Source: Promethearchaeota archaeon | GTDB taxonomy: Archaea; Asgardarchaeota; Thorarchaeia; Thorarchaeales; Thorarchaeaceae | Length of the DNA: 32,000 bases | NCBI GenBank assembly: GCA_027031765.1 | Contig: JALVPN010000040.1 | Location: 83,265-115,264 of the forward strand | Direction: 5' to 3' | Shown here: positions 1 through 32,000 of the stretch, piece after piece | How the letters are laid out: the number at the start of each line of letters is the position of its first letter | How positions within the stretch are numbered: position 1 is the first letter of the stretch | Made by a program: the position numbers and the translations under genes | The notes under the pieces: generated by a model | Told to the model about the DNA's origin: nothing | The model's database searches: none | Seen by the model: only the letters and a program-made list of their open reading frames with translations

Positions 1-2
1 AA

Positions 3-1046
3 CACAGTGTACGGACACTTCAGGGGCTCGGCTTGCAGCCTGACATAATCGTATGCCGCGCGGACAAGGAACTTGGCGATGCTGCGCGCGCAAAGATTGC
101 CCTTTTCTGCAATGTGCCAGAGAGCCGGGTCATCTCCAACCCGGACATCCCTGTGACCTACGAGCTCCCGCTCTCCTTTGAGCGGCAGGGACTGGGCAAG
201 ATACTAGTTGAACACTTTCAAATGGAACATCGGAAGCCAGACACGGGATTGTGGGAGCGAGTTGTCAGCACCTTCCAATCATGTACGGGGAGCATTGCCA
301 TAGCAATGCCAGGGAAGTATACTTCGCTGAGCGACTCGTACAAGAGCATCAATGAGGCCTTGCGTCACGCTGGTGCTGCATGCGGTGTCCGGGTCGATGT
401 GAGGTGGATTGACACTGATGATGACCCGGATGTCGCCTCACTCCTAGCCCCCATGGAAGGGATTCATGGGATACTGTTGACACCAGGTTTTGGGGCACGC
501 GGTGTCGAGGGAATGATAAACGCCGCGACAATATCCCTCGACCACGGCATCCCGTTTCTAGGCATCTGCTACGGGGCACAGCTCGGCACCGTCGCTTTCG
601 CCCGCAAGATGATGGGCTGGAAAGATGCCCACACCACAGAGGTGAACCCTCACACCTCACACCCAGTTGTAGACCTGTTGGAAGAACAACGACGGACTCA
701 GGATAAGGGGGGGACCATGCGTCTTGGGGGGCAGGAGATACGCATAGTCGAGGGGACACGCCTCCACGAGCTGTACGGGGAGAAGTGCACTCGTGAACGC
801 TTTCGTCACAGGTACCATCTAATCAATGACTATGTCGACAAGATGCGGGAGAAAGGCATGGTAGTATCTGCATACGATAGCACGGGTCGAATGGTAAACG
901 CCGTGGAGGTCACAGACCACCCCTTCTGGATAGGTGTCCAGTATCATCCAGAATTCCGCTCGCGTCCTGGTCACCCACACCCATTGTACTTGGGATTCGT
1001 AAAGGCTGCAATTCAACACCAGAAGAGGGGAGGAGGGGCAAGCTGA
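3..1046 (+). CDS. pyrG: CTP synthase, C-terminal part (gene starts before the window)
   Basis: Frame open from base 3 (HSVRTLQGLGLQPDIIVCR). Glutaminase motifs PGFGARG, GICYG (catalytic Cys), ERFRHRY, QYHPEF (His/Glu). Confidence 0.97.
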   Translation, partial: HSVRTLQGLGLQPDIIVCRADKELGDAARAKIALFCNVPESRVISNPDIPVTYELPLSFERQGLGKILVEHFQMEHRKPDTGLWERVVSTFQSCTGSIAIAMPGKYTSLSDSYKSINEALRHAGAACGVRVDVRWIDTDDDPDVASLLAPMEGIHGILLTPGFGARGVEGMINAATISLDHGIPFLGICYGAQLGTVAFARKMMGWKDAHTTEVNPHTSHPVVDLLEEQRRTQDKGGTMRLGGQEIRIVEGTRLHELYGEKCTRERFRHRYHLINDYVDKMREKGMVVSAYDSTGRMVNAVEVTDHPFWIGVQYHPEFRSRPGHPHPLYLGFVKAAIQHQKRGGGAS

Positions 1047-1072
1047 CAATCTGGGGGCCGGTTTTGTGAGCC

Positions 1073-1080
1073 TTTATTAT
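1073..1080 (+). promoter_or_regulatory. TATA-box candidate for a leaderless nurA-herA transcript
   Basis: TTTATTAT about 32-39 nt upstream of the ATG at 1112; no SD motif before that ATG. Confidence 0.55.
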
Positions 1081-1111
1081 GCATTTGACGCTACAGTGGC
1101 GTGTGGACTAG

Positions 1112-2263
1112 ATGCATTCATGGGAACACGACTTGCTCAAACTGGTACGCGAGATAGAGCGGGTAGAAACTACAAAACGCAAGTTCGGTGACGCAATGAG
1201 AACAATCAAGGACTCGATTGATTTCTCACGTTTCCGTGCCATAGCGGAGACTACGCTGGAACCGACACTTATTGCCCGAGTAAGTGAAACCTCTCTCTCG
1301 GGGCTACGTATTGCGGGCATAGATGGTGGACTGGTGCGGAAACAATTCCAGTCAATGAACCTGTTGCTCACACGTGGTGTTGCAGTAGTGTTCAGCTTTG
1401 GGCCTGAAGAGGGGCCACATGTGGAGTTCTATCCCGAACCGTTCCCGGAACCGAGAGTTACCCCTGTCCTCCCGATTCTGTCACCTACCGAGCTTGATCA
1501 GATGGCTTCGCTTGAACGTGTTTCCACAGAGCTCCGTGTCGCGTTAGGAGTGCTTGAACGCTTCCGTTCAAACTTGATATTGCTTGACGGGAGCCTATTC
1601 TATCATCCCCGCGACAGGCCCCAGAGAGGGTCACCAGTCTTTGAGAAGTTCCAAGAGGTGCTGGCACTATATCGGCGCATGTATGGACTTGCAATGGAAC
1701 GGAATACAACGCTGGTGGGAGTGGTCAAGGATGGACGTTCGACCCGTGTGACAAGTGTCTTGGGTGATATCCTCCCCCATATTGTGCGCGACCCCGCCAT
1801 TTTCGAGACCATGCAGGATGTGGACTACAGGTGGTTACTCAAGATGTCACGGGACTGCGATGTCCTTGACACTTTCATGGATGTGGGTGAGCGCACCTTT
1901 GCTTTCAGGTACTCTTCGGAAATCAACTCCAGTGTGAATGCTCCTGATGACCTGCTTGCGTGGGCATCATCCATCATTGTGACCTATCTCAAGGCCGCCC
2001 GCGATGACCTGCCCATACGCATAGAGGTGCTGACCAGTCCTGACGACCCATTGGGTCAGCTTGATAGAGCACTCTCTGCAATACTGCCACTCTCGTCGCA
2101 ACACCCCGAATACGGCGTGCCTGCGCCCATCCTTGAGGCCGATGCCCGTGCACGGATTACCAGCAACGAGAGCCAGCTGATTGTCGACCGTCTGATGGCA
2201 ATGTCAGGGCTCACGTATGTGATGCTTGAGAGGCGGCGGTCACGGAATCCATTCAGTGGATGA
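1112..2263 (+). CDS. nurA: NurA-family 5'-3' nuclease
   Basis: RNase H-like acidic motifs IAGIDGG and LILLDGSL, GVVKDG, C-terminal YGVPAPILEADARARI; directly upstream of a HerA-type ATPase. Confidence 0.88.
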   Translation: MHSWEHDLLKLVREIERVETTKRKFGDAMRTIKDSIDFSRFRAIAETTLEPTLIARVSETSLSGLRIAGIDGGLVRKQFQSMNLLLTRGVAVVFSFGPEEGPHVEFYPEPFPEPRVTPVLPILSPTELDQMASLERVSTELRVALGVLERFRSNLILLDGSLFYHPRDRPQRGSPVFEKFQEVLALYRRMYGLAMERNTTLVGVVKDGRSTRVTSVLGDILPHIVRDPAIFETMQDVDYRWLLKMSRDCDVLDTFMDVGERTFAFRYSSEINSSVNAPDDLLAWASSIIVTYLKAARDDLPIRIEVLTSPDDPLGQLDRALSAILPLSSQHPEYGVPAPILEADARARITSNESQLIVDRLMAMSGLTYVMLERRRSRNPFSG

Positions 2264-3780
2264 TGAACATGAGAATGAACACATTGACGGAACGGTTGGG
2301 AACCGTAATATGCACTGACAGTGGGCCCAGTGTGACACGGTTCTCATTCGTAGTTGAGGCTGAGGAACCTTCGAACACAGTAAAACGCGGTGAGTTTGTA
2401 GGTGTACATCTGGACTCAGCAACTGTGATTGCACGGATCCAGGACATCATACGGCTGAACCGCTACTTTGAGCACGCTGAGGCTGTGCGGGAGTATCAGT
2501 CTCGCGGCACTCCGCTCAGGTCGATTTTCCCCACCGACCGTTGGCAGTACACGGTCGCCGAGGCAGGAGTATTGGGCTTCTGGATGAATGACCGACCAGT
2601 CCGACCGTTCTCAGCAGTATCACCTGGTGCCACTGTCCGACGAGTAGATGAGAGGGTTCTTGCAGCATTTCTAAGGCTAGACCCAGAGCGCGGACTCAAC
2701 CTAGGCCGGATTAGCCATCACGACCTCCAATTCACACCGTCCCTAGAGCGTCTACTCTCGAAACACCTTGCAGTCCTAGCGATGAGCGGGGCCGGCAAGT
2801 CGTATTTCATTTCGGTGCTCCTAGAAGAGCTGTTACTGAGACCACGCGAGTATGGACGCATTGCAGTTGTTGTCATCGACGTCCACGGTGAGTACACGTA
2901 TCTACAGGACATCGACGTTGGAGAACAGGGGCGCCCGGGCACTGAGATTGAGGTCGAGCACATCCGGGGCCCACACATCCAAGTGTCAGTGCCCCGCCTC
3001 AGTGCAGACGCAATGGGTGCACTTGTTGCTGGCATGAGCGCAGTCCAGAAGCGTGACCTACGGCGAGTGCTTGCTGACATCCGGAAGGAAACAAAGGAAT
3101 ACACACTCACAGTCCTGATAGAACGAGTACGTGCGGATGAGCAAATCAGTCGGAATACCCGTGACGCCCTAGTCAGCTGGCTCGTAGACCTTGACGAAAC
3201 CCGACTCTTCGGGCTGGAGCCGGTACCTGACCTCCAGAGGGTTGTACGCCCAGGAAAGCTCACCCTGATTGACCTCAGTGACTTCATCAGCCTGAAGAAG
3301 AAGCAGATTGTAGTGGCCCACATAGCGAATGAGCTCCTAACAATGCGTCGTCGACAGCGCATCCCCCCCTTTCTACTCGTGTTGGAGGAGGCACACCAGT
3401 TCTGTCCAGAGAGCCGTCAGGAGTTGGCACTTCCGCGGGCCCGGTTAGAAACAATTGCTCGCGAGGGGCGCAAGTTCTATGCCCTGTTATGTCTGGTTTC
3501 ACAGCGGCCCGTCAAACTCTCTACGACAATCCTAAGCCAGTGCAGCAACCAGGCAATCTTCAGGACAACAAATCCGTACGACCTTGACCACATTGGAAAG
3601 AGCAGTGAGGGTATCGACCGTGCGTCGCTCGATGCAATCACGACGCTTGAGGTGGGTGAGGCATTGTTCGTTGGCGAAGCAGTATCACATCCCACCTTTG
3701 TGAAAATCCGGAGGCGGATGTTTGAGCCTCCAGACTCATCTGAGAACCTCCTTGATGCGCTACGTGATGCTGACAAGTGA
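2260..3780 (+). CDS. herA: HerA-family helicase/ATPase (HAS barrel + FtsK/HerA ATPase)
   Basis: N-terminal HAS-barrel-like region, Walker A AMSGAGKS, IDVHGEY, Walker B LVLEEAHQF, IAREGRKF, VSQRP; ATGA overlap with the nurA stop. Confidence 0.9.
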   Translation: MMNMRMNTLTERLGTVICTDSGPSVTRFSFVVEAEEPSNTVKRGEFVGVHLDSATVIARIQDIIRLNRYFEHAEAVREYQSRGTPLRSIFPTDRWQYTVAEAGVLGFWMNDRPVRPFSAVSPGATVRRVDERVLAAFLRLDPERGLNLGRISHHDLQFTPSLERLLSKHLAVLAMSGAGKSYFISVLLEELLLRPREYGRIAVVVIDVHGEYTYLQDIDVGEQGRPGTEIEVEHIRGPHIQVSVPRLSADAMGALVAGMSAVQKRDLRRVLADIRKETKEYTLTVLIERVRADEQISRNTRDALVSWLVDLDETRLFGLEPVPDLQRVVRPGKLTLIDLSDFISLKKKQIVVAHIANELLTMRRRQRIPPFLLVLEEAHQFCPESRQELALPRARLETIAREGRKFYALLCLVSQRPVKLSTTILSQCSNQAIFRTTNPYDLDHIGKSSEGIDRASLDAITTLEVGEALFVGEAVSHPTFVKIRRRMFEPPDSSENLLDALRDADK

Positions 3781-3813
3781 CAGGCCATGTCAGCAGCGCT
3801 GCCTGTGAGTACT

Positions 3814-3891
3814 TGGCGGGCGCACCAGGATTTGAACCTGGGACGTCTTGGTCCGAAGCCAAGCGCCCTATCCAGACTAGACCATGCGCCC
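3814..3891 (-). tRNA. tRNA-Arg(UCG), intronless, CCA encoded
   Basis: Acceptor GGGCGCA/TGCGCCC, anticodon arm CTTGG-CT-TCG-GA-CCAAG, T-loop TTCAAAT, G73-CCA; TATA-like CTTAAG at 3915-3920. Confidence 0.96.
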
Positions 3892-3965
3892 ATTCGGGAG
3901 GGTGTTACTAGGCTCTTAAGGACTTCTGTCAAGCAACACTAGTTCTAAGCCAAACACCCAGCGCG

Positions 3966-4652
3966 CTACTGCCGCAGCACAAAGACCCCTGAGGCTGTCC
4001 CAACATGTACTTCGTCAGCCATCCCCACGAACAGGCCAGTTTCTACAACTCCGGGAACCATCTTCAATGCCACCTCTACTTCAGCAGGGTTTTCAATCGG
4101 CTCCGGGAATTCCAGATCCAGGATGAAGTTGCCGTTGTCAGTCACCACTGGCCCGACTTTTCTTTCAGCTTGGCGAAGATGAGGCACAACCCCCATGTCT
4201 GCAATTTTCCTCATAACAATGTCGCAGGCGAAAGGAATGACTTCAACTGGGACAAAGAAGTGGGTCGCAAGCCTATCGACAAGTTTGGACTCATCCACAA
4301 TGATGATGAAACGCTTGGCTGCAGAGGCAACAATCTTTTCCTGTAGTAGCGCCCCACCGCCACCCTTTGTAAGGTTCAACTGCTGGTCGACCTCGTCAGC
4401 CCCGTCCACTGCAATGTCTATTGACGGGTTCCGACTTAGGTCTGTGAGGGGGATTCCGTGTTTGATTGCAAGACGGTATGACTGGTATGAGGTTGGTACT
4501 GCAAGGAAATCCAAATCTTCGCGCACTGTGTGCTCTCCCAGTATCCGGATGAACTCGGCAACTGTGGATCCGCTGCCAAGACCAACGACTCCATGTGGAG
4601 GCAGTTCCCGAATGGCACTCTGCGCGGCCCTGAACTTTGGAGTGGTACTCAT
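3966..4652 (-). CDS. rpiA: Ribose-5-phosphate isomerase A
   Basis: VGLGSGSTV, DIAVDGADEVD, KGGGGALLQEKIVA, VVTDNGNFILD, PGVVETGLF. Start placed at ATG 4652, with TTTTGTAA 31-38 nt upstream. Confidence 0.96.
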   Translation of the reverse strand: MSTTPKFRAAQSAIRELPPHGVVGLGSGSTVAEFIRILGEHTVREDLDFLAVPTSYQSYRLAIKHGIPLTDLSRNPSIDIAVDGADEVDQQLNLTKGGGGALLQEKIVASAAKRFIIIVDESKLVDRLATHFFVPVEVIPFACDIVMRKIADMGVVPHLRQAERKVGPVVTDNGNFILDLEFPEPIENPAEVEVALKMVPGVVETGLFVGMADEVHVGTASGVFVLRQ

Positions 4653-4912
4653 GGGGACACCACGGGCGTAAGGCACGGCCAGTTACAAAACCCTTACGGC
4701 AAAGTGCCCCATGCAGCCCCCATGACGGCCCAACGAGGACTGGTGCCGGTGCAGAGCAAGGATACGACCGGTCAGCAGTGGTATGGACATGCGCAGCAAT
4801 CTGGACTGGTGCCGACGTGTCACGGCACGCGAAAACATATTTGACGCCCCAATGCAGCCTCCTCCACCCAGCCCGGTCATGGATGGCATCATGCACCGAG
4901 TGGTGAAAGGCA

Positions 4913-5917
4913 TTGACGAGGTTCCTTGAGGACTGCCGTGCGGGCATCATGGCACAAGTGGAGGGGATTCCGGCCACACTCAAGTCGGTTGATCCGCTCC
5001 AATCAGACGCTCTGACATCAGTCAGGAGGCTGGTCTTTACCGGTTGCGGAGACTCGTTTGCCGTGGCGGACTATGCGAGATGGTTGTTCTTGGCATGTGG
5101 GCTGAACGCCACCTACATCACACCGCCAGCACTACCAGTGTTGCCACTTGATGAGGACTCACTAGTTGTGGGAATTACAGCCTCTGGGCGGAGCTTGGCA
5201 ACCGTTGACGCACTAGACCATGCGAGCCGTGAGGGGGCACAGACTGTAGTGCTTACGGACAACCCCAATGGTCCGGCAGTCAAACATGCAGAAACAGTAT
5301 GGCTCACCCGTTCCAATGCACCAAGTTATGACATCAGCCCTGCATCACCGACCACATGTGCAATGGCATTCCTCCTAGGGCTGGCCGCATTCCTTGACAC
5401 GCCAGTTTCAATGGGCATCAGACACGACCTCCCACTCCTCGTGAAGACCGCCCCGGAAACTGTCCGTCTGGCGCAGAGTGTTGGACTTGAAACTGCCTCA
5501 TGGCTGGATGTCACGCACCCAATCTATCTCATATCAGAGGGGCCGTGTCATGTGGCAGCTCAGATTGGGATGATGAAATTCAACGAGTATTCAGTCACAC
5601 GGGGAGTGGCGGCCGTGCGAGAAGAGTTCCGACATCACTGGGCCCTGTCAGTGGGAGCTGGTGACAACGCACTGCTGATTGTCGGAGAAGAGGCCAATGA
5701 CACGGACATGCGGTACGTCGAGGTTCTACGTACGCATCTCGGAATGCGGGGCACTACTGTTTCCCCGCCCGCATCACTCAATCTCCACTCCCTCTTCTCG
5801 CGGGTAATCCCACTAGTAATCGCGCTCCAGCTAGCAGCGTACCAAACAACATCTAGGTTCGCCCCATCGACAAAGGGGTTCAGAATGCCCCATGCAGGAG
5901 CGTTCAAAATCTACTAG
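4913..5917 (+). CDS. Double SIS-domain sugar-phosphate isomerase/deaminase (GlmS isomerase-domain/FrlB-like, no glutaminase domain)
   Basis: FTGCGDS, GITASGRS, LTDN, GMMKFNE and REEFRHH motifs; TTG start 6 nt after the SD-like GGTGA. Confidence 0.82.
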   Translation: MTRFLEDCRAGIMAQVEGIPATLKSVDPLQSDALTSVRRLVFTGCGDSFAVADYARWLFLACGLNATYITPPALPVLPLDEDSLVVGITASGRSLATVDALDHASREGAQTVVLTDNPNGPAVKHAETVWLTRSNAPSYDISPASPTTCAMAFLLGLAAFLDTPVSMGIRHDLPLLVKTAPETVRLAQSVGLETASWLDVTHPIYLISEGPCHVAAQIGMMKFNEYSVTRGVAAVREEFRHHWALSVGAGDNALLIVGEEANDTDMRYVEVLRTHLGMRGTTVSPPASLNLHSLFSRVIPLVIALQLAAYQTTSRFAPSTKGFRMPHAGAFKIY

Positions 5918-6207
5918 GCTGTCGTATCTGGAACACTTGTTCCATGGAGGACGATGGCAACGAAACGCAACTCTTTTTATGTAATCATACCATACAACAA
6001 GGTGTCCATAGCGACGGTCAGGACAGATGATATGCTAGTTGTCAGGCCACATGGAAATGCTTTTATTCCCACATAGCGCTCCGATGTGTGCTCAGGCAGG
6101 ATTGCTTCCCGACATGCATGGCCGCGTACCATCTGTCAGATATCAGGGAAGTGTACAATCTCAAACATCGGGCCGGGATGTGACCCTGCATGTCGGTGTG
6201 TACGTAG

Positions 6208-6314
6208 GGGCTCGTGGCGCAGCCAGGTAGCGCAGCAGGCTTTTAACCTGATGGCCGCGGGTTCAAAGAAGCGCGAGAGTTCCTCGCGGTTGGGGTATCC
6301 CGCCGAGCCCGCCA
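6208..6314 (+). tRNA. tRNA-Lys(UUU) with a 30-nt T-loop intron (6268-6297, position 59/60), CCA encoded
   Basis: Acceptor GGGCTCG/CGAGCCC, anticodon loop CT-TTT-AA, T-stem GCGGG/CCCGC. Removing 6268-6297 restores the loop TTCAAAT. Intron hairpin CGCGAG/CTCGCG and 3-nt bulges AA^G and TA^T. Confidence 0.92.
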
Positions 6315-6356
6315 TGCCCCTTCACAAGGAAGACGCAATCTGCCGAGTAATACAAC

Positions 6357-6437
6357 GGGGCGACTATTGCGGGATGTGTGTACTCCGTTCTATGGGGTTC
6401 ATGCATCGGGAAGCATCTGAGTCCGCAGTAGTACCCC
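6357..6437 (+). other. Predicted multi-stem RNA element in the rpoB leader
   Basis: GGGG/CCCC plus ACTATTGCGGG/TCCGCAGTAGT outer stem (6357-6373 with 6422-6437) enclosing hairpins CTCCG/TGGGG and ATGC/GCAT. Confidence 0.45.
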
Positions 6438-6461
6438 GTCCTGCCCCCCGGGTGTCAGAAC

Positions 6462-9400
6462 ATGGTCGGCGAGAGGCGTGACAAATACTGGCCGGTAATT
6501 GAGAGCTTCTTCAAGGAGTATGGGCTTGTTGGACAGCACCTAGACTCGTTCAACCGTTTTATCCGAGAGGAGCTCCAGCAGGTCGTAGACAGTGTCAGCG
6601 AGATTAAGCCGAAGATTGAGGGCTACACCGTAGCTCTGGGCAAGATAGAAGTGCACCCCCCGTCAATCCGCGAGGCGGATGGCAGTGAGCACCCACTTTA
6701 CCCCAACGAGGCACGAATCCGTAATCTGACCTACGCCAGTAAACTATTGCTAGAGTGCACTCCAATCCGTCGTGATGGGTCAACGACCACGCGACTTGAA
6801 ACTGTAAGAATCTACATAGGCGACCTGCCAATCATGCTGAGGAGTGAAACATGTCTTCTACACGGCATGACTGAGGAGGAGCTCATCAAACATGGTGAGG
6901 ACCCAAAAGACCCCGGGGGTTACTTCATAATCAACGGTTCGGAACGTGTCCTAGTAACACAGGAAGACCTCGCTCCGAACAGGATTCTGATTGAGGAGGC
7001 GAGTAAGAGTTCAAGCTACACACACATAGCCAAGGTGTTCTCGACTTCTAGGGGGTTCCGTGCACCAGTCACTATCGAACGAAAACGGACTGGTGAGTTG
7101 CGTGTGTCGTTTCCCTCAGTACCAGGGAAAATCCCACTGGCCATCTTGATGAAGGCCCTAGGACTCGAATCGGACAAGGACATTGCAGATGTAATATCAG
7201 ACGACGAGGAAATCCGAAATGAGCTGATAGTCACAATTGAGCAGTCGGCCCCGATAAACGCCCCACGTGACGGCTCTGGAGGGTCGACAGTCGAGAATGC
7301 CCTTGATTTCATAGGGAAGCGTGTGGCTGTTGGACAGACAAGAGAATACCGACTTGCGCGCGCCGAAAAGGTCCTTGACCGATATCTATTGCCACACATT
7401 GGGACTGAGCCAGAGGACCGCCTCCAGAAAGCATACTACCTAGGACAGATGGTCGAGCGCCTCCTCGAACTCGTGCTGGGGAAACGTCAGCCCGATGACA
7501 AGGACCACTATGCGAACAAGCGTCTGAAACTCTCAGGTGACCTGCTTGTTTCCCTCTTCAGAGTAGCGCTGTACTCGTTGACACGAGATATCAAGTATCA
7601 GCTTGAGCGGACGGCCGTCAGGGGACGGAAGCCTAACATCCGGACAGCTGTCCGTGCAGATGTGATTACACAGCGGCTCAAGCACGCACTTGCTACTGGC
7701 AACTGGGTTGGTGGTAAGGCAGGAGTATCACAACTCCTCGACAGAACCAACTACATCTCCTCACTGTCGCATCTCCGCCGCGTCGTATCGCCCTTGTCAA
7801 GGTCGCAACCACATTTCGAGGCGAGAGATCTCCACTCCACCCATTGGGGAAAGGTCTGTCCCAATGAAACCCCGGAGGGGCCAAATTGCGGTCTTGTGAA
7901 GAACATCGCCATGATGGCATACATCTCGGTTGGCACAAATGAGGACGCCGTCGAACAGGCACTCATGCAGGCCGATGTCGAGGCCATCGAGGCCCGGCAG
8001 GGCCGGCGTGGTGCCAAGTGGGCTGATGTGTTCCTCAATGGTCGGCTTGTAGGCGTACATGCGGCGCCCAAGCTGCTTGTCAGGGCAATCCGTCAGAGGC
8101 GTCGTGCCGGCGAGATTGACCAGGAGGTAAACATAGCATACTATGAGGACACCAATGAGGTCCAGGTGAACTGCGATGCTGGACGCGTCCGGCGCCCCCT
8201 CATCATAGTGGAAAATGGACAGAGCCGGCTGACCGATGAACACCTGAGGATGATTGAGGAAGGCGAATGGACATTCAACGACCTGCTGCGCAACGGGATT
8301 ATGGAATTCCTAGATGCAGAGGAGGAGGAGAACACACTGATTGCAATGTATCCGGAGGACATACGTCCCAACACGACCCACCTAGAAATCGTACCCTCCA
8401 CCATACTTGGCATCTCCGCAGCTCTCATCCCCTTCCCAGAGCATAACCAGTCGCCCCGGAACGTCTACATGGCAGGAATGGCCAAGCAGTCTGTCGGGGT
8501 GCCCGCTTCCAATTTCAAGTTCAGGGCAGATACACGTTCCCACTTTTTCCACTACCCGCAAGTCCCACTGGTCAAGACGCGGGCTATGGACTCCATAGGA
8601 TACGAGGAACGACCCGCCGGGCAGAACTTTATTGTTGCAATCCTATCATTCGAAGGGTACAACATTGAAGATGCTCTGATTCTGAACAAGGCCTCAATTG
8701 ACCGGGGTCTGGGACGCAGTACATTCTGCCGGGTGTACGAGAGTGAGGAGCGCAAATATCCGGGAGGTCAAGAGGATCGGTTCGAGATACCTGACCGTAG
8801 TGTCCGGGGCTATCGTGCATCAGAGTCATACCGCAACCTCGGGGAGGACGGCATTATTGAAACGGAGGTCGAAGTGCAAGGAGGCGATGTCCTGATAGGG
8901 CGGACTTCACCCCCACGTTTCCTAGAAGAGTACTCCGAGTTTGAAATCACGTCACCAAACCGCCGAGAAACATCAGTGGCAGTACGTCACGGAGAGTCCG
9001 GTGTTGTGGACAGTGTAATCCTAACGGAAACAATTGATGGCAACCGCCTTGTAAAAGTCAAGGTGCGAGACCTCCGCATCCCAGAACTCGGGGACAAGTA
9101 TGCATCACGGCACGGACAGAAAGGGGTAATCGGATACCTCGCACCACAGGAGGATCTCCCCTTCACCGAGGACGGTGTCGTACCAGACCTTGTACTGAAC
9201 CCACATGCTATACCAAGCCGGATGACAATCGGTCAAATCCTTGAGATGATAGCCGGAAAGGCAGCTGCAATGGAGGGCAAACAACAGGATGCAACTCCCT
9301 TCTGTGGTGTGACGGAAGAGGAGCTGTTTGGTCTCCTCAAGAAGCACGGCTTTCAGCACACTGGTCGCGAAACTATGTATTCGGGCGTTACAGGTGAGAA

Positions 9401-9827
9401 GCTGAAGACCGATGTGTTCATTGGCTGTGTATACTACATGAAGCTACACCACATGGTGGCGGACAAGATCCATGCGAGGGCCCGTGGACCAGTCCAAATC
9501 TTGACGCGCCAGCCAACTGAGGGGCGGGCCCGCGAGGGCGGCCTGCGTTTTGGTGAGATGGAACGCGACGTGCTCATCGGTCACGGTGCTGCAATCTTGC
9601 TGAAGGGACGCTTACTTGACGAGTCCGACAAGAGTACGATGCTTGTCTGTGAAGAGTGTGGCCTGATAGGCGTGTACGACCGTAACAAGGATCAGTACTA
9701 TTGCCCAATCTGTGGCCCAAGCGCGAGAATCAGCAGTGTGGTTGTGTCTTATGCGTTCAAGCTCTTGCTCCAAGAAATGATGTCCCTTGGCCTTGCATGT
9801 CGCCTGCGCCTCAAGGAGATGATCTAG
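6462..9827 (+). CDS. rpoB: DNA-directed RNA polymerase subunit B, unsplit (Rpo2)
   Basis: GGYFIINGSERV, RDLHSTHWG, ETPEGPNCGLVKN, GDKYASRHGQKG, GGLRFGEMERD, C-terminal Zn motif CEECG...CPICG. Confidence 0.99.
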   Translation: MVGERRDKYWPVIESFFKEYGLVGQHLDSFNRFIREELQQVVDSVSEIKPKIEGYTVALGKIEVHPPSIREADGSEHPLYPNEARIRNLTYASKLLLECTPIRRDGSTTTRLETVRIYIGDLPIMLRSETCLLHGMTEEELIKHGEDPKDPGGYFIINGSERVLVTQEDLAPNRILIEEASKSSSYTHIAKVFSTSRGFRAPVTIERKRTGELRVSFPSVPGKIPLAILMKALGLESDKDIADVISDDEEIRNELIVTIEQSAPINAPRDGSGGSTVENALDFIGKRVAVGQTREYRLARAEKVLDRYLLPHIGTEPEDRLQKAYYLGQMVERLLELVLGKRQPDDKDHYANKRLKLSGDLLVSLFRVALYSLTRDIKYQLERTAVRGRKPNIRTAVRADVITQRLKHALATGNWVGGKAGVSQLLDRTNYISSLSHLRRVVSPLSRSQPHFEARDLHSTHWGKVCPNETPEGPNCGLVKNIAMMAYISVGTNEDAVEQALMQADVEAIEARQGRRGAKWADVFLNGRLVGVHAAPKLLVRAIRQRRRAGEIDQEVNIAYYEDTNEVQVNCDAGRVRRPLIIVENGQSRLTDEHLRMIEEGEWTFNDLLRNGIMEFLDAEEEENTLIAMYPEDIRPNTTHLEIVPSTILGISAALIPFPEHNQSPRNVYMAGMAKQSVGVPASNFKFRADTRSHFFHYPQVPLVKTRAMDSIGYEERPAGQNFIVAILSFEGYNIEDALILNKASIDRGLGRSTFCRVYESEERKYPGGQEDRFEIPDRSVRGYRASESYRNLGEDGIIETEVEVQGGDVLIGRTSPPRFLEEYSEFEITSPNRRETSVAVRHGESGVVDSVILTETIDGNRLVKVKVRDLRIPELGDKYASRHGQKGVIGYLAPQEDLPFTEDGVVPDLVLNPHAIPSRMTIGQILEMIAGKAAAMEGKQQDATPFCGVTEEELFGLLKKHGFQHTGRETMYSGVTGEKLKTDVFIGCVYYMKLHHMVADKIHARARGPVQILTRQPTEGRAREGGLRFGEMERDVLIGHGAAILLKGRLLDESDKSTMLVCEECGLIGVYDRNKDQYYCPICGPSARISSVVVSYAFKLLLQEMMSLGLACRLRLKEMI

Positions 9828-9829
9828 GA

Positions 9830-13707
<3,878 letters not shown>

Positions 13708-13710
13708 TAA

Positions 13711-13733
13711 GAGCGGGCTACGATGAGTCGCTC
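13711..13733 (+). terminator. Hairpin just after the rpoA2 stop (possible terminator or processing site)
   Basis: GAGCG-GGCT-ACGATG-AGT-CGCTC stem-loop 4 nt after the stop; no U-tract. Confidence 0.3.
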
Positions 13734-13740
13734 ATATGTC

Positions 13741-13752
13741 GATAACATTAAA
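13741..13752 (+). promoter_or_regulatory. BRE/TATA candidate for rpl30e-nusA
   Basis: GATAACATTAAA, identical to the 12-mer 41 nt upstream of tRNA-Ser (21529-21540). Confidence 0.6.
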
Positions 13753-13821
13753 ACCGAACATCAGTGATGAGGGCCTGGCATTGAAACCAGTTGGAAACGA
13801 CAAGAGAAGAGGTTGTAGTAG

Positions 13822-14115
13822 TTGAGTTTGAACCAGTCAATTGCCAGTGCAGTCAGTACCGGAAAGTGCAAGATTGGCGCAAGAGCAGTACTTGATGCCA
13901 TCAGGAATGGTGAAGCAAGACTTGTGGTTGTGGCGGCCAACTGTCCCAAGAACCAGTACGAGGACATCATGCACTATGCAGCACTCGGGTCGGTAAAGGT
14001 CTACGAGTTTGGGGGGACTTCATGGGATTTGGGCGAGATTGCAGGAAAACCATTCATGGTTTCGGCTATTGCAGTCATTGAGCCGGGTGACTCACAAATC
14101 CTTAGTATTGTCTGA
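13822..14115 (+). CDS. rpl30e: 50S ribosomal protein L30e
   Basis: TGKCKIGAR...LVVVAANCP...GTSWDLGEIAGKPFMVSAIAVIEPGDSQIL; conserved position after rpoA2; TTG start. Confidence 0.96.
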   Translation: MSLNQSIASAVSTGKCKIGARAVLDAIRNGEARLVVVAANCPKNQYEDIMHYAALGSVKVYEFGGTSWDLGEIAGKPFMVSAIAVIEPGDSQILSIV

Positions 14116-14125
14116 GGCGAGTCCA

Positions 14126-14560
14126 TTGGCCCGCGTCAAGCTCTCAATGGAAGACATGGCACTCATTGCCCAGTTCGAACGGATTACCGGTGCGTCGGCT
14201 GTGGATGTTGTGCGGGACGACGAGGGGGACCGCATAATCCTTGTCGTCAGACCAGACCAGCTGGCCAAGGCGATTGGAAGGGGAGGAGGCAACGTACGTG
14301 CGGCAGCAGATGCGTTTGGTATGGCCGTCGATATCGTACAATTCGCGGAAACCGTGGAGGAGTTCATCAAGAACGCACTGGCGCCGGCGCGTGTGGAAAA
14401 CGTCAGGATTATCGAACACAGGGATGGCAACCGTGTTGCAGTAGTAACCGTGAGGCACGAGGACAGGGGGATTGCAATCGGACGTGACGGTCGCAATGTG
14501 GCCCGGGCCAGGATTCTTGCAAAACGTCATTTTGACCTTGACAATGTGACCATTATCTGA
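14126..14560 (+). CDS. nusA: Archaeal NusA (KH-domain transcription factor)
   Basis: FERITGA, AKAIGRGGGNV, GIAIGRDGRNVARARILAKRHF. Start placed at TTG 14126; the ORF-track start overlaps rpl30e. Confidence 0.95.
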   Translation: MARVKLSMEDMALIAQFERITGASAVDVVRDDEGDRIILVVRPDQLAKAIGRGGGNVRAAADAFGMAVDIVQFAETVEEFIKNALAPARVENVRIIEHRDGNRVAVVTVRHEDRGIAIGRDGRNVARARILAKRHFDLDNVTII

Positions 14561-14589
14561 GGGGCCGCCTCATCACTGGCGGGAGCCCC
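14561..14589 (+). terminator. GC-rich hairpin immediately after the nusA stop
   Basis: CCGCC-TCATCACT-GGCGG with an outer GGGG/CCCC extension. Confidence 0.35.
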
Positions 14590-14936
14590 CGATATAAGGA
14601 ACATGTGTTAATATGACATCCCAAGCCCCGAATGTACCTGCACCGCCACATGGTCGTGCACGAACGCCGGTTGTGGAATGTTCAGGACAACAATCAAAAT
14701 AGGAACGACTATGAGGGGGAATGATGAGAACATACATCTGGGACTTGCAGACAATGAAACACCTCCCATGGAGGCACCGTGGATTCCTCCGAACAGATTG
14801 CATTCGCCATAGGGGCCGGTGGCCTGCGTGACCAGAAGGTCATGATGTCCTGTCCACATTATTATATACACTGACGACCTCTGCACATACATCGGGCAGT
14901 AGCCGGATATGCGGCATAGAAGCCGGAGGAAGTATA

Positions 14937-15929
14937 TTGGTGACGATATGCTTGGGCCTTGAGGGAACCGCCCACTCGTTCGGAGCGGGTGTAGTGTCCA
15001 GCGACGGGAAAGTCATGTCGAATGTCTGGGACATGATTCGCCCTCAAAAGGGGGGCATCCATCCCCGAGAGGCAGCCCGACACCATTCCGAGAAGGGACC
15101 CACAATCATCCGACATGCGCTTGAAGAGGCAGGAGTGACGGCACAGGATATACAACTTGTCGCATTCTCAAGGGGACCTGGTTTGGGGCCCTGCCTCAGG
15201 ACGACTGCAACGATGGCCCGCGTGCTGGCATTGCACCTATCAGTCCCACTTGTAGGGGTCAACCACTGTGTTGCACACATCGAAATTGGCTGCCTGGAGT
15301 CAGGGTTTCAAGACCCGGTAACCGTGTACGTTTCAGGCGGGAATACGCAGGTCATCGCCTTTGCAGGAGGCCGCTTCAGAACCTTTGGCGAAACCCTAGA
15401 CATTGCGATTGGAAACATGCTGGATGTGTTTGGGAGGAGTGCGGGAATGCGTTTCCCTGCTGGACCAGAAATCGAACGTGAGGCACAACTCGGCCGAGAG
15501 TATCATGCCCTCCCATACTCGGTAAAGGGGATGGACTTGAGTTACTCAGGGATGCTGACAGCGGCCAGACGGTTGCTCTCAGGAGGAGTCCCCCTGCCCG
15601 ATGTGTGTTTCAGCATTCAGGAAACCGCATTTGGAATGTTGGCCGAGATTGCTGAGAGGGCGATTGCGCACACCAAGAAACGTGAACTCTTGCTCACAGG
15701 AGGAGTGGCACGGAACAGCCGCCTGACAGAGATACTCAGTGGCGTGGCGGTGCGCCATGATGTACGGTTCCACAGGGTTTCGCCATCGCTCGCCGGAGAT
15801 CAGGGGGCAATGATTGCTTGGACAGGTATCCTGCAGTATCTTGCTGGAAACACTGTTGATGTCGCGGAGTCACAGGTACTACCGCGGTGGAGAACCGACG
15901 AACAGGAGATAAGATGGAGGGCGATGTGA
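14937..15929 (+). CDS. kae1: KEOPS t6A synthase Kae1
   Basis: GLEGTAHSFG, REAARHH, VNHCVAHIE, VSGGNT, ETLDIAIGNMLD, GGVARN, DQGAMIAW. Confidence 0.97.
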   Translation: MVTICLGLEGTAHSFGAGVVSSDGKVMSNVWDMIRPQKGGIHPREAARHHSEKGPTIIRHALEEAGVTAQDIQLVAFSRGPGLGPCLRTTATMARVLALHLSVPLVGVNHCVAHIEIGCLESGFQDPVTVYVSGGNTQVIAFAGGRFRTFGETLDIAIGNMLDVFGRSAGMRFPAGPEIEREAQLGREYHALPYSVKGMDLSYSGMLTAARRLLSGGVPLPDVCFSIQETAFGMLAEIAERAIAHTKKRELLLTGGVARNSRLTEILSGVAVRHDVRFHRVSPSLAGDQGAMIAWTGILQYLAGNTVDVAESQVLPRWRTDEQEIRWRAM

Positions 15930-16561
15930 TGGTAGAGTATACGGTGATTGCAGTTGGGGCGGAATCAGAAATACTGAGGACTCGACTCTGGAGCCGGGAG
16001 CTTGTGGTGAAACGTAGACCCGCAAAGCCGTACTTGCATGACAAGATTGATGCATATCTTAGGAGATATAGGACAGTACGTGAGTGCAAGATGCTTGCGT
16101 ATGCCCGTGGGCTTGGGATACCGACGCCAGCAGTCTATGCAGTGGACTTGGCAGAGTGTTCAATTGTCATGGACTATGTTGACGGGGTGCAGCTCAAGGA
16201 GTTGGTGGGCCACGTTTCACCCGAGCAGTTAGTAAGACTCTGCAAGAGGTTTGGTGAAATGATTGCAGGACTCCATCGTGGTGATGTGGTCCATGGTGAC
16301 CCGACCACCAGCAATGTCCTCGTAGAGCCGAGTGGGAGGATGTGGATTGTTGATTTTGGGCTCGCTGATGTCAACGCAACGGTGGAGATGAAGGGGGTCG
16401 ACCTCCACCTAGTCAGACGCGCACTTGAAACCACTCATTGGCAACACCAAGAGCAGATGCTGAAGGCTGTACTGGACGGGTATCAGAGCATCGTGGGCGA
16501 CGGTGCAGACGAAATCACAAGGCGGATGGAGGAAATCCGTCAGCGTGGGCGTTATCACTAG
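15929..16561 (+). CDS. bud32: KEOPS kinase/ATPase Bud32
   Basis: GAES, VVKRR-x2-KPY, HGDPTTSN, VDFGL, VDLHL. ATG 15929 overlaps the kae1 TGA; GGAGG SD upstream. Confidence 0.96.
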   Translation: MVEYTVIAVGAESEILRTRLWSRELVVKRRPAKPYLHDKIDAYLRRYRTVRECKMLAYARGLGIPTPAVYAVDLAECSIVMDYVDGVQLKELVGHVSPEQLVRLCKRFGEMIAGLHRGDVVHGDPTTSNVLVEPSGRMWIVDFGLADVNATVEMKGVDLHLVRRALETTHWQHQEQMLKAVLDGYQSIVGDGADEITRRMEEIRQRGRYH

Positions 16562-16674
16562 GCGACCGTGAACCCAGGCCCTACTCGACACCATGGCCGC
16601 CAACACGTTCTGGTGGTACATTCTGTCACGGGTAGGGTCATAGAATGGTGTTGGGCTTGGAACGCAAAGCAACC

Positions 16675-16681
16675 TTTATAT
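16675..16681 (+). promoter_or_regulatory. TATA-box candidate for rps15
   Basis: TTTATAT preceded by purine-rich AAAGCAACC, about 65 nt upstream of the ATG. Confidence 0.55.
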
Positions 16682-16745
16682 CGGCACCAGTGGGGCCACA
16701 GCAGGGCTTCCCTTCTCTGAATCCCGTATAGACAGAGGTATTCAC

Positions 16746-17207
16746 ATGGCAAGAATGCACACGAGGCGAAAGGGACGGTCTGGCAGCAAGCGCCCATCGG
16801 CCCTACGTGCCCCTGAGTGGCTCGATGAGGAGAAGACACCCGAATGGGTCGAGTCCAAGGTGGTTGAACTCGCAAAGGCTGGCAACTCTCCTTCGATGAT
16901 AGGAATGATAATGAGAGACCAGTTTGGTATACCTCTGGTCAAGGTTATAACGGGAAAGAGAATAGTGACAATTCTACTTGAACATGGACTCGCAAGGACA
17001 ATCCCTGAAGATTTGCGGAACATGATTGCGAGAGCTGCACGGATACGAAGGCATCTTGAAGATAACAAGAAAGACTTTGTTTCGAAGAGGAGCCTGCAGC
17101 TGGTTGAGAGTAAGATTCACCGACTCTCAAAGTACTATCGGCGGAAGGGAGTCCTACCGAGTGACTGGAAGTACAGCCCAGATCAGGCTGCAATATACCT
17201 ACGCTAG
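16746..17207 (+). CDS. rps15: 30S ribosomal protein S15 (uS15, S15P/S13e)
   Basis: MARMHTRRKGRSGSKRP, SPSMIGMIMRDQFGIP, IPEDLRNMI, LVESKIHRLSKYYRRKGVLPSDWKY. Confidence 0.98.
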   Translation: MARMHTRRKGRSGSKRPSALRAPEWLDEEKTPEWVESKVVELAKAGNSPSMIGMIMRDQFGIPLVKVITGKRIVTILLEHGLARTIPEDLRNMIARAARIRRHLEDNKKDFVSKRSLQLVESKIHRLSKYYRRKGVLPSDWKYSPDQAAIYLR

Positions 17208-17264
17208 TTTCAGCAGAGAACAGCTTGATGTTGGTACGACCGCCCTTTGGAAGTACGGTTGTGC

Positions 17265-17633
17265 CTACTGTTGCTTAGAGCCGACCTTGACGAGGATGTC
17301 TAGTAAGACCGAGAGCAACTCTGCAGTCTTTGCAAGAGCATCAAGGTTAGACTCCTTCTCGAACAGTGACAACAGGGCTTCAATCTTGGACGAAACGACT
17401 GTGCGGACACTGCTGACCACAGTAGCAGGCATACCCTCATCAGCCGTCCCGTCAGTTGGTGTGGGCTCCGGCCCAAACCTTCGGTCACACGAGGCACAGT
17501 ACACTTTGTCCTTCACTTTGAACAGAGGGGCTCCACAGTTAGGACAGGACTCCGCAAGCATCGTTGCCCCACGACGCAGTAGTTCGGCCATCCTCTTGAT
17601 TGCCGCATCGCTGTTTTCTGGCATCGGCATCAC
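17265..17633 (-). CDS. UPF0148 / SSSCA1 (autoantigen p27)-like Zn-ribbon protein
   Basis: MAELLRRGATMLAESCPNCGAPLF...YCASC; usual divergent neighbour of UPF0147. Confidence 0.88.
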   Translation of the reverse strand: MMPMPENSDAAIKRMAELLRRGATMLAESCPNCGAPLFKVKDKVYCASCDRRFGPEPTPTDGTADEGMPATVVSSVRTVVSSKIEALLSLFEKESNLDALAKTAELLSVLLDILVKVGSKQQ

Positions 17634-17653
17634 CCAACAGAGCCGTGTGAAAC

Positions 17654-17661
17654 GATATAAG
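17654..17661. promoter_or_regulatory. TATA-like element in the divergent UPF0148/UPF0147 region
   Basis: GATATAAG (CTTATATC on the minus strand) 21-28 nt upstream of the UPF0148 start. Confidence 0.45.
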
Positions 17662-17786
17662 CGATTGTACGATTATGAGCGAGCTCGTTGGTGCGTAGAG
17701 AAACTTTGATATGGCTAAGTCAGGTGGTTGTTCATGTTGTTCGCACTCGGTTTGTGCGCATAGACAATTCCCTAGAGGTGAGTCCA

Positions 17787-18053
17787 ATGATGGACCCCGA
17801 GACGGAGAGAAGTATTGAACAATCAAAGCTGCTGCTGAGGCAGATATCAGAGGACACATCAGTCCCCCGCAATATCAGACGCGCTGCAAATGAGGCGATT
17901 GCAGTTCTTGAGAACGAGGACGACTCGCCAGCGGTCAGGGCTCAGAATGCAATCTCCATTCTGGACGAGCCGAGCCAGGATCCCAATTGCCCGAACCATG
18001 CGCGAACAAAAATATGGCATGTTTCGAGTCTACTGGAGCCAATCCGTGACTAG
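17787..18053 (+). CDS. UPF0147 family protein
   Basis: ISEDTSVPRNIRRAA...PAVRAQNAISILDEPSQDPNCPNHARTKIW; SD GAGGTGA before ATG 17787. Confidence 0.92.
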   Translation: MMDPETERSIEQSKLLLRQISEDTSVPRNIRRAANEAIAVLENEDDSPAVRAQNAISILDEPSQDPNCPNHARTKIWHVSSLLEPIRD

Positions 18054-18161
18054 AGCCCAGTTGGGACGAGTAACGCAGCTGTTGGTCGGACATTCAGTTG
18101 ACCAGTCAGCCTCGTAGGTTCTCCCTGAGGCTGACATATGTTCTTGGGCCAGTGTTTGGAC

Positions 18162-19643
18162 ATGATCAGGGCAAGGATTAGAGGGATATACTCGCAATCG
18201 CTGACGCAGATTCTACTCCAAAACCACTTTGAGATTGTCCAGCCGACTCCAGAAGTCGCCCGCAGATTTGGGCTCCCCTTCAGGAGTGACATTCCCGATG
18301 TGGACATATGGGACCGAAGTGACCTCCAGGGGATTGTAGCAATTGCGTTTGAGTCTGTTCTTGAGCGTCTTGCAGAAGTTCTCCGGAGGCGTCTAGGATG
18401 GGTGATAACTAGGACGCCGAGGGTGGCCAAGAGCTCAATATATAGGGGGCGGGTCATAGGTCGTGACGAGAAGACTGGACATGTGCGCGTCGACCTAGGG
18501 ACAATCACGGGGCTGCTGCCAGACCAAGGTCATCAGCGTGGGAATTATGTCATGGTGCAGGTACGCGCGCACGACTACGGACGCAAGGCCCCAATCCTCT
18601 CATCGAGCATAACCATTCCTGGGAAAGCCGCAGTTCTTCTTCCAGAGCCGGTCGTACGACTGAGTACAAAGATTAGAGATGCTGAAAGACGACGAGAACT
18701 CTTGCGGCTTGGTAGACGGTTGCAAGGACATACAGACGACTGGGGGATTCTCTGGCGGACTGCTGCCGAGTCGTTGACAGAAGAGGAGTTGTACGAAGAA
18801 GTCGACAGCCTCCTAGATGTTGCCCAGCAGGTGTACTCGGACTTTCAGGGTATGGACGATGTCGGCCTGCTTTTCGAGGGCACCAGCAATGCGGACATAG
18901 AGTTTCCAGCTGAGGTGAAAGATGCCCTAGACAAGACGCGTGCAAAGATAAGACCCACAATCACGCGACACCACTTCTACAAGAGTGCAGGGTATGCGCC
19001 ATTAGTCGAGCTTGCCGAGTCGGTGATAGAGGACAGGCCCAGTGAACGTGCATACATCACAGCAAAGCTGGAGAAAGTAATCCAACGGGACATGCCAAAG
19101 AAGAACGACCCGGTCAACATAGAACATGTCAAGCTTGATGGGCGAAACATCGTCCTGTCAAGAGGTAGGGTCGTGGACATCAACACACGCGGTCTTCTCA
19201 TAAGGAGACAGTTTAGATACACGAGCAGAAAGCTGAAGATTGAACCGGACTGCCTTGATAGAGTGGATGTTCCACGCGACGAGGGCGACTATGCGGTTAC
19301 GCGTGTTGTCCCGGGTTCGTCAACACTTGTCACGCATTACTACTCTCGTGATGGACATCTAAAAGGCACATACTTCAACATAAACACAGGTGTGGAAGTC
19401 TACCCCGGCAATGGAACCACCCCATGTCGTGTCAGGTATATTGACCTAGAGATTGATGTTGTTGCACCCTTGAACGATGAGCCAAGAATAATAGACCAGC
19501 ACTTACTGAGGCGAGCTGTTCAACGGGGATTCATAACAGCAGGGATGGCAGCACGGGCACAGGCAAGAGCCGAAACAATTCTCAATGAGATTACTGAAGT
19601 GCAGAAACGGAACACCTCATCAAGCGCGGGCATAGACAGGTAG
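18162..19643 (+). CDS. FAU-1-like RNA-binding protein/ribonuclease (RNase G-like N-terminus, S1 region, DUF402 C-terminus)
   Basis: N-terminal RIRGIYSQSLTQILL...IVQPT..VARRFG; C-terminal GTYFNINTGVEVYP...YIDLEIDVV (DUF402 signature). Confidence 0.85.
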   Translation: MIRARIRGIYSQSLTQILLQNHFEIVQPTPEVARRFGLPFRSDIPDVDIWDRSDLQGIVAIAFESVLERLAEVLRRRLGWVITRTPRVAKSSIYRGRVIGRDEKTGHVRVDLGTITGLLPDQGHQRGNYVMVQVRAHDYGRKAPILSSSITIPGKAAVLLPEPVVRLSTKIRDAERRRELLRLGRRLQGHTDDWGILWRTAAESLTEEELYEEVDSLLDVAQQVYSDFQGMDDVGLLFEGTSNADIEFPAEVKDALDKTRAKIRPTITRHHFYKSAGYAPLVELAESVIEDRPSERAYITAKLEKVIQRDMPKKNDPVNIEHVKLDGRNIVLSRGRVVDINTRGLLIRRQFRYTSRKLKIEPDCLDRVDVPRDEGDYAVTRVVPGSSTLVTHYYSRDGHLKGTYFNINTGVEVYPGNGTTPCRVRYIDLEIDVVAPLNDEPRIIDQHLLRRAVQRGFITAGMAARAQARAETILNEITEVQKRNTSSSAGIDR

Positions 19644-19803
19644 GGAGTAGGGCATACAGGTCATAGGCACGATTAGTTGATGGCTGTATGATAATCTTGC
19701 ACACGGATCCGGCATTGTGGGCCTGTGGATGCATTCATCAGCACATGTGTGGCATGCAGCCTTGCAGGTGAGCTTTTATTACTGCAAATCGAGGAGGACG
19801 GAT

Positions 19804-21153
19804 ATGCCCAGTGGCACTGCAGAAGACACCGTGGGCCCCGCGGAGCTCCGCCGAGTGATGGCCGACCACAGACTTGGAGAGAAACGTCTGTTGATAGTGG
19901 TCGGCCCGCAGCCGCAGTCACTTGTTGCGGCTGCAATACTCTGTCGTGCAGCAGTGAGAAAGAGAGTACTTGTCCATACAACATTCCTTGAGCCGGTTGT
20001 GGGAACACACGAATTGGAAACACTACTCGCAGACTTCAAGGACCATGATACTGTCATGATTGGTGTGAAACCTGATGGGAAATTCACACTGCAAGGCGAG
20101 TGTATAGTCATTGGTGCTGGAACAGGGATGGGCTCGGCAGCTCCACAGACCGACTCGATATCTGCAGCGGCGGCTACGTATGTCATTGCACATGAGTGCT
20201 TCGGGACTGGAAAAGGCGACATTGGGTTGGCCGCCATGGGCATTGTGATAGAGCACACGCATGCTCCTCCGACCCACGGGGTTGACGCGGAAATTGTCAG
20301 CTCGGCCCTTGCCCAAGGGGAACTGGAACTGCTGAAAGGGTTCAGGCTCTATGGAACTGGTACCCTATCTGTGGTCGATGCACTGTACCACTGTATCTCG
20401 CCGTGGCTGCCGGGCATCTCTGGCAAGAGAGAACAGTGCGAGGCCATCATTGCGGATGCGAATCTTCCGTTTGTGCGACGGACTCTCCCGATACTCCAGC
20501 TTTCTCGCGAAGAGAAACAAAAGGTCACGATGGGGCTTGTCCAACACCTCGACTCTGAGAAATTATCGCAACTGCTTGGGACTGACTATCTTGCACGGTT
20601 CATGGGCAGTGAGGGCGAGGTCATACAGGTGTCAGACATCTATGCTCTCTTGAGAACCGCATGGACGAGGAGGAGGCTTGGACTCGGTCTTGCAGTCCTC
20701 ATTGGCGACTTGAAGTCCGCACAGCAGGAACTCCGGAATCTTCATGTGCGCCACTGCAAGGACGTTATTGCACATGTCGATATGATACAATCCGCCCTCG
20801 AGGCCACCGGGACACTGACTGAGGGCACAACAATCACAGAAATCGAGATTAATGGCATAGACACGGTAATCCTCTCAGATTTGGGACGGATTGCCTTAGA
20901 AACAAACACAGTAACATCACCAGGACTGTTGCTGCGCACCAATCAGGGACTGGAGCAACCGGTGGCATTTGTGTGGCGCCCAAGCGTGCTGACGCTACAG
21001 AAGGTTCTCAAGGCAGGCATGGTGCAGGGGATTGCCATGCGTTCGACATCAGACAACTCGGTCTCGCTCAGGGCGGGGGCAGAACCATTCCAACGGTTCC
21101 ACAGCATGGCAGAGAACCTCCTTGGAGGGAAAGACGAATGCGGGCCACCATAG
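19804..21153 (+). CDS. RecJ/DHH-superfamily protein at the GAN/Cdc45 locus position, catalytic motifs degenerate
   Basis: RecJ-like segments (LVAAAILCRA...VHTTF, LYHCISPWLPGISG, RRLGLGLAVLIGD); overlaps pcc1, as GAN does in the conserved rps15-recJ-pcc1-rps3ae cluster. Start placed at ATG 19804 after GAGGAGG. Confidence 0.7.
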   Translation: MPSGTAEDTVGPAELRRVMADHRLGEKRLLIVVGPQPQSLVAAAILCRAAVRKRVLVHTTFLEPVVGTHELETLLADFKDHDTVMIGVKPDGKFTLQGECIVIGAGTGMGSAAPQTDSISAAAATYVIAHECFGTGKGDIGLAAMGIVIEHTHAPPTHGVDAEIVSSALAQGELELLKGFRLYGTGTLSVVDALYHCISPWLPGISGKREQCEAIIADANLPFVRRTLPILQLSREEKQKVTMGLVQHLDSEKLSQLLGTDYLARFMGSEGEVIQVSDIYALLRTAWTRRRLGLGLAVLIGDLKSAQQELRNLHVRHCKDVIAHVDMIQSALEATGTLTEGTTITEIEINGIDTVILSDLGRIALETNTVTSPGLLLRTNQGLEQPVAFVWRPSVLTLQKVLKAGMVQGIAMRSTSDNSVSLRAGAEPFQRFHSMAENLLGGKDECGPP

Positions 21154-21398
21154 TACTGTCATTTGCGTCTGAAGTAGTTGCGTCGCAAGTGGGACAGGCA
21201 CTGCTACCCGACAACAGAGGAGTGCCCGATGGTCTTAGAATTAGGATGGGAGAATGTGGCCCAATCCTCACGGTGGTCGTGGAGTGTGACAAGGGGGCGG
21301 GCACACTACGCAATACGATAGACGACATACTTGAGGCAGTGGATGTCACACTTAGAACGCGTGACGCCATCTTCACGGCGGCGACCAATGAGTCATAG
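21138..21398 (+). CDS. pcc1: KEOPS subunit Pcc1
   Basis: 86 aa; ALLPDN and GTLRNTIDDIL are typical Pcc1 segments; overlaps the upstream DHH gene. Confidence 0.85.
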   Translation: MRATIVLSFASEVVASQVGQALLPDNRGVPDGLRIRMGECGPILTVVVECDKGAGTLRNTIDDILEAVDVTLRTRDAIFTAATNES

Positions 21399-21528
21399 AC
21401 TCGTGTGGCAACAGGTCGGCTGAACCTAGTCCGCATGTGGGCCATGATGTCAACGTCCCAGACGGTGCTCTTCCAGCTATCCCACATCTGAGAAACAAGC
21501 CCGATAGGGAAGGACTTGCTGCCCAGTG

Positions 21529-21540
21529 GATAACATTAAA
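21529..21540 (+). promoter_or_regulatory. BRE/TATA of tRNA-Ser
   Basis: GATAACATTAAA ending 30 nt upstream of tRNA G1. Confidence 0.65.
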
Positions 21541-21569
21541 TGTTGATGAACATGATAGAAGACCACAGT

Positions 21570-21670
21570 GCCGGGGTATCCAAGTGGCTACGGAGACGGT
21601 CTCGAAACGCATCGTCGAGTGAACCGTTGGGGCAATCCCCGCGTGGGTTCGAATCCCTCCCCCGGCGCCA
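21570..21670 (+). tRNA. tRNA-Ser(CGA) with a 15-nt canonical intron (21607-21621, 37/38), CCA encoded
   Basis: Acceptor GCCGGGG/CCCCGGC, anticodon stem ACGGT/ACCGT, long variable arm TGGGGCAATCCCCG, central helix CTCG/CGAG, G73. Confidence 0.95.
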
Positions 21671-21759
21671 TCCAACCCTTTCGTTGATATGAGGATTGAC
21701 ACAATGTACTGTCACTCGAATCGGGCACCCGTATTATAGGTGGAAAGTGGCGAACCAAA

Positions 21760-21882
21760 TGGTGCGGAGGGCGAGATTTGAACTCGCGAACCCCTACGGG
21801 AGTACCCCGTTGCCCGATTTTTCACTGGAACAACATCCGGGTCCTAAGCCCAGCGCCTTTGACCAGGCTTGGCAACCTCCGC
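21760..21882 (-). tRNA. tRNA-Leu(UAG) with a 35-nt non-canonical intron (21802-21836, 43/44), CCA encoded
   Basis: Acceptor GCGGAGG/CCTCCGC, anticodon TAG, variable arm CCCGTAGGG. BHB with central helix ACCC/GGGT, bulges GG^A and AC^T, intron stem TGTTGTTC/GGGCAACG. TTATAA at 21912-21917. Confidence 0.93.
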
Positions 21883-22354
21883 TTGTTGGAGAAGAGTTGC
21901 AGCCTGGGCTGTTATAATCCTTTGGCTAGTACGATGGAGGGCAGCCAGTGGGGGGGAGCAATATCGCAAGGTCACACATGTCAAACTTGAGCCACTGGCC
22001 TAGAGCTGGTGGGGGCAGGCAAACGGGGCGACATCCCAGCATCTGAACCATCACTGATACGACTCAATGGCATTCGTGGGCCACATGCAAATCCCTTGTC
22101 AGCCTCGCACTCTAAGGAGCTGCCGTGCCAAGTACAGTGCAATGGCCATCAAACTGTGGAGTTGACATCACTTACGCACTCATTCAGAATCCGTGCGTGC
22201 TTCCTTTTCGGAACTCGTTGCTGAAAGGGAACATACCAAATGAGAGTATAAATCCTTGAACCATCATAAGACGGGGCATATGCGTCGTGTTTGAATTACT
22301 AGATCCAGAAATTGGTGACAGGTTTGCCACGACACATGACCTGGATGATGCTGG

Positions 22355-22486
22355 TCAGTCGCGGACCTCCCAGTTGTGTTGACACCGTGGGCAACGCATC
22401 AGACGACGATAGCCCCCTGTCGGTAGAAGCTCTTTCTTGACGAGCGCTACATCCTTGAAGCCACACTTTGGACACTTTTCGCTCAT
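22355..22486 (-). CDS. 43-aa C4 zinc-ribbon microprotein (TFIIS/TFS C-ribbon-like), not in the ORF track
   Basis: Hand translation MSEKCPKCGFKDVALVKKELLPTGGYRRLMRCPRCQHNWEVRD; CX2C-X23-CX2C; SD-like GTGAG upstream. Confidence 0.75.
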   Translation of the reverse strand: MSEKCPKCGFKDVALVKKELLPTGGYRRLMRCPRCQHNWEVRD

Positions 22487-22765
22487 GGCCACTCACGCGA
22501 TTCGAAGTTCACACAGTCAGATTATCTAGTTTGCTGTTATGTACTGCAAACACGTGACCGATATACGGACGAATCAAAGTGAAGTGGGGCACCATTGCAG
22601 GGACTGGGGGTTTCCGTCCTAGTGACACTGGGAGGACATGAGATAGCCACCAATGCGTCTCGTGGAGCTACTGCACAGCGGTTGCATGGGCCGAGCGGGT
22701 AATATGCAGATGACACCGGGTTTAAAGATAGACCTAGCCCTAACGGATAGCTCGGGTATGTTGTC

Positions 22766-23050
22766 ATGAAGCCCATTGAGGAAAGAGTAAGAAGCGTACT
22801 ACGACAGGATGGGATAGATTGCCATACCGTGTATGCGATGCCAGATCCAGATGCCAAGAAGATACTCCTAGCATTTGGTGCCAACAAAAACCGCAGGCTC
22901 ACAACAAGCAGAATCGAACGGATTCTGAACTCAAGTGGTCTTGGACGTTTCAATGTGCCAAGGGAGTTCCAGAGACTGAGCGCTGCATTTCTTCACCTTG
23001 AGGTTACGCTAGGTGCCGATACCCCCGTCCCAGATGACAATGCACGTTGA
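22766..23050 (+). CDS. Hypothetical protein (94 aa)
   Basis: TTTAAA at 22721-22726 upstream; fills the gap before the co-oriented SDR gene; no family recognised. Confidence 0.65.
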   Translation: MKPIEERVRSVLRQDGIDCHTVYAMPDPDAKKILLAFGANKNRRLTTSRIERILNSSGLGRFNVPREFQRLSAAFLHLEVTLGADTPVPDDNAR

Positions 23051-23083
23051 AACAGGAAGCAGACGGAGGCGTCACAACTGGAC

Positions 23084-23833
23084 TTGGAACTGACGGACAG
23101 ACGGTTCTTGGTCACAGCTGCGTCGCGCGGACTTGGGTACAGCGTTGCCAGCGTTCTAGTTGACGAGGGGGCGAGGGTCATAATCTGCGGTCGGAATCAG
23201 GACGCTCTTGAGGCCGCAACGGATGCGCTTGGTGGGACTGCCCATTATGTGGTGGCCGACCTGTCAAAACGTGAGGATATAGCAAGGCTGGCCGAAGAGG
23301 TGAACGGGCATTTCGAGGAGTTGGACGGACTATTTGTGAATGCGGGAGGGCCGCGCCCAGGTAGGTTCGACGATGTCTTGGACAGCGACTGGGCTGACGC
23401 ATTCCAGCTTACGGTGATGAGCGCGGTTCGCTTGACGAAGAGCATTGTACCCCTGTTGCGAAAGTCTGAAACCCCAAGTATCCTATATAGCACTTCAATC
23501 TCGGTCAAGCAGCCTATTGACGGTCTAGTGCTCTCGAACTCCCTAAGACTGAGTGTCATAGGACTCATGCGGACACTAGCACGGGAGCTGGGAACAATTG
23601 GAATCAGAATCAATGCAGTCTGTCCAGGGTATTTCTCGACACGACGTGTTCAGGAGCTGATAGGCGACAACCAAAAGATGGCACAAGAAATCATTCAGGC
23701 CATCCCACTCGGCAGGATGGGCGAGCCCATCGAGTTTGGCCGCATATGTTCATTCCTCATGAGCCCACTGGCCAGCTATGTCCATGGGGCAGTAGTGTTG
23801 ATTGATGGGGGAATATATCGAGGCATGACGTAG
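23084..23833 (+). CDS. Short-chain dehydrogenase/reductase (start may be CTG at 23078)
   Basis: LVTAASRGLG, VADLS, VNAGGP, SNSLR, INAVCPG, IPLGRMGEP, YVHGAVVLIDGG. Confidence 0.93.
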   Translation: MELTDRRFLVTAASRGLGYSVASVLVDEGARVIICGRNQDALEAATDALGGTAHYVVADLSKREDIARLAEEVNGHFEELDGLFVNAGGPRPGRFDDVLDSDWADAFQLTVMSAVRLTKSIVPLLRKSETPSILYSTSISVKQPIDGLVLSNSLRLSVIGLMRTLARELGTIGIRINAVCPGYFSTRRVQELIGDNQKMAQEIIQAIPLGRMGEPIEFGRICSFLMSPLASYVHGAVVLIDGGIYRGMT

Positions 23834-23838
23834 GTGTA

Positions 23839-24858
23839 CTACGCAAACATCCGGCGGAGCGCGACCACGGCATATCTCCGGACTTGGTCGTCCTCGTCAT
23901 CAATGAGTTCCTGCAGGAGAGGTGCTGACGGGGCGAACCGTGCTACGCCCATCGCCCAAGCAGCATGTCGTCGGACACGCACATCATCGGAGCACAATAG
24001 TTGTGCTATGGCGCGGAGGACAAAGTCAGACCTGTCAGCAACAAGAATGCGAATCAGTCGGATCTGTTCGTTTGGCTCGGCCTGGTGCAACGCATCGACC
24101 AGACACTGTAGTGCATGTGCACTGTGCATGCCCAACAGAGCGCGGGCTGCCCACTCGCGTACCGAATCAGAGGAATCTTCCAACGCCGCCAGCAGACACA
24201 TGATTGAGGATGGGGCGCTTATTTTTGCAAGCGCCCACGCGCTGGATTGCCTGACCTCAGGATGCGAGTCGCCCAGTAGGGTGCAGAGCGTACCTATGGC
24301 CCGGTCATCAACAGAGTTGGTCATAGCGTATATAGCCTCAACCCGGAGTTCGAGCGGGACGGACTGGTCGCGTGCCATGAAACGAAGTATGCGCTGTGCC
24401 TCACTAGAGCTGGACAGGGAGAGGAGATGAACTGCCCACTTCCTCACATTGAATGGTTCCTCATCGCTAAGCAGCAGGTCAGCCACATGTAAATCAGGAC
24501 TGTTGTCGTGGATTCTGTAGGCCGCCTGTAGTCCGCGGACACGAATTTCGGAGCTGGAATCTTGCAGGGCATGCAACACAATCTTGTGGCCAGATTTCGA
24601 GTCAAGAAAATCTACCAAGCGCAGTAGCCGTAGTCGATGTTGGTGGTAGTGCGCATCATCACTTCCGAAAACGGCCTCGACGAATTCCAAGAATGGGGCA
24701 GGCGATTCGTTAGCAATGCGGATAAGAGTATTTCTTGTGCTAGTCGAGTCCTGTCCGAGGAGGGCAAGTAGCCGACGGATGTCACGAGAATGCCGAGCTT
24801 GCTTCCTCGGAGGCTTAGCAGGCAAAGAGAGGTCACCGTGACCCATATTTGTCAACAT
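23839..24858 (-). CDS. HEAT/PBS-lyase-like repeat protein
   Basis: Recurring units ALQDSSSEIRVRGL, LLGDSHPEVRQSSAWAL, ALEDSSDSVREWAARAL, LIDDEDDQVRRYAVVAL. Confidence 0.85.
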   Translation of the reverse strand: MLTNMGHGDLSLPAKPPRKQARHSRDIRRLLALLGQDSTSTRNTLIRIANESPAPFLEFVEAVFGSDDAHYHQHRLRLLRLVDFLDSKSGHKIVLHALQDSSSEIRVRGLQAAYRIHDNSPDLHVADLLLSDEEPFNVRKWAVHLLSLSSSSEAQRILRFMARDQSVPLELRVEAIYAMTNSVDDRAIGTLCTLLGDSHPEVRQSSAWALAKISAPSSIMCLLAALEDSSDSVREWAARALLGMHSAHALQCLVDALHQAEPNEQIRLIRILVADRSDFVLRAIAQLLCSDDVRVRRHAAWAMGVARFAPSAPLLQELIDDEDDQVRRYAVVALRRMFA

Positions 24859-24880
24859 AGAGGGCGAGCAGCAGAAATTG

Positions 24881-26080
24881 CTACTCGCCACTCATCAGAG
24901 CTCTCAGTCGTTCCATTTCTGCAAGCATTTCCGACTGCAGTGTAGTCTTGGTACTGCCGGCTGTGCTCGTCTGCGCGGTAGGAACTGTAGGTGCCGTGGA
25001 AACACCACCACCGGGAGGACCACCACCAGGAGGACCACCACCAGGAGGACCACCACCAGGGGCACCACCACCAGGGGCACCACCACCAGGAGGACCACCA
25101 CCAGGAGGACCACCACCAGGAGGACCACCACCAGGAGGACCACCACCAGGAGGACCACCACCGGGAGGACCACCACCAGGAGGACCACCACCAGGGGCAC
25201 CACCACCAGGAGGACCACCACCAGGGGCACCACCACCAGGAGGACCACCACCAGGGGCACCACCACCAGGAGGACCACCACCAGGAGGACCACCACCAGG
25301 AGGACCACCACCAGGAGGACCACCACCAGGAGGACCACCACCAGGGGCACCACCACCAGGAGGACCACCACCAGGGGCACCACCACCAGGAGGACCACCA
25401 CCAGGGGCACCACCACCAGGAGGACCACCACCAGGAGGACCACCACCGGGAGTTAGTGTAACAGAAGTGGCAGGTGCCGCTGACCCAGGCACGCCTACAC
25501 TTGGTGGTCCTGCTTCAACCTCTTCGGATTCGACAGAAGTCCCAGCCATCAGCGTGAGTTTCTGCAGATAATCGCGTCGTGCTTGGTCGGCAGCTGTTGC
25601 AGTGGCAAGTATCTCTTTCAACTCCTCATCTCTTGCAATTGCCTGTCGTACGACCTCGAGTCGATCTCGATAGAGGGTGGTGAGGAGCTCTCTTAGACTA
25701 TCGTCAATTTCGCCTTTGTCCGCATAGTAGTCGACTGCAACCAGTGCCTGCTGAAGCGCATTCTCCTCAATCTTTAGGAAGACGAGTGCCTCGTTGGGAT
25801 CTTTGATGAAGGACACCCTTCTTGTTCCCGAGATGCCAGCTGAAACATCACCGGTCGATGCAATTATGGCCCGAATCCCGTCCAAAACACCACTGCCACG
25901 GGTCTGTCTGATGCGGTGAATGAGGTACAGAATAGTAAGCCATACAGGAATAGAGTATATAATCATCAGCCATGCGTACGCTCCGAATGGAAAACCAAGA
26001 GGGCGCATGACACTCTCAATATGGCTGAACACGCTCATTATGGCGGATGTGATATCTCCATAAATATCCAACAACTGCAC
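24881..26080 (-). CDS. Predicted single-pass membrane protein with a helical domain, a (PGGG[P/A])x30 array and a C-terminal amphipathic helix
   Basis: Hydrophobic segment FPFGAYAWLMIIYSIPVWLTILYLI followed by HRIRQTR. Only this frame is open both across the repeat and into protein-like flanks. GGTGA SD at the start. Confidence 0.85.
   Translation of the reverse strand: MQLLDIYGDITSAIMSVFSHIESVMRPLGFPFGAYAWLMIIYSIPVWLTILYLIHRIRQTRGSGVLDGIRAIIASTGDVSAGISGTRRVSFIKDPNEALVFLKIEENALQQALVAVDYYADKGEIDDSLRELLTTLYRDRLEVVRQAIARDEELKEILATATAADQARRDYLQKLTLMAGTSVESEEVEAGPPSVGVPGSAAPATSVTLTPGGGPPGGGPPGGGAPGGGPPGGGAPGGGPPGGGAPGGGPPGGGPPGGGPPGGGPPGGGPPGGGAPGGGPPGGGAPGGGPPGGGAPGGGPPGGGPPGGGPPGGGPPGGGPPGGGPPGGGPPGGGAPGGGAPGGGPPGGGPPGGGPPGGGVSTAPTVPTAQTSTAGSTKTTLQSEMLAEMERLRALMSGE
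25004..25450. repeat. 15-nt coding tandem repeat, 30 PGGG blocks, with 150-nt higher-order periodicity
   Basis: Unit ACCACCACCAGGAGG with 8 GGGGC (Ala) variants; variants at ~25194/25224/25254 recur at ~25344/25374/25404. Confidence 0.98.
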
Positions 26081-26477
26081 TCACCATCTGCGCTTCATAC
26101 AAGATTTGCATCTCGTCTGCTGTATTTGAGCTTTCTTGTGGGTCTTGATCCCTTGTATCACCTAGTGTCACAGCGACGGGTGCACATACTACGGGCCAAC
26201 AATGGTTAGTACACAATCACTCATAAAGATGTTCGTTGTGGAGTACAGATGGATTAGACGAGATAGCTGAGAGTGTCCTGTATTACTGTACCCTACATTT
26301 GAAGGACGACGAATATGGGGCCCGGTCTGAGAGGACTCAAGGGCAAACTAACCCAGTCCTTCCTGCGGCCATCTCTTCGTGTGCCAGATAGGTGCCGTGT
26401 CCATAGCCTACACTGGCACAAATGACATGGAGATGTACTGTGACAGGGTGGAATGTGAGGATGCCCCAAGAGTAGCC

Positions 26478-26485
26478 TTTTATAT
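26478..26485 (+). promoter_or_regulatory. TATA box of tRNA-Thr
   Basis: TTTTATAT ending 24 nt upstream of G1. Confidence 0.7.
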
Positions 26486-26508
26486 CGATACGCAACTCGC
26501 AGACATGT

Positions 26509-26614
26509 GCCCCAGTAGCAAAGTGGTCTACTGCACCTGACTTGTAAGGTTGTAGTGAGACCTGCTCGTCAAGAAATCAGGAGATCGTGGGTTCAAATCC
26601 CACCTGGGGCTCCA
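26509..26614 (+). tRNA. tRNA-Thr(UGU) with a 29-nt canonical intron (26547-26575, 37/38), CCA encoded
   Basis: Acceptor GCCCCAG/CTGGGGC, U73, anticodon stem CCTGA/TCAGG, central helix CTTG/CAAG with bulges TA^A and AA^A. Confidence 0.94.
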
Positions 26615-26709
26615 CATTTCTACACGTTGCTCATACCTGTGACCATGCATACATCTGAAGCCGGGGCTGATTCCATGCCAGTCACATAGGGAAGTGGGAA
26701 GTATATGCC

Positions 26710-27003
26710 CTATCCAACTACCAACTGTACGACGAAGAGAAGGATGGTGACTGTGGACACCAGAGCGATAGCAGCTCCAATCTTGAACGGAAACTTCCGG
26801 GTCTTGTGGTGCAACGAGAACATAGCACCAACAAGTCCAAGACCCCCACCAATTAAGCCTAGGAGAATCAATGTGGTTTCCGGAACCCGCCACTCACCCC
26901 GCCTTGCACGCCACTTGTCCCATGCCATGACAACTAGGGCCGAGAGATTGACAGCAAGCAAATAGGAAACAAGAACCCAGACCAAGGGACTAGACAATGC
27001 CAT
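26710..27003 (-). CDS. DUF1294-family membrane protein
   Basis: VNLSALVVMAWDKWRARRGEWRVPETTL...GGGLG...HHKTRK signature; ATG 1 nt after the pgk stop. Confidence 0.9.
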   Translation of the reverse strand: MALSSPLVWVLVSYLLAVNLSALVVMAWDKWRARRGEWRVPETTLILLGLIGGGLGLVGAMFSLHHKTRKFPFKIGAAIALVSTVTILLFVVQLVVG

Positions 27004-27004
27004 G

Positions 27005-28216
27005 TCAGTCATCCATCCTTCGGGCCGCTGCTTCAAGAGCACTTACGAGGGGGAGCTGCTCCCCCGTAAGGAAGCTTATGCAGGCACCGCCCCCGGTGCT
27101 AATGTGGGTTATGGAAGACTCAAGCCCCACCCTCCGTGCAAGAACCCCAAGATGGCCGCCACCTACGACTGTAACGCCGCCGCAGCTGGCGATTGCCTCC
27201 AGCACTCTGATAGAGCCATGTGCGAATGCCTCCCGTTCAAAACAGCCGAGGGGGCCATTGGCGAAGACGACGGCTGAACGTCCAATGATTTCCTCAAATG
27301 CCTCAAGTGTCTTGGGCCCAACATCAAGGACTGGACGCCCCTGAAGAGCATCAAGAGAGCAATCGACCCGTCTGCCGTCCTGTTCAATCGCTCCATCTTG
27401 AGGGAGCACGATGATATCGGAGAATTCGGATAGCAAACGACATGCAACATCAAGAACCGAGTCAGAACCGCTGATTGCAGATACATACCTGGGTGGGACT
27501 TGTCCGTTGGCTGCGAGGAAGAGAGTTGCGACAAGGCCGCCAAGCAGTGCATGGTCGACCCGTTCAGAGCGCAGGAGTTTCTCCAGTGTCTTGACCTTGT
27601 CTTGGACTTTGCTCCCGCCGAGTACGAGAGTCCAGGGGTGTTTCGTGGTTGCTGTCACCTCCGTTAGGATGCGTATCTCCTTTTCAAGGAGCCGACCAGC
27701 CACGGATGGTAACACAACCGTGAAACCAACAATAGAGGGCTGGGATCGGTGCGCAGCGCCGAATGCATCATTGACGAACAGGTCAAAGAAATGGTACAGT
27801 TCCTGTACTATCGGTTCCTGAGCGACCACCTCAGGGGGTTCCCGCTTCAGCTCTCCCGGAAAGAAGCGGACATTCTCTAGGACGACTATTTGGCCAACCT
27901 CAACTCTTTGAATGGCCCGTTTTGCGCTCTCGCCGAAAATGTCGTCAACAAAGGACGCATTGAACCCCATCTCTCGTAGAAGACGGACGTGCGACTCCAA
28001 AGACACAAAGTCACTGGATTCGGGACGCCCCTGGTGTGCCATTAGGACAACGGCGCTCTCGGATAGTTCCTCAAGTGTAGGACAGACAGCCCTAATGCGG
28101 CTGTCATCGAGGATTTCATGAGTGTCAGGATTTAGTGAGGAGTTGAGGTCTGCGCGCACAAGAACCCTTTTGCCGGCAACCTCGACATCGTCGAGTGTCT
28201 TGAATGGTAAGCGCAA
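27005..28216 (-). CDS. pgk: Phosphoglycerate kinase
   Basis: RVLVRADLNS, AHQGRP, LENVRF, FVNDAFGAAHRSQPS, LGGSKVQDK, HISTGGGA. Start placed at TTG 28216 because the upstream extension runs into tRNA-Met. Confidence 0.97.
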   Translation of the reverse strand: MRLPFKTLDDVEVAGKRVLVRADLNSSLNPDTHEILDDSRIRAVCPTLEELSESAVVLMAHQGRPESSDFVSLESHVRLLREMGFNASFVDDIFGESAKRAIQRVEVGQIVVLENVRFFPGELKREPPEVVAQEPIVQELYHFFDLFVNDAFGAAHRSQPSIVGFTVVLPSVAGRLLEKEIRILTEVTATTKHPWTLVLGGSKVQDKVKTLEKLLRSERVDHALLGGLVATLFLAANGQVPPRYVSAISGSDSVLDVACRLLSEFSDIIVLPQDGAIEQDGRRVDCSLDALQGRPVLDVGPKTLEAFEEIIGRSAVVFANGPLGCFEREAFAHGSIRVLEAIASCGGVTVVGGGHLGVLARRVGLESSITHISTGGGACISFLTGEQLPLVSALEAAARRMDD

Positions 28217-28271
28217 CTTCTCAGTCTCCGCAGCGGTTTCCGTCGTGCCGGGATAGAAGAGGTCGAGAGGG

Positions 28272-28441
28272 TGGTGCCGCAGGAGGGCGACTCGGCCACT
28301 CCTCAAGACTCGGGGAGCAGCATTCGATCCCTCGACTTCGAGATTTCTCATCTCCGGCCAGCCATTAATATGACCCCACGGGCAACCGGAACACCGGTCA
28401 GATTATGAGTCTCGCGCCCTACCAGGCTAGGCCACTGCGGC
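28272..28441 (-). tRNA. Elongator tRNA-Met(CAU) with two introns: 59 nt at 37/38 (28345-28403) and 34 nt at 59/60 (28289-28322); CCA encoded
   Basis: Acceptor GCCGCAG/CTGCGGC, A73, anticodon stem CGAGA/TCTCG, T-stem GAGGG/CCCTC. BHB1 helix CTCA/TGAG; BHB2 helix ATCG/CGAG with intron stem GCTGCTCC/GGAGTGGC. Confidence 0.9.
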
Positions 28442-28576
28442 ACATCTCGTTGGGCGGAGATACCTCTCGACGACGGTGCTGATGAGATGTGTACGACTAA
28501 TTAAGGTTATGATGGCAGTGCCAGTACAGCCGGACGGGAGCAGCAGGATGCAGAACGCGAGGAGCGACTGACAGGC

Positions 28577-30502
28577 CTATTCAGAAACTGGGCCCTCGTC
28601 CGAGAGTATCGTTTCAATCTCCCGGGCAATCAGATCCCTCACGACTTTCCCGTCAACACGACCCCGCAGCTCCTTCATAGCCACGCCCATGAGGCCGCTA
28701 AGCGCATGTTCTCTATGTTCTAGTACGAAGGCAACACGTTCACGGACAATCTCTGCAACCCGTGCAGATACTTCGCTCATGTCAATACGGCGTAACCCGA
28801 GCTCGTTCACTGCATCATCGACCGTTCCTGTCGGGTTCTCGGCCAAGTGACTCAGGATTGGTACAATGGCCTTGGGGTCTACAGTACCACGTGATATGGC
28901 AATGAACAAGTCGACCAAGTGATCTTGAGCCAATCGTTCTGTTGGCACATTGTCGCGGTGGAGACTGACCAGTGTGTCAAGCAAGGTCGACGCAACTAGT
29001 GTTGGAGAGGCCCCCGTTTTACTGACAATCTCTTCGAACTCATCCCAGTGCACAGACCGTACAAGTTTTGATGCAAGCTCTTCGCTGAGCCCGTAGTCGC
29101 GCACGAAACGTGCCTGTTTGGCCTCAAGTGTTTCCGGCATCATACGCCGAATCCGTTCAAGACGCTCGGCAGTCACCACAACGGGCCGGACATCTGTTTC
29201 AGGATACATGCGTTCTGCTCCAGGCCGTGGGCGTGCATATTTGGATCCACCATCAGGGAGTGGAGTACGGGTTTCGGCCGGAACACCACACAGTGCAACA
29301 CGAGCACGATCTGCAACCGCCTTCAGTGCGGCCTTGGCACGCTCATATGGTGCGGCGACAATTATCACAGCATCATCAGGACTGGCGCGTACTGCCTCAC
29401 GTAGCTGTAGCACCTCATCCTCAGATATACCATATTTGGGCAACTCGTCTGTATGAAACAGCCCTGAAACACCACCCCAGAACCGGGCATAGTCTGCGAG
29501 TTCCGTTCCAAAACGTCGTCCGGGCTGCAGTTCTCTTCCGACCAGACCCGCAAAGCCGGGAAGTCGAAGTGCAAGAACGACCCCACCAGCAGCGGTAGTC
29601 CTACGAATTACCTTCGATTTGCTGTTAACGAACACATCTGTTACGTCGTGAATGTCTTCAGTCAAGCTTGATGCAGTCACATCCCGACGCTGGAGCTCGT
29701 CGCGGATTTCAAGCAGACGCAATTGCCGTAGAGCCTCAAGCTCTACAACACGAGCGAGCATCCCGAGCTCCTGGAGGCCCTTGATTTCAGTCACTGCACC
29801 GTTGCGTATAGAAACATTGATGTCCTGGCGGATTGTGCCAAGTCCTCGTTTCACCCGTCCAGTAGACCTCAGGAGATAGCCAATCTGGAAGGCGACTTGC
29901 TGTGCCGCCTCGGGAGAGGTTATGTCGGGTGCGGTAGCAATCTCAATCAGAGGGATACCGAGACGATCCAATCTGTATACCCTCATGTTCTGGCGGTCAT
30001 CCTCGGACATCTTCCGGGCCGCATCCTCTTCCAAGCAGATTGTCTGAATTCCAATCCGTGTAGTATTCACAACCATATGGCCATCCATGGCAATCACGGC
30101 GGTTCTCTGGAACCCGGATGTGTTGCTGCCATCAATGACTATCTTTCGCATGGGATGAATTTCATCAACGGGTTTTGCATCAAGAAAAGTTGCCATTGTC
30201 AGACAGATGTCGATGGCATCCTCACACATCTCATGCGGGGGCTCCTCATCAGCCTCGACCAGACATGTGGTGTCACTGTAATACTCGTAACAGAATAGCT
30301 TCTTCTTCTTGAACTCAAAGAGTGCCGCAGGATCCACCTCACCCATTTCACTCTGAGTCGGACGCAACCGGCGTACAAAGGTGCCATCGGGTGCATCATC
30401 ACGGATGACCGGAGGACAGTGACAGAACAGTTTTCGCCGAGTATCCAGTTGTTGGTGGAGTTCCAGACCCACTTTGAGACCGATGTCCTTGTAGTCTGGC
30501 AC
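28577..30502 (-). CDS. gatE: Glu-tRNA(Gln) amidotransferase subunit E
   Basis: GLKVGLELHQQL, KIVIDGSNTSGFQRT, CLEEDAAR, RLDRLGIPLIEIAT, RPRPGAERMYPETDV. GTG start at 30502 after GGAGGTG. Confidence 0.97.
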   Translation of the reverse strand: MPDYKDIGLKVGLELHQQLDTRRKLFCHCPPVIRDDAPDGTFVRRLRPTQSEMGEVDPAALFEFKKKKLFCYEYYSDTTCLVEADEEPPHEMCEDAIDICLTMATFLDAKPVDEIHPMRKIVIDGSNTSGFQRTAVIAMDGHMVVNTTRIGIQTICLEEDAARKMSEDDRQNMRVYRLDRLGIPLIEIATAPDITSPEAAQQVAFQIGYLLRSTGRVKRGLGTIRQDINVSIRNGAVTEIKGLQELGMLARVVELEALRQLRLLEIRDELQRRDVTASSLTEDIHDVTDVFVNSKSKVIRRTTAAGGVVLALRLPGFAGLVGRELQPGRRFGTELADYARFWGGVSGLFHTDELPKYGISEDEVLQLREAVRASPDDAVIIVAAPYERAKAALKAVADRARVALCGVPAETRTPLPDGGSKYARPRPGAERMYPETDVRPVVVTAERLERIRRMMPETLEAKQARFVRDYGLSEELASKLVRSVHWDEFEEIVSKTGASPTLVASTLLDTLVSLHRDNVPTERLAQDHLVDLFIAISRGTVDPKAIVPILSHLAENPTGTVDDAVNELGLRRIDMSEVSARVAEIVRERVAFVLEHREHALSGLMGVAMKELRGRVDGKVVRDLIAREIETILSDEGPVSE

Positions 30503-30503
30503 C

Positions 30504-31853
30504 TCAGTCTGCACCTCCGGGGGACGTATAGAATGTGTACTCACTACGGTCAGACATCTCGCCAACAAGTGGTCTGCGCATGAGTGCACAGACCTTATCA
30601 GGCTGCTTCACATTTGCAAGCAGCCACATCAGTTTGGTAAGGGCTGTTTCTGGGAGCATGTCGCCACAAGGTATGACGCCCATCTCTTGCAGTTCAACAC
30701 CAGGACGATATACATTCATGTTGACACGACCGTGAATGCATTGGCTTGTCATGGCGACAATGACGCCAGAGTCTATTGCCTCCTTGAGTGACGCATGCAA
30801 GTGAACGGGGGCATGACCGAGTCCGGTCCCCTCCAATACGATACCGCGCACTCCGTTCTGAAGCAGTGTGTCAATCATCATCTGGGGGATTCCAGGATAC
30901 ATCCTTAGGAGGACAACCCTATCCTCAAAACGGGGCCGGACTCGCACTTTCCGTGTCGTGTCCCGACGCCTGAGAGGACTGGCGATTTCGAAGATTTCGG
31001 TTCCACGTACGCGGTACAAGGGATGTGCATTTACAGATTGGAACGCGTCTCTGCGGCTCGTATGTAACTTTCGGACCCGGGTGCCCCGATGAGCTATTGC
31101 TGTACGGTCATCTGTCGTGCCATGCATCACAACCATGACCTCCGCAGCATCCGCATGCCCTGCGACAAGAACAGATGCGACTAAGTTCATGGCTGCGTCA
31201 GATGATGGCCGATCAGATGACCGTTGGGAGCCGACGAGTACAACTGGTACAGGCAAGCCCTCAAGTGCGAAAGAAAGGGCAGCGGCTGTGAACCCAAGTG
31301 TGTCTGTACCATGCGCAACAACAATACCATCAACGCCTTTGCGCACTTCAGTCGCAACAGCACGTGCAATGCGACCCCAGTCTGATGGGTGGATGTTTTC
31401 TGAAAGACGACTCATCAGGACTCTGGCGTTGATACTTGCGAAGGTTTCAAGCTCTGGGACTGCCAAGTAGAGGTCTTCAGCTGTCAGGGCAGGGCTGACT
31501 GCCCCCGTAAAATAGTCCACTCTACTGGCAATCGTACCGCCAGTGCTAAGGATTGAAACCGTTGGCAGTGATGGGGCTGGATGAGCTGCTGCGCGTCCGG
31601 GACGGGGAGCACGCCTGACGCGTTTCACTCGTTTGATAGACTTGACTCGACTGAGGTTCACACCAATGTTGTAACCGTTCGCCAGCTTGATTACTATGTG
31701 ACTGGGATTGCTGCCCACCTGGCTGCGGGGCATCAGAACCCCTTCGTACTCTGTGTCATGACAGGTCAGACGGACTATGTCACCGACCTTGACACCAGTA
31801 GAAGTCAGTCTTGCCAGTACCAGTCCCCGATAGCCAGACTCCTTCAAGCTCAT
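30504..31853 (-). CDS. gatD: Glu-tRNA(Gln) amidotransferase subunit D
   Basis: IKLANGYNIG, STGGTIASRVD, HGTDTL, SQRSSDRPSSDA, RKLHTSRRDAF, GTGLGH. Start placed at ATG 31853. Confidence 0.97.
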   Translation of the reverse strand: MSLKESGYRGLVLARLTSTGVKVGDIVRLTCHDTEYEGVLMPRSQVGSNPSHIVIKLANGYNIGVNLSRVKSIKRVKRVRRAPRPGRAAAHPAPSLPTVSILSTGGTIASRVDYFTGAVSPALTAEDLYLAVPELETFASINARVLMSRLSENIHPSDWGRIARAVATEVRKGVDGIVVAHGTDTLGFTAAALSFALEGLPVPVVLVGSQRSSDRPSSDAAMNLVASVLVAGHADAAEVMVVMHGTTDDRTAIAHRGTRVRKLHTSRRDAFQSVNAHPLYRVRGTEIFEIASPLRRRDTTRKVRVRPRFEDRVVLLRMYPGIPQMMIDTLLQNGVRGIVLEGTGLGHAPVHLHASLKEAIDSGVIVAMTSQCIHGRVNMNVYRPGVELQEMGVIPCGDMLPETALTKLMWLLANVKQPDKVCALMRRPLVGEMSDRSEYTFYTSPGGAD

Positions 31854-32000
31854 GAGCGCACACCTATTGAAACATGAAACGTAGTGCCTGTGGGCATCAT
31901 CAGTGAAATGATGGAGATTGCTCCTTGCAGGGTACTGCCGCTGTGTAGGCTTTGAGACGCATGCAGTGGGCATGGCACCAATGGCAAACATACCTGCTGT

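Follow-up and report, generated by a model that had tools for sequence, protein, structure and literature searches.

A conserved 43-residue putative zinc ribbon of Asgard archaea, closest in sequence to the TFS/TFIIS C-ribbon and without its catalytic loop

The window analysed here, a 32,000-nucleotide stretch of Thorarchaeial DNA, contains a very short open reading frame whose product resembles the C-terminal zinc ribbon (C-ribbon) of TFS and TFIIS. Does such a frame encode a protein, to which family does that protein belong, and could it act on RNA polymerase (RNAP) in the manner of TFS4, as a sequence-only reading of the DNA had proposed? The frame itself, placed by that reading in 22355-22486, is confirmed on the (-) strand as 43 codons plus a stop:

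22358..22486, (-) strand: coding sequence of the microprotein, a 43-aa putative C4 zinc ribbon; stop codon at 22355-22357

The two Cys motifs, CPKCG and CPRCQHNW, had also been read correctly. The 22-residue spacing given between them had not: 23 residues separate C8 from C32, and the arrangement is CX2C-X23-CX2C. An in-frame GTG lies at 22492, two codons 5' of the ATG at 22486, and a stop codon two codons before this GTG closes the frame. Because every orthologue has an ATG 4-7 codons ahead of the first Cys, the likely start of the microprotein is the ATG at 22486. The stop-to-stop frames of the orthologues span 45-84 aa and carry no conserved extension; no N-ribbon is encoded in frame or nearby, as the sequence-only reading had held.

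The microprotein gene is genuine and under purifying selection. The median dN/dS is 0.063 over 71 orthologue pairs with unsaturated dS, and codon-position entropies of 0.60, 0.48, and 1.41 render third positions ~2.5 times more variable than first and second positions. Across 20 aligned family sequences, C5, C8, G9, G24, C32, R34, C35, and W39 are invariant, and A14, V16, E19, R31, and P33 are nearly so. The tblastn search of relatives that had been put forward as a check on conservation finds orthologues widely, with the frame conserved. When 41 related genomes were searched with the single protein, full-length matches with 53-63% identity were obtained in 19 of 24 same-family genomes, and a match was also obtained in the one genome sampled from the sister family within the order; overall, identity to orthologues in same-family genomes is 53-65%. 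A family profile (A1) built from an alignment of 20 microprotein sequences recovers an orthologue in 62 of 76 further same-family genomes, mostly in single copy, at E-values of 1e-20 to 1e-27. Two other Asgard families contain distant homologues (E ~1e-8 in each genome), with database names that include Jordarchaeum and Lokiarchaeia.

Among 1.84 billion representative proteins, strong matches form only seven clusters, all short. The same search returned no fused forms of the microprotein and, at E<1e-8, no longer forms except unrelated multi-finger proteins. A 542-aa member of one 90% cluster (P0048) was rejected as a family member because it is an unrelated phage-terminase-like protein. A word-index search yielded only one relative, from a Thorarchaeote, because the microprotein is so short. 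Some family members carry database names such as 'transposase', and one is named RpoM/TFIIS in IMG.

The surroundings of the gene in the window and its relatives were compared, and the following features are relevant:

22521..22534, (-) strand: promoter-like motif of the microprotein gene, GCAAACTAGATAAT, 35 nt upstream of the ATG
21912..21925, (-) strand: BRE/TATA-like promoter of tRNA-Leu, CCAAAGGATTATAA, 30-43 nt before the tRNA
21760..21882, (-) strand: tRNA-Leu(UAG) gene with intron (Rfam 49 bits; Aragorn Leu(tag))
19717..21398, (+) strand: DHH-CID (RecJ/GAN-like) and overlapping Pcc1 genes (Pfam PF21763, PF09341), convergent with the microprotein gene

The tRNA-Leu(UAG) gene lies downstream on the same strand in 34 of 39 distinct Thorarchaeial loci, at a distance of at most 120 nt in 29 of them. 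The distance from the microprotein stop to the tRNA is usually 49-107 nt in relatives versus 472 nt in the window (spacer 21883-22354). This long spacer has no Rfam match at E<=1 and no copies elsewhere in the genome; a structured RNA within it was considered and rejected, given a fold z-score of +1.0 (no better than shuffles) and the lack of an Rfam match. On the other side, the gene for ribosomal protein eS1 (S3Ae) is the divergent upstream neighbour in 15 of 20 loci, and in 12 of those a p27/SSSCA1-type zinc-ribbon gene follows past eS1. In the source genome, eS1 is found 70 kb from the microprotein on the same contig (C40; 175771-176337 versus 105622-105750), with the orientation still divergent. 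The synteny break falls immediately upstream of the conserved promoter motif, and the arrangement suggests that a ~70-kb insertion or rearrangement separated the two genes in this genome.

The arrangement differs in two other Asgard families: eS1 immediately precedes the homologue in the same orientation, and on the far side lie a RecJ/GAN-like DHH-CID gene, convergent with the homologue, and then uS15; the DHH-CID/Pcc1 pair of the window is a remnant of this wider Asgard neighbourhood. Other contents of the window include KEOPS genes, NurA/HerA, intron-bearing tRNAs, and an archaeal RNAP operon; the Rpo1C is 77-80% identical to its best named relatives, from 'Candidatus Thorarchaeota'. Linkage to this operon (6086-13707) was rejected, as it lies 9 kb from the microprotein gene in an arrangement that is not conserved. 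In relatives with both genes on one contig, TFS is 9-90 kb away. The eS1/tRNA/uS15 neighbourhood is in keeping with a role in the gene-expression machinery, but archaeal small RNAP subunit genes also reside in ribosomal-protein operons, so it cannot tell a ribosomal function from an RNAP function.

Several further observations were made in the same region. A 94-aa ORF at 22766-23050 (+), divergent from the microprotein gene, has no Pfam match and is absent beside the microprotein in 19 of 19 related loci. A tRNA-Ser(CGA) gene recurs 0.2-1.5 kb from the microprotein/tRNA-Leu pair in several genera (loci L005, L007, L011, L016, and L020). A 58-nt tRNA-model match at 6208-6265 (+) (31.9 bits, E 0.005), inside the small ORF that heads the RNAP operon, is probably due to chance.

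Upstream of the gene, the motif GCAAACTAGATAT is near-invariant across genera and in nearly every orthologous locus precedes the ATG by 33-40 nt. Its core, AAACTAGATA, has only two occurrences in the 2.95-Mb genome, which rules out a general promoter consensus. The motif is probably a BRE plus TATA-like box, maybe overlapped by a specific site, because its layout matches that of the neighbouring tRNA promoter (CAAAA, three bases, TTATAT). Co-transcription of the microprotein and tRNA-Leu genes was considered and rejected, since a separate BRE/TATA-like element sits immediately ahead of the tRNA in each spacer that follows the microprotein stop. The conservation of this element, CCAAAAYGRTTAWAW, in every such spacer argues that tRNA-Leu is transcribed independently of the microprotein promoter.

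The gene is absent from three Thorarchaeial genera (g2, g7, and g13; 0 of 8 genomes, several of them 94-99% complete). At their loci (L094-L098), the eS1 leader runs straight to the tRNA-Leu promoter, 60-150 nt away; the microprotein gene and its promoter motif have been precisely removed, and no pseudogene remains. The microprotein is therefore dispensable.

The 5' leader of the eS1 mRNA itself has recurring features in Thorarchaeia. It extends over ~80-100 nt from a conserved TTTTTATT box to a GAGYGTGAT Shine-Dalgarno-like block (alignment A3: L002:1287-1379 (-), L005:1282-1368 (-), L010:1306-1393 (-), and 14 further loci). Single-sequence folds give two hairpins whose stems differ between genera yet remain paired; RNAalifold applied to a plain MAFFT alignment of these leaders returned no consensus structure. 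The leader is a candidate ribosomal-protein leader.

The assignment of the microprotein to a family rests on profile comparisons. In hhalign, the family profile A1 matches a profile of 23 Asgard TFS C-ribbons (A2) with a probability of 96.8% (E 2e-10, 39 columns, 31% identity), and the source genome's own TFS C-ribbon with 96.7%. The N-terminal ribbon of Escherichia coli NrdR follows at 66.6%, and the controls score far lower: 17.8% for eS31, with alignment to one knuckle only, 15.6% for the p27-like ribbon, and 14.9% for the TFS N-ribbon. The TFS C-ribbon profile compared with NrdR gives 1.6%. When genomes are searched by tblastn, the runner-up to the microprotein orthologue is in many cases the TFS C-ribbon. 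A single canonical TFS is encoded elsewhere in the source genome. The window microprotein stays below the cut-off of every Pfam and NCBIfam model. TFIIS_C (PF01096) gives 18.3 bits (E 0.002) versus a gathering cut-off of 21 bits, and the NrdR ribbon PF22811 gives 18.7 bits versus a cut-off of 27.2; generic ribbon families match at similar sub-threshold levels, and there are also sub-threshold matches to IS1595 and TnpB-type ribbons. Across the family, TFIIS_C matches 12 of 20 members at E<0.01 (best E 3e-5), and some members probably pass its cut-off; CPxCG_zf matches 2 of 20 members at E 0.004. A divergent Rpo12 or eS31 was considered and rejected. These two gave the best sequence matches in the PDB, yet each match is confined to a single knuckle and the order is permuted, and canonical copies of both are encoded elsewhere in the genome (Rpo12 on contig C99; eS31 on contig C217, 70 bits). 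By these sequence comparisons, the microprotein is closest to the TFS/TFIIS C-ribbon.

The likeness to the C-ribbons of TFS/TFIIS, Rpb9, A12.2, and C11 (PF01096) comprises four Cys residues, a CPxCG first knuckle, a CxxCxHxW second knuckle, and, relative to TFS, the same three-stranded topology. The spacing differs by one residue (CX2C-X24-CX2C in TFS versus X23), and the Trp (W39) is invariant in the microprotein family. Unlike TFS and TFIIS, the microprotein consists of the ribbon only; an N-ribbon, a linker, and TFIIS domain II are all lacking. To our knowledge, TFIIS-type ribbons are known only as the working end of multi-domain RNAP factors and subunits, and the characterised members of the TFS C-ribbon family all bind RNAP rather than free nucleic acid.

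A second, longer-looped family of zinc-ribbon microproteins was observed in another Asgard family (L061:3001-3183 (-), L062:2929-3135 (+), L065:2911-3135 (+)). Its genes adjoin those for a VTT-domain protein and a GNAT, and it is weakly similar to the 43-aa family. A broader comparison is offered by the one-domain C(P)XCG micro-proteins of haloarchaea (the Haloferax volcanii set and Brz), which are likewise archaeal, shorter than 70 aa, and equipped with a single predicted CPxCG-type zinc finger (PMC6562870, PMC11241148, PMC2253796). That set is a descriptive class rather than a homologous family, and it comes from another lineage and another gene context. The microprotein has no significant match to the Pfam families of the haloarchaeal C(P)XCG micro-proteins.

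The fold was examined with an AF2 model of the microprotein (pLDDT 86.9), which has strands at residues 14-20, 26-31, and 38-42. The microprotein would bind one zinc ion through its four Cys residues. The best match among solved folds is the N-terminal DNA-binding ribbon of NrdR (Z 7.1 and 6.9; rmsd 1.1 A across 41 of ~43 residues; Foldseek TM 0.87). TFIIS-type ribbons (1qyp, 1tfi, and 7ui9_S) score Z 4.1-4.9. However, a genuine Thorarchaeial TFS C-ribbon, modelled as a control (pLDDT 88.8), itself scores no higher than Z 5.0 with solved TFS/TFIIS chains and Z 4.8 with NrdR. Because a true TFS C-ribbon also scores low, the fold ranking cannot exclude kinship with TFIIS, and it was discarded as a family test even though NrdR outranks TFIIS in it. 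Judging from the models, the ranking reflects the 5-residue tight turn of the microprotein versus the 9-residue Asp-Glu loop of TFS. The HHpred/Foldseek comparison with TFIIS_C that the sequence-only reading had named is thus answered in two ways, with the profile pointing to the TFS C-ribbon and the best fold match being NrdR.

In the hhalign alignment, the microprotein hairpin is one residue shorter than that of TFS. Q19, R21, D24, and E25 of the QTRxxDE loop are invariant in the 23 Asgard TFS C-ribbons; none of these residues is retained in the microprotein, where the aligned positions read K, L, T, and a gap, with the Asp-Glu pair falling on Thr23 and the one-residue gap. The stretch VKKELLPTGG is indeed present at the place that had been likened to the TFS tip. 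In the family, tip residues 20-25 are variable (Gly, Pro, Ser, or Thr, with an occasional D, E, K, or R), G24 alone is invariant, and the alignment contains no conserved charge at the tip. The conserved charged residues (K17, K18, E19, R27, R28, R31, and R34) instead lie on the hairpin strands and the second knuckle. The microprotein has a net charge of about +4 and a pI of ~9.9; the family median is +4 versus +3 for ordinary Asgard TFS C-ribbons. With the Asp-Glu loop replaced by a variable Gly-rich turn, a protein of this sequence cannot be expected to stimulate transcript cleavage, and a role as a cleavage factor is ruled out on that ground.

We tentatively favour the reading that the microprotein is a non-catalytic accessory factor that binds nucleic acid or a nucleoprotein, a proposal that we regard as a reasonable possibility short of a probable one. 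In the proposed mechanism, the basic 43-residue protein would fold around one zinc ion into a three-stranded zinc beta-ribbon, and this ribbon would bind a polyanionic partner, either RNA or DNA directly or a nucleoprotein machine of gene expression. Direct binding would have an analogy in the equally shaped NrdR ribbon, which grips the DNA backbone through Arg residues. The role of the microprotein would be accessory and dispensable, and its expression would be driven by a conserved promoter of its own beside eS1 and tRNA-Leu; the gene is of a housekeeping type. This reading is based on the NrdR-like fold, the basic composition, the information-processing neighbours, the gene's own putative promoter, and the clean loss in three genera. 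A shared fold shows no function, and synteny within the family may be inherited rather than selected. The reading is also weakened because the family of the strongest sequence relative binds RNAP and because few of the NrdR Arg residues are kept.

A different role, by analogy with TFS4 of Sulfolobales, would be that of a ligand of the RNAP secondary channel (funnel), in which a dead TFS-derived C-ribbon competes with TFS or dampens RNAP allosterically. We consider this somewhat unlikely. TFS4 is an RNAP inhibitor (PMC5715097, PMC8448823) whose C-ribbon binds acidic patches in the funnel electrostatically (PMC8448823), and the microprotein shares with it a TFS-type C-ribbon that lacks the catalytic acids. 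Its basic surface may be a further likeness, but the family's median net charge of +4 is close to the +3 of ordinary Asgard TFS C-ribbons. The TFS C-ribbon is the closest profile relative and the best paralogue match in many genomes, some members probably pass the TFIIS_C cut-off, one carries the IMG name RpoM/TFIIS, and the hairpin has almost the length of that of TFS. The model also aligns with TFS4 (7oqy_Y) at Z 3.7, with the VIA alignment giving 32% identity and an rmsd of 1.2 A over 34 residues. However, TFS4 is anchored on the RNAP jaw and lobe by an N-ribbon and linker (PMC8448823), neither of which the microprotein has. The TFS4 tip, ~8 residues shorter than that of TFS1, carries 2-3 conserved lysines that are needed for inhibition (PMC5715097), whereas the microprotein tip is variable and on average uncharged, with no conserved Lys, Arg, or acid, and all four residues of the Asgard TFS loop are missing. 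Expression also differs: uninfected cells contain no detectable TFS4 transcript or protein, and virus infection raises the level of its mRNA (PMC5715097), whereas the microprotein gene occupies a housekeeping context with a conserved promoter, unlinked to RNAP genes. Of the kinship and mechanism put forward by the sequence-only reading, the kinship with TFS/TFIIS stands, with the TFS C-ribbon as closest profile relative and the acids and N-ribbon absent as described; the TFS4-like mechanism is weakened, though it keeps some weight in that the parent domain binds the funnel.

Another possibility is that the microprotein is a lineage-specific ribosome-associated or RNA-binding accessory protein, whose ligand would be rRNA, tRNA, or the structured leader of the eS1 mRNA. 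Three Asgard families share a conserved linkage to eS1, either in a divergent pair or in an eS1-microprotein tandem; tRNA-Leu is adjacent, and the hairpins of the neighbouring eS1 leader show compensatory changes. The protein is small, basic, and putatively zinc-binding, like many archaeal ribosomal proteins. Against this, its clean loss in three genera excludes it from the core ribosomal proteins. The family profile resembles neither eS31 (17.8%) nor other ribosomal ribbons, the genome has its own eS31, and the adjacency fits a gene order that is merely inherited. We consider this explanation quite unlikely.

The NrdR fold match raises the further possibility of a sequence-specific DNA-binding mini-repressor, in which ribbon dimers would sit on, for example, the CTAG-containing motif of the microprotein's own promoter. 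The NrdR ribbon dimerises and binds DNA, with Arg residues on the equivalent strands contacting DNA phosphates (PMC9110341), and it resembles the microprotein in length, in its tight hairpin, and in the basic residues on strand 2. The promoter motif varies unusually little and is specific to this gene. NrdR, however, is a bacterial repressor of two domains, one of them an ATP-cone, whereas the microprotein ends 8 residues past its last Cys, has neither an ATP-cone nor any other domain, and lacks fused forms among the 1.84 billion representatives. Sequence support is low, with PF22811 and hhalign scores as given above, and the NrdR specificity residues are not retained. In the hhalign alignment, R27 and R28 fall on two of the four positions of the RRRR motif, 2 of 6 DNA-backbone Arg positions are kept, and the positions aligned with the base-reading D15 and R17 read K/R and E. 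The promoter motif, moreover, is palindromic in CTAG only. We regard such a repressor as improbable.

Finally, the 'transposase' names of some members and the sub-threshold IS1595 and TnpB-type matches could suggest a transposase's zinc-finger tail, or an ORF that is spurious or decaying; this explanation has a negligible probability, being already refuted by conservation (dN/dS 0.06, conserved start and stop, a mostly single-copy gene at a fixed locus) and by the lack of a transposase domain or repeats.

A more specific variant deserves mention for what it would imply. An anchor-less, TFS-derived Asgard ribbon could act alone in the RNAP funnel as a constitutive secondary-channel modulator encoded beside eS1, perhaps coupling transcription to ribosome supply. 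We hold this to be unlikely; if true, the funnel-occupying ribbon would add a stand-alone secondary-channel factor, the first of its kind, to the archaeal-eukaryotic RNAP lineage.

Asgard archaea are the closest known archaeal relatives of eukaryotes, and their annotations routinely miss the microprotein gene or misname it ('transposase' or 'hypothetical'). At 43 residues, the protein is easy to produce, which makes its role directly testable. In these organisms, a TFIIS-type ribbon appears to have been freed from its multi-domain setting and to have lost its catalytic loop while remaining under strong selection. The microprotein would thus represent either a new way to address the polymerase funnel or a transcription-factor domain co-opted for another nucleic-acid-binding job.

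Follow-up and report, generated by a model that had tools for sequence, protein, structure and literature searches.

A putative cytoplasmic membrane tether with a near-invariant C-terminal helix in an unannotated protein family of one Asgard order

ZipA of the gamma-proteobacteria is a bitopic protein of N-out/C-in orientation whose N-terminal transmembrane anchor is followed by a long unstructured Pro-rich tether and a cytoplasmic binding element. In eukaryotic cytosolic Hsp70, Gly/Pro repeats of the GGMP type precede the docking peptide EEVD, and the tails of the ribosomal stalk proteins P1/P2 are built similarly. Ligands of profilin, EVH1 and SH3 domains present consecutive proline runs (PPPPP, FPPPP) or PxxP cores, while in a WH2 element an LKK[TV]-type motif comes after an amphipathic helix. 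The MIM1 motif, located at the C-terminus, follows the consensus (D/E)xxLxxRLxxL(K/R) and binds in the groove which helices 2 and 3 of a Vps4 MIT domain form. Spacers rich in Pro, Gly and Thr occur widely in the surface proteins of archaea. To our knowledge, it is largely unknown how the eukaryote-like cytoskeletal and remodelling proteins of Asgard archaea connect to the membrane, and we know of no Thorarchaeon in culture. CdvA from Crenarchaeota combines a PRC domain with a coiled-coil, a flexible linker and a C-terminal E3B peptide which binds CdvB (bioRxiv 10.1101/2025.09.15.676241). For Asgard archaea, recognition of MIM1 and MIM2 by the MIT domain has been described (PMC7240154), and a profilin from Thorarchaeota binds a VASP polyproline peptide with a Kd of 200-500 uM, its natural ligands being unknown (PMC8410842).

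The protein considered here is encoded within the window, by which we mean the whole stretch of DNA analysed, 32 kb in length. It is a lineage-restricted version of a known architectural kind and a member of none of the systems compared, none of their defining sequence or domain features that gave a clear result in the comparison being present in it. With CdvA it has in common the association with the membrane and a helical module, hairpin or coiled-coil, as well as a flexible linker towards the C-terminus that closes in a short, conserved peptide. In contrast to CdvA, however, it possesses no PRC barrel, lacks similarity in sequence and yields no CdvA or PRC match in Pfam; its N-terminus consists of two predicted membrane helices, the anchor being a transmembrane helix instead of peripheral binding, and its linker is longer by a factor of 3-5. 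Whereas ZipA has a charged P/Q-rich linker and, at its end, a globular FtsZ-binding domain of ~140 amino acids, the present protein ends in a helix of 17-20 amino acids and shows neither homology to ZipA nor a Pfam match. Like Hsp70 and P1/P2 it contains a Gly/Pro/Ala-rich flexible region closing in a short invariant acidic C-terminal peptide; yet the bodies of the proteins are unrelated, Hsp70 and P1/P2 are not membrane-anchored, and their terminal motif is a different one, an extended peptide as opposed to a helix.

Layout and predicted orientation of the protein

The window carries GatD/GatE, PGK, archaeal RNA polymerase subunits, Kae1/Bud32 and NurA, which identifies it as archaeal DNA. 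The product of the gene comprises 399 amino acids, and since the aligned relatives open at the equivalent residue (MQ../MD..Y..T), the GTG start is right. The following features were assigned.

24881..26080, minus strand: whole gene, 399 codons plus stop, with a GTG start in agreement with 29 relatives.
25997..26077, minus strand: N-terminal amphipathic helix, residues 2-28 (AlphaFold2, pLDDT about 85; hydrophobic moment 0.47).
25904..25981, minus strand: predicted transmembrane helix, residues 34-59, with hydrophobic core 36-54 and a basic end, RIRQTR (AlphaFold2, hydropathy, positive-inside pattern).
25817..25867, minus strand: juxtamembrane motif IIASTGDVS.G..G.KK, residues 72-88 (invariant columns; low pLDDT).
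25547..25798, minus strand: asymmetric alpha-helical hairpin of helix 95-121 and helix 127-178 (pLDDT 86-96; many invariant residues in both helices).
25004..25450, minus strand: PGGG[P/A] array, 30 units of 15 nt, residues 211-359, an uncharged disordered tether (Tandem Repeats Finder; AlphaFold2 disorder).
24944..25003, minus strand: Thr/Ala/Ser-rich spacer, residues 360-379, read from the translation; relatives have a short G/S/K spacer here.
24884..24943, minus strand: near-invariant acidic Met/Leu helix at the C-terminus, residues 380-399, a putative docking motif (AlphaFold2 helix 380-396, pLDDT about 80).

The layout set out in an earlier note on this DNA, namely an open reading frame with one strong transmembrane segment, a helical region, a PGGG array, a Thr/Ala spacer and a terminal helix, is thereby found to be real in all its parts, and the spacer and the terminal LQSEMLAEMERLRALMSGE read as described there. 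In the AlphaFold2 model, calculated from a 30-sequence alignment, helices span residues 2-28, 34-59, 65-76, 82-88, 95-121, 127-178 and 380-396, while residues 188-377 are disordered. The hairpin, about 85 amino acids in size, is the sole confidently folded cytoplasmic module of this model. The juxtamembrane motif, modelled with pLDDT values below 50, is probably a second linear motif. The terminal helix has a modest Eisenberg moment of 0.19, although L381, M385, M389, L392 and M396 make up one stripe.

The strongest hydrophobic 19-mer, residues 36-54, reaches a Kyte-Doolittle value of 2.0 and is the sole strongly hydrophobic segment of the protein. The basic residues which the earlier note had pointed out behind it are present (RIRQTR), the net charge amounting to +3 in the C-terminal and to -2 in the N-terminal flank. 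With Kyte-Doolittle values of 0.7-1.1 the N-terminal helix lies under the transmembrane level, and according to the model it is predicted to pair with the transmembrane helix as a membrane hairpin or to form an interfacial helix. In all 115 complete members of the family the 15 residues after the transmembrane helix are richer in Lys and Arg than the 15 before it (mean 3.6 versus 0.13), N-x-S/T sequons are found in the tail of only two of these 115, and the family contains almost no Cys. This combination of positive-inside pattern, rare sequons and scarce Cys predicts a tail in the cytoplasm, the N-terminal amphipathic helix then lying either outside or in the interface. The cytoplasmic C-terminus proposed earlier is thus retained as a prediction from sequence, and the extracellular tail, named beforehand as the observation that would contradict it, is not indicated. 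Genus g12 and genome G320 contain ORFs of 64-69 amino acids which consist of the anchor only; judged by these ORFs, the anchor is a separable module.

Conservation and range of the family

The consensus K-S-S-LQSEML.EMERL[KR].LM[SG]G[DE] closes 115 of the 123 members, the remaining eight being cut off at contig ends inside the repeats, frameshifted or fragments, and the final residue of the chain is always Asp or Glu. In an alignment of 30 members the terminal helix, within the last 22 residues, is the best-conserved part of the family. Invariance extends to the juxtamembrane motif (columns I73-S80, G82 and G85 in the 30 sequences) and to both hairpin helices, while the anchor is moderately conserved and the linker is alignable by composition only. 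Conservation of the C-terminal helix had been set beforehand as the test by which the idea of a terminal binding helix could fail, and it withstood this test. The length of the linker varies from 69 to 181 amino acids with a median of 111, that of the window protein being the longest; it is composed of 27% Pro, 34% Gly and 31% Ser, Ala and Thr and, with a median of one Lys/Arg and three Asp/Glu, is essentially uncharged. At the position of the linker the homologue from the sister family contains about ten AGAPPA hexapeptides unrelated to the PGGG repeat; it has not kept the juxtamembrane motif, and its C-terminus, SLQDEMLSAIEQLKQLIEMD, is recognisably the same helix. Since an unrelated repeat precedes a related helix in the sister family, it is, as far as these sequences tell, the layout and the composition that are under selection, while the repeat as such is subject to turnover. 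Run against all 43,436 six-frame ORFs of the genome and the ESCRT-III loci of relatives, a terminal-motif HMM was significant only for the protein itself; neither the terminal motif nor the array recurs in the 2.95-Mb genome. When the last 40 residues served as query of a word-based search, only the same family came back (219-699 amino acids).

Queried with the non-repeat N-terminal 215 residues, the databases returned 262 matches of ~300-350 amino acids and 47-59% identity, nearly all of which are labelled Thorarchaeota hypothetical proteins and none of which carries a Pfam domain annotation. Exhaustive phmmer over 1.84 billion cluster representatives led to six clusters only; P0126, a 2215-residue match from the search of representatives, is a spurious hydrophobic repeat. 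Pfam (24 members, E<=10), a sequence profile against the PDB, a search of the ESM Atlas by features and Foldseek against the PDB were all uninformative. Weak Arch_fla_DE matches in Pfam, seen in five of 24 members with a best E of 0.01, were dismissed. By shape, the ESM Atlas returned only the Thorarchaeota cluster to which the protein belongs and helical structures of weak similarity, among them a CdvA cluster at TM 0.20-0.25. Literature searches found no description of the family.

To define the range of the family, a profile built from the first 190 residues was compared with 400 Asgard genomes. It matches 81 of the 85 genomes of the window's own GTDB family, five of these by an anchor-only mini-ORF of 64-69 amino acids, as well as the single genome of the sister family, and none of the 313 other Asgard genomes in the 31 remaining families. 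Within the window's GTDB family there is one full-length copy per genome. Such a copy is absent from nine of the 85 genomes, five of which have the mini-ORF alone and four of which have no match at all, three of the latter being 91-97% complete. As it is missing from these nine genomes, the protein is, by this survey, dispensable in some lineages. On the evidence of these searches, the gene is an unannotated orphan family confined to one Asgard order.

Proposed function of the tether and candidate partners of its terminal helix

We consider it fairly probable that the family represents a single-copy, lineage-specific bitopic membrane protein which works as a cytoplasmic "fishing line" with a putative terminal docking helix. 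The N-terminal amphipathic helix and the one transmembrane helix constitute the anchor, and the juxtamembrane motif and the ~85-residue alpha-hairpin form the folded module on the predicted cytoplasmic side, the hairpin possibly serving as an assembly or docking platform. The uncharged Pro/Gly/Ser/Ala linker of 70-180 amino acids, kept for its composition and length and not for its sequence, is remodelled by repeat turnover, and in the window genome it has grown to 30 near-identical PGGG[P/A] units by the count of the assembly; it would act as an entropic spacer. At its end the terminal helix would offer a short docking motif to a conserved soluble partner or to the hairpin of a neighbouring copy, and the partner would be held close to the membrane, at a distance of some tens of nanometres at most. 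The flexible tether presenting a binding helix, as put forward in the earlier note, is supported by the layout, the conservation and the predicted orientation, whereas the cytoskeletal or remodelling partner suggested along with it finds no support: the routes by motif, profile, fold and gene order provided no partner candidate.

One way to specify the partner is to regard the terminal helix as MIM1-like and the protein as an ESCRT-linked adaptor which, with Vps4 (through its MIT domain) or a different ESCRT component as its ligand, recruits or regulates ESCRT at the membrane in the way CdvA does in Crenarchaeota. We judge this unlikely, even though the succession of alpha-hairpin, flexible linker and acidic C-terminal helix parallels ESCRT-III tails and CdvA. 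The protein resembles ESCRT-III of the Vps2/CHMP1-3 class, which bears MIM1 and has Asgard versions (PMC7240154), in its flexible linker and in a terminal acidic helix of the pattern h-x3-h-x2-h-[KR], and its asymmetric hairpin may correspond to alpha1/alpha2-3; in contrast to ESCRT-III it has a transmembrane anchor, lacks helices alpha4-alpha5 and, even at E<=10, gives no Pfam match to Snf7 (PF03357). The earlier note had compared the layout with MIM1-bearing ESCRT tails while remarking that a full MIM1 consensus is absent; in the register Q382..M385..E388-M389..L392-R393 the three hydrophobic positions and the basic one agree conservatively (M385, M389, L392 and R/K393), but the charged ones do not, Q382 standing for D/E and E388 for the central Arg, invariantly throughout the family. 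The window genome encodes a Vps4 with MIT domain and two ESCRT-III proteins, and the Thorarchaeal MIT domain is a well-conserved basic one; however, Vps4 and ESCRT-III also occur in genomes without the tether gene. In relatives, the ESCRT-III paralogue which is not adjacent to Vps4 (the second Snf7 match, contig C211) has a tail reading ..ELLADLER.. compared with ..EMLAEMER.. in the tether, yet the terminal-motif HMM scores the ESCRT-III tails of relatives at E about 5 only, in two of 24 relatives, and in the window genome the tail of the same ESCRT-III has diverged (..DILLRLEE..) while the tether motif is unchanged. Over 90-96 residues the hairpin superposes on the open-form ESCRT-III cores of Snf7 (5fd9, Z 9.0), Asgard ESCRT-IIIB (9ftl, Z 8.8) and CHMP2A-CHMP3 (Z 8.6), and over 70 residues on the hairpin of the CdvA filament (residues 128-197, Z 9.6, rmsd 1.0-1.1), a match within helical noise. 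The structure searches with the hairpin return generic alpha-hairpins with Z-scores of 8-10.5, all of which stay below ~13, the value quoted as noise for models of helical proteins, and the ESCRT-III scores are tied with those of many unrelated hairpins. In hhalign the hairpin aligns with both Thorarchaeal ESCRT-III proteins at E 0.1-0.25 over 21-25 columns, whereas the two ESCRT-III paralogues, aligned with each other as a positive control, reach E 0.0018 over 155 columns. When the Vps4 MIT domain was modelled together with the 45 C-terminal residues, without controls, the complex scored 0.29 relative to a mark of 0.32, which counts neither way. We likewise attach a low probability to an Asgard-specific membrane adaptor which, by virtue of a non-canonical MIT/ESCRT-binding terminal helix, would position Vps4/ESCRT-III as a transmembrane-anchored functional analogue of CdvA. 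An equally admissible alternative to this adaptor is an elastic sub-membrane network in which terminal helices dock on neighbouring hairpins. Self-association of this sort, with the terminal helix placed on the distal half of hairpin helix 2, which is unpaired, could in cis give rise to a closed or auto-inhibited form and in trans to anchors cross-linked by entropic springs, i.e. an elastic sub-membrane layer or brush; all in all we hold it to be quite improbable. Helix 2 (52 amino acids) overhangs helix 1 (27 amino acids) by about 25 residues, and this invariant overhang (..RARSDYLRKLAAMSGT) is basic, the terminal helix acidic; moreover, both end alike (..KLAAMSGT versus ..LKALMSGD), although the corresponding segments of the sister family do not resemble each other. 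The terminal motif occurs in no other protein of the genome. With the tail included, pLDDT values of residues 150-180 rise from 70-73 to 86-88, which may mean that the terminal helix docks on its own hairpin and not on a foreign partner, but the difference could also stem from the differing alignments used, and none of the structure matches spans the hairpin and residues 380-396 together.

Carried further, the analogy with the layout of WASP/VASP and WH2 proteins drawn in the earlier note would make the protein an actin regulator whose Pro-rich array recruits profilin in the manner of FH1 or VASP and whose terminal helix binds actin like WH2. The genome does encode an actin (E 1.5e-133) and a weakly profilin-like ORF (E 8e-4, below the cut-off). 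The analogy fails, however, at the motifs: the longest proline run is two residues in the window protein and in 109 of 111 relatives, PxxP and PPPxPP are absent from the window protein, in which the spacing of PGGGP/PGGGA is PxxxP, and the sister family contains PP dipeptides only, as (AGAPPA)n. LKK[TV] does not occur anywhere in the protein, whose chain ends with MSGE three residues past the helix; in lacking the motif, 115 relatives agree with it. We therefore regard an actin regulator as very improbable. Hardly credible, finally, is an extracellular stalk or elastomer in which the Pro/Gly array would serve as a spacer at the surface and contacts with components of the envelope would be made by the terminal helix. 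A compositional match to Extensin_1 (PF02095) inside the repeat points in this direction, but it is weak, scoring 19.2 bits compared with a gathering cut-off of 105. The positive-inside pattern and the rarity of sequons described above speak against this placement, a signal peptide is missing, and the C-terminus is acidic and amphipathic instead of hydrophobic, with no end of the PGF-CTERM/archaeosortase type, in which a PGF motif precedes a hydrophobic helix and a basic terminus.

If the protein is indeed a cytoplasmic tether with a docking helix, the family is a possible entry point to a lineage-specific membrane-associated machine and bears on the link between the eukaryote-like cytoskeletal and remodelling proteins of Asgard archaea and the membrane. 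It is near-universal and single-copy in one Asgard order, without annotation or relatives elsewhere, and its terminal peptide has stayed almost constant in the course of a divergence that brought the remaining protein to 50-60% identity, which makes this peptide a ready-made bait for the partner. Should the partner turn out to be mundane, or the helix to bind its own hairpin, the family would still exemplify a disordered tether kept by composition amid repeat turnover.

Gene neighbourhood and repeat array

In 15 relatives from both families the gene order is PGK - tether gene - rpiA, all neighbours being housekeeping genes. In the window genome ~20 kb with the RNA polymerase operon, NusA and Kae1/Bud32 separate the tether gene from rpiA, and a HEAT-repeat gene overlaps its stop codon. 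The HEAT-repeat neighbour was rejected as a partner, as it adjoins the tether gene in none of the 15 relatives and is unique to the window genome. As far as gene order can tell, the neighbourhood offers no functional clue.

Across the window, Tandem Repeats Finder detects a single array, at 25004-25452, with a period of 15, 29.9 copies, 92% matches and a score of 765. The 149-residue array of PGGG[P/A] blocks noticed earlier is there, as claimed, in the protein at residues 211-359, its count of 30 units being that of the genome assembly alone. A likeness to the GPGGX pentapeptides of elastic silk, also suggested, could not be upheld: the units read PGGGP or PGGGA, the string G-P-G-G is absent, and in the absence of tandem G-P-G-G-X pentapeptides the resemblance to flagelliform silk is one of composition alone. 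Among public runs, no RNA run containing the window DNA is listed, and a single run holding this DNA, a hydrothermal-vent metagenome (X1), was used for a check with Logan. One of its independent contigs stops at 25033 and the next begins at 25423, each 30 nt into the array from its side, while the interior is covered by fragments of 34-60 nt only. As the contigs reach into the array from both flanks, the array and its flanks are real, the unit count being that of the assembly. A near-identical repeat is the sort of sequence that short reads cannot count. At the DNA level the array consists of only four unit variants, uses GGT at all 90 Gly codons and contains a higher-order duplication of ten units, and this uniformity of its sequence indicates a recent expansion by slippage or recombination.

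Gene order around the tether gene

In relatives, the gene of the tether protein is placed between PGK and rpiA. In the present genome this order is not kept; genes of note here are the following.

Window 3966-4676, minus strand: rpiA, about 20 kb from the tether gene
Window 23839-24891, minus strand: HEAT-repeat protein gene (HEAT_2, E = 1e-26)
Window 26710-27042, minus strand: gene encoding a small membrane protein with DUF1294, flanked by PGK on one side and the tether gene on the other

The interval from rpiA to the tether gene (window 3966-24880) encodes SIS, RpoB, RpoA', RpoA'', NusA-KH and Kae1, as well as a Bud32-like kinase, an RNase E/G-DUF402 protein and a DHH-CID protein. The separation is a local rearrangement of these housekeeping genes and not a mobile element. 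The DUF1294 reading frame overlaps the end of that of PGK, and the HEAT-repeat frame overlaps the tether-gene stop codon. None of 15 relatives has this HEAT-repeat gene next to the tether gene; the protein occurs a single time in this genome.

Linker repeats and shortened forms

The sister GTDB family and further relatives harbour these forms.

L018:1698-2516, plus strand: sister-family homologue, 272 aa
L019:1352-1546, minus strand: anchor-only mini-ORF (N-terminal amphipathic and TM helices only)
L020:1119-1322, minus strand: anchor-only mini-ORF, same composition

The sister-family homologue, whose gene overlaps the rpiA start by 14 nt, lacks the IIASTGDVS motif and carries about ten AGAPPA hexapeptide repeats where the family has its PGGGP-type linker. 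The repeat in the window (25004-25450) opens long frames on both strands (e.g. 24878-25456 and 24948-25571, plus; 24904-25446, minus), which were rejected as genes, being artefacts of the 15-nt periodicity. Several homologues from public assemblies (P0037, P0062, P0079) break off where the contig stops within a near-perfect GGGAP/GGGPP array, indicating that homogeneous arrays and assembly breaks recur in this family. The mini-ORFs (64-69 aa) end with RRGGGG; their carriers, genus g12 and genome G320, possess them either alongside the full-length tether gene or in its place. Some mini-ORF matches read through a stop codon.

ESCRT-III tails and Vps4

Among Thorarchaeal relatives (loci L051-L100) the ESCRT-III tails are strongly conserved. 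The Vps4-adjacent paralogue ends C-terminally with ..EELEEAIKSLE[KR]ELG[VIM], the tail of the other comprising VLPPL followed by ..RIDELLADLEREAKEEREREA... In the window's genome, the linker of Vps4 and the tails of both ESCRT-III proteins have diverged to an unusual degree.

Follow-up and report, generated by a model that had tools for sequence, protein, structure and literature searches.

A Thorarchaeial elongator tRNA-Met gene with two predicted protein-spliced introns and a conserved block in the canonical intron

Introduction

Transfer RNA genes interrupted by several introns are documented in Asgard archaea. A survey of four Asgard genomes, Thorarchaeota SMTZ1-83 among them, already had a separate class for multiple introns (Kaneta et al. 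2018, PMC5829648). Across three Asgard genomes, 92-95% of tRNA genes bear introns and more than half bear several, with multi-intron tRNA genes reported from Atabeyarchaeia and Freyarchaeia (Valentin-Alvarado et al. 2024, PMC11291895). In a census of 90 Asgard genomes, the focal families have 2.2 intervening sequences to each tRNA gene and the others a median of 0.86, with up to five in one gene (Goswami et al. 2026, bioRxiv 10.64898/2026.10.13.758758, October 2026). The preliminary description of the DNA studied here placed multi-intron tRNAs mainly in Thermoproteales, a statement that these three publications make outdated.

The Thermoproteales cases are treated by Sugahara et al. 2008 and Fujishima et al. 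2010, both cited in PMC11291895 and bioRxiv 10.64898/2026.10.13.758758. These accounts, as cited there, describe features also seen at the present locus: canonical introns and T-loop introns at 59/60 of ~15-35 nt, hBHBh' or relaxed motifs, and a heterotetrameric EndA. Thermoproteales belong to a different phylum, and the intron transposition proposed there has left no sign here, as paralogous copies of the introns are lacking elsewhere in the genome; a blastn-short search with both introns returned matches of chance length only.

Functional tRNA introns are known from Haloferax volcanii. The intron of its pre-tRNA-Trp acts as a box C/D RNA that guides Cm34 and Um39, and in its elongator pre-tRNA-Met an intron-dependent Cm34 modification is guided by sR-tMet. 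The wobble modification of elongator tRNA-Met is RNA-guided in Haloferax. The same is true of human elongator tRNA-Met (PMC6601510).

Here we analyze a tRNA gene of a Thorarchaeote represented by a metagenome-assembled genome (MAG) of 2.95 Mb, with 59% G+C and 95% completeness; the only sequencing run listed for this DNA is a DNA run of a hydrothermal vent metagenome, probably its source. The whole stretch of DNA analyzed, 32,000 nt long, is referred to as the window. Like the published Asgard multi-intron tRNAs, the gene carries short bulge-helix-bulge (BHB) introns at canonical and non-canonical sites, several per gene; it is missed or mis-called by standard finders, is accompanied by a probable (alpha-beta)2-type EndA and shows intron gain and loss between close relatives. 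Unlike published cases with up to five introns in one gene, it has a modest two. Thorarchaeia lie outside the focal intron-rich families of the published Asgard papers and are unnamed in the main text of bioRxiv 10.64898/2026.10.13.758758, and no account of the present gene or of a conserved tRNA-Met intron was found in PMC5829648, PMC11291895 or that preprint. A two-intron gene in a Thorarchaeote is ordinary, a further, well-documented instance from Thorarchaeia of the intron-rich tRNA genes already known in Asgard archaea.

Gene anatomy and annotation

The elongator tRNA-Met(CAU) gene occupies window positions 28441-28272 on the minus strand, 170 nt in all, and consists of three exons and two introns just upstream of pgk:

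28404..28441, minus strand: exon 1, positions 1-37, with the acceptor 5' strand, D-arm, anticodon stem 5' strand and C32-A37 including CAU
28345..28403, minus strand: intron 1, 59 nt, at the canonical site 37/38, strict hBHBh'
28384..28399, minus strand: hairpin 1 in intron 1, ACCGG UGUU CCGGU plus a flanking G.U
28371..28377, minus strand: GGGGTCA block in intron 1, invariant among orthologues
28323..28344, minus strand: exon 2, positions 38-59, with A38, the anticodon stem 3' strand, AAGUC variable loop, GAGGG T-stem 5' strand and A54-A59
28289..28322, minus strand: intron 2, 34 nt, in the T-loop at 59/60, relaxed BHB with an 8-bp inner helix
28272..28288, minus strand: exon 3, with G60, the T-stem 3' strand CCCUC, acceptor 3' strand CUGCGGC, discriminator A 28275 and CCA 28274-28272
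27005..28216, minus strand: pgk (phosphoglycerate kinase), likely true start TTG 28216-28214, GGAG 9 nt upstream

The reverse complement of the 170 nt opens with the acceptor strand GCCGCAG and ends in CTGCGGCACCA, its 3' end reading CTGCGGC-A-CCA. Excising 59 nt (minus-strand positions 39-97, window 28403-28345) together with 34 nt (positions 120-153, window 28322-28289) leaves a 77-mer that ARAGORN identifies as tRNA-Met(cat), with an encoded CCA, fully paired stems of 7/4/5/5 bp and anticodon and T loops of 7 nt each. If the 34-nt insert alone is taken out, the program reports this tRNA as interrupted by a canonical intron of 59 nt. The preliminary description had read the 170 nt as a tRNA once inserts of 59 and 34 nt are taken out, and its coordinates and lengths prove exact, the cloverleaf being restored. 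Its assignment to the elongator type, with introns at 37/38 and 59/60, is likewise backed by the fold of the spliced 77-mer and by the orthologues described below. The elongator marks are G1:C72 and the anticodon stem CGAGA/UCUCG, and the initiator hallmarks (A1:U72 and three G:C pairs at the bottom of the anticodon stem) are lacking. A54 in the T-loop is unusual, yet common to many orthologues. On this anatomy and the evidence below, the locus is very probably a functional elongator tRNA-Met(CAU) gene with two protein-spliced introns.

The gene was also said to be easily overlooked, which is borne out by the standard finders. ARAGORN misses the unspliced form, reporting a single tRNA for the whole window. 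Of the five tRNA hits that Rfam yields there at gathering score, none lies at 28272-28441; relaxing the cut-off to E<=10 brings an alignment to the 5' half of the gene alone (28441-28384), with 13.8 bits. Elsewhere in the window, tRNA hits lie at 26509-26611 (+), 21763-21882 (-), 21570-21667 (+) and 6208-6265 (+). Those exceeding 76 nt carry introns, to judge by their length, and a weak hit of 58 nt (31.9 bits) may represent another interrupted tRNA.

Annotation is further confounded by the neighboring gene. The ORF at 27005-28351 (-), 448 aa, overlaps the tRNA by 80 nt (28272-28351), and from its ATG at 28351 this longest pgk ORF reaches 26 codons into the tRNA. The Pfam PGK match begins only at residue 53, residues 53-431 corresponding to profile positions 1-379, in agreement with the earlier view that the tRNA is hidden beneath a false N-terminal extension. 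The true pgk start is likely the TTG at 28216, which gives a protein beginning MRLPFKTLDD and leaves 55 nt between tRNA and pgk; that the ORF reaches into the tRNA is an artefact of choosing the longest reading frame. Standard tools miss the sole elongator tRNA-Met gene found in the genome, and the pgk ORF is over-extended across it.

Splice motifs and proposed processing

Both splice junction pairs lie in two 3-nt bulges across a 4-bp helix, strictly so for intron 1 and in relaxed form for intron 2. In the first motif (BHB-1), the anticodon stem CGAGA/UCUCG is the outer helix, C32-U33-C34-A35 forms the central helix with UGAG at -6 to -3 of the intron, UCU:AGA makes up the inner helix, and the two bulges read U36 A37|A and A A|A38. 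The sequence AATCT is repeated at both intron 1 junctions and leaves the cut register ambiguous from sequence alone, but the BHB geometry fixes the position and places the intron at 37/38. In the second motif (BHB-2), the T-stem GAGGG/CCCUC is the outer helix, the central helix consists of an A54.G mismatch followed by U55-A, C56-G and G57-C, and an 8-bp inner helix is set off by the bulges A58 A59|U and U C|G60. The preliminary description had given each insert a BHB-like motif, which stands, with the A.G mismatch making the second one relaxed; a relaxed BHB is the rule at 59/60 among orthologues.

Folding predictions suggest that both motifs are available but, without protein, not dominant. 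The cloverleaf with both BHB motifs has -67.0 kcal/mol, against -71.5 for the unconstrained minimum free energy structure. BHB-1 has a predicted probability of ~0.16 in the full precursor, because a genome-specific pairing between D-arm and intron competes with it. The T-arm ensemble favors a shifted 3-bp register, and the predicted probability of the BHB-2 register is about 0.05; since the shifted register is favored thermodynamically, recognition of BHB-2 must depend on the tolerance of the enzyme for relaxed motifs. The competing D-arm pairing joins GGCCUAGCC (window 28404-28441) to the 3' half of intron 1, GGCUGGCC (28350-28365), on the minus strand. It forms the predicted minimum-energy fold of the precursor, is found in this genome only, and is probably a chance complementarity.

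A splicing endonuclease and an RNA ligase are both encoded in the genome. Two EndA-family (PF01974) subunits were assigned by their match to the catalytic or the structural half of fused endonucleases: the catalytic half is on contig C38 (150 aa) and the structural half at C40:172822. RtcB is encoded as well (590 bits). Asgard EndA is an (alpha-beta)2 enzyme with an L1 loop, of the type that accepts relaxed motifs (PMC5829648), and by analogy the two subunits found here fit such an enzyme, the presence of the loop being taken from that study.

These elements suggest the following course of processing. The gene is presumably transcribed into a precursor of ~170 nt, which would fold so that each pair of exon-intron boundaries lies in a bulge-helix-bulge, strict in the anticodon arm at 37/38 and relaxed in the T-arm at 59/60. 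A heterotetramer-type endonuclease built from the two EndA subunits would cut in each 3-nt bulge, RtcB would ligate the three exons, and the introns would probably be circularised. The product would be a 77-nt tRNA with a genome-encoded CCA, which MetRS may then charge.

The preliminary description further proposed that competing stems in the long intron may impose an order on splicing, such that one intron goes first. The two segments that it named do form a duplex of -15.1 kcal/mol in isolation. In partition-function folding of the precursor and both intermediates, however, the pairing probability of this rival stem is about 0, because the conserved hairpin 1 (ACCGG/CCGGU, probability 0.95) holds one of its strands. 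The rival stem is also specific to this genome and not conserved among relatives, whereas hairpin 1 is backed by compensatory changes. Removal of intron 2 hardly alters the formation of BHB-1 (0.16 with intron 2, 0.19 without), and the T-arm with intron 2 folds independently, its inner helix having a probability of 0.92 in the precursor and 0.87 without intron 1. Since the two motifs fold as independent domains, no obligatory splicing order is expected, and an order set by competing stems is unlikely.

Other CAU tRNAs in the genome

In archaea the CAU anticodon occurs in three kinds of tRNA and does not suffice to tell them apart. The gene might on that ground encode tRNA-Ile2, whose CAU is later modified to agmatidine, instead of tRNA-Met, but the remaining CAU tRNAs of the genome make this very improbable. 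The CAU tRNA at C144:85649-85725 has an acceptor stem, GGGCCCG/CGGGCCC, identical to that of the tRNA-Ile(GAU) of the genome, which identifies it as tRNA-Ile2. It shares this whole stem and 56/78 positions with tRNA-Ile(GAU); the tRNA studied here shares 49/78 and has the acceptor strand GCCGCAG. A third CAU tRNA, on contig C217 at about 56461-56571 (+), has A1:U72 and a CGGGG/CCCCG anticodon stem and is accordingly the initiator tRNA-Met. With tRNA-Ile2, the initiator and the gene studied here, all three CAU kinds are accounted for. The initiator gene is itself split by a ~30-nt intron in the D-loop; it is missed by ARAGORN and scores 24 bits with Rfam, below the gathering threshold.

A separate intact elongator tRNA-Met elsewhere, together with the lack of a doubly spliced product, had been named beforehand as what would speak against the three-exon reading. 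On the DNA side no such gene came to light: neither a scan for CAU stem-loops nor a BLAST search with the precursor within its genome revealed another elongator tRNA-Met in the 95%-complete MAG.

Orthologues, intron turnover and covariation

BLAST with the 170 nt finds an orthologue in 24/24 sampled genomes of the same family, and the exons are common to 73 further Thorarchaeota records (species representatives, searched with a pattern of exon 1 and the intron block). Judged by this sequence recurrence in family genomes and Thorarchaeota records, the tRNA gene read here is not a product of chance. From these sources, 87 full orthologous genes were extracted, 67 of them distinct; exon 1 is invariant or nearly so across the 87, and all 87, which belong to the Thorarchaeota group, have the canonical intron (45-67 nt).

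The other introns differ from gene to gene. Among the 67 distinct orthologues, 32 have intron 1 alone and lack intron 2, 28 carry an extra 30-34-nt intron at 59/60, and 7 carry an extra intron at another site (3 in the variable region, 4 elsewhere in the T-arm). Within the 35 that have extra introns, a D-loop intron is present as a third intron in 3. Four Thorarchaeia orthologues (L017, L038, L045, L055) have three introns, placed in the D-loop, at 37/38 and in the T-arm. Intron 1 is missing in one distant Asgard genome (L116), so that each insert is lacking in the orthologue of some relative. These differing complements indicate that the inserts are separable from the tRNA body.

The orthologues also settle the register of intron 2. 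One gene, L007 of genome G013, has an uninterrupted T-arm, GAGGGATCGAAGCCCTC, which is exactly the predicted spliced product and thus places the intron at 59/60. Cuts at 58/59 or 60/61 would yield AUCGACG or AUCGAAU, and every orthologue with A54 reads AUCGAAG. The turnover at this site can be recent: L078 and L040 have an identical intron 1 yet differ by the 59/60 intron, which implies recent gain or loss. The 30-nt 59/60 intron distinguishes both L040 and L021 from L078, with intron 1 identical.

Covariation among relatives supports the anticodon stem, hairpin 1 and the intron 2 hairpin as RNA structures. In a set of 64 distinct sequences, the anticodon stem is 100% paired and includes one G-C to A-U double change, the central helix of BHB-1 is paired in 99.2% of cells, and all 6 stem pairs of hairpin 1 vary on both sides. 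Over 18 structure pairs there are 98 cells with changes on both sides, and 0/500 shuffles attain the covariation score. The hairpin introns at 59/60 in 26 other distinct orthologues are 30-31 nt long; together with the present one (27 distinct genes), their inner helix is 94.9% paired, against 67.6% when shuffled (at most 73%), and each position of the inner hairpin shows between three and six pair types.

This record bears on the suspicion that the gene is a decaying pseudogene whose inserts stay in while the tRNA is supplied from elsewhere. The relaxed second BHB would suit such decay, and the 5% of the genome that is unassembled could hold a second elongator gene. Yet conservation of the exons is perfect, no mismatch mars the spliced cloverleaf, the gene is the sole elongator tRNA-Met found, the two-intron layout recurs in many species, and compensatory changes preserve the intron hairpins and BHB helices. 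Decay is exceedingly improbable. The orthologue set, being dense and differing by the T-loop intron, is useful for the study of intron gain and loss.

A conserved block in the canonical intron

Within intron 1, the sequence GGGGTCA (window 28377-28371, minus strand) is invariant in 64/64 distinct Thorarchaeia orthologues. Outside the block the intron varies freely, with indels, and the whole alignment averages 65% column identity. On this pattern of sequence conservation, the block is clearly under selection.

Pattern scans of 400 Asgard genomes extend the block beyond Thorarchaeia, with counts that are conditional on the motif. The pattern ACTCATAATC-N(8-38)-GGGGTCA occurs in 75/85 genomes of the home family, in 3/3 of family f13, 6/6 of f21 and 4/4 of f3 (Odin-like genomes of 1.3-1.4 Mb), and its reversed-pattern control gives 0 hits. 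The related pattern ACTCATAATC-N(6-36)-GGGTCRG occurs in 82/135 genomes of f9 (Loki-like), 8/14 of f26 and 3/5 of f7, and also in f6 and f25, with 1 hit in the control. Altogether, the GGGGUCA/GGGUC block is kept in at least ten Asgard families, comprising Thorarchaeia and at least nine others (Loki-like, Odin-like and others). Seven non-Thor genes were fetched without use of the motif: GGGUC is present in four of them and GGGC(U/A) in two, and the remaining one lacks an intron. Four further regions from weak BLAST hits (L112, L117, L118 and L120) have no CAU anticodon loop.

Two of the genes recovered have unusual arrangements. In L121 (genome G248, Loki-like f9), an intron containing GGGUCAGA lies 5' of an intact anticodon stem-loop, in a register like 31/32 and not on the 3' side of the anticodon, as though it had shifted from one side of the loop to the other. 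In L103 (genome G150, f21), two tandem elongator tRNA-Met genes stand ~190 nt apart, both with a motif-bearing intron and an extra D-arm insert.

The structural setting of the block is best seen in the short introns, where an A-rich terminal loop finishes with GGG on its 3' side and the 3' strand of the intron stem starts with UC(A/G)G(A). In Thorarchaeia, hairpin 1 has been added ahead of the block and a variable segment behind it. The only invariant complement of the block in cis is G30-A31-C32-U33-C34, and RNAalifold proposes exactly this pairing. It excludes the central helix of the BHB and, together with the inner helix, would make an H-type pseudoknot. Covariation is uninformative here, as block and G30-C34 are both invariant; a U-to-C change in families f5 and f18 is uncompensated.

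Several other roles for the block were considered and set aside. For a box C/D RNA in intron 1, UGAUGA-like and CUGA-like strings are present in subsets of orthologues only and in the wrong order, and a match to Rfam SNORD93 (14.3 bits, E=9.9) is at chance level. A search of the genome for a trans guide RNA for C34, by a pattern of D box and guide complementary to the anticodon region, gave two hits, both without C boxes. Pairing of GGGGUCA with the D-stem strand U8-U13 is broken without compensation in orthologues with A9, and a small ORF from an ATG ahead of the block fails because the ATG is not conserved. Nor does GGGGTCA serve as a general tRNA-intron motif in this genome: it is absent within the 37 Rfam tRNA hits, with only two matches, in their flanks, and its genome-wide frequency is 0.12 per kb.

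Compared with the functional introns of Haloferax, intron 1 is likewise a canonical intron beside the wobble C34, long retained in evolution and provided with a conserved block. Unlike in those introns, the C, D, C' and D' boxes are unconserved here, and no trans guide RNA for C34 was found in the genome. We consider it possible, though doubtful, that the canonical intron is an ancient functional RNA element across Asgard archaea, in which the conformer pairing the block with G30-C34 masks C34 and excludes the splice-competent BHB, serving an intron-dependent step. Such a step would be, for example, modification of C34 or the timing of splicing. A function of this kind would account for the presence of intron 1 in all Thorarchaeia orthologues seen, whereas the T-loop intron is found in some and not in others.

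The conserved block is a modest new lead and is more interesting than the two-intron gene itself. If it is functional, the closest prokaryotic relatives of eukaryotes would offer a case of a tRNA intron that has its own role.

Follow-up and report, generated by a model that had tools for sequence, protein, structure and literature searches.

A single-copy elongator tRNA-Met gene of a Thorarchaeia archaeon carries A54 and G60 in its T-loop, and these two letters are real, neither chance nor error; sequence comparison presents them as a convergent variant that is broader than first thought. It is probable, in our judgement, that the gene encodes a functional elongator tRNA-Met with one of a few permitted T-loop states that have arisen recurrently, and that its likeness to eukaryotic tRNAs reflects convergence. 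The gene is part of the window, by which we mean the whole stretch of 32,000 nucleotides that was analysed and to which all positions refer. The window lies within contig C40; the genome, from a hydrothermal vent metagenome, measures 2.95 Mb, is 95% complete and encodes an archaeal RNA polymerase cluster. Its GatE is most similar, at 60-64%, to Thorarchaeota records, and the two findings together place the genome in the Asgard class Thorarchaeia.

As read from the sequence, the tRNA-Met(CAU) gene occupies positions 28441-28272 on the minus strand and consists of three exons and two introns:

28404-28441, minus strand: exon 1, tRNA positions 1-37, with G1-C72, C2-G71 and C3-G70
28345-28403, minus strand: canonical 37/38 intron of 59 nt with a bulge-helix-bulge (BHB), containing a GGGGTCA motif conserved across Thorarchaeia orthologues
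28323-28344, minus strand: exon 2, tRNA positions 38-59, including the 5' strand of the T-stem (28333-28329) and ATCGAA
28328, minus strand: A54 replacing U54 (sequence, second assembly and orthologues)
28289-28322, minus strand: non-canonical 59/60 intron of 34 nt, with three Watson-Crick central pairs and an A54·G mismatch
28288, minus strand: G60 replacing a pyrimidine (sequence and intron-free orthologues)
28272-28288, minus strand: exon 3, tRNA positions 60-76, with A73 at 28275 and a genome-encoded CCA

The T-stem is formed by GAGGG (28333-28329) and CCCTC (28287-28283), and with the introns removed in silico the mature T-loop of the Thorarchaeia tRNA-Met reads AUCGAAG. A BHB is defined by a pair of 3-nt bulges that enclose a helix of 4 bp, with exon and intron helices on either side; the 59/60 intron has both bulges, its central helix of A54-G57 against CGAG has three of four pairs Watson-Crick, and the inner intron stem comprises 8 bp. 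The proposed register is the only one that yields two 3-nt bulges, a central helix and the 8-bp stem, and it is fixed independently by 13 intron-free Thorarchaeia orthologues that read GGG-ATCGAAG-CCC directly. An earlier note on this DNA, which had read an ATCGAA start and deduced G60 from the BHB register, was thus right on both letters. A computed fold recovered both the T-stem and the intron stem, and the product spliced in silico (77 nt) folded into a cloverleaf and was called tRNA-Met(cat) by ARAGORN. The unspliced gene received no call from Rfam or ARAGORN, and a relaxed score combined with long introns in ARAGORN returned only noise.

Among the Thorarchaeia tRNA-Met genes, a GGGGTCA-like motif in the 37/38 intron is kept in 67 of 67 cases; its counterpart is GGGTCAG in Lokiarchaeia and Hermodarchaeia and GGGCTAG in Heimdallarchaeia, and at two loci (L133 and L139) the motif is located in a variable-loop intron instead. 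It is possibly a binding site for a guide RNA or a protein, and a search for C/D guide RNAs complementary to the anticodon or the motif gave no convincing candidate. Introns at 59/60 (L002-L030, L084-L112, L143-L169) are almost always 30-31 nt long in Thorarchaeia and patchily distributed on the tree. Their central helix is often badly paired and relaxed helices are common. Further introns of Thorarchaeia elongator tRNA-Met genes occur in the D-loop, the variable loop, the T-stem and at 56/57.

Three genes with a CAU anticodon are present in the genome: an initiator on contig C217 with the loop TTCAAAT, one gene on contig C144, and the gene described here. The C144 gene is likely tRNA-Ile2, because it has the same acceptor stem as tRNA-Ile(GAU). 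An agmatidine-dependent tRNA-Ile2 identity was ruled out for the gene at 28441-28272, the acceptor stems being GCCGCAG versus GGGCCCG and the other gene fitting. [quoted passage not shown] The archaeal elongator features are all there, namely CAU, G1-C72/C2-G71/C3-G70, A73 and an anticodon stem that is not of the initiator kind (A29-U41, G-C at 30-40, A31-U39). The tRNA also has U20 and G15-C48. The earlier judgement that this tRNA is otherwise of the elongator type is borne out by G1-C72, C2-G71, A29-U41 and A31-U39. Elsewhere in the genome, each of the 31 genuine T-loops without an intron carries U54 together with a pyrimidine at 60. The genome also has two domain hits to the splicing endonuclease family, TrmY-family hits and a GCD14/TrmI-family gene; A58 is present in the tRNA.

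Four further intron-bearing tRNA genes, all with U54, are located in the window and are recovered only partly by standard scans:

6208-6310, plus strand: intron-containing tRNA-Lys, with a T-loop intron
21570-21667, plus strand: intron-containing tRNA-Ser
21763-21882, minus strand: intron-containing tRNA-Leu
26509-26611, plus strand: intron-containing tRNA-Thr

Downstream of the tRNA, the pgk open reading frame (27005-28351, minus strand) was over-extended by ORF calling to an ATG at 28351 inside the tRNA intron. The likely start, a TTG at 28216, follows the tRNA by about 55 bases on the same strand. A constraint on A54 by an overlapping reading frame was rejected, as family similarity of pgk starts at residue 51 and the TTG at 28216 fits; within the extended frame, A54 would in any case fall on a third codon position and be synonymous.

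The letters at 28328 and 28288, for which read support had been proposed as a check, are unchanged in a separate assembly: a Logan contig, assembled from what is probably the source run, covers 27500-28893 at a depth of 14.9 with zero differing letters. Since this contig derives from the same sample, it checks the assembly and is not an independent sample. Elongator tRNA-Met genes readable in Thorarchaeia number 74, and 20 of them have A54/G60, 50 C54/U60, three U54/G60 and one U54/U60. The loop of our gene is accordingly shared with 19 other species, 13 of which do not have the 59/60 intron, and its occurrence in 20 of 74 genomes upholds the argument that two coordinated changes speak against a simple sequencing error. 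With four of 74 genes, U54 is the exception for elongator tRNA-Met in Thorarchaeia and C54 is the majority state, so the premise that archaeal tRNAs nearly always have U54 fails for this tRNA. In the survey of positions 54 and 60 proposed for Asgard and TACK tRNA-Met, the relatives within Thorarchaeia are mostly not U54 (70/74), and many archaea and Asgard families retain U54. Elongator tRNA-Met accounts for all but one of the complete non-U54 tRNAs in 87 Thorarchaeia genomes. Pattern scans miss genes with introns in the D- or T-loop, with extra variable-loop bases or without an encoded CCA, and frequencies outside Thorarchaeia elongator tRNA-Met are therefore lower bounds. Three incomplete loci look, from their sequences, like integration sites of mobile elements: a second copy of a tRNA-Met 3' end (G104:C83:129-159), a tRNA-Met gene broken after the T-stem (L163, genome G105), and a C54 'tRNA-Ala' in G099 (L325) that was dropped as a lone 3' fragment.

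The two positions change together. A mixed state, A54/U60 or C54/G60, was found in none of the 74 Thorarchaeia genes, and in independent pairs on well-supported branches of an RpoB tree, position 60 changes with position 54 in six of six cases (sign test, p ~0.03), in line with the coupling of A54 and purine 60 that had been proposed. On this tree, a quick single-gene tree in which genome G106 looks mis-binned, the 54/60 state changes about 10 times (10-11) and close sister species differ; a tree of the 37/38 intron requires nine changes as against 10-11, a difference that speaks neither for nor against allele transfer. Sister species that differ at 54/60 usually do so across the whole gene, which makes an exchange of alleles or noise from binning the probable source of some changes; part of the recurrence may therefore owe nothing to new mutation. 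Position 20a of the D-loop is missing from all A54 genes, but an association of A54 with a short D-loop reaches only p ~0.125 in independent pairs and is not claimed. When genes were collected into lineage-by-isoacceptor units, which were grouped by hand and are not fully independent, 13 of the 18 units with A54 had purine 60, as against none of the nine with C54 (Fisher p 0.0006). Outside Thorarchaeia the coupling is incomplete, with loops such as AUCGAGU, AUCGAAU, AUCAAAU and AUCAUGC; the exceptions mostly carry G59 or U58 (AUCGAGU, AUCAUGC).

A second line of evidence does not hinge on allele exchange or binning: in 200 Asgard genomes scanned with position 60 left free, A54 with purine 60 was also encountered in tRNA-Phe, tRNA-Arg(CCU), tRNA-Ile(GAU), tRNA-Tyr and tRNA-Lys, and C54 with U60 in tRNA-Tyr and tRNA-Asn. 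The Ca. Heimdallarchaeum family, which includes aukensis and endolithica, has A54 in all 28 readable elongator tRNA-Met genes, with 14 AUCGAAA, four AUCGAGA and 10 AUCGAGU loops as counted by eye. These genes (L267-L293, L319, L320, L415, L416) start with GGC (G2-C71) and not GCC, and some also have A20. U54 is found in elongator tRNA-Met of other Heimdallarchaeia families, and U54/G60 in that of Hermodarchaeia and other Asgard groups. The elongator tRNA-Met T-loop is unusually degenerate in Lokiarchaeia, where genes with U58 (L129, L131, L141, L170, L181) read AUCAUGC, AUCAUAC or CUCAUAU, L122 has C55 and L124 has G54/A60. Lokiarchaeia tRNA-Tyr (L402-L406, L412-L414), a second hotspot, alternates between A54/purine 60 and C54/U60, and its anticodon introns have CGCG and CGTCAGC blocks in common.

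Non-U54 loops extend beyond Asgard archaea. A search of 251 Thermoproteota genomes for tRNAs ending in GGC-A retrieved 24 true non-U54 genes, 23 of them elongator tRNA-Met: 15 with C54, one with AUCGAAU and seven with AUCGAGA, the latter group being Brockarchaeota. When the GGC-A ending was no longer required, Bathyarchaeia tRNA-Thr and Nitrosotenuis tRNA-Arg(UCU) came in as well, and the exact loop AUCGAAG is found in tRNA-Arg(UCU) in closed genomes of Ca. Nitrosotenuis cloacae and aquarius (L437, L438, L439). Among 121 Halobacteriota genomes, seven, including at least one Methanothrix, have a C54 elongator tRNA-Met, all nine non-U54 genes retrieved are elongator tRNA-Met, and A54 was not found in the genomes searched; a strict-pattern search of named ANME and Methanothrix genomes gave no match. 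Recurring as it does across isoacceptors and phyla, the coupling of A54 and purine 60 is a structural alternative and not an Asgard or initiator marker. The view of A54/purine 60 as a eukaryotic mark does not survive its presence in Nitrosotenuis tRNA-Arg, Bathyarchaeia tRNA-Thr and Brockarchaeota tRNA-Met, nor the U54 of Asgard initiators (42 of the 42 with a readable loop among 43 matches).

How the loop might work can be outlined. The splicing endonuclease would excise both introns, and A54 would then form a purine-purine trans Watson-Crick/Hoogsteen pair with A58 atop G53-C61, by analogy with A54·A58 pairs, which are of the same kind but longer, 12.5 versus 9.8 angstrom (PMC7566577). The resulting A54·A58 fold would be that of eukaryotic initiator tRNA and tRNA-Ala. 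Purine 60 would be the packing change that accommodates this pair, while C54·A58 would instead retain a pyrimidine at 60. Position 54 would escape the usual U54 modifications, and the tRNA is expected to decode internal AUG normally, as an ordinary elongator. A54/G60 would have arisen several times over, with U54/G60, a frequent state of archaeal elongator tRNA-Met, as the easiest starting point, and its further spread within Thorarchaeia was probably by exchange of whole alleles. Simple tolerance does not account for the prominence of elongator tRNA-Met as the chief hotspot of three phyla; the frequent G60 of this tRNA does give it a one-step path to A54/G60.

In another reading, a non-U54 loop (A or C) would be a selected identity mark by which a factor such as EF1A, aIF2, TiaS or a modification enzyme recognises elongator tRNA-Met as distinct from both other tRNAs with CAU, with a polarity reversed relative to eukaryotes. 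Non-U54 loops are indeed concentrated in elongator tRNA-Met (all but one in Thorarchaeia, 23/24 in Thermoproteota, 9/9 in Halobacteriota), U54 is kept in the initiators and Ile2-like genes that were read, and positions 54 and 60 affect initiation accuracy in yeast (PMC3950347). We nevertheless regard such a mark as rather unlikely: every CAU tRNA has U54 in many archaea and Asgard families, A54 arises in non-CAU tRNAs too, and two of the scans were limited to tRNAs ending in GGC-A. Heimdallarchaeia have been proposed to be the archaea nearest to eukaryotes. The fixation of A54 in the Ca. Heimdallarchaeum family, half of whose loops equal those of human and yeast initiators, could be taken to mean that gene conversion between the two Met genes passed A54/A60 from an Asgard elongator to the eukaryotic initiator. 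To this we assign a slim chance, as the T-stem of the human initiator (GAUGG) matches Asgard initiators (GATGG/GGTGG) and not elongators (GGGGG/GCGAG), other Heimdallarchaeia families have U54, the motif of two bases arises readily in unrelated tRNAs, and the Thorarchaeia gene has G60 and not A60. A broader scenario joins both ideas: A54·A58 with purine 60 would be an old feature of archaeal elongator tRNA-Met that was fixed as AUCGAAA in part of the Heimdallarchaeia and became the source of the eukaryotic initiator loop, with position 54 separating the Met tRNAs in reversed polarity; we consider this improbable.

Trivial explanations fare worse. The failure of Rfam and ARAGORN to detect the unspliced gene could point to a sequencing or assembly error or to a dead gene copy, which is scarcely credible given identical letters in the separate assembly, the same loop in 19 other species, perfect stems and its position as the sole elongator tRNA-Met gene found. 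Reading on from exon 2 into the insert gives ATCGAAT, and a cut at 60/61 would then leave U60; this cut yields no central helix, however, and G60 stands in intron-free orthologues. Nor does the intron seem to impose A54, because the intron base opposite is G or A and never T in seven of seven genes, and the intron is therefore not adapted to A54. Either version of this explanation is very unlikely. The reading of a functional elongator tRNA-Met with a recurrent, convergent T-loop state is the one we retain.

U54 has been treated in reviews as universal outside the eukaryotic initiator and a few animal tRNAs (PMC7912444, PMC7566577, PMC9023262), and A54 is presented as a eukaryotic trait in the papers covered. 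No report of an archaeal tRNA with A54 or C54 was found in this literature, which did not extend to the survey by Marck and Grosjean (2002), the source likeliest to list archaeal exceptions at 54; the negative is thus no proof of absence. The Nitrosotenuis AUCGAAG genes are already public in closed genomes and offer, with tRNA-Arg(UCU), an accessible system for testing this loop. The survey shows A54/purine 60 and C54/pyrimidine 60 to be recurrent natural states concentrated in elongator tRNA-Met, ranging over Asgard archaea, Thermoproteota and, for C54 only, Methanothrix-like archaea. With this recurrence, A54 is no longer a eukaryote-only marker, and the A54 loop does not speak for initiation of a eukaryotic type in Thorarchaeia. 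The data yield a covariation rule for the T-loop fold, drawn from natural sequences, as well as matched natural alleles for testing A54 outside initiation; for annotation, they mean that non-U54 genes with T-loop introns escape standard scans.

Among known systems, the eukaryotic cytosolic initiator has a T-loop with A54·m1A58, A60 and a network of A20 and A59 (PMC3950347, PMC7912444). Our gene has A54, U55-C56-G57-A58-A59, purine 60, the Met anticodon and C3-G70 in common with it, but differs in having G1-C72 instead of A1-U72, G60 and U20 instead of A60 and A20, and no run of three G-C pairs at 29-41/30-40/31-39. The resemblance to eukaryotic initiator tRNA and tRNA-Ala that the earlier note had pointed out therefore stands as one of sequence; taking it for a signature specific to eukaryotes or typical of initiators is not supported. 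Initiators of human and yeast have the loop AUCGAAA (PMC12775451, PMC7957392), which is identical to 14 elongator loops of the Ca. Heimdallarchaeum family. In animal tRNA-Ala(AGC), A54·A58 occurs with purine 60 and is linked to two paired purines at 15/48 (Westhof et al. 2020, PMC7566577); pairs of this type have not been seen in archaeal or bacterial tRNA-Ala (PMC7566577). The Thorarchaeia tRNA resembles this subclass as an elongator with A54, A58 and purine 60 (AUCGAAG), the pair itself being predicted here, and departs from it in the ordinary archaeal G15-C48, CAU and C3-G70 in place of a purine-purine 15/48, an Ala anticodon and G3·U70. Primate tRNA-Ile(GAU) with C54·A58 (PMC9023262) is a precedent for C54, rare in eukaryotes as opposed to the majority state of the Thorarchaeia orthologues. 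Asgard multi-intron tRNA genes with non-canonical BHB introns are known (PMC11291895), and our gene has the same combination of a 37/38 and a non-canonical intron, differing by the A·G helix mismatch and in nothing material. The elongator tRNA-Met of Pyrococcus furiosus, which has G60 with U54 (PMC7668247), shares CAU, the GCC acceptor start, A73 and A59/G60 with the Thorarchaeia tRNA, and is distinguished from it by a modified U54 in place of A54; with G60 beside U54 already known in an archaeal elongator tRNA-Met, A54/G60 can be one step away.
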